Assembly (NCBI GenBank): GCA_038889235.1
Contig: JAWAHN010000001.1
Coordinates: 814,852-846,851, forward strand
Direction of reading: 5' to 3'
Origin: Candidatus Jordarchaeales archaeon
Lineage (GTDB): Archaea > Asgardarchaeota > Jordiarchaeia > Jordiarchaeales > Freyrarchaeaceae
DNA: 32,000 bases
Shown: piece by piece, positions 1 through 32,000 of the stretch
Layout: each line of letters starts with the position of its first letter
Position numbering within the stretch: the first letter of the stretch is position 1
Notes under the pieces: model-generated
Databases searched by the model: none
The model's input: the letters and a program-made list of their open reading frames with translations, nothing else
Told to the model about the DNA's origin: nothing
Program-made: the position numbers and the translations under genes

Positions 1-1373
1 CCCCTTTCAAAAATTCTCAGTACTTCATCTAATTTCGGCATGCTTTCTTTCAAGTTTGCTTTTTGAGCTGCAGCAACACTTGTTGCGATGCCGAAACGGG
101 CACTTTCAGCCAATCCGTTTCCATCAAGTATGGATTTTATAAAACCTGCTAAGAAAGCGTCTTTGGCCCTTTTCCCATCTAAAACATCTGCGTTAATCCC
201 TTCTACGTCTATCTTTCCTTTTTCAATGTAAATTGTGCAACCTTTCTTTATTCCTTTAAAGACAACCACGCATCGTAATCCTTGTTCGAAAAGACGCGAA
301 ATTTCGCCTGCATCTTTTGACAGTATATTCCAGCCCTTTTCTCCTAAGACTAAGAAGTCAGTGTTCCTTAGCATTCCTTCAACGTTTTTGAAGCCGCTTT
401 CGAGAAGAAACGTCGCGGGTCTGTAGAAAACTTTCACTCCGCTCGCCTTAGCATAGCTGGCAAGCAACTCACCTATTTCCTTAAACACTTCGCAGATGCA
501 AATAGCCTTAGAGTTTTTTATCAGGTCCCAGTTCACTTCTCTAGGGTCCGAAAGTGACAAAGCAGTCTTCGCAGTTGCCGTAACATAAATCCTTTTCTGT
601 CCTTTCTCGAAAATTGTTAAAGTCATTGGGGTGTATAGTTTATGGTCAATCACGAGGTTCGACGTGTCAACCCCCTCATTTAATAGGTGGCTTATTATCT
701 GCCATCCCAACATATCGCCGCCGATTTTCCCCGCAAAACTTACTTTCACATTAAGTCTTGAAAGGGCTATGGCAACATTTCCACCAGAACCACCCATGGT
801 TTCTTGAAAGTCGTAGAGGAGGTTAAGAGTAGAAGAGGTCTGCTCACTATAAAGGAGGTAGTCCACTGATGCGACGCCGTAGACCACAACTTCTGGCTTA
901 AATGAAGCCTTTTGAAATTTAGCTAGACTGGTTGCAACGGCTACAGAGAAAGCCTCTTTGAGTCTTTCAACACCCATACCTTTTTTGAGACAAAGCTCTG
1001 CTATGTTGTTCAGGTAGGATTTGAGTAATTCTTCTAAGACTTTCTCTAAATCTGTCGATGGAAGACGCCTTTTAAACATCAGAAGAAGCCAGCGACCAAC
1101 GTTGGTGGGTTTATACCATATGACGTATTTTCCTTCTTCAAGCTTGTATTCTTTTTCTAAAACGCCTAGTCGAACCAAATTCTTCAAATGAGAGATGACG
1201 GTCTTATTGGAGTGCCTTAGCTGTCTTATTATGTCCTTCTGCGTCTGGACGCCGCGGTCAATTTTTTCCAGTATTTCAAGGGATATGGGTGACCCGAATA
1301 CCTCCAGTAGGAAAGTTTTTAATTCGTAAGGGTTCGCGGGAAGGAATAGGAGGTATGGCCAGTTCTCACCCAT
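1..1373 (-). CDS. winged-helix DNA-binding domain fused to a PfkB/ribokinase-family kinase (3' end runs off the window)
   Basis: My own minus-strand translation from ATG 1373 stays open to position 1, which is why it is absent from the ORF track. N-terminus MGENWPYLL...SLEILEKIDRGVQTQKDIIRQLRHSNKTVISHLKNLVRLGVLEKE looks like a wHTH. It is followed by ETMGGSGGNVAIALSRLN (PfkB N-terminal motif) and DGKRAKDAFLAGF (degenerate PfkB DTxGAGDAF motif). The start overlaps the upstream stop (ATGGGTGA). Confidence 0.7.
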   Translation of the reverse strand, partial: MGENWPYLLFLPANPYELKTFLLEVFGSPISLEILEKIDRGVQTQKDIIRQLRHSNKTVISHLKNLVRLGVLEKEYKLEEGKYVIWYKPTNVGRWLLLMFKRRLPSTDLEKVLEELLKSYLNNIAELCLKKGMGVERLKEAFSVAVATSLAKFQKASFKPEVVVYGVASVDYLLYSEQTSSTLNLLYDFQETMGGSGGNVAIALSRLNVKVSFAGKIGGDMLGWQIISHLLNEGVDTSNLVIDHKLYTPMTLTIFEKGQKRIYVTATAKTALSLSDPREVNWDLIKNSKAICICEVFKEIGELLASYAKASGVKVFYRPATFLLESGFKNVEGMLRNTDFLVLGEKGWNILSKDAGEISRLFEQGLRCVVVFKGIKKGCTIYIEKGKIDVEGINADVLDGKRAKDAFLAGFIKSILDGNGLAESARFGIATSVAAAQKANLKESMPKLDEVLRIFER

Positions 1374-1764
1374 CACTAGGATCCTCCTCGATTCTTTCTA
1401 TAAACATGAGGGGATATTTAAGCTCTGGAACATACTTCATTCCTGCGGAAACCTTTGTTCGCCCATATTTTACTACTAACCTGACTGATAGATTTTTACC
1501 GTCGAGTTCAGTGTAGCCGTATTTGTTTAATTCATCATCCTGCGGCAGTTTAATTTCAACGTGTACGGATTCAACGTAAGGTTGGCAGGAAACGGCTGTC
1601 TCTATTGCCCTTTCTATTGCCGAAATATTGTTCCTTGATAAAGGAACACCTGTGAATTGATGATAAATTGCCCCTAGTTTTATTCCTGCTTCGAAAACAG
1701 CTCTATCCCTGTCTGAAACGTTGCTCCCAAAAAAGCGCTTAACAGTATCTTCCACGTTTTCCAC
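1366..1764 (-). CDS. mptD: archaeal dihydroneopterin aldolase-like protein (MptD family)
   Basis: 132-aa ORF with a GTG start and a G-rich SD about 12 nt upstream. FEAGIKLGAIYHQFTGVPLS and the overall size match my recollection of the archaeal MptD/DUF381 family. It is translationally coupled to the downstream kinase. Confidence 0.5.
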   Translation of the reverse strand: MENVEDTVKRFFGSNVSDRDRAVFEAGIKLGAIYHQFTGVPLSRNNISAIERAIETAVSCQPYVESVHVEIKLPQDDELNKYGYTELDGKNLSVRLVVKYGRTKVSAGMKYVPELKYPLMFIERIEEDPSDG

Positions 1765-1836
1765 GGGTCTACTAACCCCCCTACGCTTTCCAGTTTAGTA
1801 CATCGAATTCATCGTGTAAAATGACGCGTCTGGAAA

Positions 1837-1860
1837 ACATTTAAAGACGACATTTAAAGA
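1837..1860 (+). repeat. tandem 11-nt direct repeat acatttaaaga x2 (period 13) containing TATA-like tttaaa boxes, in the divergent mptD / PurM-like promoter gap
   Basis: Read directly: 1837-1847 and 1850-1860 are identical. The second copy lies about 45 nt upstream of ATG 1903. Confidence 0.75.
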
Positions 1861-1902
1861 AAGTTTCTCGAAAAGAGTGCAACATGAGAGGGTTTTCTAG
1901 TA

Positions 1903-3279
1903 ATGAGTGATCTTGAAGGATTAGTAAAAAGGCTTATCGCAAAGGGTTGGGCACGCGAACAAATTTTGGCGCAGCTTTTACAGGAGATAATGTTTTTCAA
2001 AGACATTTCAAGGGATGAGGCGGCCGCTTTTGCAGAAGCGGTTATTTCAGAGGTTGAAACTTCAATGAAAGCGATGAATGACGAGCGCGTCAGCTGGATA
2101 CTTAAGCATCAGAAGGCAGGAGCTACAATGCATGACTTGGGAGTAGGGTGCAGAGGTGAAGGAGACTTCTTCGTGCACAGGCTCCTCTCTGAGATAGCAG
2201 AGATTGGAACCCCGCTTTTGCTCGGACCGAGGGCACAGGATGACGCTGGAGCAGTCGAGTACAACGGCGGCGTCATAGTAGTGGCAGTTGATGGAACGCA
2301 TTCGCGCTTAACCGAGTTTCCTTTCATAGCAGGATTTCATGTGGCAAGAGCAGCCCTCAGAGACGTCTATGTTAAGGGGGCGAGGCCTGTAGCGATGTTT
2401 GTTGACCTTCACCTAGCGGATGACGGCGATGTGAGTGTGCTCTTCGATTTTATGGGGGGAGTTAGGGCGGTTTCCGAGCTTTCAAGAGTGCCAATAGTCG
2501 CTGGTTCCACGCTTAGAGTTGGAGGGGACATGGTTATTGGAACGCGCTTCGTTTCGTGCGTCGGAGCAGTTGGAGTGGCGAAGAGCAAGGAATTCATGGC
2601 AGCAAGGAGTAAGATAAAACCTGGAGACGACATAGTAATGACGGAAGGAGCTGGAGGAGGAACCATAGCAACAACCGCGATATATGGGGGAATGCCGGAG
2701 GTTGTTTTGGAAACACTTAATGTTCAATTTATTGAGGCTTGCGAGGCTTTACTGAAAGAGGGGTTGTTTGACAAGATACACGCGGCAACCGACTGGACAA
2801 ATGGTGGACTTAGGGGGGACTGTAACGAAATATGTAAGATTGCTGGAGTCGGAATGGTAATATACGAGGACAAAGTTAAGGCTCTTTTAAATAAGAAAGT
2901 GTTAGACATGCTTGAAAAATTTTCAATAGATTATCTAGGGGTCTCCATGGATGCGCTTCTAGTTTTTACGCCTCCGGAAAACACAGACGAAGTTCTTCGC
3001 ACTTTAAGGAGAGCAGGTGTCAAGAGTGACGTCATAGGACGCGTTATTGATGAACCCAAAATGCCAATTCTAGTGAGGAATGGAGAAAAAGTACCGTTCA
3101 ACGTCCTTTACAGAGAGGCAGCATACACTAAAGTGAAGAAAATTGTCGGGGAACAAGCTCCCGCTGAGAAAGAGAAACTTATGGAAGTAGCTGAGAAAGC
3201 TGCACAGAGATCCATTGAGAAAGCCAACAACGTAGTGAGATTTGTACTCGAAAGAAGGAACACGAGACAAATAACTTAA
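1903..3279 (+). CDS. AIR synthase-related protein (PurM/HypE/ThiL superfamily, COG2144-like)
   Basis: 458-aa [11 protein letters not shown]...VVAVDGTH...[23 protein letters not shown] is the PurM-type N-domain Asp-rich motif, and GAGGGTIAT sits in the C-domain. There is an extra helical N-terminal segment of about 70 aa. Confidence 0.6.
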
Positions 3280-4220
3280 CCGTCTACTACTCCGTCCTCA
3301 GTTATGAGGAATACTGTTTCCTGTTCTGGTAGGAAGGGGCTATCAACGACTCTCGCTATTCGTTGGTTGCCTTTTCCTTTTCTTAAGTATATTCTGGTTG
3401 TACAGTTGTGGGCGACTATATGGCCACCGACTGGCTGTGTAGGATCACCGAAGAATGCGTCTGGCTTAGCCATCACTTGGTTTGTTACCACAACTGCTAG
3501 GTTATATAGCTCAGCGAGCCTAAGTAGCGTGTGAAGATGTTTGTTAAGTTTTTGCTGCCGCTCAGCAAGCAAGCCTCGCCCAATATACTCAGAGCGGAAG
3601 TGGCCGACAATGCTGTCAACTACAATTAATTTAATGTTTTTTCCTTCGTTTATGAGGTCTTCGACGCTTTGAGCGAGGTAAAGCTGATGGTCAGAGTTGT
3701 ATGCCCTAGCGTAAATGACTCTTTGAAGCACCTTCTTCTGATCTAGATTAAACCTCTTTGCTATTTGGAGAAGGCGCTCCGGTCTGAAGGTTCCCTCTGT
3801 GTCGATATATACTGCTTCCCCATCCAGTCCTCCAGACTCAACCGGGAGCTGGACAGTGACAGATAATTGGTGGCATATTTGCGTTTTTCCAGTACGGAAC
3901 TCTCCGAAAAGCTCAGTTATCCCTCTTGTTTCAATACCACCACCGAGAAGCTCATCTAGATTCTTACAACCAGTCGTGATTTGAGAAATCTTTTTCCTTT
4001 GCTCGAGAAATTCTTCAGCAGAGATGAAACCTATATTGACAAGTTCTCTTGCAGCTTCTATTATTTTAGCAGCAGTGCTCTCACCTATCTCTGCGGCTAT
4101 CGCTATTTCTTTAGGTGTAGCGACAGCTACGGCTTCAGGAGTTCTATACCCAGCCTCGTAGAGTTTTTTAGCAATAGCTGGCCCAACCCCTGGGATTTCT
4201 TCCAGTGAGTCAAACGACAC
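3276..4220 (-). CDS. radA: DNA repair and recombination protein RadA
   Basis: 314 aa with a GTG start. N-terminal HhH ([20 protein letters not shown]), Walker [10 protein letters not shown], Walker B KLIVVDS, and the typical RadA C-terminus. Confidence 0.95.
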
Positions 4221-4318
4221 AGAGGCACACCTCCAGATTTCAAGGAATATATAGAGTTTCGAGGCCCTTAAATTTTTAATCGTCAGTATCGATAAAGAGC
4301 TCAGAGGGGTGTGCCTGT

Positions 4319-4981
4319 GTGGAACTAAGATTAAGTAAATTGGGATTTGAACCGAAATGCGTGTATGAAGTCATCGTTACAACACTTAACGAGGATAAAA
4401 CGCTCAACGCAGCTCCAATGGGCGTCTTATTGGGGGGAGACGATATCCTAATAATGCAACCGTATATCGCCACAAGAACCTACCACAACATATCTAGGAC
4501 GAGAGAGGCTGTAGTGAATATAACAGACGACATCACACTCTTCTTCACGACAATTTTCGAGAAAGAAAAAGTAAGAGAGTTGCCTGTCTTGAAAGCAAAA
4601 CACGTTTCAGTACCTATTCTAGCTGATTCCAAAGCTTATGTAGAATGTATGGTTGAAGGGGAACCTGTAGTGTATGATGGAAGAGCAAAGGTAACTTTGA
4701 GGGCGCTCGAGTGCGGACTCTTGAGCCAAAATTCTAGGCCCATTTGTAGGGCGTTCAACGTGATTTTAGAGTCGATAATACATTTTACGCGGGTAAAGTA
4801 CTTAGTTGAAAAAGGTGACATAAACGGGGTGATGAAACTGTTGGAGCTGATAACATTTTACAAAGACCTTGTAAAAAGAGTATGTGGTGGAACGCGGTAC
4901 GAAGAAATGATGAATAGAATTTATGAGGAAGCGTACATGAGTGCAAAAGGAATTAAGGGAACCTTGAGTATGTTTCCCTAG
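4319..4981 (+). CDS. DUF447-like protein (FMN-binding split-barrel-like)
   Basis: 220-aa ORF with a GTG start. The N-terminal [21 protein letters not shown] pattern resembles flavin-reductase-like/DUF447 proteins. The assignment is from memory of the family only. Confidence 0.4.
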
Positions 4982-5026
4982 GAAAATACGACTTTAGAGA
5001 TAAAGTAAAGCAGAGGAGGGCAAGTT

Positions 5027-5599
5027 ATGTCGCTTGACGAAAAGACCGCAAAGAGGCTTATCCGGGTACTCCAACAAGTAGAGGATACCACCAAACTTGA
5101 GGGAGTTGCAATAGTAAATAGAGATGGGTTAAGAGTCGCTTGCGCGGAGTCGGCTAAAGTCGATGTCGACACCATTTCAACGGCTTCAGCGGCAATAATA
5201 AACACTAGTGAGACGACCGCCGCGCAGCTGGGGCATGGAAACGTTTCTGAGGTAATAATAAAGGGTGATTCAGGATACCTAATTATAACGAGAGTTGATG
5301 ACCAACATTTCATGGTTGCATCAAGCAGAGACATTATGAGATTAGGGTTAAATCTCGGAATTCTTAAGAGGTACGCGCGATCTATAGCAGAACTTCTCGC
5401 ACAATCAAAGGCTAAAGTAGCAGTACCACAAACGATAATAACACAACCGATTTTGCCTCCTCCAGCAGTTAGTAGAGAAGAAACTGTCAGTGACAAGGAG
5501 GCGATCTTTGAAGCTCTAAGAGCTTTAGGGCTCGAAGACGCAGTTACCGAAGTGCAAGTTCAAAGCAGGAAAGGAGAAGAAAGAACAGAGAGAATATGA
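5027..5599 (+). CDS. Roadblock/LC7 (MglB-like) domain protein with a C-terminal tail
   Basis: 190 aa. LEGVAIVNRDGLRVA...TISTASAAIINTSETTAAQLGHGNVSEVIIKGDSGYLIITRVDD is the typical Roadblock/LC7 pattern. It is followed by a low-complexity Pro/Glu-rich tail of about 70 aa. Confidence 0.65.
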   Translation: MSLDEKTAKRLIRVLQQVEDTTKLEGVAIVNRDGLRVACAESAKVDVDTISTASAAIINTSETTAAQLGHGNVSEVIIKGDSGYLIITRVDDQHFMVASSRDIMRLGLNLGILKRYARSIAELLAQSKAKVAVPQTIITQPILPPPAVSREETVSDKEAIFEALRALGLEDAVTEVQVQSRKGEERTERI

Positions 5600-5682
5600 A
5601 GAAGACAGGTTTTCAGCGAGAAGTTGGGCAGCCGGCTTTCCTTAGAGGTGACTGCTTCGCTTCGTTGCATTTTAGCTCTTAA

Positions 5683-6732
5683 CTAGAGGAAAGTTGCAAC
5701 TTTAGCTATGAAACAGAGTACAAGGAACAATGACAGCGCCTTTATGGATAGCCATATGCGTTCTCCGCTTGGCTTCATAAGAGTCCACATGAAAACAAGC
5801 AGAAATGAAAGGAAGCCGACTGCGAAGTGGATGTTCGATTTTAACGCGTCAAGCAGAGGGATACCACTCATCAAATAGAGAATCATTCCAAGTGACAGAC
5901 AACGCCTTTTACCTAATGCCACTGCTAATGTTCTTACTCCTGAGAGCTTATCTGCTTCATAGTCCAAGGTGGCGGTTAATGTGTAAAACGCAGCCCCCAG
6001 AAGCGTTGAGCCCAAAAAGTAGTTTAACGGAAATGTCTTTCCAAGAATATATACCAGCGATAAGATAGAGCCGAAATAAGTCTTGAGGGAGTGCATTAAA
6101 ACGTGCACTAGTGAAAGAGTAACTGAGGATAAGGATAAACCTTCGGGAGAGCTTGTGTAAACCACGTAACCTGCAACAAATGGTAAAACCGCTAAGCCTA
6201 TAGTATTCCAGGTGAGGTCCAAAGGAGGTTTACTTTTAAATCTAGGCTTGTACGAATAAGTTAGAGAGAAGAAATGCCCTAACATAATTATCGCTGCAAA
6301 GATGCAGGAGACTATGAGGCCTACCAAAATGCTCACAAATGATGAAAGCAAGCTTATCCAAGCTATGTTTCTCGGTGAAATACTCCCCTCAACTATCGGG
6401 TTAACATAATCTTTCTGGTAGAAGGCGTGTTTGTCACTTTCCTGAGCGTCGGCGTAACTGTTTACATTACATCCAGAAATGGAGGCGAGAAAAATTGCAA
6501 GGTATGCTGTAAGGAAAGAGGGACTTAAGGTAAAAGTAGAAACAAGGAATTTCACTAATTGCTGGAAAAAGGAAAAAGAGCTAAAAGAAAGGAGTACTGG
6601 TGAAGCAAACGTACTCAAACTGCCAACCAGAAAGTAAGACAGAGGAATTAACGTGAATAAGGGTCTTGTCAAGTTGTAAATTAACCTCAGCAGACGAGGC
6701 AACGTCCCACCTCTTGAATCCCCGCCACACAT
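5683..6732 (-). CDS. UbiA-family integral membrane prenyltransferase
   Basis: 349-aa polytopic membrane protein with two Asp-rich motifs: NSYADAQESD and LDYEADKLSGVRTLAVALG (UbiA-type DxxxD...G..T). Confidence 0.65.
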   Translation of the reverse strand: MCGGDSRGGTLPRLLRLIYNLTRPLFTLIPLSYFLVGSLSTFASPVLLSFSSFSFFQQLVKFLVSTFTLSPSFLTAYLAIFLASISGCNVNSYADAQESDKHAFYQKDYVNPIVEGSISPRNIAWISLLSSFVSILVGLIVSCIFAAIIMLGHFFSLTYSYKPRFKSKPPLDLTWNTIGLAVLPFVAGYVVYTSSPEGLSLSSVTLSLVHVLMHSLKTYFGSILSLVYILGKTFPLNYFLGSTLLGAAFYTLTATLDYEADKLSGVRTLAVALGKRRCLSLGMILYLMSGIPLLDALKSNIHFAVGFLSFLLVFMWTLMKPSGERIWLSIKALSLFLVLCFIAKVATFL

Positions 6733-6803
6733 CAGTAAAGATAATTTAAATAAGCAATTCGTGAAGCATCAAAATAAAATTAGCGATAATGACTGAAGAA
6801 AAG

Positions 6804-6811
6804 TTTTTATA
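6804..6811 (+). promoter_or_regulatory. TATA-like box upstream of the rpl22 operon
   Basis: tttttata lies about 45 nt upstream of the first ATG of rpl22, in an AT-rich gap facing the divergent UbiA gene. Confidence 0.3.
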
Positions 6812-6855
6812 CGTCGCTGATTTTGAATACCACAACATTTAGTTACGCTTAACTT

Positions 6856-7341
6856 ATGAGGGAACTTATCATGCCCAGATTTGGATACTCGATTTACGGG
6901 CTTGACCCAGCACTGACTGCAAAGGCAAGCGGGCGTGACTTGAGAATCTCGCCTAAAGCAGCCCGTGAAATATGTAACACGATTAAAGGTATGATGTTAT
7001 ATGAAGCAAAAAAGCTCTTAGAGGATGTTATACACCTTAGGAGACCGATACCTTTCAGGAGGCATAAGGGCAAGCAAGCACATAAACGTGGACTCCAGGG
7101 CTGGCATTCAGGCAGGTACCCTGTTAAGGCGGCACGAGAAATAATGAAGATTCTAGATAATGTTGAAACAAATGCCGAACAGAAAGGGTTAGATGTTGAT
7201 AACTTGAGAATAATACACGCCGCGGCACATAAAGGACCTGTTATGAAGCGTTATATCCCCCGTGCTTTTGGTAGAGCTACACCTAAGTTTAGAAGGCTCA
7301 CTCATGTTGAAATAGTTGTTAAAGAGGAGAGAAGCGAGTGA
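6856..7341 (+). CDS. rpl22: 50S ribosomal protein L22 (uL22)
   Basis: SGRDLRISPKAAREICNTIKG...GRYPVKAAREIMKILDN...RAFGRATPKFRRLTHVEIVV. The start may instead be ATG 6871 (MPRFGYS). Confidence 0.93.
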   Translation: MRELIMPRFGYSIYGLDPALTAKASGRDLRISPKAAREICNTIKGMMLYEAKKLLEDVIHLRRPIPFRRHKGKQAHKRGLQGWHSGRYPVKAAREIMKILDNVETNAEQKGLDVDNLRIIHAAAHKGPVMKRYIPRAFGRATPKFRRLTHVEIVVKEERSE

Positions 7342-7355
7342 TTGGAGGGGCTGCT

Positions 7356-7997
7356 ATGTCAGCAAAAGCCCACTTTATCCGCAGCGCTATACAAAAAGTT
7401 GAGATTGACGAGTTCCTCTCAAAAGAGCTAAAGAAGGCGGGCTATGCGGGTGTAGAGCTCCAAAAGACAGCGCTAGGAACCAACGTGATTATTTACGCTT
7501 CCAAACCTGGGCTGGTAATTGGAAAAAGGGGTAGAAACATACAGCAACTAACAGAGATACTAGAAAAGAGGTTTAAGGTAGAGAACCCACAGATAAGTGT
7601 TCAAGAAGTAGAGAACCCGGAGCTAAACGCACGTGTGATGGCTAACCGGCTCGCAATAGAGCTGGAGAAGGGGACAAATTACCGTAGAGCAAGCTACTTC
7701 ATTTTGAAGAGGATAATGAGCGCTGGTGCACTCGGATGCGAAATTACAGTTAGCGGAAAGTTGACGAGTCAGCGTGCCAAATACCGCAAATTTAAGCAAG
7801 GGACTCTCGTAAAATGCGGTGAGCCAGCCCAGCTGTTCGTTGACAGAGCAGTAGCCTATGCACTACTTAAACCGGGAGTTATGGGAGTAGAAGTGAAGAT
7901 AATGCTGCCAAACGCCGTGCTTCCAGACAATGTGGAGTTCAAAAAAGCAGAAAAAGCTGAGGAAGTGAAAACTGGGGAAGTGAAAGAGGAAGGGTAG
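7356..7997 (+). CDS. rps3: 30S ribosomal protein S3 (uS3)
   Basis: MSAKAHFIRSAIQKVEIDEFLSKELKKAGYAG, with KH domain GLVIGKRGRNI. SD ggagggg lies at 7344-7350. The ORF track's GTG at 7338 is the alternative start. Confidence 0.93.
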   Translation: MSAKAHFIRSAIQKVEIDEFLSKELKKAGYAGVELQKTALGTNVIIYASKPGLVIGKRGRNIQQLTEILEKRFKVENPQISVQEVENPELNARVMANRLAIELEKGTNYRRASYFILKRIMSAGALGCEITVSGKLTSQRAKYRKFKQGTLVKCGEPAQLFVDRAVAYALLKPGVMGVEVKIMLPNAVLPDNVEFKKAEKAEEVKTGEVKEEG

Positions 7998-8007
7998 GAG
8001 GGGTAGC

Positions 8008-8247
8008 ATGAGCTACAAGATTAAAGAAATAAGGTCTTGGAGCGACGAAGAGTTAAAGAAAAAACTTGATGAGTTGAGGGCGGAGCAGCTAAACCTACGC
8101 ATGATAAAGTTGCTCGGTGGATCAATCGAAAACCCTGCAAGGATAAGAAATATTAGGAGAACTATTGCAAGGATCTTGACTGTCATTAACGAAAGGAAGA
8201 GGAAGGCGGAAGTTGAGCAGAAGGAAGGTGAGCAGAAAGAAAAGTAG
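8008..8247 (+). CDS. rpl29: 50S ribosomal protein L29 (uL29)
   Basis: 79 aa. IRSWSDEELKKKLDELRAEQLNLR, in the conserved position after S3. Confidence 0.9.
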   Translation: MSYKIKEIRSWSDEELKKKLDELRAEQLNLRMIKLLGGSIENPARIRNIRRTIARILTVINERKRKAEVEQKEGEQKEK

Positions 8248-8605
8248 TGTAACTGCAGCAAACTTGATTAGGCATGAACTCATAGGTTTAAAAGTGAAGG
8301 TTGCGGAAAGTTTAAACAACAATCTTGTGGGGTTAACTGGGACTATAGTTGATGAAACGCGTAACACAATAAAGTTAAGATGCGAATCTGGTGAAAAAAT
8401 TATTCCAAAAGAAGTTTGTATCTTCATGTTCGAGCTGCCTAATGGTAATAAAATAGAAGTTGATGGACGATTACTAAACGGACGGCCAGAGGAAAGAATA
8501 AAAATGAAAAAACGGAAAATTGTCTGGCCGCTTACTGTTGAGAGACAACTTAAAAAGGTAAGGTTTAACCCTGCGATGTTCGAGGTGTTGCCGCTTGACG
8601 CGTAA
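8213..8605 (+). CDS. rnp1: RNase P protein component 1 (Rpp29/Pop4)
   Basis: [16 protein letters not shown]...[16 protein letters not shown]...[29 protein letters not shown] matches archaeal Rpp29. The start is uncertain because the ORF overlaps rpl29 by 35 nt. There are about 28 extra C-terminal residues. Confidence 0.8.
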
Positions 8606-8930
8606 CATAGGTGTTGACGTTAAACCGCCACGACAAAGCTGCAATGATCCGTACTGCCCGTTCCATGGAAAGATTTCAGTGAGAGGCATGATGTTTGAAG
8701 GCGAGGTTGTAAGCGACAAAATGCAGAGGACAGTAACCGTTGAGAGAGAATATTTGAAGTACAACTCGAAATATAAACGCTATGAAAGGAGAAGGTCTAA
8801 AATTCACGCGCATAACCCACCATGTATAGATGCTAAAAAAGGGGATAAAGTTAAAATTATGGAGTGTCGTCCCTTAAGTAAAACAGTCTCATTTGTGGTT
8901 ATAGAGAAAATCTCAGAAAAAGGCGATTAA
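8595..8930 (+). CDS. rps17: 30S ribosomal protein S17 (uS17)
   Basis: TTG start. [45 protein letters not shown]...[13 protein letters not shown]. Confidence 0.92.
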
Positions 8931-8945
8931 AGGGGGTAACCTGGA

Positions 8946-9371
8946 ATGTCGAAGCGCGGTGCTGCCAAGGTACGTGTTGGAATTAAGCCTAAAGTCTCTC
9001 GTGGTTTGCCTAATGGTGCAAGGGTTCTATGTGCTGATAACTCTGGTGCTAAAGTAGTTCAGATAATATCTGTGATAGGCTACAAAGGGCGTCTAAACAG
9101 GTATCCTTCTGCAGGTGTTGGGGACATGGTATCCGTGGCGGTGAAGGACGGAACACCTGAAATGAGAAAACAGGTTCTAAGAGCGATTGTAATTAGGCAA
9201 AGAAAGCCGTACAGGAGGAGAAGTGGTGAGTGGATACAGTTTGAAGACAATGCAGTAGTTATAGTGTCTCCAGAAGGAGATCCAAAAGGAACAGAGATAC
9301 ACGGACCAGTAGCGCGGGAAGCGGCGGAAAGATGGCCTAAACTGGCAGGTATAGCTAGGATAATAGTTTAG
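8946..9371 (+). CDS. rpl14: 50S ribosomal protein L14 (uL14)
   Basis: [16 protein letters not shown]...[13 protein letters not shown]...FEDNAVVIV. Confidence 0.95.
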
Positions 9372-9385
9372 ATAGGTGATTAGAC

Positions 9386-9760
9386 ATGAAGAAGACTATA
9401 AGTCCTAGAAAGCAAAGGAAAGCATTGTATAATGCACCCTTACACGTAAGGCACAAAATGTTTGGCGCGAGATTGTCCCCAGAGCTTAGGGAAAAATATG
9501 GGGTCAAAACTCTGCCGGTACGTGAAGGAGACGAAGTGTTAGTGATGCGAGGAACGTTTAAGGGAACTGAAGGAAAAGTTGTAGAAGTTGACAGGAAAAA
9601 ATATAGAATCTATGTGGAAAATGTGACTATAGAAAAGGCGGATGGAACGGTAGTTTATTATCCAATCCACCCCTCGAAAGTTATGATAACCAAGCTTAAA
9701 CTTGACGATGAGCGAAGGAAGAAAATTATAGAGAGAAAAAGAGCGGTCTTGGAGGCGTAG
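9386..9760 (+). CDS. rpl24: 50S ribosomal protein L24 (uL24)
   Basis: [16 protein letters not shown]...[21 protein letters not shown] (KOW motif). Confidence 0.93.
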
Positions 9761-9766
9761 TCGAAA

Positions 9767-10540
9767 ATGGGTAAGATGGGGCAAAGTAGGCATCTTAAAC
9801 GGATGGCTGCTCCAGGAAGCTGGCGCATTCCCCGAAAAGGGACAACATGGGTGGTTAAACCCAGTCCAGGGCCGCATCCTATTGAAGATTCGATCCCATT
9901 ACTAATCCTAGTGCGCGACCTATTGAAGATAGCGGATAACATGAGGGAGGCAAAGAAAATCATAAAGAGTGGACACATTAAGGTGGATGGAGTTGTCAGA
10001 AAAGACCACAAGTTTCCTGTTGGCTTAATGGATGTTGTAGAAATCCCCTTAATAGATAAGGCATATAGGGTGCTTCCTTCGAAAAAGTGGTTCACATTAG
10101 TTCAAATAGATGCTAGAGAGGCAGAATTCAAGCTTTGTCAAATAAGGAATATAATAACAGTCAAGGGTGGAAACATACAGTTAGCGCTACATGATGGTAG
10201 GAACATATTGCTGCCTGTAGAGAACCCCAAAATTTCGCCTCACGAAGTTTACCCTTACAACACAAGAGATACGATAAAAATACTATTAGAAAACCAGGAA
10301 ATAGTTGATCATGTGCCCTTTAAGGAAGGGGCGTACTCTTTGATAGTTGGAGGAAAAATGAGGGGCGGGCAAGGGGAAATAGTCGAAATAAGGAGGAGAA
10401 TTGGTCGAAGAGCAAGCACAGCGATTGTCAAGTGTGATGGTAATTTTGTTGAGACGCTATTAGACTACGTGTTCCCAGTGGGTTTAACACAGCCTCTAAT
10501 TAAATTGCCAGGCGTGGAGGAATCAACATGGAGCAGTTAA
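9767..10540 (+). CDS. rps4e: 30S ribosomal protein S4e (eS4)
   Basis: GQSRHLKRMAAPGSWRIPRKGTTWVVKPSPGPH...GHIKVDGVVRKDHKFPVGLMDVV. Confidence 0.95.
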   Translation: MGKMGQSRHLKRMAAPGSWRIPRKGTTWVVKPSPGPHPIEDSIPLLILVRDLLKIADNMREAKKIIKSGHIKVDGVVRKDHKFPVGLMDVVEIPLIDKAYRVLPSKKWFTLVQIDAREAEFKLCQIRNIITVKGGNIQLALHDGRNILLPVENPKISPHEVYPYNTRDTIKILLENQEIVDHVPFKEGAYSLIVGGKMRGGQGEIVEIRRRIGRRASTAIVKCDGNFVETLLDYVFPVGLTQPLIKLPGVEESTWSS

Positions 10541-11094
10541 ACGAAGAAGCCATAGAGGAAAAGTGGAAGAAAAACCCCATGTACAAACCTTACATAGCAA
10601 AGGTTGTAGTAAACATAGGTGTTGGAACAAGTGGCGAAAAACTTGTAAAAGCCATGAAGGTGTTAGAAAATCTAACAGGGCAGAAGCCGGTCGAGTGCAG
10701 AGCTAAGAAAACTATAAGGGAATTTGGAATTAGAAGGCGTGAACCCATAGGATGTAAAGTAACTCTTAGAAAAGAAGCGGCAAGAATTTTCCTAGAAAAA
10801 GTGTTAGATGCCGTGGACAGAACGATAAACCCAGATTCATTTGATAAATATGGCAATGTGTCGTTCGGTATACGCGAGCACATAGACATACCGGGAACAA
10901 AGTACGACCCTGAGCTTGGAGTTTTCGGCATGGATGTATGCATTTCGTTTGAAAGACCAGGGTACCGTGTTAGTAGGAGAAAGAGAAAGAAAGCGAAAAT
11001 TCCGTTGAGACAAAGGGTTACTAAAGAAGAAGCTATGTTAATACTAAAAAAGGAATTTAATGTTAAGTTTGGAGAAAGAGCTAAGAAGTGGTGA
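10528..11094 (+). CDS. rpl5: 50S ribosomal protein L5 (uL5)
   Basis: NPMYKPYIAKVVVNIGVG...GQKPVECRAKKTIREFGIRRREPIGCKVTLR...FGMDVCISFERPGYRV. Confidence 0.95.
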   Translation: MEQLNEEAIEEKWKKNPMYKPYIAKVVVNIGVGTSGEKLVKAMKVLENLTGQKPVECRAKKTIREFGIRRREPIGCKVTLRKEAARIFLEKVLDAVDRTINPDSFDKYGNVSFGIREHIDIPGTKYDPELGVFGMDVCISFERPGYRVSRRKRKKAKIPLRQRVTKEEAMLILKKEFNVKFGERAKKW

Positions 11095-11109
11095 AGGGGG
11101 GGTTCAAAC

Positions 11110-11256
11110 GTGGGAACAAGGAAGTTTGGTAAGGGAAGCCGCGTATGTCGTAATTGTGGAACCCATAGAGGAATAATTAGACGCTACGGATTAATGATCT
11201 GCCGCAGGTGCTTTAGAGAGAAAGCGGCGAAGATGGGGTTCAAAAAGTATAACTAG
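11110..11256 (+). CDS. rps14: 30S ribosomal protein S14 (uS14, zinc-ribbon type)
   Basis: Below the ORF-track size cut-off, so this is my own translation from GTG 11110: [50 protein letters not shown] aggggggg lies at 11095. Confidence 0.9.
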
Positions 11257-11267
11257 GAGGGAAATTT

Positions 11268-11657
11268 ATGTTATTAGACCCACTAGCGGATGCATTATCG
11301 AACATTATGAACAATGAAAGAGTAGGCAAGAAAGAAGTAATAATCAGGATAGCATCGAAGCTTGTTGGCAACGTGTTACGCGTTATGCAAAAATATGGAT
11401 ATATAGGTGAATTTGAGCACATAGATGATGGAAGAGCGGGAAAGTTTAGAGTGCAACTCTTAGGGAGAATAAACAAGTGTGGTGTCATTAAACCAAGATT
11501 CCCGGTAAAACTCAAAGAAATCGACCTGGCGGAAAGAAGATACCTTCCAGGGCAGGGTATAGGAATTTTGATATTAACGACTTCTCAAGGAGTAATGTCG
11601 CACTATGAAGCAAAAGAAAAGGGAATCGGTGGGCGGCTTCTAGCCTACGTCTACTAA
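11268..11657 (+). CDS. rps8: 30S ribosomal protein S8 (uS8)
   Basis: [21 protein letters not shown]...[17 protein letters not shown]...[28 protein letters not shown]. Confidence 0.95.
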
Positions 11658-11719
11658 CCTGCCCTCCTTCCTTTATGTTTCCTGTTTCACGCCTTTAATA
11701 AGTAAAAATTTATCGTGTA

Positions 11720-12295
11720 TTATAGGATCTTCCATACGAGTTTATCTCCAACATATTTGCGGTAAACATATATGCCGTCTTGGAAGACTCTTGGATCCTT
11801 TTCTCTGATTTTTGTTGCTTGTTGTATATTTGCAGCGCTTTGCCCCACAGCCTCAATGTCTATACCTGTTAATATTACGTCGTCTTTTTCTACTTTGACA
11901 TTTACTCCTGGAAGAACGTAAGTTTTCCTAGGACTTTTTTCGCCTAGGAAGTTTTCTATGATCACTTCTCTAGACTCTGGAACAAATTTTACACTAATTG
12001 GGAAGTGTGCATAGACAATTTTCATAACATACTTGTAACCTTGCGTCACACCTACGATCATATTCTTAATATGACTTCTCACACTGCCTAGAACAGCCAA
12101 CTGCTTCTTTTTTGGATAATAGGCTTCCAAAACGATTTTATTATCTTCTTTTCTTATGGAAATCCCTCTTGCATGTGAAAAATCCTTTTCCAGCTCACCT
12201 AGAGGGCCCTTGACACGCACTTTCATGCCATCAATGTCCACGTTTACATTGTCAGGAATTTTAACTTCGAGAGCTGCATGGAACGTCTTGACCAT
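11720..12295 (-). CDS. rpl6: 50S ribosomal protein L6 (uL6), inverted relative to the rest of the cluster
   Basis: 191 aa on the minus strand. VKIPDNVNVDIDGMKVRVKGPLGELEKDF...GVTQGYKYVMKIVYAHFPISV...IENFLGEKSPR...GIDIEAVGQSAANI. Confidence 0.93.
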   Translation of the reverse strand: MVKTFHAALEVKIPDNVNVDIDGMKVRVKGPLGELEKDFSHARGISIRKEDNKIVLEAYYPKKKQLAVLGSVRSHIKNMIVGVTQGYKYVMKIVYAHFPISVKFVPESREVIIENFLGEKSPRKTYVLPGVNVKVEKDDVILTGIDIEAVGQSAANIQQATKIREKDPRVFQDGIYVYRKYVGDKLVWKIL

Positions 12296-12347
12296 TGTTT
12301 ACCCTTCCCTCGAATTATTGCTTCAGACTGGATGGAAAATAAGGGGC

Positions 12348-12360
12348 TTTAAATTTATTT
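12348..12360 (-). promoter_or_regulatory. possible own TATA box for the inverted rpl6
   Basis: The minus-sense sequence aaataaatttaaa lies 53-65 nt upstream of the rpl6 ATG, with SD-like gagggaagggt just before the ATG. Confidence 0.25.
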
Positions 12361-12382
12361 CGCAGCAGACTACTTCAAATTA

Positions 12383-12964
12383 TCACTTTTTAATACGTTC
12401 ACTCCACTCCTCAAGCTTGCGCATTAGTTCTTCAGCAGTCTTAATGTCTAATTTCGCTTGCCCGCTCATCCTTAATTGCTTAATGAACTGTGAAATCTCG
12501 TAAAATATTGGACCGTGAACCCTTGATTGCAACTGATCTCTAGCAACCTCCAGCGCATTTGCTATAGCCTCGGCAGGCTGATTTCTTTCGACGAGCTCGA
12601 CAACTTGCGAAAAGGCAGGGGAAAGGCGTACACCGAAACTTTTAACGGTTATCTCCCTTTCAACTGGCAGAGTGGGTTGAACGGGAGCAATCCCTTTTTT
12701 AGCAGAAACGAGTTCTTCAAACCTGCCCCCAGAAAGTTCTTCGAGACGTTTTACCACACTCAAAGCTTCGTCCATTTTCGTGATTAAGACGGACATGCCA
12801 CCAAGCGCTCTGTATATTTCATTCAGCATGCTTCTGAGCTCGTTTAACACCGTTTTTATTTCACCGAATACGCCAAATATCGCTCTTGAAAAGTCGTCGA
12901 GAACTATTTTAACAGCAGATATCTCCTCCAAGACTTTTTCAAATTTCTTATCCATTTCCCCCAA
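12383..12964 (-). CDS. hypothetical alpha-helical protein inserted between rpl6 and rpl32e
   Basis: 193-aa ORF with strong helical/heptad-like composition (EEISAVKIVLDD..., LNELRSMLNEIYRAL, AEELMRKLEEWSERIKK). I recognise no family. Confidence 0.5.
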   Translation of the reverse strand: MGEMDKKFEKVLEEISAVKIVLDDFSRAIFGVFGEIKTVLNELRSMLNEIYRALGGMSVLITKMDEALSVVKRLEELSGGRFEELVSAKKGIAPVQPTLPVEREITVKSFGVRLSPAFSQVVELVERNQPAEAIANALEVARDQLQSRVHGPIFYEISQFIKQLRMSGQAKLDIKTAEELMRKLEEWSERIKK

Positions 12965-13144
12965 AGGGAAATCCCTCCGGAAATTAAATTAGTACTCCAA
13001 AGTTGGTGGAGAATATAGTATCAAAATTTTATCACTAGACACATATAAAATGTTTCCCCAAGCATTCGTTGTCGACGTCGCGATCAAAACCAGAAGAAAA
13101 ATTTAAATTTCAAAGGTTTGTTGGTAATTTGCCGAGACATTTTC

Positions 13145-13155
13145 TTAAAATATAA
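13145..13155 (+). promoter_or_regulatory. TATA-like box for the rpl32e-to-secY transcription unit
   Basis: ttaaaatataa ends about 35 nt upstream of GTG 13190, consistent with a short leader or a leaderless transcript. Confidence 0.35.
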
Positions 13156-13189
13156 CCTCTCGTATCAGGTAGCGATCACATAGTCCCTA

Positions 13190-13849
13190 GTGGTGGGAAA
13201 GACTTTGGTGGAGAAACGACTCTTAATGCTTAGGAAGAGATTGAAAATGAAGAAACCAGACTTTATTAGGTGCGAGAGCTGGAGGTACGTCAGGGTAAAA
13301 CCGAATTGGAGAAGGCCACGTGGAATAGATAATAAAATGAGGGAGAAAGAAAAAGGGTGGCCGAAGTCACCTAATGTAGGATATCGAGCGCCCAGAAAGG
13401 TTAGAGGACTTCACCCATCAGGCTTTAAAGAGGTTATTGTGTGGAGAGCAGAAGATTTAGAAAAGTTGGATCCTAACATTCATGCTATAAGAATTGCTGG
13501 TACTGTAGGTAGGAGAAAAGCTCTTGAAATAATGGATAAGGCTGAAGAAAGGGGCTTTTGGGTTCTTAACCCCAGAATAGTTAGAGAGGAAATTGAAAAA
13601 GAGATCTTAGAAGAAACCATAGAAAAAACAGAAGAAGTTGTCCACGAAGAAGGGACGCGTCTATCCGAAGTCGAGTGGATCGACAAGGAGAGCGCAAAGA
13701 AGTTGGAAGAAGTTGGCGTTTTTACACTTGAAGCGCTCGCCGATGAAGATAATCCAAGGGAGCTTTCTGAAATAACGGGAATAGCTTTAGAGAAACTTGA
13801 GGAATGGATTAAAAGAGCTAGAGAGGAATGTAAGGAGGAAAAGAAATGA
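13190..13849 (+). CDS. rpl32e: 50S ribosomal protein L32e (eL32) with a C-terminal helix-hairpin-helix extension
   Basis: The core is KKPDFIRCESWRYVRVKPNWRRPRGIDNKMR...GYRAPRKVRGLHPSGF...IRIAGTVGRRK. After about aa 135 there is an acidic linker, then LSEVEWIDKESAKKLEEVGVFTLEALADEDNPRELSEITGIALEKLEEWIKRA (HhH-like). Confidence 0.88.
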   Translation: MVGKTLVEKRLLMLRKRLKMKKPDFIRCESWRYVRVKPNWRRPRGIDNKMREKEKGWPKSPNVGYRAPRKVRGLHPSGFKEVIVWRAEDLEKLDPNIHAIRIAGTVGRRKALEIMDKAEERGFWVLNPRIVREEIEKEILEETIEKTEEVVHEEGTRLSEVEWIDKESAKKLEEVGVFTLEALADEDNPRELSEITGIALEKLEEWIKRAREECKEEKK

Positions 13850-14295
13850 ACTTGACTGTTCAGCGAAGGCTTGCAGCTGAGATACTTAACGTCGGAGAAA
13901 ATAGGGTTTGGTTCGACCCCGAAAGGCTTGAGGAGATTTCTGCTGCAGTTACACGTGAGGACATACGCAACTTGATAAAGCAGGGAGCCATAAAGGCTAA
14001 ACCGAAAGAGGGAATCAGTAGGGCTAGAGCCAGAGAGTTAAAAGAGAAGAAGAAAAAGGGAAGACGCAGGGGTCCGGGAAGTAGGAAGGGGAAAGCCACG
14101 GCACACATGTCAAGGAAGGAAAAGTGGATGATAAAGATTAGAGCAATAAGAAAATATCTCAGGAGTTTGAGAGCGCGCCGTATAATAACTCAAAGCACTT
14201 ACAGGAAACTTTACAGATTGGCAAAAGGTGGTATGTTCGACAGCGTCGCTTACTTGAAGAGTTACATTAAAGAGAAAAAGCTAGCGAGAAAATAG
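13846..14295 (+). CDS. rpl19e: 50S ribosomal protein L19e (eL19)
   Basis: LTVQRRLAAEILNVGENRVWFDPERL...GRRRGPGSRKGK. ATGA overlap with rpl32e. Confidence 0.95.
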   Translation: MNLTVQRRLAAEILNVGENRVWFDPERLEEISAAVTREDIRNLIKQGAIKAKPKEGISRARARELKEKKKKGRRRGPGSRKGKATAHMSRKEKWMIKIRAIRKYLRSLRARRIITQSTYRKLYRLAKGGMFDSVAYLKSYIKEKKLARK

Positions 14296-14316
14296 CCAAA
14301 GCGGTGGGATGATCTT

Positions 14317-14913
14317 ATGGCAAAAGGAGCACGCTACAGAATTCCTTTCAGAAGGAGACGTGAAGGGAAAACAAATTATAGGCGTAGGAGGAAACTCGTT
14401 ATTTCAGGTAGGTTGAGACTTGTGGTTCGAGGGAGCCTTAACAATTTCTCAGCTCAACTAGTAGAGCCGAAATTTGGTGGAGATAAAACTTTAGTTTCAG
14501 CGCACTCCAGGGAACTAGTCAAGAAATACGGCTGGAAAGGCCATTGTGGAAATGTGCCCACCGCTTACCTTACAGGCTTTCTCCTGGCGCTAAAAGCTAA
14601 GAAAGCAGGATTTAGAGACGCCATACTTGATATCGGATTACATACCCCGTCCAAAGGATGCCGCGTCTTCGCAGCTCTTAAAGGAGCCCTAGATGGAGGA
14701 CTAGAAATACCCCATGGAGAAGAGATATTTCCAAGTGAGGAAAGAATTAGAGGAGAACACATAGCCGAGTATGCTAGGAAACTTTTAGAAGAAAACCCGG
14801 AACTTTACGCTAAACAGTTTTCTGCTCAAATAAAGCGAGGGGTTAGGCCGGAAAATCTACCCGAACACTTCGACGAAGTTAAAGAAGCAATAGTCAAGGA
14901 ATTTGGAGGTTAA
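14317..14913 (+). CDS. rpl18: 50S ribosomal protein L18 (uL18)
   Basis: [23 protein letters not shown]...[16 protein letters not shown]...[14 protein letters not shown]. Confidence 0.95.
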
Positions 14914-14916
14914 ATC

Positions 14917-15546
14917 ATGGGAATAGAAGACGAGTTGGAAGCGTGGAAGCCGAAAACTGAGCTAGGAAAAATGGTTAAAGAAGGGTACATTACCAGCATC
15001 GATGAAATTTTCGCGCAGGGACTTAGAATAAAGGAACCTCAGATAGTAGATTTGCTCCTTCCAGATTTGGAGGATGAAGTTGTAGGGGTGAGTCTTGTAC
15101 AGAAACAGACAGATGCAGGGGAAAGAACAAGGTTTAAAGCGATAGTTGCTGTAGGTAACAAGAAAGGATATGTTGGACTAGGCACAGCTAAAGCCGCAGA
15201 GATAGGACCAGCAATAAGGAAAGCTATGATTGACGCGAAGATGAATGTGACCCCCGTAAGACTTGCATGTGGAAGCTGGGAGTGCGGTTGCGGAACCCCG
15301 CACACTTTACCATTTAAAGTGGAGGGCAAGGCTGGAAGTGTTAGAATAAAACTGATACCCGCCCCGCGTGGCCTCGGACTAGTGACGTCAGATGTTGCGA
15401 AAATAGTTCTGAGATTGGCGGGCGTAAAGGACGTGTGGTCGTTTTCTAGGGGACACACAAAAACCACGTTGAACATGGCATATGCCACGTTCAACGCACT
15501 CAAACAAACCATGAAGATACTTACTCCGAAGGATTGGGGGCGTTAA
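14917..15546 (+). CDS. rps5: 30S ribosomal protein S5 (uS5)
   Basis: [14 protein letters not shown]...[32 protein letters not shown]...[10 protein letters not shown]. Confidence 0.95.
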
Positions 15547-15549
15547 GCT

Positions 15550-16029
15550 TTGAGTAACAAAAATTTGCTTGTCGTAATAAGGATAAGGGGAGACGTAGGT
15601 GTCAGAAAAGAGATACGCGACACGCTGAAAATGTTAAGATTGCACAAGGTGAACCACGCGATAATAGTTCCAAAAACTCCAAGCTTTCAGGGAATGCTTC
15701 AAAAGGTTAAGGATTACGTGACATGGGGCGAGATAAGTAAGGAAACATTAGCCCTCCTTCTTAGGAAAAGAGGGAGACTTGAGGGTGATAATCCTCTAAC
15801 CGACGAGTTTCTTGCAAAAAACTTGGGAATTAATTCCATAGACGAGTTAGCTGGGAAGATCTACAATGGAGAAATTAAACTAAGCGATGTTCCAAAGCTT
15901 AAGCCAGTTTTCAGACTACACCCCCCAAAAGGCGGGTTTAAGAGAAAGAAGAAGAGGCCGTTCGCAGATGGAGGAGAACTTGGATACAGGGGGGAAAATA
16001 TAAACAAGTTAATCGAGAGAATGGTCTAA
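15550..16029 (+). CDS. rpl30: 50S ribosomal protein L30 (uL30)
   Basis: TTG start. [35 protein letters not shown]. Confidence 0.92.
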
Positions 16030-16045
16030 CTGGAGGTTTGGCGAG

Positions 16046-16468
16046 TTGATTAGAAGAAGGAAGAAGTCACGGAAAATGAGAGGAAGTAGGACGCATGGAT
16101 ACGGCCGAGTAGGGCAGCACAGAGGAAGTGGGCAACGAGGTGGCAAGGGACGTGCAGGAAGACACAAACACTTTTGGATATGGGTTTTGAAGTATGCGAG
16201 AGACTACTTTGGGAAGCGCGGTTTTAAGAGGAAAGGAGTACAGAGAGAGTGGGTGATGTTAAATGTGAGTGACATAGAGGAAAAACTGGAAGTTCTTAAA
16301 ACAGGGGAGGAAAATGGTGTTCCACTAGTGGACCTTACCAGGATAGGCTATGTTAAAGTCCTTGGCACCGGGAAAGTAACCAAGCCAATAGTGGTGATGG
16401 CGCATGCTTTCAGTGAAGAGGCTGTGAGAAAAATAGAAGAAGCTGGAGGAAAGGCAATAAAAATTTGA
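16046..16468 (+). CDS. rpl15: 50S ribosomal protein L15 (uL15)
   Basis: TTG start. RKMRGSRTHGYGRVGQHRGSGQRGGKGRAG. Confidence 0.93.
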   Translation: MIRRRKKSRKMRGSRTHGYGRVGQHRGSGQRGGKGRAGRHKHFWIWVLKYARDYFGKRGFKRKGVQREWVMLNVSDIEEKLEVLKTGEENGVPLVDLTRIGYVKVLGTGKVTKPIVVMAHAFSEEAVRKIEEAGGKAIKI

Positions 16469-16533
16469 GATATTTATTACTGATAAGCTAGAGGGGAACT
16501 TTAATTCCCATCATTTCCTCTCGGTGAAGCCCT

Positions 16534-18189
16534 ATGACGAGCACTTTTTTAAAATCTTTTAAACCGCTAATCCGCTTAATGCCAGAAGTCAAACCTCCAG
16601 AGCGGAGGGTTAGTTTTAGAGAAAAACTGGTGTGGACAGGGGTCATACTTCTTTTATATCTCATAATGGCTAACATTCCCCTTTACGGTGTTCCAAGAGG
16701 GCAAGGGTATGACTACTTGTACTTCCTCAGGCTCATCTTTGCTTCTTCGAGAGGAACATTGATGGAGCTAGGAATAGGGCCTATAGTAACAGCCGGCCTT
16801 ATCATGCAGCTACTTGCAGGCTCTAAATTGATTGATGTCGACTTCTCTAATCCAGAGGATAGGGCGCTTTTTACCGGGGCGCAAAAAGTTCTCGCAGTTA
16901 TAATGACTATGTTTGAGGCAGCAGTGCTCGTACTTGCTAAGACTTATGGTGACCTGTCAAGTTACCAGGCAACACTGGTTTTTCTCCAGCTAACAATTGC
17001 AGGAATCATCCTTATACTGATGGATGAAACTCTTCAGAAAGGCTGGGGGCTTGGAAGCGGAATAAGCTTGTTTATAGCCGCTAACGTAGCAGGGCAAATT
17101 TTGTGGCTTTCGTTAAATCCAAACATTAGCCCATACGACTACCTTGGAAGCGGAGTATTGGTTGCATTAGTTCAGGTTCTAACGTTTCAGTACTGGCCTG
17201 TTGCTTCAATGTTCTTTTATGTTTTGGGTTCATACCCAACCGTTGAACGGTTTAGTGAAAAAGCTATTACAGCAGCAACTGAAGCGGCAACTTACATGTA
17301 TTACTATATGATATTCAACCCAAACACTGGAATATATTACGTCTTATTTAGACCACACGGCCAACCAAACGTAGTCGGCCTCATAGGCACCTTGATAATA
17401 TTCTTAATAGTCGTTTACATACAGAGCGTGCGGGTCGAAATACCCCTTCAATATGCAAGGTTTAGAGGATTCAGGGGAAGATACCCGATTAAGTTCCTCT
17501 ACGTGTCAGTGATACCAGTAATTTTAGTTCACGCTATAAGCGCAAATATATTACTAATTTCGCAGGCATTATGGTCTAATTACGGCTATGTTTCGGTAGC
17601 ACAACTCATACCACTTCTCTCTACCTACCTGCCAGATATAAACTGGAGCGGGCTATCGAGCTTAGCTAATATGGGTTGGAATTTCAACCCGATAGTTAAC
17701 CTGATCGGGCAGTATGCTCCTTCAACAACAAATTTAAACCAGCTGACCCCCATAGGGGGCATAGCGTATTACTTCTCGACACCATACGGACTTGAAAATG
17801 TGTTTAGAGACCCGGGGCGGGCGCTAATTTACCTTCTTATCTTTTCATCCCTTTGCGCTGTATTATCATATATCTGGATAGACGTCTCAGGAATGAACGC
17901 AAAAGATGTAGCTAAACAGTTGATAATGGCCGGAATGCAGGTTCCAGGGTTTAGAAGGTCACCAAAGGTGATAGAAAAAATCCTTGAAAGGTATATCCCA
18001 CCAGTCACCGTCCTTGGAGGGTTCACTGTTGGTTTGCTAGCAGCGTTTGCCGACTTTCTTGGCACTTTAGGAACAGGAACAGGGGTTCTACTAACGGTGG
18101 GAATAATTTATAACTACTATGAGTTAATTGCAAAAGAGAGATTGGCAACTATAAGTCCCGCGCTTAGGGGATTGTTGGGATTGGAGTAA
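16534..18189 (+). CDS. secY: preprotein translocase subunit SecY (unusually long, 551 aa)
   Basis: LMELGIGPIVTAGLIMQLL, YPIKFLYVSVIPVIL, GGIAYYFSTPYGL, GTGTGVLLTVGIIYNYYE. Two long loop insertions relative to the roughly 440-470 aa archaeal SecY proteins I recall. Confidence 0.95.
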   Translation: MTSTFLKSFKPLIRLMPEVKPPERRVSFREKLVWTGVILLLYLIMANIPLYGVPRGQGYDYLYFLRLIFASSRGTLMELGIGPIVTAGLIMQLLAGSKLIDVDFSNPEDRALFTGAQKVLAVIMTMFEAAVLVLAKTYGDLSSYQATLVFLQLTIAGIILILMDETLQKGWGLGSGISLFIAANVAGQILWLSLNPNISPYDYLGSGVLVALVQVLTFQYWPVASMFFYVLGSYPTVERFSEKAITAATEAATYMYYYMIFNPNTGIYYVLFRPHGQPNVVGLIGTLIIFLIVVYIQSVRVEIPLQYARFRGFRGRYPIKFLYVSVIPVILVHAISANILLISQALWSNYGYVSVAQLIPLLSTYLPDINWSGLSSLANMGWNFNPIVNLIGQYAPSTTNLNQLTPIGGIAYYFSTPYGLENVFRDPGRALIYLLIFSSLCAVLSYIWIDVSGMNAKDVAKQLIMAGMQVPGFRRSPKVIEKILERYIPPVTVLGGFTVGLLAAFADFLGTLGTGTGVLLTVGIIYNYYELIAKERLATISPALRGLLGLE

Positions 18190-18209
18190 GTACGAGCGGA
18201 GGGTTATTG

Positions 18210-18824
18210 ATGAGTAGAAAAGGGGCTGTTGTAGTGGTTACAGGTGTCCCGGGAGTAGGCAAAACAACTGTGATTGATAACGCCATAGAGGCTGCAAGAA
18301 AAGAGGGGATGAAAATTACTCTGATGAACTACGGCACCGTAATGTTGGAAATAGCGAAGGCAAAAGGGCTCGTCGAAAATAGAGACCAAATGAGAAAACT
18401 GCCCTCAAACATCCAGAGAGAGGTGCAAAAACTCGCAGCGGAGAAAATTGCGGACGCAGCAAAAGAGGGCATAGTTGTTGTTGACACACACATGTTAATT
18501 AATACTCCAGAGGGTTTTCTTCCGGGGATACCAGCATGGGTAGCGGAGAGCCTCAAACCAAATGTGCTAATTCTAATTGAAGCAGATCCCGAAGAGATAA
18601 AAAATAGAAGGAGGGGAGACGAGAGCAGGGAGAGAGATGTACAATCAGTCGAAGAAATCCGCCTGCATCAGGAGATGTGCAGATCAACTGCTGCGGCTTG
18701 CGCAACACTTACAGGCGCCACAATAGTTATTGTGCCAAACCGTGAGGGCAAGGTAAGTGAGGCGGCCGAAAAGATCCTTAAAATTTTTAGAGGAATAGCA
18801 ACGAAGACATCGGAGGGGGGCTAA
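18210..18824 (+). CDS. adkA: archaeal-type adenylate kinase
   Basis: VVVTGVPGVGKTT (P-loop)...NRDQMRKL...VVDTHMLINTPEGFLPG. ATG 18210 lies 8 nt after SD ggaggg. TTG 18207 is the alternative start. Confidence 0.9.
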   Translation: MSRKGAVVVVTGVPGVGKTTVIDNAIEAARKEGMKITLMNYGTVMLEIAKAKGLVENRDQMRKLPSNIQREVQKLAAEKIADAAKEGIVVVDTHMLINTPEGFLPGIPAWVAESLKPNVLILIEADPEEIKNRRRGDESRERDVQSVEEIRLHQEMCRSTAAACATLTGATIVIVPNREGKVSEAAEKILKIFRGIATKTSEGG

Positions 18825-18825
18825 C

Positions 18826-19539
18826 TTGGTGTGGGATCCTTCCGCTCCACCATGCTCAACCATTATAGTGTTTGGAGCAGCCATTTTAATGACTTTTATT
18901 TCGAGCTTAATTAACAGACTGCTCTTACCAATAGCTAAGATAAAGAGGTATTCTCAAGAAATAAGCAAGTGGAAGAAGGCCTTACAGAGGGCGCGTGAAA
19001 CCGGAGACGAAAAATTAATGATAAAAGTTAAAAGGAGACAAAAGCTCATCGAGAGAATGCAGCGGGAGCAAGCCAGCCTTCAACTTAGACCATTACTCGT
19101 TTACTTCATACCTTTCTTAATCATGTTCTACTACTTGAGTAGTTTTTACAGTTTCCCGTTGGGCCCAGTCGTCTCGCCAAGCATCGTCGCCGTATTACCG
19201 TTCTCGGTTACAGATGTCCCAGGATTCCCCCCAGGAACTTTTGGAGGATACGTGAGCCCACTACTTACCGACGTGTCCGCAGTCTATCCGTTACTTCTCG
19301 TTTTGTGGCCGAGGGTATATCTCATGCAGCTGATCCCAGAGCTTTCAAGGCTGCAGGCTTTACTTAACTTGCTCAAGTTGACAATAGGTTTAAATGTAGA
19401 TTTGCCATTTCTCCCTGTCGTTGACGGTTGGGCACCATTGCCCGGATTTGGACTGTGGTTCATTTGGTGGTATTTCATGACGAGCGTTGCTTTCGGAAGC
19501 CTATTTCAACGCCTTTTCGGACTACGCATACAACAATAA
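18826..19539 (+). CDS. DUF106 / EMC3-YidC-like membrane protein
   Basis: A TM helix, then the basic coiled coil KWKKALQRARETGDEKLMIKVKRRQKLIERMQREQ, then further TM helices. It sits in the conserved position between adk and rpl34e. Confidence 0.7.
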   Translation: MVWDPSAPPCSTIIVFGAAILMTFISSLINRLLLPIAKIKRYSQEISKWKKALQRARETGDEKLMIKVKRRQKLIERMQREQASLQLRPLLVYFIPFLIMFYYLSSFYSFPLGPVVSPSIVAVLPFSVTDVPGFPPGTFGGYVSPLLTDVSAVYPLLLVLWPRVYLMQLIPELSRLQALLNLLKLTIGLNVDLPFLPVVDGWAPLPGFGLWFIWWYFMTSVAFGSLFQRLFGLRIQQ

Positions 19540-19558
19540 AATTGGGGTGATGGTTGAA

Positions 19559-19828
19559 ATGCCGGCGCCAAGGTTAAGATCTAGGAGTTGGAAAAGAAAA
19601 ATGGTCCGAACCCCTGGAGGACGATTGGTCGTTCATTACTGGAGGGATACTTCGAGGAAATACAGATGCGCAGTTTGTGGTGGAGAACTGCATGGATGCC
19701 CTACAGATAAGTACGAGGAAAAGGAGGCGAAAACTAAGAAGAGGCCGGAAAGACCTTACGGAGGATACCTCTGCAGCCGCTGCCTCAAGAAAATGCTGAA
19801 GGACAAAATAATGCAGGGGGTTGTCTAG
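19559..19828 (+). CDS. rpl34e: 50S ribosomal protein L34e (eL34)
   Basis: MPAPRLRSRSWKRKMVRTPGGRLVVHY...CAVCGGELHG...YGGYLCSRCL. SD ggggtga lies at 19544. The longer ORF-track start at 19487 overlaps the DUF106 gene and is unlikely. Confidence 0.9.
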   Translation: MPAPRLRSRSWKRKMVRTPGGRLVVHYWRDTSRKYRCAVCGGELHGCPTDKYEEKEAKTKKRPERPYGGYLCSRCLKKMLKDKIMQGVV

Positions 19829-19833
19829 GGACA

Positions 19834-20397
19834 TTGGTAGTGATAACTATCAGCGGTCTCCACGGTACAGGAAAAACTACGCAAGCGAAGTTTCTAGCTC
19901 AGCGCTTCAACTTAAGATATATTTCAGCAGGAGAAATAATGCGTAATATGGCGAAAAACCTGGGCGTAAGTCTTGAAGAGTTTTCTAAAATAGCTGAAAA
20001 AAACCACGCGATAGATAAGCAAATAGATGAGGCAATAATATCAGAGGCTGAAAAAGGGAACGTGATTTTAGACGGACGACTAACTGCTTGGATGGCGGGG
20101 AAAAAAGCAGATATAAAAATCCTCCTAACAGCGCCACTTGATGTTCGGGTTAAAAGAATAGCTGAAAGGGATAAAAAGAGCTTTGAAGAAGCTTTAAGAG
20201 AGACCGTGGTGAGAGAAGAAAGTGAGAAAAAAAGGTATATAGAGATCTATGGAATAAACGTGGATGACTACAGCGTGTTTGACGTCGTGATAAATACATC
20301 ACTGTGGGATGAAGAAACTATAAAAAGGGTGTTGGAGCTACTGGTTGAAGCGTACTTAACCTCATCTAAGAATAAGATGGGCACAGAAAAAGTTTGA
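19834..20397 (+). CDS. cmk: cytidylate kinase (archaeal type)
   Basis: VITISGLHGTGKTTQAKFLAQRFNLRYISAGEIMR...ILDGRL. Conserved position. Confidence 0.9.
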   Translation: MVVITISGLHGTGKTTQAKFLAQRFNLRYISAGEIMRNMAKNLGVSLEEFSKIAEKNHAIDKQIDEAIISEAEKGNVILDGRLTAWMAGKKADIKILLTAPLDVRVKRIAERDKKSFEEALRETVVREESEKKRYIEIYGINVDDYSVFDVVINTSLWDEETIKRVLELLVEAYLTSSKNKMGTEKV

Positions 20398-20405
20398 GAC
20401 ACAAA

Positions 20406-20699
20406 ATGAAAATTGGAGGTGGAAATGTGGCATTAAGGCCGGGAAGTATTTGCGTTAAAACGGCTGGAAGAGAAGCTGGAAAGAAGTGCGTTGTTGTAGA
20501 TATTTTGGACAAAAACTTTGTTTTAATAACAGGACCGCCAGCTCTAAGTGGTGTTAAAAGAAGGAGGGCAAACATTAAGCACCTAGAGGCTACAGGGGAA
20601 TATATAGATATACCTAAAGGGGCGGACGACGAACTCGTATTGAAGAAGTTGGAAGAAGCAGGGTTAGCTGAAAAGATTAAGGAAAGAATTAAAATTTAA
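20406..20699 (+). CDS. rpl14e: 50S ribosomal protein L14e (eL14)
   Basis: PGSICVKTAGREAGKKCVVVDILDKNFVLITGP...VKRRRANIKHLE. The start is ATG 20406, or TTG 20394 as in the ORF track. Confidence 0.88.
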   Translation: MKIGGGNVALRPGSICVKTAGREAGKKCVVVDILDKNFVLITGPPALSGVKRRRANIKHLEATGEYIDIPKGADDELVLKKLEEAGLAEKIKERIKI

Positions 20700-20730
20700 G
20701 CTAAATTATATTCTTAATTAAGATCTTCGT

Positions 20731-20756
20731 TTATTTCTAAAAGGTTATTTCTAAAA
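20731..20756 (+). repeat. tandem 12-nt AT-rich direct repeat (ttatttctaaaa x2, period 14) in the cbf5 upstream region
   Basis: Read directly: 20731-20742 and 20745-20756 are identical. Confidence 0.8.
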
Positions 20757-20765
20757 TTAATTTAA

Positions 20766-20777
20766 TTTATTTAAAAG
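20766..20777 (+). promoter_or_regulatory. TATA-like box upstream of cbf5
   Basis: tttatttaaaag lies about 39 nt upstream of ATG 20816. This favours ATG 20816 over GTG 20795 as the start. Confidence 0.3.
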
Positions 20778-20815
20778 TACTTAAATAAGAAGTAGTGGTG
20801 GTTGTGTTGCCCAGG

Positions 20816-21852
20816 ATGCTCCCGCCGGAGGGTGTAAAGAGGAAAATTATAGTTAAAAGTGATGACGAAACTAGCGAAGAATATGGTAAGCGCCCTGAAG
20901 AGAGAAGCATTGAAGAGCACTTGAAGGGATGCTTCGTTAACATAGATAAACCAGCAGGACCTACTAGTCACGAAGTCTCTTCTTGGGTTAGGAAAATTTT
21001 GGAGTGCTCGAAAACGGGGCACGCCGGAACACTAGAGCCCCTTCTCAATGAGGGGGGCGGTGAAATCCTAAGGTTACCGGCGTTCTACCAGTGGCTATAG
21101 GTTCGGCTACCAAGCTTGTACAAGCTCTTCACCTTATAGGGAAAGAGTATGTATGCGTTATGAGGTTGCATGGCGATGTTGACCCGGAGAGAGTTCAAAG
21201 CGTCTGTAAGGAGTTTATTGGACCGATTTATCAAAGGCCTCCAATACGTTCCTCTGTGAAGCGGAGGCTTAGGGTGAGACAAATATACTACCTTGATGTG
21301 CTCGAAATTGAGGGGAGAAACGTCTTACTAAAAGTGGGGTGCGAGTCTGGCACGTACATAAGGAAGCTTTGCCACGACATAGGAGAAGTCTTGGGTTGTG
21401 GAGCGCACATGCGTGAGCTTAGGAGAACGCGTAGTGGACCATTTACTGAAGACAATATTGTAACTTTGCACGACTTAAAAGATGCTTACGTTTTCTGGAA
21501 GGAAGAAAAGGACGAGACATATATTAGAAAGGTGTTATTACCCTTGGAGACTGGAGTGCAACACTTACCCAAGTTTTACGTGCGTGACTCAACTGTTGAT
21601 GCCATATGCCATGGAGCAGATTTAGCCATTCCCGGAATTGTCAAAGTTGAAGATGGAGTTGAAAAAGGGGATGTTGTGGCGATTTTGACGCTCAAAGGCG
21701 AACTTGTCGCCCTAGGGACTGCAATGATGACGCTTGAGGAAGTTATGAGGGAGAAAAGAGGTATAGCTGTTAAGACAAAAAGAGTGGTGATGGAGAAGGG
21801 TACGTATCCGAAGCTTTGGAAGAGCAAGAAAGAGTCGAACAAAAGTGGGTGA
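20816..21852 (+). CDS. cbf5: tRNA/rRNA pseudouridine synthase Cbf5 (H/ACA RNP catalytic subunit), interrupted by a 29-nt BHB intron: join(20816..21035,21065..21852)
   Basis: Two ORF-track pieces lie in different frames. The first ends ...KTGHAGTLEPLLNEGGG...* and the second contains (KVTGVLPV)AIGSATKLVQAL.... Splicing gives ...GHAGTLD|PKVTGVLPVAIGSATKLVQ, restoring the TruB/Cbf5 catalytic GTLDP motif. A PUA domain follows at the C-terminus. The product is 335 aa. Confidence 0.9.
21036..21064 (+). other. BHB mRNA intron in cbf5 (29 nt)
   Basis: The central 4-bp helix is cact 21030-21033 paired with ggtg 21059-21062. The 5' bulge is aga at 21034-21036 and the 3' bulge is aaa at 21063-21065. 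The inner helix is gcccc 21037-21041 paired with ggggc 21054-21058. The outer helix is weak, either gga/tcc adjacent or cgccgg 21022-21027 with ccggcg 21077-21082. The boundary is ambiguous by 1 nt with an identical product. Confidence 0.85.
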
Positions 21853-21869
21853 AAGTGAGGGGGGTCCCG

Positions 21870-21882
21870 AAAAATATAAAAT
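21870..21882 (+). promoter_or_regulatory. TATA-like box for the rpl44e-rps27e-aIF2alpha unit
   Basis: aaaaatataaaat lies about 50 nt upstream of TTG 21932. SD ggaggt lies at 21917-21922. Confidence 0.35.
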
Positions 21883-21931
21883 CGCGCTGAATTTTTCCTT
21901 TCCCAAAAGCGATGCGGAGGTTAGGTGAGGG

Positions 21932-22248
21932 TTGAAGTACCCCAAAGTTAGGCGGACGTATTGCCCACGGTGTAAGAAGCACACGGAACACATGGTTAGC
22001 GTTTACAAGAAAGGAAAAGACCGAGCTTTAGCCGCGGGAGCTAGACGCTACGCTAGGAAGAAGCGAGGTTACGGAAGCCAGCCTAATCCCTCCTACGCTG
22101 CGTAGAGGGGGGTAAACCCGTACAGAGAGAGTTTGCGAAAATAACTAAGAAGGTAAGCTTTAAACTGAAGTGTAAAGAGTGCGGGCACATTCTACACACG
22201 AAGGGCATTCGCCTGAAGAAGGTCGAGGTAGTTGAGAAAGGAGGGTGA
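21932..22248 (+). CDS. rpl44e: 50S ribosomal protein L44e (eL42), interrupted by a 29-nt BHB-like intron: join(21932..22086,22116..22248)
   Basis: Absent from the ORF track, so this is my own translation. Exon 1 from TTG 21932 reads [51 protein letters not shown], and the unspliced frame continues NPSYAA*. Exon 2, in another frame, reads [44 protein letters not shown]. The spliced product is 95 aa, the usual size, with the GYGSQPKPVQ..FAK.TKK consensus spacing. Confidence 0.8.
22087..22115 (+). other. BHB-like mRNA intron in rpl44e (29 nt)
   Basis: The central 4-bp helix is gcct 22081-22084 paired with gggt 22110-22113, with two G.U pairs. The 5' bulge is aat at 22085-22087 and the 3' bulge is aaa at 22114-22116. 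The inner hairpin spans 22088-22109 (ccctc(c)tacg ctg cgtagaggg). The outer helix is not adjacent; the nearest is tacgg 22070-22074 with ccgta 22118-22122. This makes it a relaxed BHB. A taa direct repeat makes the boundary ambiguous by up to 3 nt with an identical product. Confidence 0.7.
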
Positions 22249-22254
22249 TATACG

Positions 22255-22461
22255 TTGCGGAAGAAGCGTGAAATTATCCCGCAGCCTAAAAGCCGTTTCT
22301 TGAAAGTCCAATGCCCTGACTGTGGCGCGGAAAACATACTTTTCGATAGAGCTAGCACTGTGGTCAAGTGCCATATATGTGGCACAATACTGGCTGAACC
22401 TAGTGGAGGAAAAGCACACTTGTTAGTGAAGGAGGAAAACATAGTACAAGTTTTGAGTTAA
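22255..22461 (+). CDS. rps27e: 30S ribosomal protein S27e (eS27)
   Basis: TTG start. SRFLKVQCPDCGAENILFDRASTVVKCHICGTILAEPSGGKA. Confidence 0.92.
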   Translation: MRKKREIIPQPKSRFLKVQCPDCGAENILFDRASTVVKCHICGTILAEPSGGKAHLLVKEENIVQVLS

Positions 22462-22484
22462 CCAAATTAAGAGGTCGTGGCAAA

Positions 22485-23279
22485 TTGGTTAAACTTAGAA
22501 AAGAATACCCAGATGAAGGAGATCTGGTAGTGGCAACTGTAACGAGAATAGCAAACCATGGAGCCTATGTAACGCTTGACGAGTACGAAGGAAAAGAAGG
22601 GTTGGTCCATATTTCAGAAGTCTCCCAGAGCTGGGTTAGAAACATAAGGAATTTTCTCAAGGAAGGACAAAAAGTTGTTGCTAAGGTTTTAAGAGTGGAC
22701 AAGAAGAAGGGTTTCATAGACCTTTCTCTTAGAAGAGTGACTGAACAGCAAAGGAAACAGAAGATACAGGAGTGGAAGAGGGCGCAAAAAGCGGAAAGCT
22801 TGCTTGAACTTGCAGCTAAAAAGCTGGGGAAAACGATTGACGAAGCATACGAGAAAGCAGGATGGCCCCTCGAAGACAAGTACGGGGAGATATATGCTGG
22901 CTTTGAGAAAGCCGCAGAAAAAGGGGAGCAACCACTTATAGAGGCGGGTGTTGACGAAGAATGGAGTAAGGTGCTTGCGGAGCTAGCTAAAGCATACGTC
23001 GAAATTCCAAAAGTTAAGGTAAGAGGGATCCTAGAACTAACATCCCTCAGAAGGGATGGGATAGAGGCTATTAAGAAGGCTTTAATCGCCGCTGAAAGTG
23101 TAGTTAAAGACGGGGATGTTAACGTTGAAATCTACACTATAGGAGCGCCGCGTTATAGGGTGGAAATATCAGCCAAGGATTATAAGCAAGCCGAAAACGT
23201 GTTAAAAGACGTGGTTTCCACGGCTTTGGCAGTAATTAAGGAAGAGGGAGGAAGTGGAACGTTTATACGTGAGAAATAA
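22485..23279 (+). CDS. eif2a: translation initiation factor aIF-2 alpha subunit
   Basis: TTG start. The S1 domain is PDEGDLVVATVTRIANHGAYVTLDEYEGKEGLVHISEVS..WVRNIRNFLKEGQKVVAKVLRVD. 264 aa. Confidence 0.93.
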   Translation: MVKLRKEYPDEGDLVVATVTRIANHGAYVTLDEYEGKEGLVHISEVSQSWVRNIRNFLKEGQKVVAKVLRVDKKKGFIDLSLRRVTEQQRKQKIQEWKRAQKAESLLELAAKKLGKTIDEAYEKAGWPLEDKYGEIYAGFEKAAEKGEQPLIEAGVDEEWSKVLAELAKAYVEIPKVKVRGILELTSLRRDGIEAIKKALIAAESVVKDGDVNVEIYTIGAPRYRVEISAKDYKQAENVLKDVVSTALAVIKEEGGSGTFIREK

Positions 23280-23282
23280 ATA

Positions 23283-23459
23283 CTACTCTTTTTGCGTAAG
23301 CTCTTTCTTCAGTTTCCGCCTCCATTCTCCGAAACGGTCTTCTAGAGAAAACTTAGGAGGGTGAGGAATTTTTAATTCCCCTCCACAGTAGGGGCACAAA
23401 TCTTGTTTTAAGGTATATCTTTTGCAGGAAGTACACTTCCTAAGTAAGAACCCTGCCAT
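23283..23459 (-). CDS. nop10: H/ACA RNP protein Nop10
   Basis: Below the ORF-track cut-off, so this is my own minus-strand translation: MAGFLLRKCTSCKRYTLKQDLCPYCGGELKIPHPPKFSLEDRFGEWRRKLKKELTQKE*. It has a zinc ribbon plus the PHPP.FS.ED motif. Confidence 0.88.
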   Translation of the reverse strand: MAGFLLRKCTSCKRYTLKQDLCPYCGGELKIPHPPKFSLEDRFGEWRRKLKKELTQKE

Positions 23460-23486
23460 TACTTACGCACTTCTCCTTGCGCACTT

Positions 23487-26024
23487 TTAGGATTCGGATG
23501 TTACTTCAACTATTATTTCTCTTGTGAAGTCAGGTATCGATGTTTCGATCTTTAGAGGGACATGTACTCCTATTTCGAAAGTTAAATTGCTGGTGAACGG
23601 CACTTGAATGATCTCTCCCGGGTTAACTTTGACGGGCGAAATATTGCACAACGTGTTGTTAAGGTAGACAGCAGTCACGTTGAAAGAAACACGACCAATA
23701 TTCTGAACATGCACCAGACCGCTCCCATTTGTATAGACACTTGCGGTGATATTCATGTTGGCATCCAGTATCGAGTAGTCTATTTCGTATATTTTGACCA
23801 AGTGGTTGCTGGATATAAAGACCGGTTTGAAGTACTTTAGAATACTGAAGTTGCTCCAACCGGAGTACCAGCCAGGCTTTGCTTCAACCTCTCTATAGGA
23901 AATTACGAGTGGAAAGTTATTCTGCTTCATATACTGATACAACTGGTAGTCTAGTATTTTTTCACTGTAAACGGGATAGACTTCCGGTGGCGGGTCATGA
24001 TAGTAGAGAAGCTTGTAGAGGGTTGTATTGAAGAACTTTGGTGTATAGATAGTTCCGGTTAATGTTGGAGTGTAGTACTCGTATTCCCATGCAGGTGGGG
24101 AGGGGAAAATCCATGGAGTGGAGAGGTATACGTCAAAAGGAATCCTTACCATCCATATCCACTTCCCTTCATCCCCGTGGAGGTTTGGGTCGTTGTGGCC
24201 AAAGTACACTAAAACGTGAGTTGCGTTAAAGAGACGTAGAATCTGCAGGCTTTCCGTCTCATTTGTAGTAGTTAAAGCGCGCCCTATGAGCGCTATCTGG
24301 GTAGTGTTAAGCGTAGCATTGTCGACTATCGTCGTCTTATTACCGCGAACCATAATCCAGTAACCATAGTCCCACCAGGAAGCCACTATGGCGTCTTCGG
24401 GAAGCTTGTTCTGCATGAAGATAAAGGCTTCAAACCAGTCTAAATACACATTTCCATAACGATCTCTAGGGACAAATTGGGGAGCACCGGAATAAATGGC
24501 TACAGTGGCACCATGTGAGAACGAGAAGAACAGGATAAGACCTGTTAAAATGAGAACTGCTGCCGCAGATTCCCTCCCAAGAATGCGCTTCACAACCGCG
24601 TACCTTCTCTTAACAATAATTTTTTGTTCTCCGGACACGATTTTCGAAAGTGGGCTGTATATTCGTGATAAAGCAAAGCCGGCAAACAAGCAGGCTATGG
24701 GGGCAAACAAAACTATCAGGCGAACCATGGAAGACGCGAAGTAAACTGTTGTTAGACCTAGAAGTATAAGAAATATGTCTTCATCCTTTCTTCTCTGAAA
24801 CGCTAGGTACATTCCTACGGGGAATAACAGCACCGCTACGTGGAGATCGTAGAAGATCATAGCCCACGACGGCAACGCGTGCTCAGCAACGCTAGCCACG
24901 ATAATCTCTTCTTGCCTATAGGACGGTACGACTACTGATAGATACCTGCCGCTGATGCTGAAAATCGATTGGGTGAAAGTGGACAAGGCAAGAGAGAAAA
25001 ATGGGTTCATAGACGCCGCAAACGTGATTACAATTAAGATAGCTGCCAACGAAGCTACCGCTATGATGGTTATGTTCCGTTTGTTCCTAAGTTTTTCATA
25101 GAGTTGAGGGGTTTTTCTCGAAATAGCAGTTAGAAGAGGAGTTATGAATGGCTTGATTCGAGGGGCTGCTTCCAAAACCACCAGTAAAGCTAGAATCAAC
25201 ATTGCCGGGAGGGAGGTGCTTGAAACCATGTAGCTGCTGCCATGGAATGGAATTCTTGTCCCCACGAAGACGCCAAGCAGAACTGTGATGCTATAACTTA
25301 ACAATAAGTTGGTTGAATATCTTTTCATCAACACTAACAGTACCACTGTTAAAGGGTAAATGTAAAGTAGGTACATAGAGGCGCCCCAGCTAGCTATAAA
25401 TCCTCCAAGGGCTAATCCGGAAATAACTGCTGAAGAAACAGACGATTTCTTCAACGACCTTATGAAAAAGAGGAGGGAGAGAAGGAAGAAGAATAGGCCG
25501 ACACATTCGTTGTCAACCAGCCCTGCTATAGATCGTTCAATGGCCCCTGGTAAGAACGAGTACATGAATGAAGAGATTAGGCCAGCCGTGTCATCTAGCA
25601 CTTCTCTCCCAATGAAAAAGATTAAAACACATGATGCCGCGCCCATAACAGCTGGGAGAACATAGCATACAGTGTTTATGTCAACATTGAAACCCAAAGC
25701 TTTCAAGAAAAAGAAAAAGGCAGCGGCTGTGAATGGAACACCAGGCAAATACTTTTGCGACATATCTAATCCATGAGGATACCACATTTTCGGATTGTAC
25801 CAACCAAACCACGCAGAGTAGCCGTAAATCGATATGAAGGCTGCCTGGTAGTATTGTATTGTTGAGTCATAATCGGATATGTAAGGAGGGTATAAGAAGA
25901 ACGGGTAGAGTCTTAACAGGAAACCGAGAAATGTTATAAAAGAAACGCCTAAAGCAGTAAGCAGTATGCGGCGACTCACTTTAAGTTTAACTCCGCTAAG
26001 TACGGCATTAAAAAGGGAAAGCAA
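23487..26024 (-). CDS. aglB: archaeal oligosaccharyltransferase AglB (STT3 family)
   Basis: 845 aa, with a polytopic N-terminal half. The catalytic WWDYGYWI motif (SWWDYGYWIMV) is followed by a soluble C-terminal domain rich in N-x-S/T sequons. The TTG start is uncertain. Confidence 0.88.
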   Translation of the reverse strand: MLSLFNAVLSGVKLKVSRRILLTALGVSFITFLGFLLRLYPFFLYPPYISDYDSTIQYYQAAFISIYGYSAWFGWYNPKMWYPHGLDMSQKYLPGVPFTAAAFFFFLKALGFNVDINTVCYVLPAVMGAASCVLIFFIGREVLDDTAGLISSFMYSFLPGAIERSIAGLVDNECVGLFFFLLSLLFFIRSLKKSSVSSAVISGLALGGFIASWGASMYLLYIYPLTVVLLVLMKRYSTNLLLSYSITVLLGVFVGTRIPFHGSSYMVSSTSLPAMLILALLVVLEAAPRIKPFITPLLTAISRKTPQLYEKLRNKRNITIIAVASLAAILIVITFAASMNPFFSLALSTFTQSIFSISGRYLSVVVPSYRQEEIIVASVAEHALPSWAMIFYDLHVAVLLFPVGMYLAFQRRKDEDIFLILLGLTTVYFASSMVRLIVLFAPIACLFAGFALSRIYSPLSKIVSGEQKIIVKRRYAVVKRILGRESAAAVLILTGLILFFSFSHGATVAIYSGAPQFVPRDRYGNVYLDWFEAFIFMQNKLPEDAIVASWWDYGYWIMVRGNKTTIVDNATLNTTQIALIGRALTTTNETESLQILRLFNATHVLVYFGHNDPNLHGDEGKWIWMVRIPFDVYLSTPWIFPSPPAWEYEYYTPTLTGTIYTPKFFNTTLYKLLYYHDPPPEVYPVYSEKILDYQLYQYMKQNNFPLVISYREVEAKPGWYSGWSNFSILKYFKPVFISSNHLVKIYEIDYSILDANMNITASVYTNGSGLVHVQNIGRVSFNVTAVYLNNTLCNISPVKVNPGEIIQVPFTSNLTFEIGVHVPLKIETSIPDFTREIIVEVTSES

Positions 26025-26263
26025 CCTTTCCGTAGCCAGGTAGGCCGCCTCCTAACCGCTGTACATTAATCTCTGGAAGGAATTATCCTTTAAAACTTTC
26101 TTCACCGTTCCGTCGCAGATTCAGTACCTGGATTCACCATGCGGCAGCTGAGCCCCCGGAGGGCAAAAAGATTTATAAAAGGAAGTAATTTTTAGTCCCC
26201 TTGCTATGGTTTAATTAATGAATTCACGTTGAATATTTACTAAGAGAGTGAAGGGGAATATTA

Positions 26264-26887
26264 ATGAGCAAAGAGCGCGTGAAAGATAAATGGATTACCA
26301 AAAAATGGTTTACAGTTCTTGCACCTGCATATTTCGGGAATGTTGAAATAGGGTTAACCCCAGCTGATAGCCCGGAGAAGGTCATAGGCAGAGTGATCGA
26401 GACCACTTTGTACAACATCACTGGCGACTTCTCGCTAATTCACGTCAAAATATACTTTAAGATAATTAGTGTCTCAGGAGAGGTCGCCCAGACGGAGTTC
26501 TATGGACACGAGTTTGCCAGAGACTACTTAAGAAGTCTCATAAGAAGAGGAACTAGCAAGGTCGACGGAATCTTTGACGTTACAACCAAGGATGGACGAG
26601 CTCTACGAGTATACCCCGTAGCATTTACAGTTAACAGGATTAAAACGAGCCAAGAGAAAGCTATAAGAAAAATAATGGAAGAGGTTGTGAAAAGAAAAGC
26701 GGAACAGTTAAACTACGGCGAGTTTGCCCAAGAGGCCGTGCTCGGAAAAATAGCTTCCGAAATATACAACCTAGCTAAGAAAATAGTTCCTCTAAGAAAG
26801 TGCGAAATTTGGAAAACCAAGCCAATAAAAGCACGAGCAAAAATAGGTGAAGTGCCCCAGGTGGAGGAGGCACAAGCAGCAACCTAG
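26264..26887 (+). CDS. rps3ae: 30S ribosomal protein S3Ae (eS1)
   Basis: VKDKWITKKWFTVLAPAYFG...GRVIETTLYNITGDFS...FARDYLRSLIRRGTSKVDGIFDVTTKDG. Confidence 0.92.
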   Translation: MSKERVKDKWITKKWFTVLAPAYFGNVEIGLTPADSPEKVIGRVIETTLYNITGDFSLIHVKIYFKIISVSGEVAQTEFYGHEFARDYLRSLIRRGTSKVDGIFDVTTKDGRALRVYPVAFTVNRIKTSQEKAIRKIMEEVVKRKAEQLNYGEFAQEAVLGKIASEIYNLAKKIVPLRKCEIWKTKPIKARAKIGEVPQVEEAQAAT

Positions 26888-26953
26888 CCCCAGCATTTTT
26901 CCTACCTTCCATTCATACTGGTAAATACTAAATGAAAGGAAAGGTGCTTCTTC

Positions 26954-27088
26954 ATGGATAAAAAATGTGTTAAGTGTGGTGCGTCTCAAGTTGAAGTTTT
27001 GTTGAAACAACCTGTACATGCTGGTTTTGAATACACCTATAAGTGTTTAGTATGCCATCATACTTGGAAGGAGAAGAAGCGTTTCTAG
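26954..27088 (+). CDS. small zinc-ribbon protein (44 aa), hypothetical
   Basis: My own translation: MDKKCVKCGASQVEVLLKQPVHAGFEYTYKCLVCHHTWKEKKRF*, with two CxxC pairs. Purine-rich aaaggaaagg lies upstream. The 3' end overlaps the pcc1 3' end by 4 nt (convergent). Confidence 0.4.
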   Translation: MDKKCVKCGASQVEVLLKQPVHAGFEYTYKCLVCHHTWKEKKRF

Positions 27089-27336
27089 GCTTTTTGTACT
27101 GTTGAAGAAACGTCTTCTATAATCTTCATACTTGCAAGTATGTCGTCGAGTGTCGATAATAGTGTGCTGATGCTGCCCGTGTACTCAAGAAAGATTAGTA
27201 ATTTGTTTTCGTTTCTTTCCATGCTGAGCTTCATGTTTTTAGGTAGGGGGGCGTTATCAGGTGAAAGAGTTTTTAGTGTAACTTCGGCTTCGAATGAGGA
27301 CGAAAACTCAACTTCAATGACTACCTTAGCATTCAT
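27085..27336 (-). CDS. pcc1: KEOPS complex subunit Pcc1
   Basis: 83 aa. VVIEVEFSSSFEAEVTLKTLSPDNAPLP...LLIFLEYTGSISTLLSTLDDILASMKIIED fits the Pcc1/CTAG pattern and size. Confidence 0.6.
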   Translation of the reverse strand: MNAKVVIEVEFSSSFEAEVTLKTLSPDNAPLPKNMKLSMERNENKLLIFLEYTGSISTLLSTLDDILASMKIIEDVSSTVQKA

Positions 27337-27352
27337 ATCATTACATCCGCTC

Positions 27353-28762
27353 CTACAATCCTGCTAATTCCGCACTTAGAACTTCGATGAATTCGTTTTC
27401 TTTGCCAGCGGGGATGTAGGCTCCAGCAGCAAGATCGTGTCCTCCCGCAACTAAGTTTAACCCCATTTTACTTGCAATATGCTTCATCAGCTCGCCTAGG
27501 TTTACTTCTTTTTTAATTTCTGGTCCTAAACGAGCGGAAACTTTAACCGCTCCTTCTTCTTCGGAATATGCAAAACCAACTATTACCTTGTCTCTATACA
27601 TTTTTGAGGAAGAAAGTATTGAAGTTATTGTTCCAACTATCCGTTCATCTATGTAGCGTCCTCCATTAAACCAGCAGACATCGCCTTTGACATTTATATT
27701 GCCTTCTCCAAGCCAGTTCATGTATTCCGCTATCTTTGCCCGGTATTCCCCAGCCACCTTAATGGCTTCCTCAGAGAATTTTTTGTCACCCAGACATATC
27801 GCCAGTCCTAAACCGGCTTTTCCCGTGCGTCCACAAGCATTTAAAAGGAAGGCGAATTCTCTAGCGTCTCTTACAGGGGTTCCAAGGCGCTCATTGGCTA
27901 GTACGTAGACTGTCCCTACAATGCTCTGCGCTTCTTCCGCACTCATCCCACCGGGACCAAGCATATATTTTACCAGTTCTGAGACTAGAACCGACTTTTC
28001 TTGCTGCGAAAGATCCGATATGGTCCTCCACTTCTCTCCAACCTTTAGTGGAATCTTGACCCGCTCGTTAAGGAACTTTACGCAGGCAGCGTGGTTTCCT
28101 GAGAGCCCGGGTATAAACGGGTCCATCGTGTATTCAAGGGCGACAGGTATGGGGCGGAACTCGCGCCCAAAAAACATCAAGTCTTTAACTTCTTTCAATA
28201 CGCCGACATCAACACCATCTTTTACTATTTCAGCGTTTAAACCAGTTAAGCTTCTCGCTTCGCCCTTATCTTGCCGGTCGCCAAGCGCACCCACCACTGC
28301 TAAAGCTGATAAGTCTCTATTTGAGACATCAACTTCCTTAGCTACCAGGTATGCCATCCCGGCACCGCTGACGTCAATACTTCCATCCACTCCGAATAAA
28401 TGAGGGTTCAAGTGCATGAAATTCACTGTACCAGCCACTTCTTCTGGAGGGTGATGATCTATGACTATGAAGTCCTCCTTGAAAACTTCCTTTAAAATGC
28501 GCAGCTGCCCGCTACCTAAGTCCGTAAACACAAAAATTCTCTCCCTCTTTGGAAGAGAGGCTAAAGCTCGCTCGCTGAGTTGGTGCACGATCCTAACATG
28601 GAACCTAGCATTAAGTCTTTTGAGCATTTTTGAAATGATGCCAGCCGCCGCTAGCCCGTCAGCATCCAAGTGAGATACTACCTGAAATATGCTCGAACCT
28701 GCTTTTTTAACTAAAAAATCGGCGACGCTTTTAGCTGAGTCAATAAGTTGTTGAAGGGACAA
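27353..28762 (-). CDS. DHH/DHHA1 phosphoesterase, archaeal RecJ/Cdc45 (GAN)-like
   Basis: HLDADGLAAAG (motifs I-II), FIVIDHHPP (DHH) and GGHDLAAGA (DHHA1 GGH). 469 aa. Adjacent to rps15. Confidence 0.8.
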   Translation of the reverse strand: MSLQQLIDSAKSVADFLVKKAGSSIFQVVSHLDADGLAAAGIISKMLKRLNARFHVRIVHQLSERALASLPKRERIFVFTDLGSGQLRILKEVFKEDFIVIDHHPPEEVAGTVNFMHLNPHLFGVDGSIDVSGAGMAYLVAKEVDVSNRDLSALAVVGALGDRQDKGEARSLTGLNAEIVKDGVDVGVLKEVKDLMFFGREFRPIPVALEYTMDPFIPGLSGNHAACVKFLNERVKIPLKVGEKWRTISDLSQQEKSVLVSELVKYMLGPGGMSAEEAQSIVGTVYVLANERLGTPVRDAREFAFLLNACGRTGKAGLGLAICLGDKKFSEEAIKVAGEYRAKIAEYMNWLGEGNINVKGDVCWFNGGRYIDERIVGTITSILSSSKMYRDKVIVGFAYSEEEGAVKVSARLGPEIKKEVNLGELMKHIASKMGLNLVAGGHDLAAGAYIPAGKENEFIEVLSAELAGL

Positions 28763-28787
28763 AGTTTCAAGGTCACCCTTTTTCTCA

Positions 28788-29246
28788 TTACTGCCTTACC
28801 AACATGGCTGCTTTCTCGGGGTCATACTTCCAGTCTGGAGGAAGTATACCAGTCCTCTTGTAGTATTTAACCAGCCTGTGGATTTTTGACTCCACGAGCT
28901 GCAGTCCTCTTCGTGAGTGCAGGTCCTTCCTATGTTCTTCAAGGTGGCGTCTGATCCTCAGAGCCCGCCGGATTAAGTTCATAAGGTCTTCGGGTAGGGG
29001 TGGAGCGAGGCCATGCTCCTTCAGAATTTGCGTGATTTTTTTCCCAACTATTGGTTTAACTAGTGGGACGCCATACTGGTCTCTCAATATTATTCCGATC
29101 ATTGATGGCGGGTAACCGTTCCTAGCTAGTTCTACTACTTTGTCGACAACCCATTCCGGCGTTTTATCGAACCATTCTGGCGGTCTTTTGACCGGCGGGC
29201 GCTTGGATGATGATTTACCCCTCTTCCTTGCGTGCATTCTTGCCAT
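28788..29246 (-). CDS. rps15: 30S ribosomal protein S15 (uS15/S13e)
   Basis: [17 protein letters not shown]...[11 protein letters not shown]...[30 protein letters not shown]. Confidence 0.94.
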
Positions 29247-29306
29247 ACTTAGAACCCCTTCTCAACACTCTTTAGATAGCTGGAAGCAAATAAAGAGAGC
29301 ATGGTT

Positions 29307-29885
29307 TTAAATAATTTTCGTGGAGGATAACCATTCTGCGAGCTTTCTGAGAGCCTTCGCCCTATGTGATAGTGCGTTCTTTTCTTCTATGCTGAGCTCG
29401 GCAAAACTTCTTCCATCTCCCTCACTTGGTATGAATATCGGGTCAAACCCAAAACCAAGGTTACCCTTAACTTCATGGGAGATGAATCCCGAGGTGCGTC
29501 CTTCAAATGTTAACACTTCCCCTCCATCCGTGAACGCTACGACAGAGACAAATTCAGCCCGCCTGTTTCTGACGTCTTTCATGAGCTTCAAAATACCTTC
29601 GCAACCTATCTTGCTGAAAACGTATGAGGAGTAAGGTCCGGGGAATCCTTTGAGCGCCTCTATAAAGAGGCCAGCGTCCTCAACGAAAAACGGACACTCG
29701 GGTTTCATCTCTGACATAATCCACGTTAGACTCGCCCTAGCTATTTCCTCCAAACTTTCCGATTGTATTTCAAGGCGCTTTACATTCCACTGCTCAACAA
29801 TTATTCCGTATTCAAGGAAAATTCTGCTTGCCTCCTGAAACTTGTTCTTGTTTCCTGTGACGAAAAGAATTCTCATCTTTCCCAA
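29307..29885 (-). CDS. non-canonical purine NTP pyrophosphatase (Ham1/RdgB ITPase family)
   Basis: ILFVTGNKNKFQEA...VEDAGLFIEALKGFPGPYSSY...GFGFDPIFIP...SFAELSIEEKNALSHRAKAL. Confidence 0.88.
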   Translation of the reverse strand: MGKMRILFVTGNKNKFQEASRIFLEYGIIVEQWNVKRLEIQSESLEEIARASLTWIMSEMKPECPFFVEDAGLFIEALKGFPGPYSSYVFSKIGCEGILKLMKDVRNRRAEFVSVVAFTDGGEVLTFEGRTSGFISHEVKGNLGFGFDPIFIPSEGDGRSFAELSIEEKNALSHRAKALRKLAEWLSSTKII

Positions 29886-30508
29886 TAACGCCCCCTCCTT
29901 TCGATCTCAAACATCTTCTCTATGACTTCGTTTGCACCCTCAAAGGCCTCCCTGTATCCTTCGAGGACTGCATTGAAACCCTCCTCGAAGACATCATAGT
30001 GGCTGCTTTCCATTGCACGCTTCATCAAATGAAGATCCACGCCTAGATCTTCGATGTTCTTTGAGAAATCACCCAGACCAAAGTCTATGAGAAAGACTTT
30101 TCCATCACTAACTATCATGTTCGACGTGGTGAGGTCCCCATGGACTATTCCTCCCTTGTGAAGCCTTCCTATTAGAACACCCACTTTACGTAAAAGTTCG
30201 GTTAGCTCTTCACGCGAGAGTTTTCTCTCTCTTATAAGGTCGCTTAGCGTTACCCCCTCAATGCGATCCATTACTATAGAAGTTGACTCGGGATCCACAA
30301 GGTAAACTGTCGGGGTAGGAACCCCAACTTTCTTGGCACTATGGAGTAAGCGTGCTTCACGAAAAACCCTCTGCTTCCTTAAACCGACGTCTAAGTCCTT
30401 AACCCTATACGATTTGGGCCTACGCTCCTTGACAACAACCATGCGGTTTAAAATTGTTTTTAAGAAAAGGTAGGCTTCGGCACCTTTCCTAATAATCATG
30501 ACATTCAC
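29873..30508 (-). CDS. bud32: KEOPS subunit Bud32 (RIO-type atypical kinase)
   Basis: IIRKGAEAYLF...HKGGIVHGDLTTSNMIVSDGKVFLIDFGLG. GTG/ATG start overlapping the kae1 stop. Confidence 0.88.
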   Translation of the reverse strand: MNVMIIRKGAEAYLFLKTILNRMVVVKERRPKSYRVKDLDVGLRKQRVFREARLLHSAKKVGVPTPTVYLVDPESTSIVMDRIEGVTLSDLIRERKLSREELTELLRKVGVLIGRLHKGGIVHGDLTTSNMIVSDGKVFLIDFGLGDFSKNIEDLGVDLHLMKRAMESSHYDVFEEGFNAVLEGYREAFEGANEVIEKMFEIERRGRYWER

Positions 30509-31562
30509 CCTTCAATCCACGTTACCTGGACTTCATCTAGCCTCCACCTGGGCTTAACGTAGCTCTCTTCGATGCTTAAAGTTCTTCCATAAAGGTACTC
30601 TAATATCCCCGTCCAGGCAATCATGGCTCCATTGTCCCCTGCAAGCTGGTGGGGGACCACGTGAAAGGTGGCATCATGCTCCTCGGCTACCGCCCTGATC
30701 ATCTCCTGCAATCTATTATTCCTACCGACTCCACCAGTTAAGAGCACACTGCTTTTTCGCGTATGAGCCAAAGCTCTCTCAGTAACTTCAGCCAACATTG
30801 AGAAGCAAACTTCTTGTACACTGTAGCATAGGTCTTCGATCTTACAACTACCAATTTTGCCCACCGCGGCGGTGTAGACCCCTGAAAATGAAAGATCCAT
30901 GCCTTTGACGACGTATGGTAGTGGGATAAATGTTTGCCCCCTCCTCGCCAGCTCCTCTATCTTTGGCCCACCTGGATGCTTTAATCCCAAGGCCCTTGCA
31001 AACATGTCCAACATGTTTCCAATTGCTAGGTCTAAGGTCTCACCGAAGACACGGTATTTACCCTTCTCGTAAGCCGCAACTATAGTGTTACCTCCCGACA
31101 CGTAAAGCGTTAATGGGTCATTGACGTTTTCGGTGAGACGGCCTATTTCAATGTGCGCCAGGCAGTGGTTAACCCCAACTAGGGGAACACCTAACAGTAG
31201 CGCCAGTGCTCTAGCTGCCGTCGCCACAGTTCTTAGGCAGGGGCCTTTGGAGGCTTCGCTAACCCCGGCCCCTGGGAGAACGCGACAAGCCCTATTTCTT
31301 TTATATTAATGCCCGCTGTCTCTATAGCGGAAGCTATCACTTGTTTAACGACATTGGAATGGTGTTGCGCAGCCTCTCTGGGGTGGATTCCCCCTTCCAA
31401 GGGGACGTATTCGTCTTTAACGTTCGCTAATATCTCTCCTTCACTGCTTACTATGCCTACACCTAGCGTGTGAGCTGTTCCCTCGATGCCGACGCACAAT
31501 AGGCGGCGGGAGCCTAGTAACTCCCTGACTTTTTTCAGAGTAACGTTGTTATTCGCTTTCAT
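30505..31562 (-). CDS. kae1: tRNA N6-adenosine threonylcarbamoyltransferase Kae1 (KEOPS catalytic subunit), interrupted by a 14-nt BHB intron: complement(join(30505..31246,31261..31562))
   Basis: Two ORF-track pieces lie in different frames: ...[16 protein letters not shown]...HPREAAQHH...[17 protein letters not shown] and (V)[28 protein letters not shown]...GDNGAMIAW.... The splice gives FSQGPGL|[15 protein letters not shown], the canonical Kae1/TsaD motif, and a 347-aa product. The true start may be the internal TTG just before CVGIEGTA. Confidence 0.85.
31247..31260 (-). other. BHB mini-intron in kae1 (14 nt, sense agcgaagcctccaa)
   Basis: The sense strand reads aggggcc|gggg|tta|gcgaagc|ctcc|aaa|ggcccct. 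The outer 7-bp helix is 31273-31267 with 31245-31239. The central 4-bp helix is 31266-31263 with 31252-31249, with one G.U. The two 3-nt bulges are 31262-31260 and 31248-31246. The inner element is a gc(gaa)gc mini-hairpin. The boundary is ambiguous by 1 nt with an identical product. Confidence 0.8.
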
Positions 31563-31749
31563 CTTCCCTTTCTTTTCCCTCTTTCTTCTTCTCCTTAGTC
31601 TCCCTAACGTATTCCGTATAACCGCACTTGCCGCAGGTGTATCGTCGCCAGTGTTCCGCCATGAACACTCCTGGGCCGCATCTTGGACAGAATTTCTTCA
31701 GCCGAACCAGTTTTCCATCAACAATCTTGTAGTACTTACTAACACTCAC
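31549..31749 (-). CDS. rps27ae: 30S ribosomal protein S27ae (eS31)
   Basis: 66 aa. [43 protein letters not shown]. Confidence 0.9.
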
Positions 31750-31768
31750 GATTACACCTCCTTACGAT

Positions 31769-32000
31769 TTAAGCTGCGCTTTCCCCTTCCTTGCCTAGAT
31801 TGCGCTTAATGATATACTCGGGTTCTATGCTGAGAGCGGCTTCTTTCGAGTCGTAAACCCTGGCTTCACCTTTAGAGCGGCCGATTCCATACTCTGTTAT
31901 TATTTTCCGGACGAACACTTGATCTAGGGAGACGTTGAAGAGAGCGGCTAATTTACGCCTGACCTCCATTCTGGTGGGCGTGCCTTCACCGCCGTGCTCC
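31769..32000 (-). CDS. rps24e: 30S ribosomal protein S24e (eS24), with the 5' end beyond the window
   Basis: The frame stays open upstream of the track's ATG 31969 to the window edge: ...EHGGEGTPTRMEVRRKLAALFNVSLDQVFVRKIITEYGIGRSKGEARVYDSKEAALSIEPEYIIKRN. Confidence 0.88.
   Translation of the reverse strand, partial: EHGGEGTPTRMEVRRKLAALFNVSLDQVFVRKIITEYGIGRSKGEARVYDSKEAALSIEPEYIIKRNLGKEGESAA

What the first reader, a model, noticed from the sequence alone, without database searches (positions are those of the whole stretch)
20816..31562. Three endonuclease-type mRNA introns within 11 kb, all in translation or RNA-modification genes: a possible splicing-dependent expression circuit
cbf5 (pseudouridylation), rpl44e (ribosome) and kae1 (tRNA t6A) each carry a BHB intron whose length is not a multiple of three (29, 29 and 14 nt). 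Unspliced transcripts therefore terminate prematurely. Each intron sits inside the most conserved motif of its protein. All three share an AAA 3' bulge, a 4-bp central helix that includes at least one G.U pair, and cleavage after the second bulge nucleotide. Three in one 32-kb window suggests the genome may hold many more, far beyond the single-gene cbf5 situation known so far. Production of tRNA/rRNA-modifying enzymes and a ribosomal protein would then depend on the tRNA-splicing endonuclease and ligase. This is formally analogous to HAC1/XBP1 unconventional splicing. Whether it is regulatory or simply tolerated intron spread is inference.
Basis: inference. Interest (0 to 1): 0.85.

Follow-up and report, generated by a model that had tools for sequence, protein, structure and literature searches.

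The report
Three endonuclease-type introns in Asgard mRNAs
Three essential translation-related genes (cbf5, rpl44e, kae1) of an uncultured Asgard archaeon are each interrupted by a tiny tRNA-type intron; the cbf5 one was already known from other archaea, while I found no published report of the other two.

Summary
Removing 29 nt (21036-21064, +), 29 nt (22087-22115, +) and 14 nt (31247-31260, -) restores full-length Cbf5, L44e/eL42 and Kae1. These align without gaps across the junctions to solved structures. [quoted passage not shown]

The window comes from a Candidatus Jordarchaeia (Asgard) MAG. The same three sites are interrupted in independent assemblies of related lineages. Lengths differ there (cbf5 27-32 nt, rpl44e 29-33, kae1 13-30), while the helices are kept by compensatory changes.

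[quoted passage not shown] I found no paper describing rpl44e or kae1 introns.

Three parts of the interpretation do not hold up or remain open:
- "Not a multiple of three" is not general; relatives have 27-, 30- and 33-nt versions, all with in-frame stops.
- All three lying in translation genes is expected here, since about 32 of 47 genes are of that kind.
- "Many more" and "regulatory circuit" are untested. A three-genome comparison of 21 kb shows no further intron-like indels.

The parts
20816..21035 (+). cbf5 exon 1 (ATG 20816; an upstream GTG at 20795 is also open). It ends after the G of the catalytic Asp codon.
21036..21064 (+). cbf5 BHB intron, 29 nt. Central helix 21030-21033 (CACU) pairs with 21059-21062 (GGUG). 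The 5' bulge is AGA at 21034-21036 and the 3' bulge is AAA at 21063-21065. The inner hairpin is 21037-21058. The outer helix GGAA/UCCU has one mismatch.
   Evidence: same site as crenarchaeal cbf5 introns (PMC2738675)
21065..21852 (+). cbf5 exon 2, including the stop codon
21932..22086 (+). rpl44e (eL42) exon 1, with a TTG start
22087..22115 (+). rpl44e BHB intron, 29 nt, of relaxed type. Central helix 22081-22084 (GCCU) pairs with 22110-22113 (GGGU). The 5' bulge is AAU at 22085-22087 and the 3' bulge is AAA at 22114-22116. The inner hairpin is 22088-22109. There is no contiguous outer helix.
22116..22248 (+). rpl44e exon 2, including the stop TGA at 22246-22248
31261..31562 (-). kae1 exon 1
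31247..31260 (-). kae1 BHB mini-intron, 14 nt, of canonical hBHBh' form. The 8-bp outer helix pairs 31274-31267 (CAGGGGCC) with 31245-31238 (GGCCCCUG). Central helix 31266-31263 (GGGG) pairs with 31252-31249 (CUCC). The 5' bulge is UUA at 31262-31260 and the 3' bulge is AAA at 31248-31246. The inner GCGAAGC mini-hairpin is 31259-31253.
30505..31246 (-). kae1 exon 2, including the stop codon; it overlaps the bud32 start

Best explanation
The three inserts are archaeal bulge-helix-bulge introns in the pre-mRNAs of cbf5, rpl44e (eL42) and kae1 of a Candidatus Jordarchaeia (Asgard) archaeon.

After transcription the exon-intron borders fold into a BHB or relaxed BHB. The tRNA-splicing endonuclease EndA cuts after the second nucleotide of each 3-nt bulge, and an RtcB-type ligase joins the exons. 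Asgard archaea have the (alpha-beta)2 EndA type with the L1 loop, which tolerates relaxed motifs. Only the spliced mRNA encodes a functional protein, because unspliced RNA hits a stop within 6-21 codons.

Shown here:
- the inserts, the structures and exact junction restoration;
- conservation of position, with covariation, across lineages.

Inferred:
- the enzymes involved and that splicing actually occurs;
- most probably the splicing is constitutive, and the introns are tolerated, vertically inherited elements rather than a regulatory device.
For: - Excision restores 335-, 95- and 347-aa proteins. They align gaplessly across the junctions to PDB 2hvy (E 1.8e-127), 8hku (1.5e-30) and 5jmv (6.7e-122).
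- The BHB geometry predicts exactly those junctions.
- The same three sites are split in syntenic relatives from independent samples: L162-L165 and L166-L168.
- More distant lineages are split at the same sites. kae1 is split in L067, L171 and L172. rpl44e is split in L173 and L174. cbf5 is split in L169, L170 and L176.
- Intron lengths vary (27-32, 29-33 and 13-30 nt) while the helices persist.
- Covariation for cbf5: 94% of cells paired, 6 pairs changed on both sides, score 0.42 against 0.24 in shuffles (0 of 500 as high).
- Covariation for kae1: 98% paired, 5 such pairs, score 0.40 against 0.20 (0 of 500).
- Covariation for rpl44e is weaker: 91% paired, 4 such pairs.
- In a three-genome alignment of 21 kb, indels inside genes whose length is not a multiple of three lie only at gene ends, in one unconserved 44-aa ORF, or in these three introns.
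- The cbf5 site equals the crenarchaeal site, where cDNA sequences of several species (cited there as unpublished) matched the predicted borders (PMC2738675).
- Asgard archaea have a broad-specificity (alpha-beta)2 EndA (PMC5829648).
- In related Asgard classes, 92-95% of tRNA genes carry introns (PMC11291895).
Against: - No RNA data are available, so splicing itself is not observed.
- EndA and RtcB genes are not in the window and were not examined.
- rpl44e lacks the outer helix, and one lineage (L166) has an A.C mismatch in the central helix.
- For the 13-14-nt kae1 introns the minimum-free-energy fold is a competing 6-bp hairpin, not the BHB.
- Generic BHB-like motifs are common by chance.
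Confidence: 0.88

Rival explanations
1. Regulated splicing circuit. The introns are real, and their removal is rate-limiting or condition-dependent. Output of Cbf5, eL42 and Kae1 would then be tuned to the capacity of the tRNA-splicing endonuclease and ligase, in a HAC1/XBP1-like way.
For: - All unspliced forms terminate early, including the in-frame 27-, 30- and 33-nt versions, which carry stop codons.
- The introns have persisted at the same sites across divergent lineages.
- A negative-regulator role was already proposed for the cbf5 intron (PMC2738675).
- Related Asgard lineages load EndA with introns in 92-95% of tRNA genes.
- The short kae1 introns have a competing alternative fold.
Against: - No expression data exist.
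- The functional clustering is expected from the gene content of the window (about 32 of 47 genes; chance probability about 0.3).
- The stop codons in in-frame introns are partly an ascertainment effect, because the distant loci were found through truncated gene calls.
- The unspliced frames encode no alternative protein, unlike XBP1u/XBP1s.
- Persistence is equally explained by the difficulty of losing an intron precisely from an essential motif.
Confidence: 0.12
2. Translational recoding. The ribosome bypasses or frameshifts over the inserts (as in T4 gene 60 hopping), and no RNA splicing occurs.
For: The inserts are short, they contain a stable hairpin, and a stop codon lies soon after the take-off region.
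Against: - There are no matching take-off and landing codons.
- Insert lengths vary by 1-16 nt between relatives while the two-bulge geometry is preserved by compensatory changes.
- Cut sites predicted from the BHB give the exact junction.
- At the same cbf5 site, cDNA sequences of several crenarchaeal species (cited as unpublished) matched the predicted borders.
Confidence: 0.03
3. Assembly or sequencing errors, or decaying pseudogenes in one MAG.
For: Public annotation treats the genes as fragments. Gene callers produce two TsaD pieces and two Cbf5 pieces and miss rpl44e.
Against: - The same interruptions occur in at least 15 independent assemblies from Logan, ENA, JGI and NCBI.
- The exons are under strong purifying selection.
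- All three are essential single-copy genes.
Confidence: 0.02

Closest known systems
Crenarchaeal cbf5 pre-mRNA intron (Watanabe 2002; Yoshinari 2006; Yokobori 2009, PMC2738675)
   Same: - Same gene and same insertion point, between the 1st and 2nd letters of the catalytic Asp codon.
- Same relaxed BHB, with cleavage between the 2nd and 3rd bulge nucleotides.
- Similar size: 29 nt here against the published 16-44 bp.
- Both frame-shifting and in-frame variants exist.
   Different: - The host is an Asgard archaeon (Jordarchaeia), not Desulfurococcales or Sulfolobales.
- The 2009 study inferred that the intron was gained in the common ancestor of those two orders.
- Here it co-occurs with two further mRNA introns.
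Archaeal tRNA/rRNA BHB introns (hBHBh' and relaxed HBh'/hBH motifs; Marck & Grosjean 2003)
   Same: - Same motif geometry and same presumed EndA/RtcB machinery.
- The size range matches; tRNA introns run from 11 to 175 nt.
- The kae1 intron is a textbook minimal hBHBh'.
   Different: - These lie inside open reading frames, with the outer and central helices built partly from codons of conserved peptide motifs.
- Their removal is needed for translation rather than for RNA folding.
Haloferax volcanii HVO_1309 mRNA cleaved by EndA (PMC7714728; review PMC10485636)
   Same: It is an mRNA substrate of the archaeal splicing endonuclease other than cbf5.
   Different: - The host is a euryarchaeon with an alpha2-type enzyme, and the gene is different.
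- Here there are three substrates in one gene cluster, in core translation genes.
HAC1/XBP1 unconventional mRNA splicing
   Same: - Both are non-spliceosomal.
- Both use an endonuclease followed by a tRNA ligase (RtcB in metazoa).
- Both involve a small intron whose removal changes the reading frame (26 nt in XBP1).
   Different: - The endonuclease there is the stress-activated Ire1, not the tRNA-splicing endonuclease, and it recognises twin stem-loops rather than a BHB.
- Both XBP1 isoforms encode proteins.
- Regulation is demonstrated there and is purely conjectural here.

Membership tests
Archaeal BHB (splicing-endonuclease) intron | Two 3-nt bulges on opposite strands separated by a 4-bp helix at the exon-intron borders | tested here: met
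   cbf5 has CACU-AGA...GGUG-AAA, rpl44e has GCCU-AAU...GGGU-AAA, and kae1 has GGGG-UUA...CUCC-AAA.
Archaeal BHB (splicing-endonuclease) intron | Flanking helices h (exon-exon) and h' (intron-internal), as in the strict hBHBh' form | tested here: inconclusive
   - kae1: h is 8 bp and h' is 2 bp plus a GAA loop, so the strict form is met.
- cbf5: h is 3-4 bp with a mismatch, and h' is strong.
- rpl44e: h' is strong but there is no contiguous h, so it is a relaxed, HBh'-like motif.
Relaxed forms are accepted by (alpha-beta)2 EndA according to PMC5829648.
Archaeal BHB (splicing-endonuclease) intron | Cleavage between the 2nd and 3rd bulge nucleotides yields the functional junction | tested here: met
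   The predicted junctions restore the frames. The products are colinear with PDB homologs, with no gap at the junction.
Archaeal BHB (splicing-endonuclease) intron | Structure conserved by covariation while intron sequence and length drift | tested here: met
   0 of 500 shuffles reach the observed covariation, with 6 and 5 pairs changed on both sides. One search is weaker for rpl44e. Lengths are 27-32, 29-33 and 13-30 nt.
Archaeal BHB (splicing-endonuclease) intron | Excised by EndA and exons ligated by RtcB; spliced RNA detectable | not testable with these tools
   No RNA data are available. EndA and RtcB genes lie outside the window and the fetched flanks.
cbf5 intron lineage of Crenarchaeota | [quoted passage not shown] | tested here: met
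   The junction is ...CUAG|AUCC..., which gives GA(U) for Asp in GTLDP. The definition is quoted from PMC2738675.
cbf5 intron lineage of Crenarchaeota | Common descent with the Desulfurococcales/Sulfolobales introns | not tested
The lineage of the intron-bearing locus L169 could not be assigned.
Regulated unconventional mRNA splicing (HAC1/XBP1 type) | Condition-dependent cleavage by a signal-activated nuclease | not testable with these tools
   No expression data are available.
Regulated unconventional mRNA splicing (HAC1/XBP1 type) | Unspliced and spliced mRNAs encode alternative proteins | tested here: not met
   Unspliced frames stop 6-21 codons after the 5' splice site and give only truncations.

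The most novel reading that the evidence does not exclude
Jordarchaeia-type Asgard archaea may maintain a whole population of endonuclease-type introns in mRNAs of core information-processing genes, alongside their heavily intron-laden tRNA genes. On this reading the cbf5 intron predates the Asgard/TACK split, which would make it an ancient protein-gene intron. EndA/RtcB capacity would act as a global gate that couples ribosome and tRNA-modification output to tRNA maturation.
Probability: 0.15. Interest if true: 0.85.

Novelty: new member of a known kind. Interest (0 to 1): 0.62.

Why it matters
Reviews up to 2023 list only cbf5 (a small group of Crenarchaeota) and HVO_1309 (Haloferax) as archaeal mRNAs processed by the tRNA-splicing endonuclease.

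This locus adds two more genes, a ribosomal protein and the t6A synthase. It shows three such introns within about 10 kb of one genome. It also places them in Asgard archaea, the closest prokaryotic relatives of eukaryotes.

The finding has a practical consequence. Gene callers split or miss these essential genes in public MAGs, which distorts marker-gene sets and completeness estimates.

The identical cbf5 insertion site in Asgard and Crenarchaeota reopens the question of when that intron arose.

Tried and rejected
- **Generic BHB motif scans of the window.** These gave 47 hits against about 36 in shuffles, so they are useless for finding further introns. Only kae1 stands out.
- **Relaxed-BHB plus ORF-restoration scan of the window and nine loci.** The output was swamped by gene-boundary artefacts, and I abandoned it.
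- **Metagenome scan with spliced Cbf5.** The 80 loci kept were all unsplit, at most 63% identical and not syntenic. Split genes rank lower because only the best segment is scored.
- **Genome scan with Kae1.** Only 1 of 80 species representatives, Jordarchaeia RPF2, is split.
- **ARAGORN and Rfam on the window and loci.** They found no tRNA or known RNA that would allow comparison with tRNA introns of the same genome.
- **SecY as a possible hidden in-frame intron host.** It is 551 aa, with two inserts of about 40 aa relative to PDB homologs. The inserts evolve like coding sequence, with mostly third-position changes and no indels, so I rejected this idea.
- **Taxonomic assignment of the distant cbf5-intron locus L169 through uL15.** The result was uninformative.
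- **Walking the contig leftwards.** The look-up returned a 5.5-kb sister contig, which added only about 3 kb.
- **Small unknown ORFs near the window.** There were no Pfam hits suggesting further split genes.
- **Translational bypass, pseudogene and assembly-error explanations.** I considered and rejected these; see the rival explanations.
Full report
**What is in the window.** The region is a dense archaeal cluster of ribosomal-protein and information-processing genes. Three genes are broken:
- cbf5 reads as 20795..21100 plus 21091..21852.
- rpl44e reads as a 57-aa ORF, 21932..22105, whose continuation lies in another frame.
- kae1 reads as 31233..31562 plus 30505..31227 on the minus strand.

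Deleting 29, 29 and 14 nt restores single open frames of 335, 95 and 347 aa. The spliced proteins align end to end, with no gap at the junction, to solved structures:
- Pyrococcus Cbf5 2hvy (E 1.8e-127);
- Methanocaldococcus Kae1 5jmv (6.7e-122);
- Sulfolobus eL42 8hku (1.5e-30).

The junctions fall in GTL-D|PKVTG, SQGPGL|GPCLR and GYGSQPK|PV.

**Structure.** In a BHB, each strand read 5' to 3' carries a 4-nt central-helix strand followed by a 3-nt bulge. Cleavage is between bulge nucleotides 2 and 3 (PMC2738675). All three sites fit this layout.

| Gene | Layout (outer / central / bulge / inner / central / bulge / outer) |
|---|---|
| kae1 | CAGGGGCC-GGGG-UUA-GCGAAGC-CUCC-AAA-GGCCCCUG |
| cbf5 | GGAA-CACU-AGA-[22-nt hairpin]-GGUG-AAA-UCCU |
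| rpl44e | GCCU-AAU-[22-nt hairpin]-GGGU-AAA |

- kae1 is a canonical minimal hBHBh' with an 8-bp outer helix.
- cbf5 has one mismatch in the outer helix.
- rpl44e has no contiguous outer helix, so its motif is relaxed.

The BHB-defined introns are 21036-21064, 22087-22115 and 31247-31260.

A motif scan alone would not have been convincing, with 47 hits against about 36 in shuffles. The weight lies in the coincidence with the exact frame-restoring nucleotides and in the comparative data.

**Organism.**
- The contig is Logan SRR21619497_2701, 114.8 kb long.
- Its Cbf5 C-terminal fragment is 100% identical to NCBI MAG proteins labelled Candidatus Jorda[rchae...], which sit on contigs of up to 1.1 Mb.
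- Among 80 GTDB species representatives, the neighbourhood is closest to Jordarchaeia RPF2 (L067).

This is an Asgard archaeon.

**Comparative evidence.**
- Two groups of close relatives (about 83-89% amino-acid identity, perfect synteny) come from seven independent assemblies in Logan, ENA, JGI and NCBI.
- Wherever the locus reaches the gene, it is interrupted at the same site: cbf5 and rpl44e in all seven, kae1 in the three loci that extend that far.
- More distant lineages share individual introns.

| Gene | Additional loci with the intron |
|---|---|
| kae1 | L067, L171, L172 (the last lies next to Arf-family GTPase genes) |
| rpl44e | L173, L174 |
| cbf5 | L169, L170, L176 |

Intron lengths across all loci, with the window first:

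| Gene | Lengths (nt) |
|---|---|
| cbf5 | 29/30/31/27/32/31 |
| rpl44e | 29/30/30/33/33 |
| kae1 | 14/14/13/29/30/28 |

Intron interiors are largely unrelated between distant lineages, but the helices persist.

| Gene | Cells paired | Pairs changed on both sides | Covariation score (shuffled) | Shuffles as high |
|---|---|---|---|---|
| cbf5 | 94% | 6 | 0.42 (0.24) | 0/500 |
| kae1 | 98% | 5 | 0.40 (0.20) | 0/500 |
| rpl44e | 91% | 4 | 0.215 (0.172) | 88/500 |

- For cbf5, sliding the 3' partners by 1-3 columns drops the score to 0.15 or less.
- In L172, the kae1 central helix carries a G-C to C-G swap that accompanies a change of Leu codon.
- The rpl44e signal is weaker.

An independent line of evidence comes from a MAFFT alignment of the 21-kb syntenic stretch from three species. 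Indels inside genes whose length is not a multiple of three occur only in three kinds of place:
- at gene termini;
- in an unconserved 44-aa ORF;
- inside these three introns.

Pseudogenes, assembly errors and translational bypassing are therefore very unlikely.

**What is known and what is not.**
- The cbf5 intron is not new in kind. [quoted passage not shown] That is exactly the junction here, G|AU.
- The same paper already reports in-frame cbf5 introns (33 and 39 bp), gives a size range of 16-44 bp, and proposes a negative-regulatory role.
- Two things are new for cbf5. The host is Asgard, whereas the 2009 study inferred gain in the ancestor of Desulfurococcales plus Sulfolobales. The apparent breadth is also larger: roughly half of the 120 closest Cbf5 clusters are N-terminally truncated at this point.
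- For rpl44e and kae1, eight full-text searches found no report.
- A 2023 review lists only cbf5 and HVO_1309 as archaeal mRNA substrates and expects more.
- Truncated predictions suggest that the kae1 intron is fairly widespread (23 of 120 clusters). The rpl44e intron looks rarer (5-6 of 88).
- The 13-14-nt kae1 introns are shorter than any reported cbf5 intron but within the 11-175-nt range of tRNA introns.

**Mechanism.**
- Shown: the motif, the junctions, conservation and covariation.
- Inferred from established knowledge: cleavage by EndA and ligation by RtcB.
- Asgard archaea carry the (alpha-beta)2 EndA with the L1 loop that confers broad substrate specificity (PMC5829648). This fits the relaxed rpl44e and cbf5 motifs.
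- Related Asgard classes have introns in 92-95% of tRNA genes (PMC11291895), so the machinery is heavily used there.

- The "frame-breaking length" is incidental. Relatives have 27-, 30- and 33-nt introns. All contain in-frame stops, but the distant loci were found through truncated gene calls, so that observation is biased.
- About 32 of 47 genes in the window are translation or RNA-modification genes. Three of three introns in that class has a chance probability of about 0.3.
- No fourth intron was found in the window, in the roughly 10 kb of extra flank from the same genome, or in the gene tables of the other loci.
- SecY's two large inserts evolve as coding sequence.
- "Many more" therefore remains open, without positive support.
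- Regulation is untestable here. Unlike XBP1, the unspliced mRNAs encode only short truncations.

**Verdict.** These are real BHB introns in three mRNAs of an Asgard archaeon. One is a known intron in a new host. For the other two I found no published precedent. The kind is known and these are new members. The "circuit" reading is speculation.

Noticed in passing
window 11720-12964 (-): The uL6 gene is inverted relative to the otherwise co-directional S8...L32e-L19e-L18-S5-L30-L15-SecY operon. It is followed on the same strand by a 193-aa ORF with no Pfam hit. The arrangement is conserved in the relatives L162 and L166.
   Followed up: partly
window 16534-18189 (+): SecY is unusually long (551 aa). 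It has two inserts of about 40 aa (residues ~200-266 and ~345-405) relative to solved SecY/Sec61 structures. Substitution patterns show that the inserts are coding sequence, not hidden introns.
   Followed up: yes
window 31238-31274 (-): For the 13-14-nt kae1 introns, the predicted minimum-free-energy fold is an alternative 6-bp hairpin (GGGGUU/AGCCUC) with a 4-nt 3' bulge, not the BHB. The alternative is also possible in L162 and L166. This could matter for cleavage kinetics.
   Followed up: partly
one search hit list; loci L169, L170, L176: About half of the 120 protein clusters closest to this Cbf5 lack the N-terminal DKCLD domain and start at the same point. The cbf5 intron therefore seems far more widespread in environmental archaea than the 'small group' described in the literature. 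The lineage of L169 could not be identified.
   Followed up: partly
window 1-32000; L001, L067, L162-L174: ARAGORN finds no tRNA gene in the window or in the nine Jordarchaeia-like loci scanned (~160 kb). The single hit is in the unassigned locus L169. This may be chance, or it may reflect heavily intron-disrupted tRNA genes, as reported for related Asgard classes.
   Followed up: no
window 26954-27088 (+): A 44-aa Cys-rich ORF lies between S3Ae and Pcc1. Relatives show frame-breaking indels across it, so it is probably not a gene.
   Followed up: partly
window 21876-21892 (-): A BHB-like motif with a 10-bp outer helix lies on the minus strand in the A/T-rich cbf5-rpl44e spacer. It is probably a chance match that overlaps promoter- or terminator-like sequence.
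   Followed up: no
window 5027-5599 (+); L172 8357-9611; L173 4259-4744; L174 166-651: Eukaryote-signature-type genes occur in these loci: a Roadblock/LC7 protein in the window, and Arf/Ras-family small GTPases in the related intron-bearing loci. This is consistent with an Asgard origin.
   Followed up: partly
window 20795-22250 and 30505-31562; L001 gene table: Public gene calls split cbf5 and kae1 into two 'genes' each. They either miss rpl44e or call only a 57-aa stub. NCBI names the fragments Cbf5 and TsaD. This affects marker-gene sets for these MAGs.
   Followed up: yes
L171 16253-17419 (-): An IS605 OrfB / TnpB (Cas12f-like) gene lies a short distance from the S3Ae gene in a Jordarchaeia-like contig.
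   Followed up: no

Follow-up and report, generated by a model that had tools for sequence, protein, structure and literature searches.

The rpl44e gene, which encodes ribosomal protein eL42 (L44e), is located downstream of cbf5 on the plus strand of the window (i.e. the whole stretch of 32 000 nt analysed here, from an Asgard archaeon of Candidatus Jordarchaeales). The open reading frame beginning at TTG 21932 was translated from the window. It reads MKYPKV...GYGSQP, continues as NPSYAA and ends at the TAG codon 22103-22105. The remainder of the protein, down to EKGG and the stop codon, is read in the +2 frame at 22114-22248. This arrangement of rpl44e in two frames had been described in a sequence-only reading of the same DNA, and its coordinates held on re-reading. 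The TTG start is at a position consistent with the ATG or GTG starts of orthologues. The features of rpl44e and of two further interrupted genes of the window are collected in Table 1.

Table 1. Coordinates of rpl44e, its predicted intron and the two further predicted introns of the window. A slash marks a predicted cut.
Feature	Position	Strand	Remarks
rpl44e exon 1	21932-22086	+	TTG start; through GYGSQP and the first 2 bases of the Lys codon; first CxxC of the zinc ribbon
rpl44e exon 2	22116-22248	+	from the last base of the Lys codon to EKGG, stop 22246-22248; second CxxC
Predicted rpl44e BHB (HBh'-type) intron, 29 nt	22087-22115	+	removal restores full-length L44e; same-site inserts in orthologues; empty-site junction
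BHB central helix H, 5' strand, gcct (exonic)	22081-22084	+	pairs with 22110-22113
BHB central helix H', 3' strand, gggt (intronic)	22110-22113	+	pairs with 22081-22084
5' three-nt bulge, aa/t	22085-22087	+	predicted cut after 22086; AAW in all orthologues
3' three-nt bulge, aa/a	22114-22116	+	predicted cut after 22115; no closing outer helix
Inner helix h'	22088-22109	+	9-bp hairpin, one bulged C, CUG loop
In-frame TAG within the intron	22103-22105	+	would end translation of unspliced rpl44e mRNA at 57 aa
Candidate TATA-box-like A/T-rich element (aaaatataaaat)	21871-21882	+	in the 79-nt cbf5-rpl44e spacer; by eye
Candidate Shine-Dalgarno-like GGAGGT	21916-21921	+	10 nt upstream of the TTG start; by eye
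Predicted cbf5 intron, 29 nt, HBh'	21036-21064, in cbf5 20795-21852	+	CACT AG/A gccccttctcaatgaggggggc GGTG AA/A
Predicted kae1 intron, 14 nt	31260-31247, in kae1 31562-30505	-	complete canonical hBHBh' motif, by eye

Exon 1 alone matched positions 1-40 of the Pfam family PF00935 (Ribosomal_L44) and exon 2 alone matched positions 37-76. Removal of the 29 nt at 22087-22115 gives a product of 95 aa with the junction GYGSQP/KPVQ. This product was aligned to positions 1-76 of 76 in PF00935 (E 2.7e-29), to positions 1-92 of 92 in the NCBIfam L44e equivalog NF004425, in one stretch, and to positions 1-92 of 92 in the L44e chain of a solved archaeal ribosome (8hku), with no gap. The same excision, giving the same junction and a protein of 95 aa, had been proposed in the sequence-only reading, and the gapless alignments to the L44e profiles and to 8hku agree with it. 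The sequence predicted at the junction, GYGSQPKPVQ, is contiguous in intron-less Asgard L44e proteins. The predicted joined mRNA reads ...CAG CCU AAA CCC..., and the join of 22086 to 22116 gives CAGCCUAA/ACCCGUA.

The insert was then compared with the BHB motif, which is defined by two 3-nt bulges separated by a 4-bp helix and of which hBH and HBh' are relaxed forms (PMC6379350). A 4-bp helix with opposite 3-nt bulges is present at the rpl44e insert. The pairs of helix H (22081-84 with 22110-13) are G-U, C-G, C-G and U-G. According to the rule that cuts fall after the second base of each bulge, the intron is 22087-22115, and 22085-22113 is equivalent. Cutting after the second bulge bases and joining the ends yields the full-length L44e product, and the homologous rpl44e introns keep the structure rather than the sequence. 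Of the two flanking helices of a strict hBHBh' motif, the inner one is present and the outer, exon-exon one is absent, since a22080 faces c22117; the same is found in all orthologues. Because there is no adjacent exon-exon helix, the rpl44e motif is a relaxed HBh' motif, a recognized variant, and the 3' cut site therefore lies outside a closed bulge. All the elements drawn earlier for this site (the gcct/gggt helix, the aat and aaa bulges, the hairpin at 22088-22109 and the cut positions) were reproduced, as was the description of the motif as relaxed.

The energy of the whole rpl44e motif is -14.6 kcal/mol. In the window sequence, a slipped hairpin using two G's of H' is the MFE structure. 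It is more stable than the BHB fold by 1.1-1.3 kcal/mol, and helix H has a pair probability of about 0.2. The z-score of the whole-region fold was insignificant (-0.71). A scan of the window for loose BHB motifs (4 bp plus at least 5 bp, G-U allowed) gave 485 hits on the plus strand and 460 on the minus strand, i.e. about 1.4e-4 per position pair. Such a generic scan was discarded as evidence because ORF-joining candidates were as frequent in reversed-sequence controls as in the real strands. A loose BHB motif by itself proves nothing. The probability that a motif coincides with one to three frame-restoring registers, estimated from the hit density in the window, is about 1e-4 to 4e-4, and this coincidence is repeated in nine further distinct orthologous sequences. 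A self-splicing group I or group II intron was rejected, since the insert has 29 nt and the ribozyme core of such introns has hundreds, and since Rfam gave no match in the rpl44e region or elsewhere in the window.

Orthologous loci were taken from the contigs of homologues, from one genome scan and from one metagenome pattern scan, in which all seven matches were rpl44e. The 21 loci represent 10 distinct intron-bearing sequences (the window, L001, L005-L008, L010, L013, L019 and L020), and every insert is located at the identical codon boundary. Full-length L44e proteins in the homologue search were at most 72% identical to the window product. The same search returned six short gene calls of 56-86 aa (56-58, once 86), all breaking directly after GYGSQP. 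When the ten predicted spliced proteins were looked up as exact sequences in a collection of about 15 billion proteins, none was found; no annotator has therefore joined the rpl44e exons. The closest genome locus, that of the Candidatus Jordarchaeia MAG QC4 (eIF2-alpha 82% identical), has the same 29-nt intron.

The length of the insert is 29 nt in the window, the L001 group and L013, 33 nt in L005, L006, L007, L010, L019 and L020, and 34 nt in L008. The sequences with 33- or 34-nt inserts bear names such as Jordarchaeaceae, Jordarchaeum and Freyarchaeota, and one of them is labelled both Freyarchaeota and Jordarchaeia. As a consequence of these lengths, exon 2 is in frame +2, 0 and +1, respectively. 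The frame-0 inserts contain one or two stops (TAG alone, TAA and TAG, or TGA and TAG), with all three stop codons occurring among them. Given the differing frames and stops, no single frameshift or read-through rule fits the orthologues, whereas excision at the RNA level fits all of them.

Translational recoding would leave the insert in the mRNA and let the ribosome deal with it by a programmed frameshift, by read-through or recoding of the stop, or by a bypass similar to that of gene 60, from the AAW codon to the downstream AAA. We consider it very unlikely. A programmed frameshift or bypass site was rejected because the frame change is not constant among orthologues. The 33/34-nt inserts begin with AAA and precede AAA, a possible pair of take-off and landing codons, but the would-be take-off codon of the window group is AAT (Asn) and not AAA. 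Jordarchaeia do recode UGA as selenocysteine, but pyrrolysine recoding is absent from them (PMC9723677). Read-through of the in-frame inserts would add 11 residues to a loop in which no homologue has an indel. A hairpin is indeed located within the gap; the inserts of cbf5 and kae1 have the same kind of RNA geometry, however, and have no matched codons.

Excision of an RNA structure is also what the comparison of the ten sequences points to. The pattern gcc[tc]-AA[AT]-C...stem...G-GGG[TC]-AAA is common to all ten, with unrelated loops. When the BHB structure was placed on the ten-sequence alignment, 89.8% of the cells were paired, against 37-52% when the 3' partners were slid. Helix H is paired in 100% of cases and includes changes between GU and GC and between UG and CG. 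In the inner helix h', four pairs are altered on both sides across orthologues. The covariation score was 0.216, against 0.165 for shuffles, and was reached by none of 500 shuffles; it is based on 10 sequences from perhaps 3-5 lineages, in an alignment picked with the structure in mind. At both 37 and 70 °C, the BHB fold is the MFE structure or lies within 0.5 kcal/mol of it in nine of the ten sequences.

Alleles of rpl44e with an empty site were also found. The full-length L44e protein P0003 shares 93% identity with the spliced products predicted for L006 and L020. Another member of its 90% cluster is the annotated L44e of Candidatus Freyarchaeum deiterrae, whose gene is on a 3.58-Mb contig; the genome of this organism is reported to be complete (PMC11291895). 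The corresponding DNA, L025, has no insert and shares 90-93% identity with the L006 and L020 exons. It reads CAGCCT/AAGCCAATACAG, which is exactly the predicted exon junction (CAGCCT/AAGCCA). The Lys codon at the junction is AAG in the intron-less DNA and AAA in the predicted joined rpl44e mRNA of the window. Altogether, seven distinct intron-less L44e alleles were identified (P0003, with its DNA at L025 419-694, and P0125-P0130), including that of Candidatus Freyarchaeum deiterrae. In a neighbour-joining tree, which is weak because the protein is short, they nest within the 33-nt clade. This position suggests that the intron was lost precisely in a Freyarchaeum deiterrae-like clade. The rpl44e intron seems to go back far in the history of the class Jordarchaeia (= Freyarchaeia). 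Comparison with the rpl44e genes of relatives had been named beforehand as a check on the proposed excision; both the same-site inserts of the ten sequences and the intron-less allele with the predicted junction speak for it.

Selection was estimated from the window, L001 and L013, between which synonymous sites have reached saturation. The dN is 0.04-0.08 in both exons (0.03-0.09 in exon 2); where dS could be computed, dN/dS is 0.02-0.14. The introns of the three sequences differ at 5-7 of 29 positions. Judged from these values, purifying selection acts on both exons and on the intron; it is strong on the frame-shifted exon 2, and the rpl44e intron is more conserved than synonymous sites. Such a constraint on the intron is expected if a cleavable structure must be kept. 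Both observations count against a pseudogene or a sequencing or assembly error, i.e. against the idea that rpl44e is broken or that the 29 nt are artefactual, which we regard as extremely unlikely. Gene callers do give only a truncated product (56-58 aa, once 86 aa) and MAGs may contain indel errors, but the same interruption is present in independent assemblies from JGI, ENA, NCBI and Logan. Moreover, eL42 is a universal ribosomal protein of archaea and eukaryotes, and among the homologues no intact copy could be attributed to the intron-bearing Jordarchaeales genomes, the best full-length match being 72% identical. Separate translation of exon 1 and exon 2, with assembly of the two peptides in the ribosome, is hardly credible either: split protein genes exist in some archaea (e.g. 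Nanoarchaeum), but in eight of the ten orthologues no ATG, GTG or TTG occurs from the last in-frame stop before exon 2 up to its 20th codon, the open stretch upstream of exon 2 is just 3-9 codons long in nine of the ten (23 codons in L001), the four zinc-ribbon cysteines are divided 2 + 2 between the exons, and the conserved BHB geometry would be left unexplained.

Three of the approximately 40 genes in the window are interrupted, namely cbf5, rpl44e and kae1. Unspliced cbf5 is read as two ORFs (20795-21100 and 21091-21852). In the scan, a splice at 21035/21065 restored the catalytic GTLDP motif, as GTLDPKVTG. In the relative L001, an intron occupies the identical site in cbf5 (L001 2034-2060), but it has 27 nt and an 8-bp hairpin of its own. 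The kae1 gene (TsaD/Kae1 family) is located upstream of a Bud32-like kinase gene, and its Pfam match is in halves. Its outer helix is made of 6 bp (ggggcc 31272-67 with ggcccc 31245-40) and its helix H of gggg 31266-63 with ctcc 31252-49; the bulges are tt/a and aa/a. The predicted junction of the window copy, read by eye, begins FSQGPGL/. The sequence-only reading had attributed one geometry and the same cut positions to the three genes. This stands for cbf5, which has a 29-nt HBh' motif, and the cut rule is common to all three, whereas the kae1 motif (hBHBh', 14 nt) has another geometry. The 3' bulge is AAA in all three window introns (21036-21064, 22087-22115 and 31247-31260). The cbf5 and rpl44e introns both have exactly 29 nt and a 22-nt C-rich/G-rich hairpin. 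A search of the window with a covariance model built on the rpl44e intron gave no second copy and missed the cbf5 intron as well; the window introns are therefore not copies of one element and do not form a repeated or mobile family.

Other observations were made in the window. The uL6 gene is full-length (NCBIfam equivalog, 236 bits) and lies on the minus strand (11720-12295), with the surrounding spc-type cluster (S8 ... L32e) on the plus strand. It is adjoined by a minus-strand ORF of 193 aa (12383-12964) with no Pfam or NCBIfam match, and the only repeat found nearby is a weak 18-nt inverted repeat (11514-31 and 12571-88). A local inversion may account for the minus-strand region 11720-12964, or else a fault of the assembly. 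The L32e ORF (13190-13849, plus strand, 219 aa) has a C-terminal HHH_5 helix-hairpin-helix domain (residues 158-212) after Ribosomal_L32e; this ORF either is a fusion of an unusual kind or runs on into a neighbouring gene. Two ORFs overlap near the start of the window: one of 172 aa on the minus strand (4978-5496), with no Pfam or NCBIfam match, and one of 190 aa on the plus strand (5027-5599). No tRNA genes were detected by ARAGORN in the window or in 14 related loci.

Taken together, the rpl44e (eL42) gene of this Jordarchaeales archaeon is very probably interrupted by a 29-nt pre-mRNA intron with a relaxed HBh' BHB motif. Cutting and joining in the cell, and the enzymes involved, are predicted in the following model. 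During folding of the pre-mRNA, the four bases GCCU at the end of exon 1 would pair with GGGU at the 3' end of the intron. The stable intron hairpin would stack on this helix and leave a 3-nt bulge on each strand. The tRNA-splicing endonuclease EndA would then cut behind the second base of both bulges (after 22086 and 22115), and an RtcB-type ligase would join the exons into the mRNA of the 95-aa zinc-ribbon protein. An unspliced rpl44e mRNA would give only a fragment of 57 aa, ending at the intronic TAG. A crenarchaeote was discarded as host, the organism being an Asgard archaeon; two proteins encoded in the window are identical to proteins of Candidatus Jordarchaeales archaeon MAGs. The Asgard genomes of Odin, Loki, Thor and Heimdall are reported to encode an (alpha-beta)2 EndA with an L1 loop and a broad specificity, which accepts relaxed motifs (PMC5829648). 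In Freyarchaeia, 92-95% of tRNA genes have introns, many of them at non-canonical positions (PMC11291895). Such abundant non-canonical tRNA introns would imply that a broad-specificity endonuclease is also present in this class.

To the BHB introns of archaeal mRNAs, the rpl44e case adds a conserved one in the gene of a universal ribosomal protein, in an Asgard lineage. This intron neighbours two further interrupted informational genes, cbf5 and kae1, and displays a clean presence/absence polymorphism among close relatives. The ribosomal host gene, the Asgard host, the two neighbouring cases and the polymorphism suggest together that archaea make wider use of protein-only mRNA splicing than has been assumed. 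It is possible, though we would stop short of calling it probable, that Jordarchaeia splice many protein-coding transcripts with the tRNA-splicing machinery and that closely related lineages gain these mRNA introns and lose them precisely. Were this general, routine pre-mRNA splicing on a genome-wide scale would be known for the first time in a prokaryotic lineage, one that belongs to the closest relatives of eukaryotes. The gain and loss of introns can now be tested directly in the sister group of eukaryotes. The rpl44e intron might also couple the output of a ribosomal protein to EndA/RtcB activity. In addition, because gene callers truncate or drop interrupted genes, Jordarchaeia MAGs are scored wrongly for L44e, which is commonly used as a marker in phylogenomics and for completeness.

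The literature was searched in full text for comparable cases. No intron in rpl44e or in another archaeal ribosomal protein gene and no Asgard mRNA intron was found in this search, which is not proof for all literature. The sequence-only reading had stated that it knew of no intron in an archaeal ribosomal protein gene, and the search agrees: the crenarchaeal cbf5 intron was the only confirmed archaeal pre-mRNA BHB intron found, since 2002. According to a 2009 paper (PMC2738675), introns in protein genes other than cbf5 were predictions only, and the Freyarchaeia genome paper reports tRNA introns only (PMC11291895).

The closest known system is the cbf5 intron of Crenarchaeota (Watanabe 2002; Yoshinari 2006; Yokobori 2009, PMC2738675). 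It is similar to the rpl44e intron in its cleavage motif, which is often relaxed in cbf5, in its removal, attributed to the hetero-oligomeric splicing endonuclease, in its gain and loss among relatives and in the mis-annotation of unspliced copies as frameshifts. It differs in its host gene, a pseudouridine synthase gene instead of the gene of ribosomal protein eL42/L44e, and in its host lineage, Desulfurococcales and Sulfolobales instead of the Asgard Jordarchaeia, where splicing is predicted from the sequence. An assignment of the rpl44e intron to the crenarchaeal cbf5 type was rejected on the basis of the gene and of the organism. The non-canonical BHB introns of tRNAs (Thermoproteales; Atabeyarchaeia and Freyarchaeia, PMC11291895) have the same grammar of H, 3-nt bulges and h', the same size range and presumably the same enzymes, and extreme intron-richness was reported in the very class to which the rpl44e host belongs. 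In contrast to them, the rpl44e intron is embedded in an mRNA reading frame and not in a tRNA body; it must therefore preserve the frame and the junction codons.

Two more distant systems can be compared. HAC1/XBP1 splicing takes place in the cytoplasm, with cleavage by Ire1 and ligation by tRNA ligase or RtcB. Like the event predicted for rpl44e, it is a protein-only, spliceosome-independent loss of a short mRNA segment bounded by stem-loops, with tRNA-type ligation and a change of frame. Unlike it, HAC1/XBP1 splicing relies on Ire1 and another recognition motif and is regulatory, stress-induced and eukaryotic. In phage T4 gene 60, the ribosome skips a gap rather than the RNA losing a segment. 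The likeness lies in a short non-coding hairpin gap inside a coding sequence, with similar flanking codons. The rpl44e gene of the window differs from gene 60 in that it has no matched take-off and landing codons and in that its geometry fits an endonuclease motif, as do the unrelated inserts of cbf5 and kae1. The mechanism proposed for rpl44e is thus of a known kind, and its host gene and its lineage are new.

Follow-up and report, generated by a model that had tools for sequence, protein, structure and literature searches.

The kae1 gene of this Jordarchaeia genome, encoding the t6A synthase, is very probably interrupted within its coding sequence by an archaeal bulge-helix-bulge (BHB) intron of 14 nt, located at positions 31260..31247 of the window, that is, of the whole 32-kb stretch of DNA analysed here. 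We infer the splicing itself from the structure of the insert, the junction obtained after its removal and its conservation among relatives. On the minus strand kae1 appears as two ORFs in different frames, 31562..31233 (109 aa, with its stop codon at 31235..31233) and 31227..30505 (240 aa). As the initial annotation had stated, the unspliced gene encodes only a 109-aa fragment ending at that stop, and the removal of AGCGAAGCCTCCAA (31260..31247, 14 nt) restores the broken motif and generates a Kae1 of normal length, 347 aa. The resulting single ORF measures 1044 nt. Its product scored 507 bits against the TIGR03722 arch_KAE1 model (cutoff 375) and its alignment with the Kae1 of M. jannaschii (5jmv) was gapless over the junction, FSQGPGLGPCLR in the query being aligned with FSQGPGLGPSLR; the restored FSQGPGL|GPCLR matches the solved Kae1 across FSQGPGLGPxLR. 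The predicted organization of the locus is as follows:

31261..31562, minus strand: kae1 exon 1; ATG at 31562, ends in TT, the first two nucleotides of a Leu codon
31247..31260, minus strand: putative BHB mini-intron, 14 nt, AGCGAAGCCUCCAA; its removal restores the frame and FSQGPGL|GPCLR
30505..31246, minus strand: kae1 exon 2; opens with A, the last nucleotide of that Leu codon; stop codon 30507..30505
29873..30508, minus strand: bud32 (KEOPS kinase); 4-nt overlap with the kae1 stop; 234 bits against TIGR03724 arch_bud32

After splicing, exon 1 would encode the first 100 residues of Kae1 plus two of the three nucleotides for Leu101, and the A that opens exon 2 occupies the third position in the 3' bulge. 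The kae1-bud32 gene order is common to all the intron-bearing relatives.

The sequence of the motif, AGGGGCC GGGG TTA GCGAAGC CTCC AAA GGCCCCT on the minus strand (31273..31239), was as first annotated, and so were the two bulges, the 4-bp helix between them and the hairpin. The outer helix, initially described as having 7 bp, comprises 8 bp, the outermost pair being 31274 C / 31238 G, and with it the full motif spans 31274..31238 of the minus strand. Its parts are the following:

31267..31274, minus strand: outer (exon-exon) helix h, 5' strand, CAGGGGCC, codons Gln-Gly-Pro; pairs with 31245..31238
31263..31266, minus strand: central helix H, 5' strand, GGGG; pairs with 31252..31249 (CUCC)
31260..31262, minus strand: 5' bulge, UU|A, with cleavage predicted after 31261
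31253..31259, minus strand: inner mini-hairpin h', GC(GAA)GC; 2 bp only
31249..31252, minus strand: central helix H', 3' strand, CUCC; CCCC or CCCU in relatives
31246..31248, minus strand: 3' bulge, AA|A, with cleavage predicted after 31247
31238..31245, minus strand: outer helix h, 3' strand, GGCCCCUG, codons Gly-Pro-Cys; pairs with 31267..31274

The two 3-nt bulges lie on opposite strands, separated by the 4 bp of the central helix (GGGG/CTCC, including one G.U pair), and each is found 3' of its central-helix strand; this handedness is the correct one for introns of the archaeal EndA type. According to the cutting rule for BHB motifs, each bulge is cleaved behind its second residue, ahead of the third (PMC2738675), and the predicted junction, lacking 31260..31247, would read ...CCGGGGUU|AGGCCCC... 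For the inner helix h', the window has 2 bp and the relative L081 a single pair, whereas relatives carrying inserts of 28-30 nt have a hairpin of 7-9 bp. Because this helix is so short, the motif in the window is effectively a bulge-helix-loop, in which the 5' bulge forms part of a loop of 10 nt, and such a relaxed substrate would therefore demand an EndA of broad specificity.

By itself, a BHB shape is weak evidence, and it is the comparative data that carry the case. A permissive scan of the 32-kb window (outer helix of at least 5 bp, inner helix of at least 2 bp, G.U pairs allowed, intron of 11-120 nt) retrieved 120 BHB-like shapes; the chance that one of the scanned shapes hits the sole combination of position and length that restores the frame was about 1.7e-5. 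With ViennaRNA, the minimum-free-energy structure of the 35-mer adopted a shifted register, at -19.4 kcal/mol compared with -16.7 for the BHB, and the folding z-scores of the motif ranged from -1.6 to -2.0. The folding energy thus speaks neither for nor against the BHB.

The alignment of related kae1 loci, proposed in the initial annotation as a check, revealed inserts of 13-30 nt at the identical codon, represented by 11 distinct sequences. These come from Jordarchaeia-like genomes in about 16 independent assemblies, with insert-bearing clusters on 9 and 17 contigs. The insert measures 13 nt in L081, 14 nt in the window, L084, L083, L086 and L090, 28 nt in L114, 29 nt in L066 and L098, and 30 nt in L093 and L097; in all 11 sequences, cutting both bulges behind their second nucleotide would remove it in frame, leaving an intact Kae1 ORF. 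Six of these sequences were retrieved through protein similarity and the other five with a DNA pattern requiring CCGGGG and GPCLRT, so that in those five the two features do not count as independent evidence.

In the alignment of the 11 sequences, 97.4% of the helix cells were paired (97.7% in the outer helix and 100% in the central helix), compared with 38-66% in slid controls. Changes on both sides of a pair were present in 17 cells, a number reached by 0 of 500 shuffles, although the 11 sequences share ancestry and the shuffle statistics consequently overstate their independence. All eight pairs of the outer helix are kept in the intron-bearing genes, its two third-codon-position pairs with compensatory changes; one helix pair occurs as GC, AU, UA, CG and UG. 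In the 3' bulge, position 3, which closes the Leu codon, was A in every one of the 11 sequences. It therefore appears to be the structure of the insert, rather than its sequence, that is conserved through compensatory changes.

As a control we used 59 kae1 genes devoid of the insert. In these, the two third-codon-position pairs were complementary in 25% and 42% of the genes, versus 10/11 and 10/11 in the intron-bearing set (Fisher 5e-7; 1.4e-4 with just the six retrieved through protein similarity). Similarly, the exonic GGGG of the central helix, which does not vary among intron-bearing genes, was present in 6/6 intron-bearing genes versus 3/59 of the intron-less ones (1e-6). In most of the intron-less genes, 6-7 of the 8 outer-helix pairs are already provided by the self-complementary Gly-Pro codons of GPGxGP, a site that may lend itself to harboring a BHB intron.

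Three other explanations for the interruption were considered. In the first, the gene would be truly split, the 109-aa and 240-aa products assembling into Kae1, or else the BHB would be a site for EndA cleavage or regulation not followed by ligation. Split protein genes do occur in some archaea, and gene finders call the two kae1 ORFs separately in every relative. Against this, the GPCLRT codons that immediately follow the junction are located after the stop of the first ORF and before any start of the second, outside both unspliced ORFs, and yet these amino acids are kept in relatives via synonymous changes. Moreover, relatives disagree in the nominal start codon of the C-terminal ORF and in how long this ORF is (240-244 aa), and solved Kae1 structures run uninterrupted through the invariant motif in which the break is located. 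We consider such an arrangement very improbable.

Slightly less probable still is a translational recoding, by which the ribosome would frameshift through the insert or hop over it, with no splicing involved. A stable hairpin such as that of kae1 could in principle stimulate recoding, and archaeal cases of the cbf5 intron were initially mistaken for translational frameshifting by other authors (PMC2738675). However, inserts of 13, 14, 28, 29 and 30 nt would require shifts of +1, -1, +1, -1 and 0 at one orthologous site; the 13-nt form contains an in-frame TAA, and the 30-nt forms, which preserve the frame, an in-frame TGA, in both cases ahead of the downstream frame, and no shared slippery heptamer was seen by inspection. 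After frameshifting, the otherwise invariant GPGLGPxLR would also contain 4-10 additional residues of variable identity, and the conserved feature is the pairing geometry, not a peptide.

Finally, even though an out-of-frame insertion in a conserved motif resembles a lesion when a single genome is considered, a decaying pseudogene or a sequencing or assembly error, both raised in the initial annotation, can hardly be credited, given that the insert is shared by eleven variants, recovered in about 16 assemblies and samples independent of one another, that both exons are, judging from their dN/dS relative to relatives (0.04-0.1 for exon 1 and 0.02-0.05 for exon 2, with saturated dS), under purifying selection, that no other lesions were found, each full-length relative having an intact ORF once spliced, that bud32 and a Pcc1-family ORF are retained beside kae1, and that no alternative full-length Kae1 with more than 68% identity, intact second copies included, appeared among the best 120 hits of a search of 5.8 billion proteins. 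The closer matches among those 120 hits were all C-terminal pieces of 240-244 aa; none corresponded to the spliced form of the protein, a result that is uninformative either way. The variable lengths of the insert, the covariation, the selection on the exons and the number of assemblies therefore speak against reading the insert as an artefact, a sign of a pseudogene, a site of frameshifting or the gap of a two-piece protein.

Under the preferred reading, a BHB intron, the upstream Gln-Gly-Pro codons of the pre-mRNA would pair with the downstream Gly-Pro-Cys codons; since GGNCC is self-complementary, Gly-Pro codons form such an exon-exon helix naturally. Together with the 4-bp central helix, this outer helix would expose both bulges, of 3 nt each, to EndA, the tRNA-splicing endonuclease, which would cleave each of them after the second nucleotide, and a ligase of the RtcB type would then join the exons, ...GGG UU|A GGC CCC..., translated as ...GPGL|GPCLR... 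The spliced mRNA would direct the synthesis of the full-length Kae1, and the unspliced mRNA that of the short fragment only. The participation of EndA and RtcB, the existence of a spliced mRNA and any regulatory use of it are presumed in this scheme; genes for these two enzymes were absent from the 32-kb window. Asgard archaea are reported to possess an (alpha-beta)2 EndA with an L1 loop that confers broad specificity (PMC5829648), and hetero-oligomeric EndA cuts relaxed motifs in the cbf5 pre-mRNA (PMC2738675); it is thus plausible that this lineage has an enzyme able to cut the relaxed kae1 motif.

A BHB intron in the cbf5 pre-mRNA of Crenarchaeota (Desulfurococcales and Sulfolobales) is said to have been described by Watanabe in 2002, Yoshinari in 2006 and Yokobori in 2009. 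The kae1 insert resembles it in being a short BHB-type element of variable length within a coding sequence, in disrupting an RNA-modification enzyme at an invariant motif, be it catalytic or structural, and in its predicted cuts, which fall just before the third residue of each bulge. It differs in the host gene, kae1, and in the lineage, Jordarchaeia (Asgard), in its smaller size (13-14 nt in the clade of the window), and in drawing its exon-exon helix from the Gly-Pro codons of GPGxGP, which are self-complementary; in addition, splicing of cbf5 was demonstrated experimentally, whereas that of kae1 is predicted from sequence. The crenarchaeal intron is likewise variable in length, often not a multiple of three, its motif is often relaxed, and it has been linked to a hetero-oligomeric EndA (PMC2738675).

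The cbf5-intron family is defined by its location in cbf5 at the codon of the catalytic Asp, and the kae1 insert lies outside it. A second putative intron in the window, about 10 kb from kae1, does have this location, and provides a precedent close at hand for the kae1 reading:

21036..21064, plus strand: predicted cbf5 BHB intron, 29 nt; exon 1 20795..21035, exon 2 21065..21852

Its excision, with the predicted junction ...ACACUAG|AUCCUAAG..., yields a Cbf5 of 342 aa that aligns without gaps to the Cbf5 of P. furiosus, and the codon affected, that of the catalytic Asp, is interrupted likewise in crenarchaeal cbf5. Relatives carry cbf5 inserts of 30, 31, 30 and 36 nt at the identical site, with identical H/H' and bulges. 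Another BHB-like match of 14 nt (21054..21086), which also joins the cbf5 ORFs, was rejected, as it yields GTLEPLLNEGGGESVLPV; the 29-nt excision is preferred because it restores the canonical motif and the relatives agree with it.

With respect to archaeal pre-tRNA introns, both those at 37/38 and the non-canonical ones, the kae1 insert has the same hBHBh' geometry and handedness, and the presumed enzymes, EndA and RtcB, are identical. Its placement at the extreme small end of BHB introns in the initial annotation was partly borne out, as forms of 13-14 nt are near the geometric minimum of a BHB, although inside the range of 11-175 nt quoted for tRNA introns (PMC2738675); such forms might represent a natural minimal substrate for studies of EndA specificity. 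Unlike pre-tRNA introns, the kae1 insert lacks a tRNA body, and its codon-built helices are constrained by both the protein and the pairing. Neither a tRNA nor a known RNA family was detected in the window with Rfam and ARAGORN, and ARAGORN found nothing in 21 related loci, which hence provided no tRNA introns for comparison. In Haloferax volcanii, the HVO_1309 mRNA contains a BHB in its 5' UTR whose excision is of importance to expression (Schwarz et al. 2020, PMC7714728). The kae1 insert would similarly be an EndA substrate in an mRNA; nevertheless, the HVO_1309 element is found in an untranslated leader, whereas the kae1 intron lies within the frame and its removal has to be nucleotide-exact. 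The splicing of HAC1/XBP1 mRNA by IRE1 and RtcB is also independent of the spliceosome, relying on an endonuclease and a ligase to remove a short intron with a change of frame (PMC13149111), but there the endonuclease is IRE1, acting on twin stem-loops, unlike in kae1; we draw only an analogy, with no homology implied.

In accordance with the initial annotation, which knew cbf5 as the only well-established case, the cbf5 of Crenarchaeota has been since 2002 the only reported host of a BHB intron in an archaeal coding sequence (Schwarz et al. 2020, PMC7714728). Within the full-text literature, most subscription journals being outside this scope, we found no report of a BHB intron in kae1 or in any Asgard mRNA. 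If conserved as our data suggest, the kae1 intron would thus represent the second host gene and the first case reported for Asgard archaea, which are the closest known archaeal relatives of eukaryotes. Public annotations split the essential kae1 into two ORFs, one of them named TsaD, and Kae1 can in consequence score as fragmented. The window harbors two such putative introns, both in genes for RNA modification, kae1 (t6A37) and cbf5 (pseudouridine); were both spliced as predicted, the production of these enzymes could be tied to the tRNA-splicing capacity of the cell. The presence of the cbf5 intron at the same codon as in Crenarchaeota could mean that a coding BHB intron is older than the TACK/Asgard split. 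It is also conceivable, albeit unlikely, that Jordarchaeia use mRNA splicing by EndA and RtcB more broadly than any described archaeon.

A relaxed scan for further introns, combined with a test for the joining of ORFs, returned 174,672 configurations and was swamped by adjacent operon genes; three ORF-joining matches from the separate scan that gave the rejected 14-nt cbf5 match, at +18064, -9910 and -22333 (script coordinates), resembled joins of this adjacent-operon kind.

The reading frame of kae1, on the minus strand, breaks within the sequence ...TTC TCC CAG GGG CCG GGG TTA GCG AAG CCT CCA AAG GCC CCT GCC TAA..., where an N-terminal ORF of 109 aa (31562..31233, minus strand) is followed by a 240-aa ORF (31227..30505) in a different frame. 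The break carries the following elements:

31274..31238, minus strand, BHB region, base-pairing read from the sequence
Outer helix, 8 bp, CAGGGGCC/GGCCCCUG
Central helix, 4 bp, GGGG/CUCC, with one G.U pair
Bulges on opposite strands, 5' UUA and 3' AAA
Inner mini-hairpin, GC(GAA)GC

Both bulges sit 3' of their own central-helix strand, an orientation that we take to match the canonical hBHBh' motif (the 37/38 pre-tRNA motif). If each bulge is cut after its second nucleotide, as the rule for archaeal introns states (PMC2738675), 31260..31247 (AGCGAAGCCTCCAA) is removed and an ORF of 1044 nt remains. Its 347-aa product scores 507 bits against TIGR03722 (arch_KAE1, cutoff 375) and aligns without gaps over the junction with the Kae1 of M. 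jannaschii (FSQGPGLGPCLR vs FSQGPGLGPSLR). The initial annotation was correct in all it stated on the sequence, the ORFs, the bulges and the 14-nt excision yielding a 347-aa Kae1; the outer helix it described was also found, with 8 bp in place of the 7 it had counted. The insert has BHB geometry and a junction that restores the frame exactly, and we consider it highly probable that it is a genuine spliced intron.

The BHB shape alone is not more than chance. A permissive scan of the window returned 120 BHB-like shapes, and ViennaRNA favours a shifted register over the kae1 BHB (-19.4 vs -16.7 kcal/mol; z about -2); the motif has 69% G+C vs 44% for the window. The probability that a BHB-like shape falls on the sole combination of position and length restoring both frame and motif is about 1.7e-5 per window.

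When the spliced Kae1 protein was used as a query, full-length matches among the best 120 showed at most 68% identity, and the closer ones (87-95%) were all C-terminal pieces of 240-244 aa, encoded on contigs with the same split and a common gene order, S24e-S27ae-kae1(N)-kae1(C)-bud32-ham1-S15. A survey of kae1 loci with one genome per species added one more case of a split kae1, that of Candidatus Jordarchaeia RPF2 (L066). The remaining 79 loci, belonging to Bathyarchaeia, Methanomethylicia, Hydrothermarchaeota, methanogens and eight other Asgard genomes, gave match lengths that were multiples of three throughout, and the motif, located in 59 of them, was uninterrupted at that point in 59/59. 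Scanning metagenomes for loci in which 9-39 nt separate the two kae1 exon ends yielded ten more, adding five distinct variants, for a total of 11 distinct intron-bearing sequences from about 16 independent assemblies:

13-nt insert, L081
14-nt insert, the window, L084, L083, L086 and L090
28-nt insert, L114
29-nt insert, L066 and L098
30-nt insert, L093 and L097

All 11 inserts occupy one and the same codon, and in each case the cut after the second bulge nucleotide gives ...GPGL|GPCLRT... and an intact ORF. Inserts of the long class possess a 7-9-bp inner hairpin abutting the bulge and central helix, a strict hBHBh' motif; in the short class the inner hairpin shrinks to 1-2 bp. EndA enzymes of broad specificity accept relaxed BHB and BHL motifs (PMC12397907, PMC2738675), and Asgard archaea are reported to have an (alpha-beta)2 EndA whose L1 loop broadens the range of substrates (PMC5829648). 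Contig JAWBOA010000180, the source of L083, belongs to MAG HHBFW-2_201803_bins_15, classified as Asgardarchaeota; Jordarchaeia; Jordarchaeales; DTBI01 (PMC11094006 supplement). JGI sample Ga0190363 contains a 30-nt (long-class) and a 14-nt (short-class) kae1 intron on separate contigs (L097 and L105); this metagenome therefore hosts two Jordarchaeia-like lineages that differ in their intron form.

The pairing in kae1 is under selection. On the alignment of the 11 intron-bearing sequences, standard pairs fill 97.4% of the pair cells vs 38-66% when partners are slid by 1-3 columns; both sides have changed in 17 cells, and none of 500 shuffles reached the observed values, with the caveat that the sequences are related. 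The pairs at third codon positions are the informative ones, as Gly and Pro codons dictate the rest of the helix. One of them appears as GC, AU, UA, CG or UG, with a single mismatch, and the other as AU, GC or GU, again with a single mismatch; in the 59 intron-less genes the same two pairs are complementary in 25% and 42% (Fisher 5e-7 vs the intron-bearing set). Since five of the 11 sequences came from a DNA pattern requiring CCGGGG and GPCLRT, the tests were rerun without them: the six that protein similarity had turned up still gave 1.4e-4, and the exonic GGGG strand of the central helix (the third base of a Pro codon plus a Gly codon) was present in 6/6 of these vs 3/59 intron-less genes (p = 1e-6).

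The Gln-Gly-Pro codons pair with the Gly-Pro-Cys codons because GGNCC is self-complementary, and would so form the exon-exon helix; EndA would then cut at UU|A and AA|A, with ligation by RtcB and release of the 14-nt intron. Comparison of 31238..31274 with the 59 intron-less loci (among L001-L080) indicated that GPGxGP codons are inherently self-complementary (GGNCC...GGNCC). Most of these intron-less genes already present 6-7 of the 8 outer-helix pairs, and therefore the site may be predisposed to hold a BHB intron.

Ribosomal frameshifting or bypassing of the insert is contradicted by the insert lengths (13, 14, 28, 29 and 30 nt), which would demand different shifts, and by TAA and TGA codons in frame. 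The production of Kae1 as two polypeptides is contradicted by GPCLRT, the six codons directly 3' of the junction, which lie outside both unspliced ORFs and are nonetheless kept across synonymous changes (TGC/TGT, CTA/CTG/TTA/TTG, AGA/AGG, ACT/ACG); this conservation means that everything past the junction must be translated in the frame of exon 2. A pseudogene lesion or an artefact is contradicted by that same conservation, by the recurrence of the insert in independent assemblies and by pairwise dN/dS values of 0.02-0.1 in each exon which, with synonymous sites saturated between lineages, imply protein-level selection on kae1 throughout lineage divergence while the insert was kept.

An unbiased ORF-joining test of the window also flagged cbf5 as split. 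The ORF at 20795..21100 (plus strand) ends GHAGTLEPLLNEGG...*, and the canonical continuation is encoded in another frame:

21036..21064, plus strand, 29-nt BHB-type insert in the gene 20795..21852, whose excision restores full-length Cbf5
Central helix, H CACU and H' GGUG
Bulges, 5' AG|A and 3' AA|A
Inner hairpin, GCCCCUUCUC-AAU-GAGGGGGGC

Without the 29 nt the gene encodes a 342-aa Cbf5, gapless against that of P. furiosus. The insert falls within the codon for the catalytic Asp (G|AU), which is also where the intron of crenarchaeal cbf5 lies. The cbf5 inserts of Jordarchaeia relatives (L115, L117, L119 and L120) measure 30, 31, 30 and 36 nt and share H/H' and the bulges, while their hairpins covary, and excision restores the canonical Cbf5 motif in every one. 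The cbf5 insert is noteworthy in its own right and, within the same genome, sets a precedent for mRNAs of this lineage with BHB-type inserts.

According to Schwarz et al. 2020, crenarchaeal cbf5 was the sole mRNA known to have a BHB intron, aside from a Haloferax 5'-UTR element. In a full-text literature search of incomplete coverage, neither an intron in kae1 nor BHB introns in Asgard mRNAs came up, and the publication that describes Jordarchaeia says nothing of introns or of kae1. The kae1 element resembles cbf5 and tRNA BHB introns in its predicted working and, as far as sequence can tell, in its bulges, central helix, frame-restoring junction and compensatory changes, with an inner helix that is relaxed (BHL-like) in the short class, and would belong with them as a predicted intron. 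More speculatively, tRNA splicing might have a regulatory link to the production of Kae1 and Cbf5.

Public annotations treat the N- and C-terminal parts of kae1 as genes of their own (L081-L087; protein clusters P0001, P0011, P0017 and P0054), the C-terminal one under the NCBI name 'TsaD'. Surveys of gene content in these MAGs would therefore meet a Kae1 that seems fragmented or truncated.

Regarding other features of the window, the ribosomal protein L6 gene (11720..12295, minus strand; full-length NCBIfam match) sits between S8 and L32e in an operon otherwise on the plus strand, adjoined by a 193-aa ORF without family match (12383..12964, minus strand). The arrangement resembles a local inversion; a single inverted repeat was found nearby, and it is a weak one (18 nt, 83% complementary). 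SecY (16534..18189, plus strand) has 551 aa vs a 464-position profile matched in two stretches, suggestive of an inserted segment of about 80-90 residues. A gene for a 190-aa protein with a Roadblock/LC7 domain (5027..5599, plus strand) is located upstream of the ribosomal cluster; this domain is often noted in Asgard genomes.
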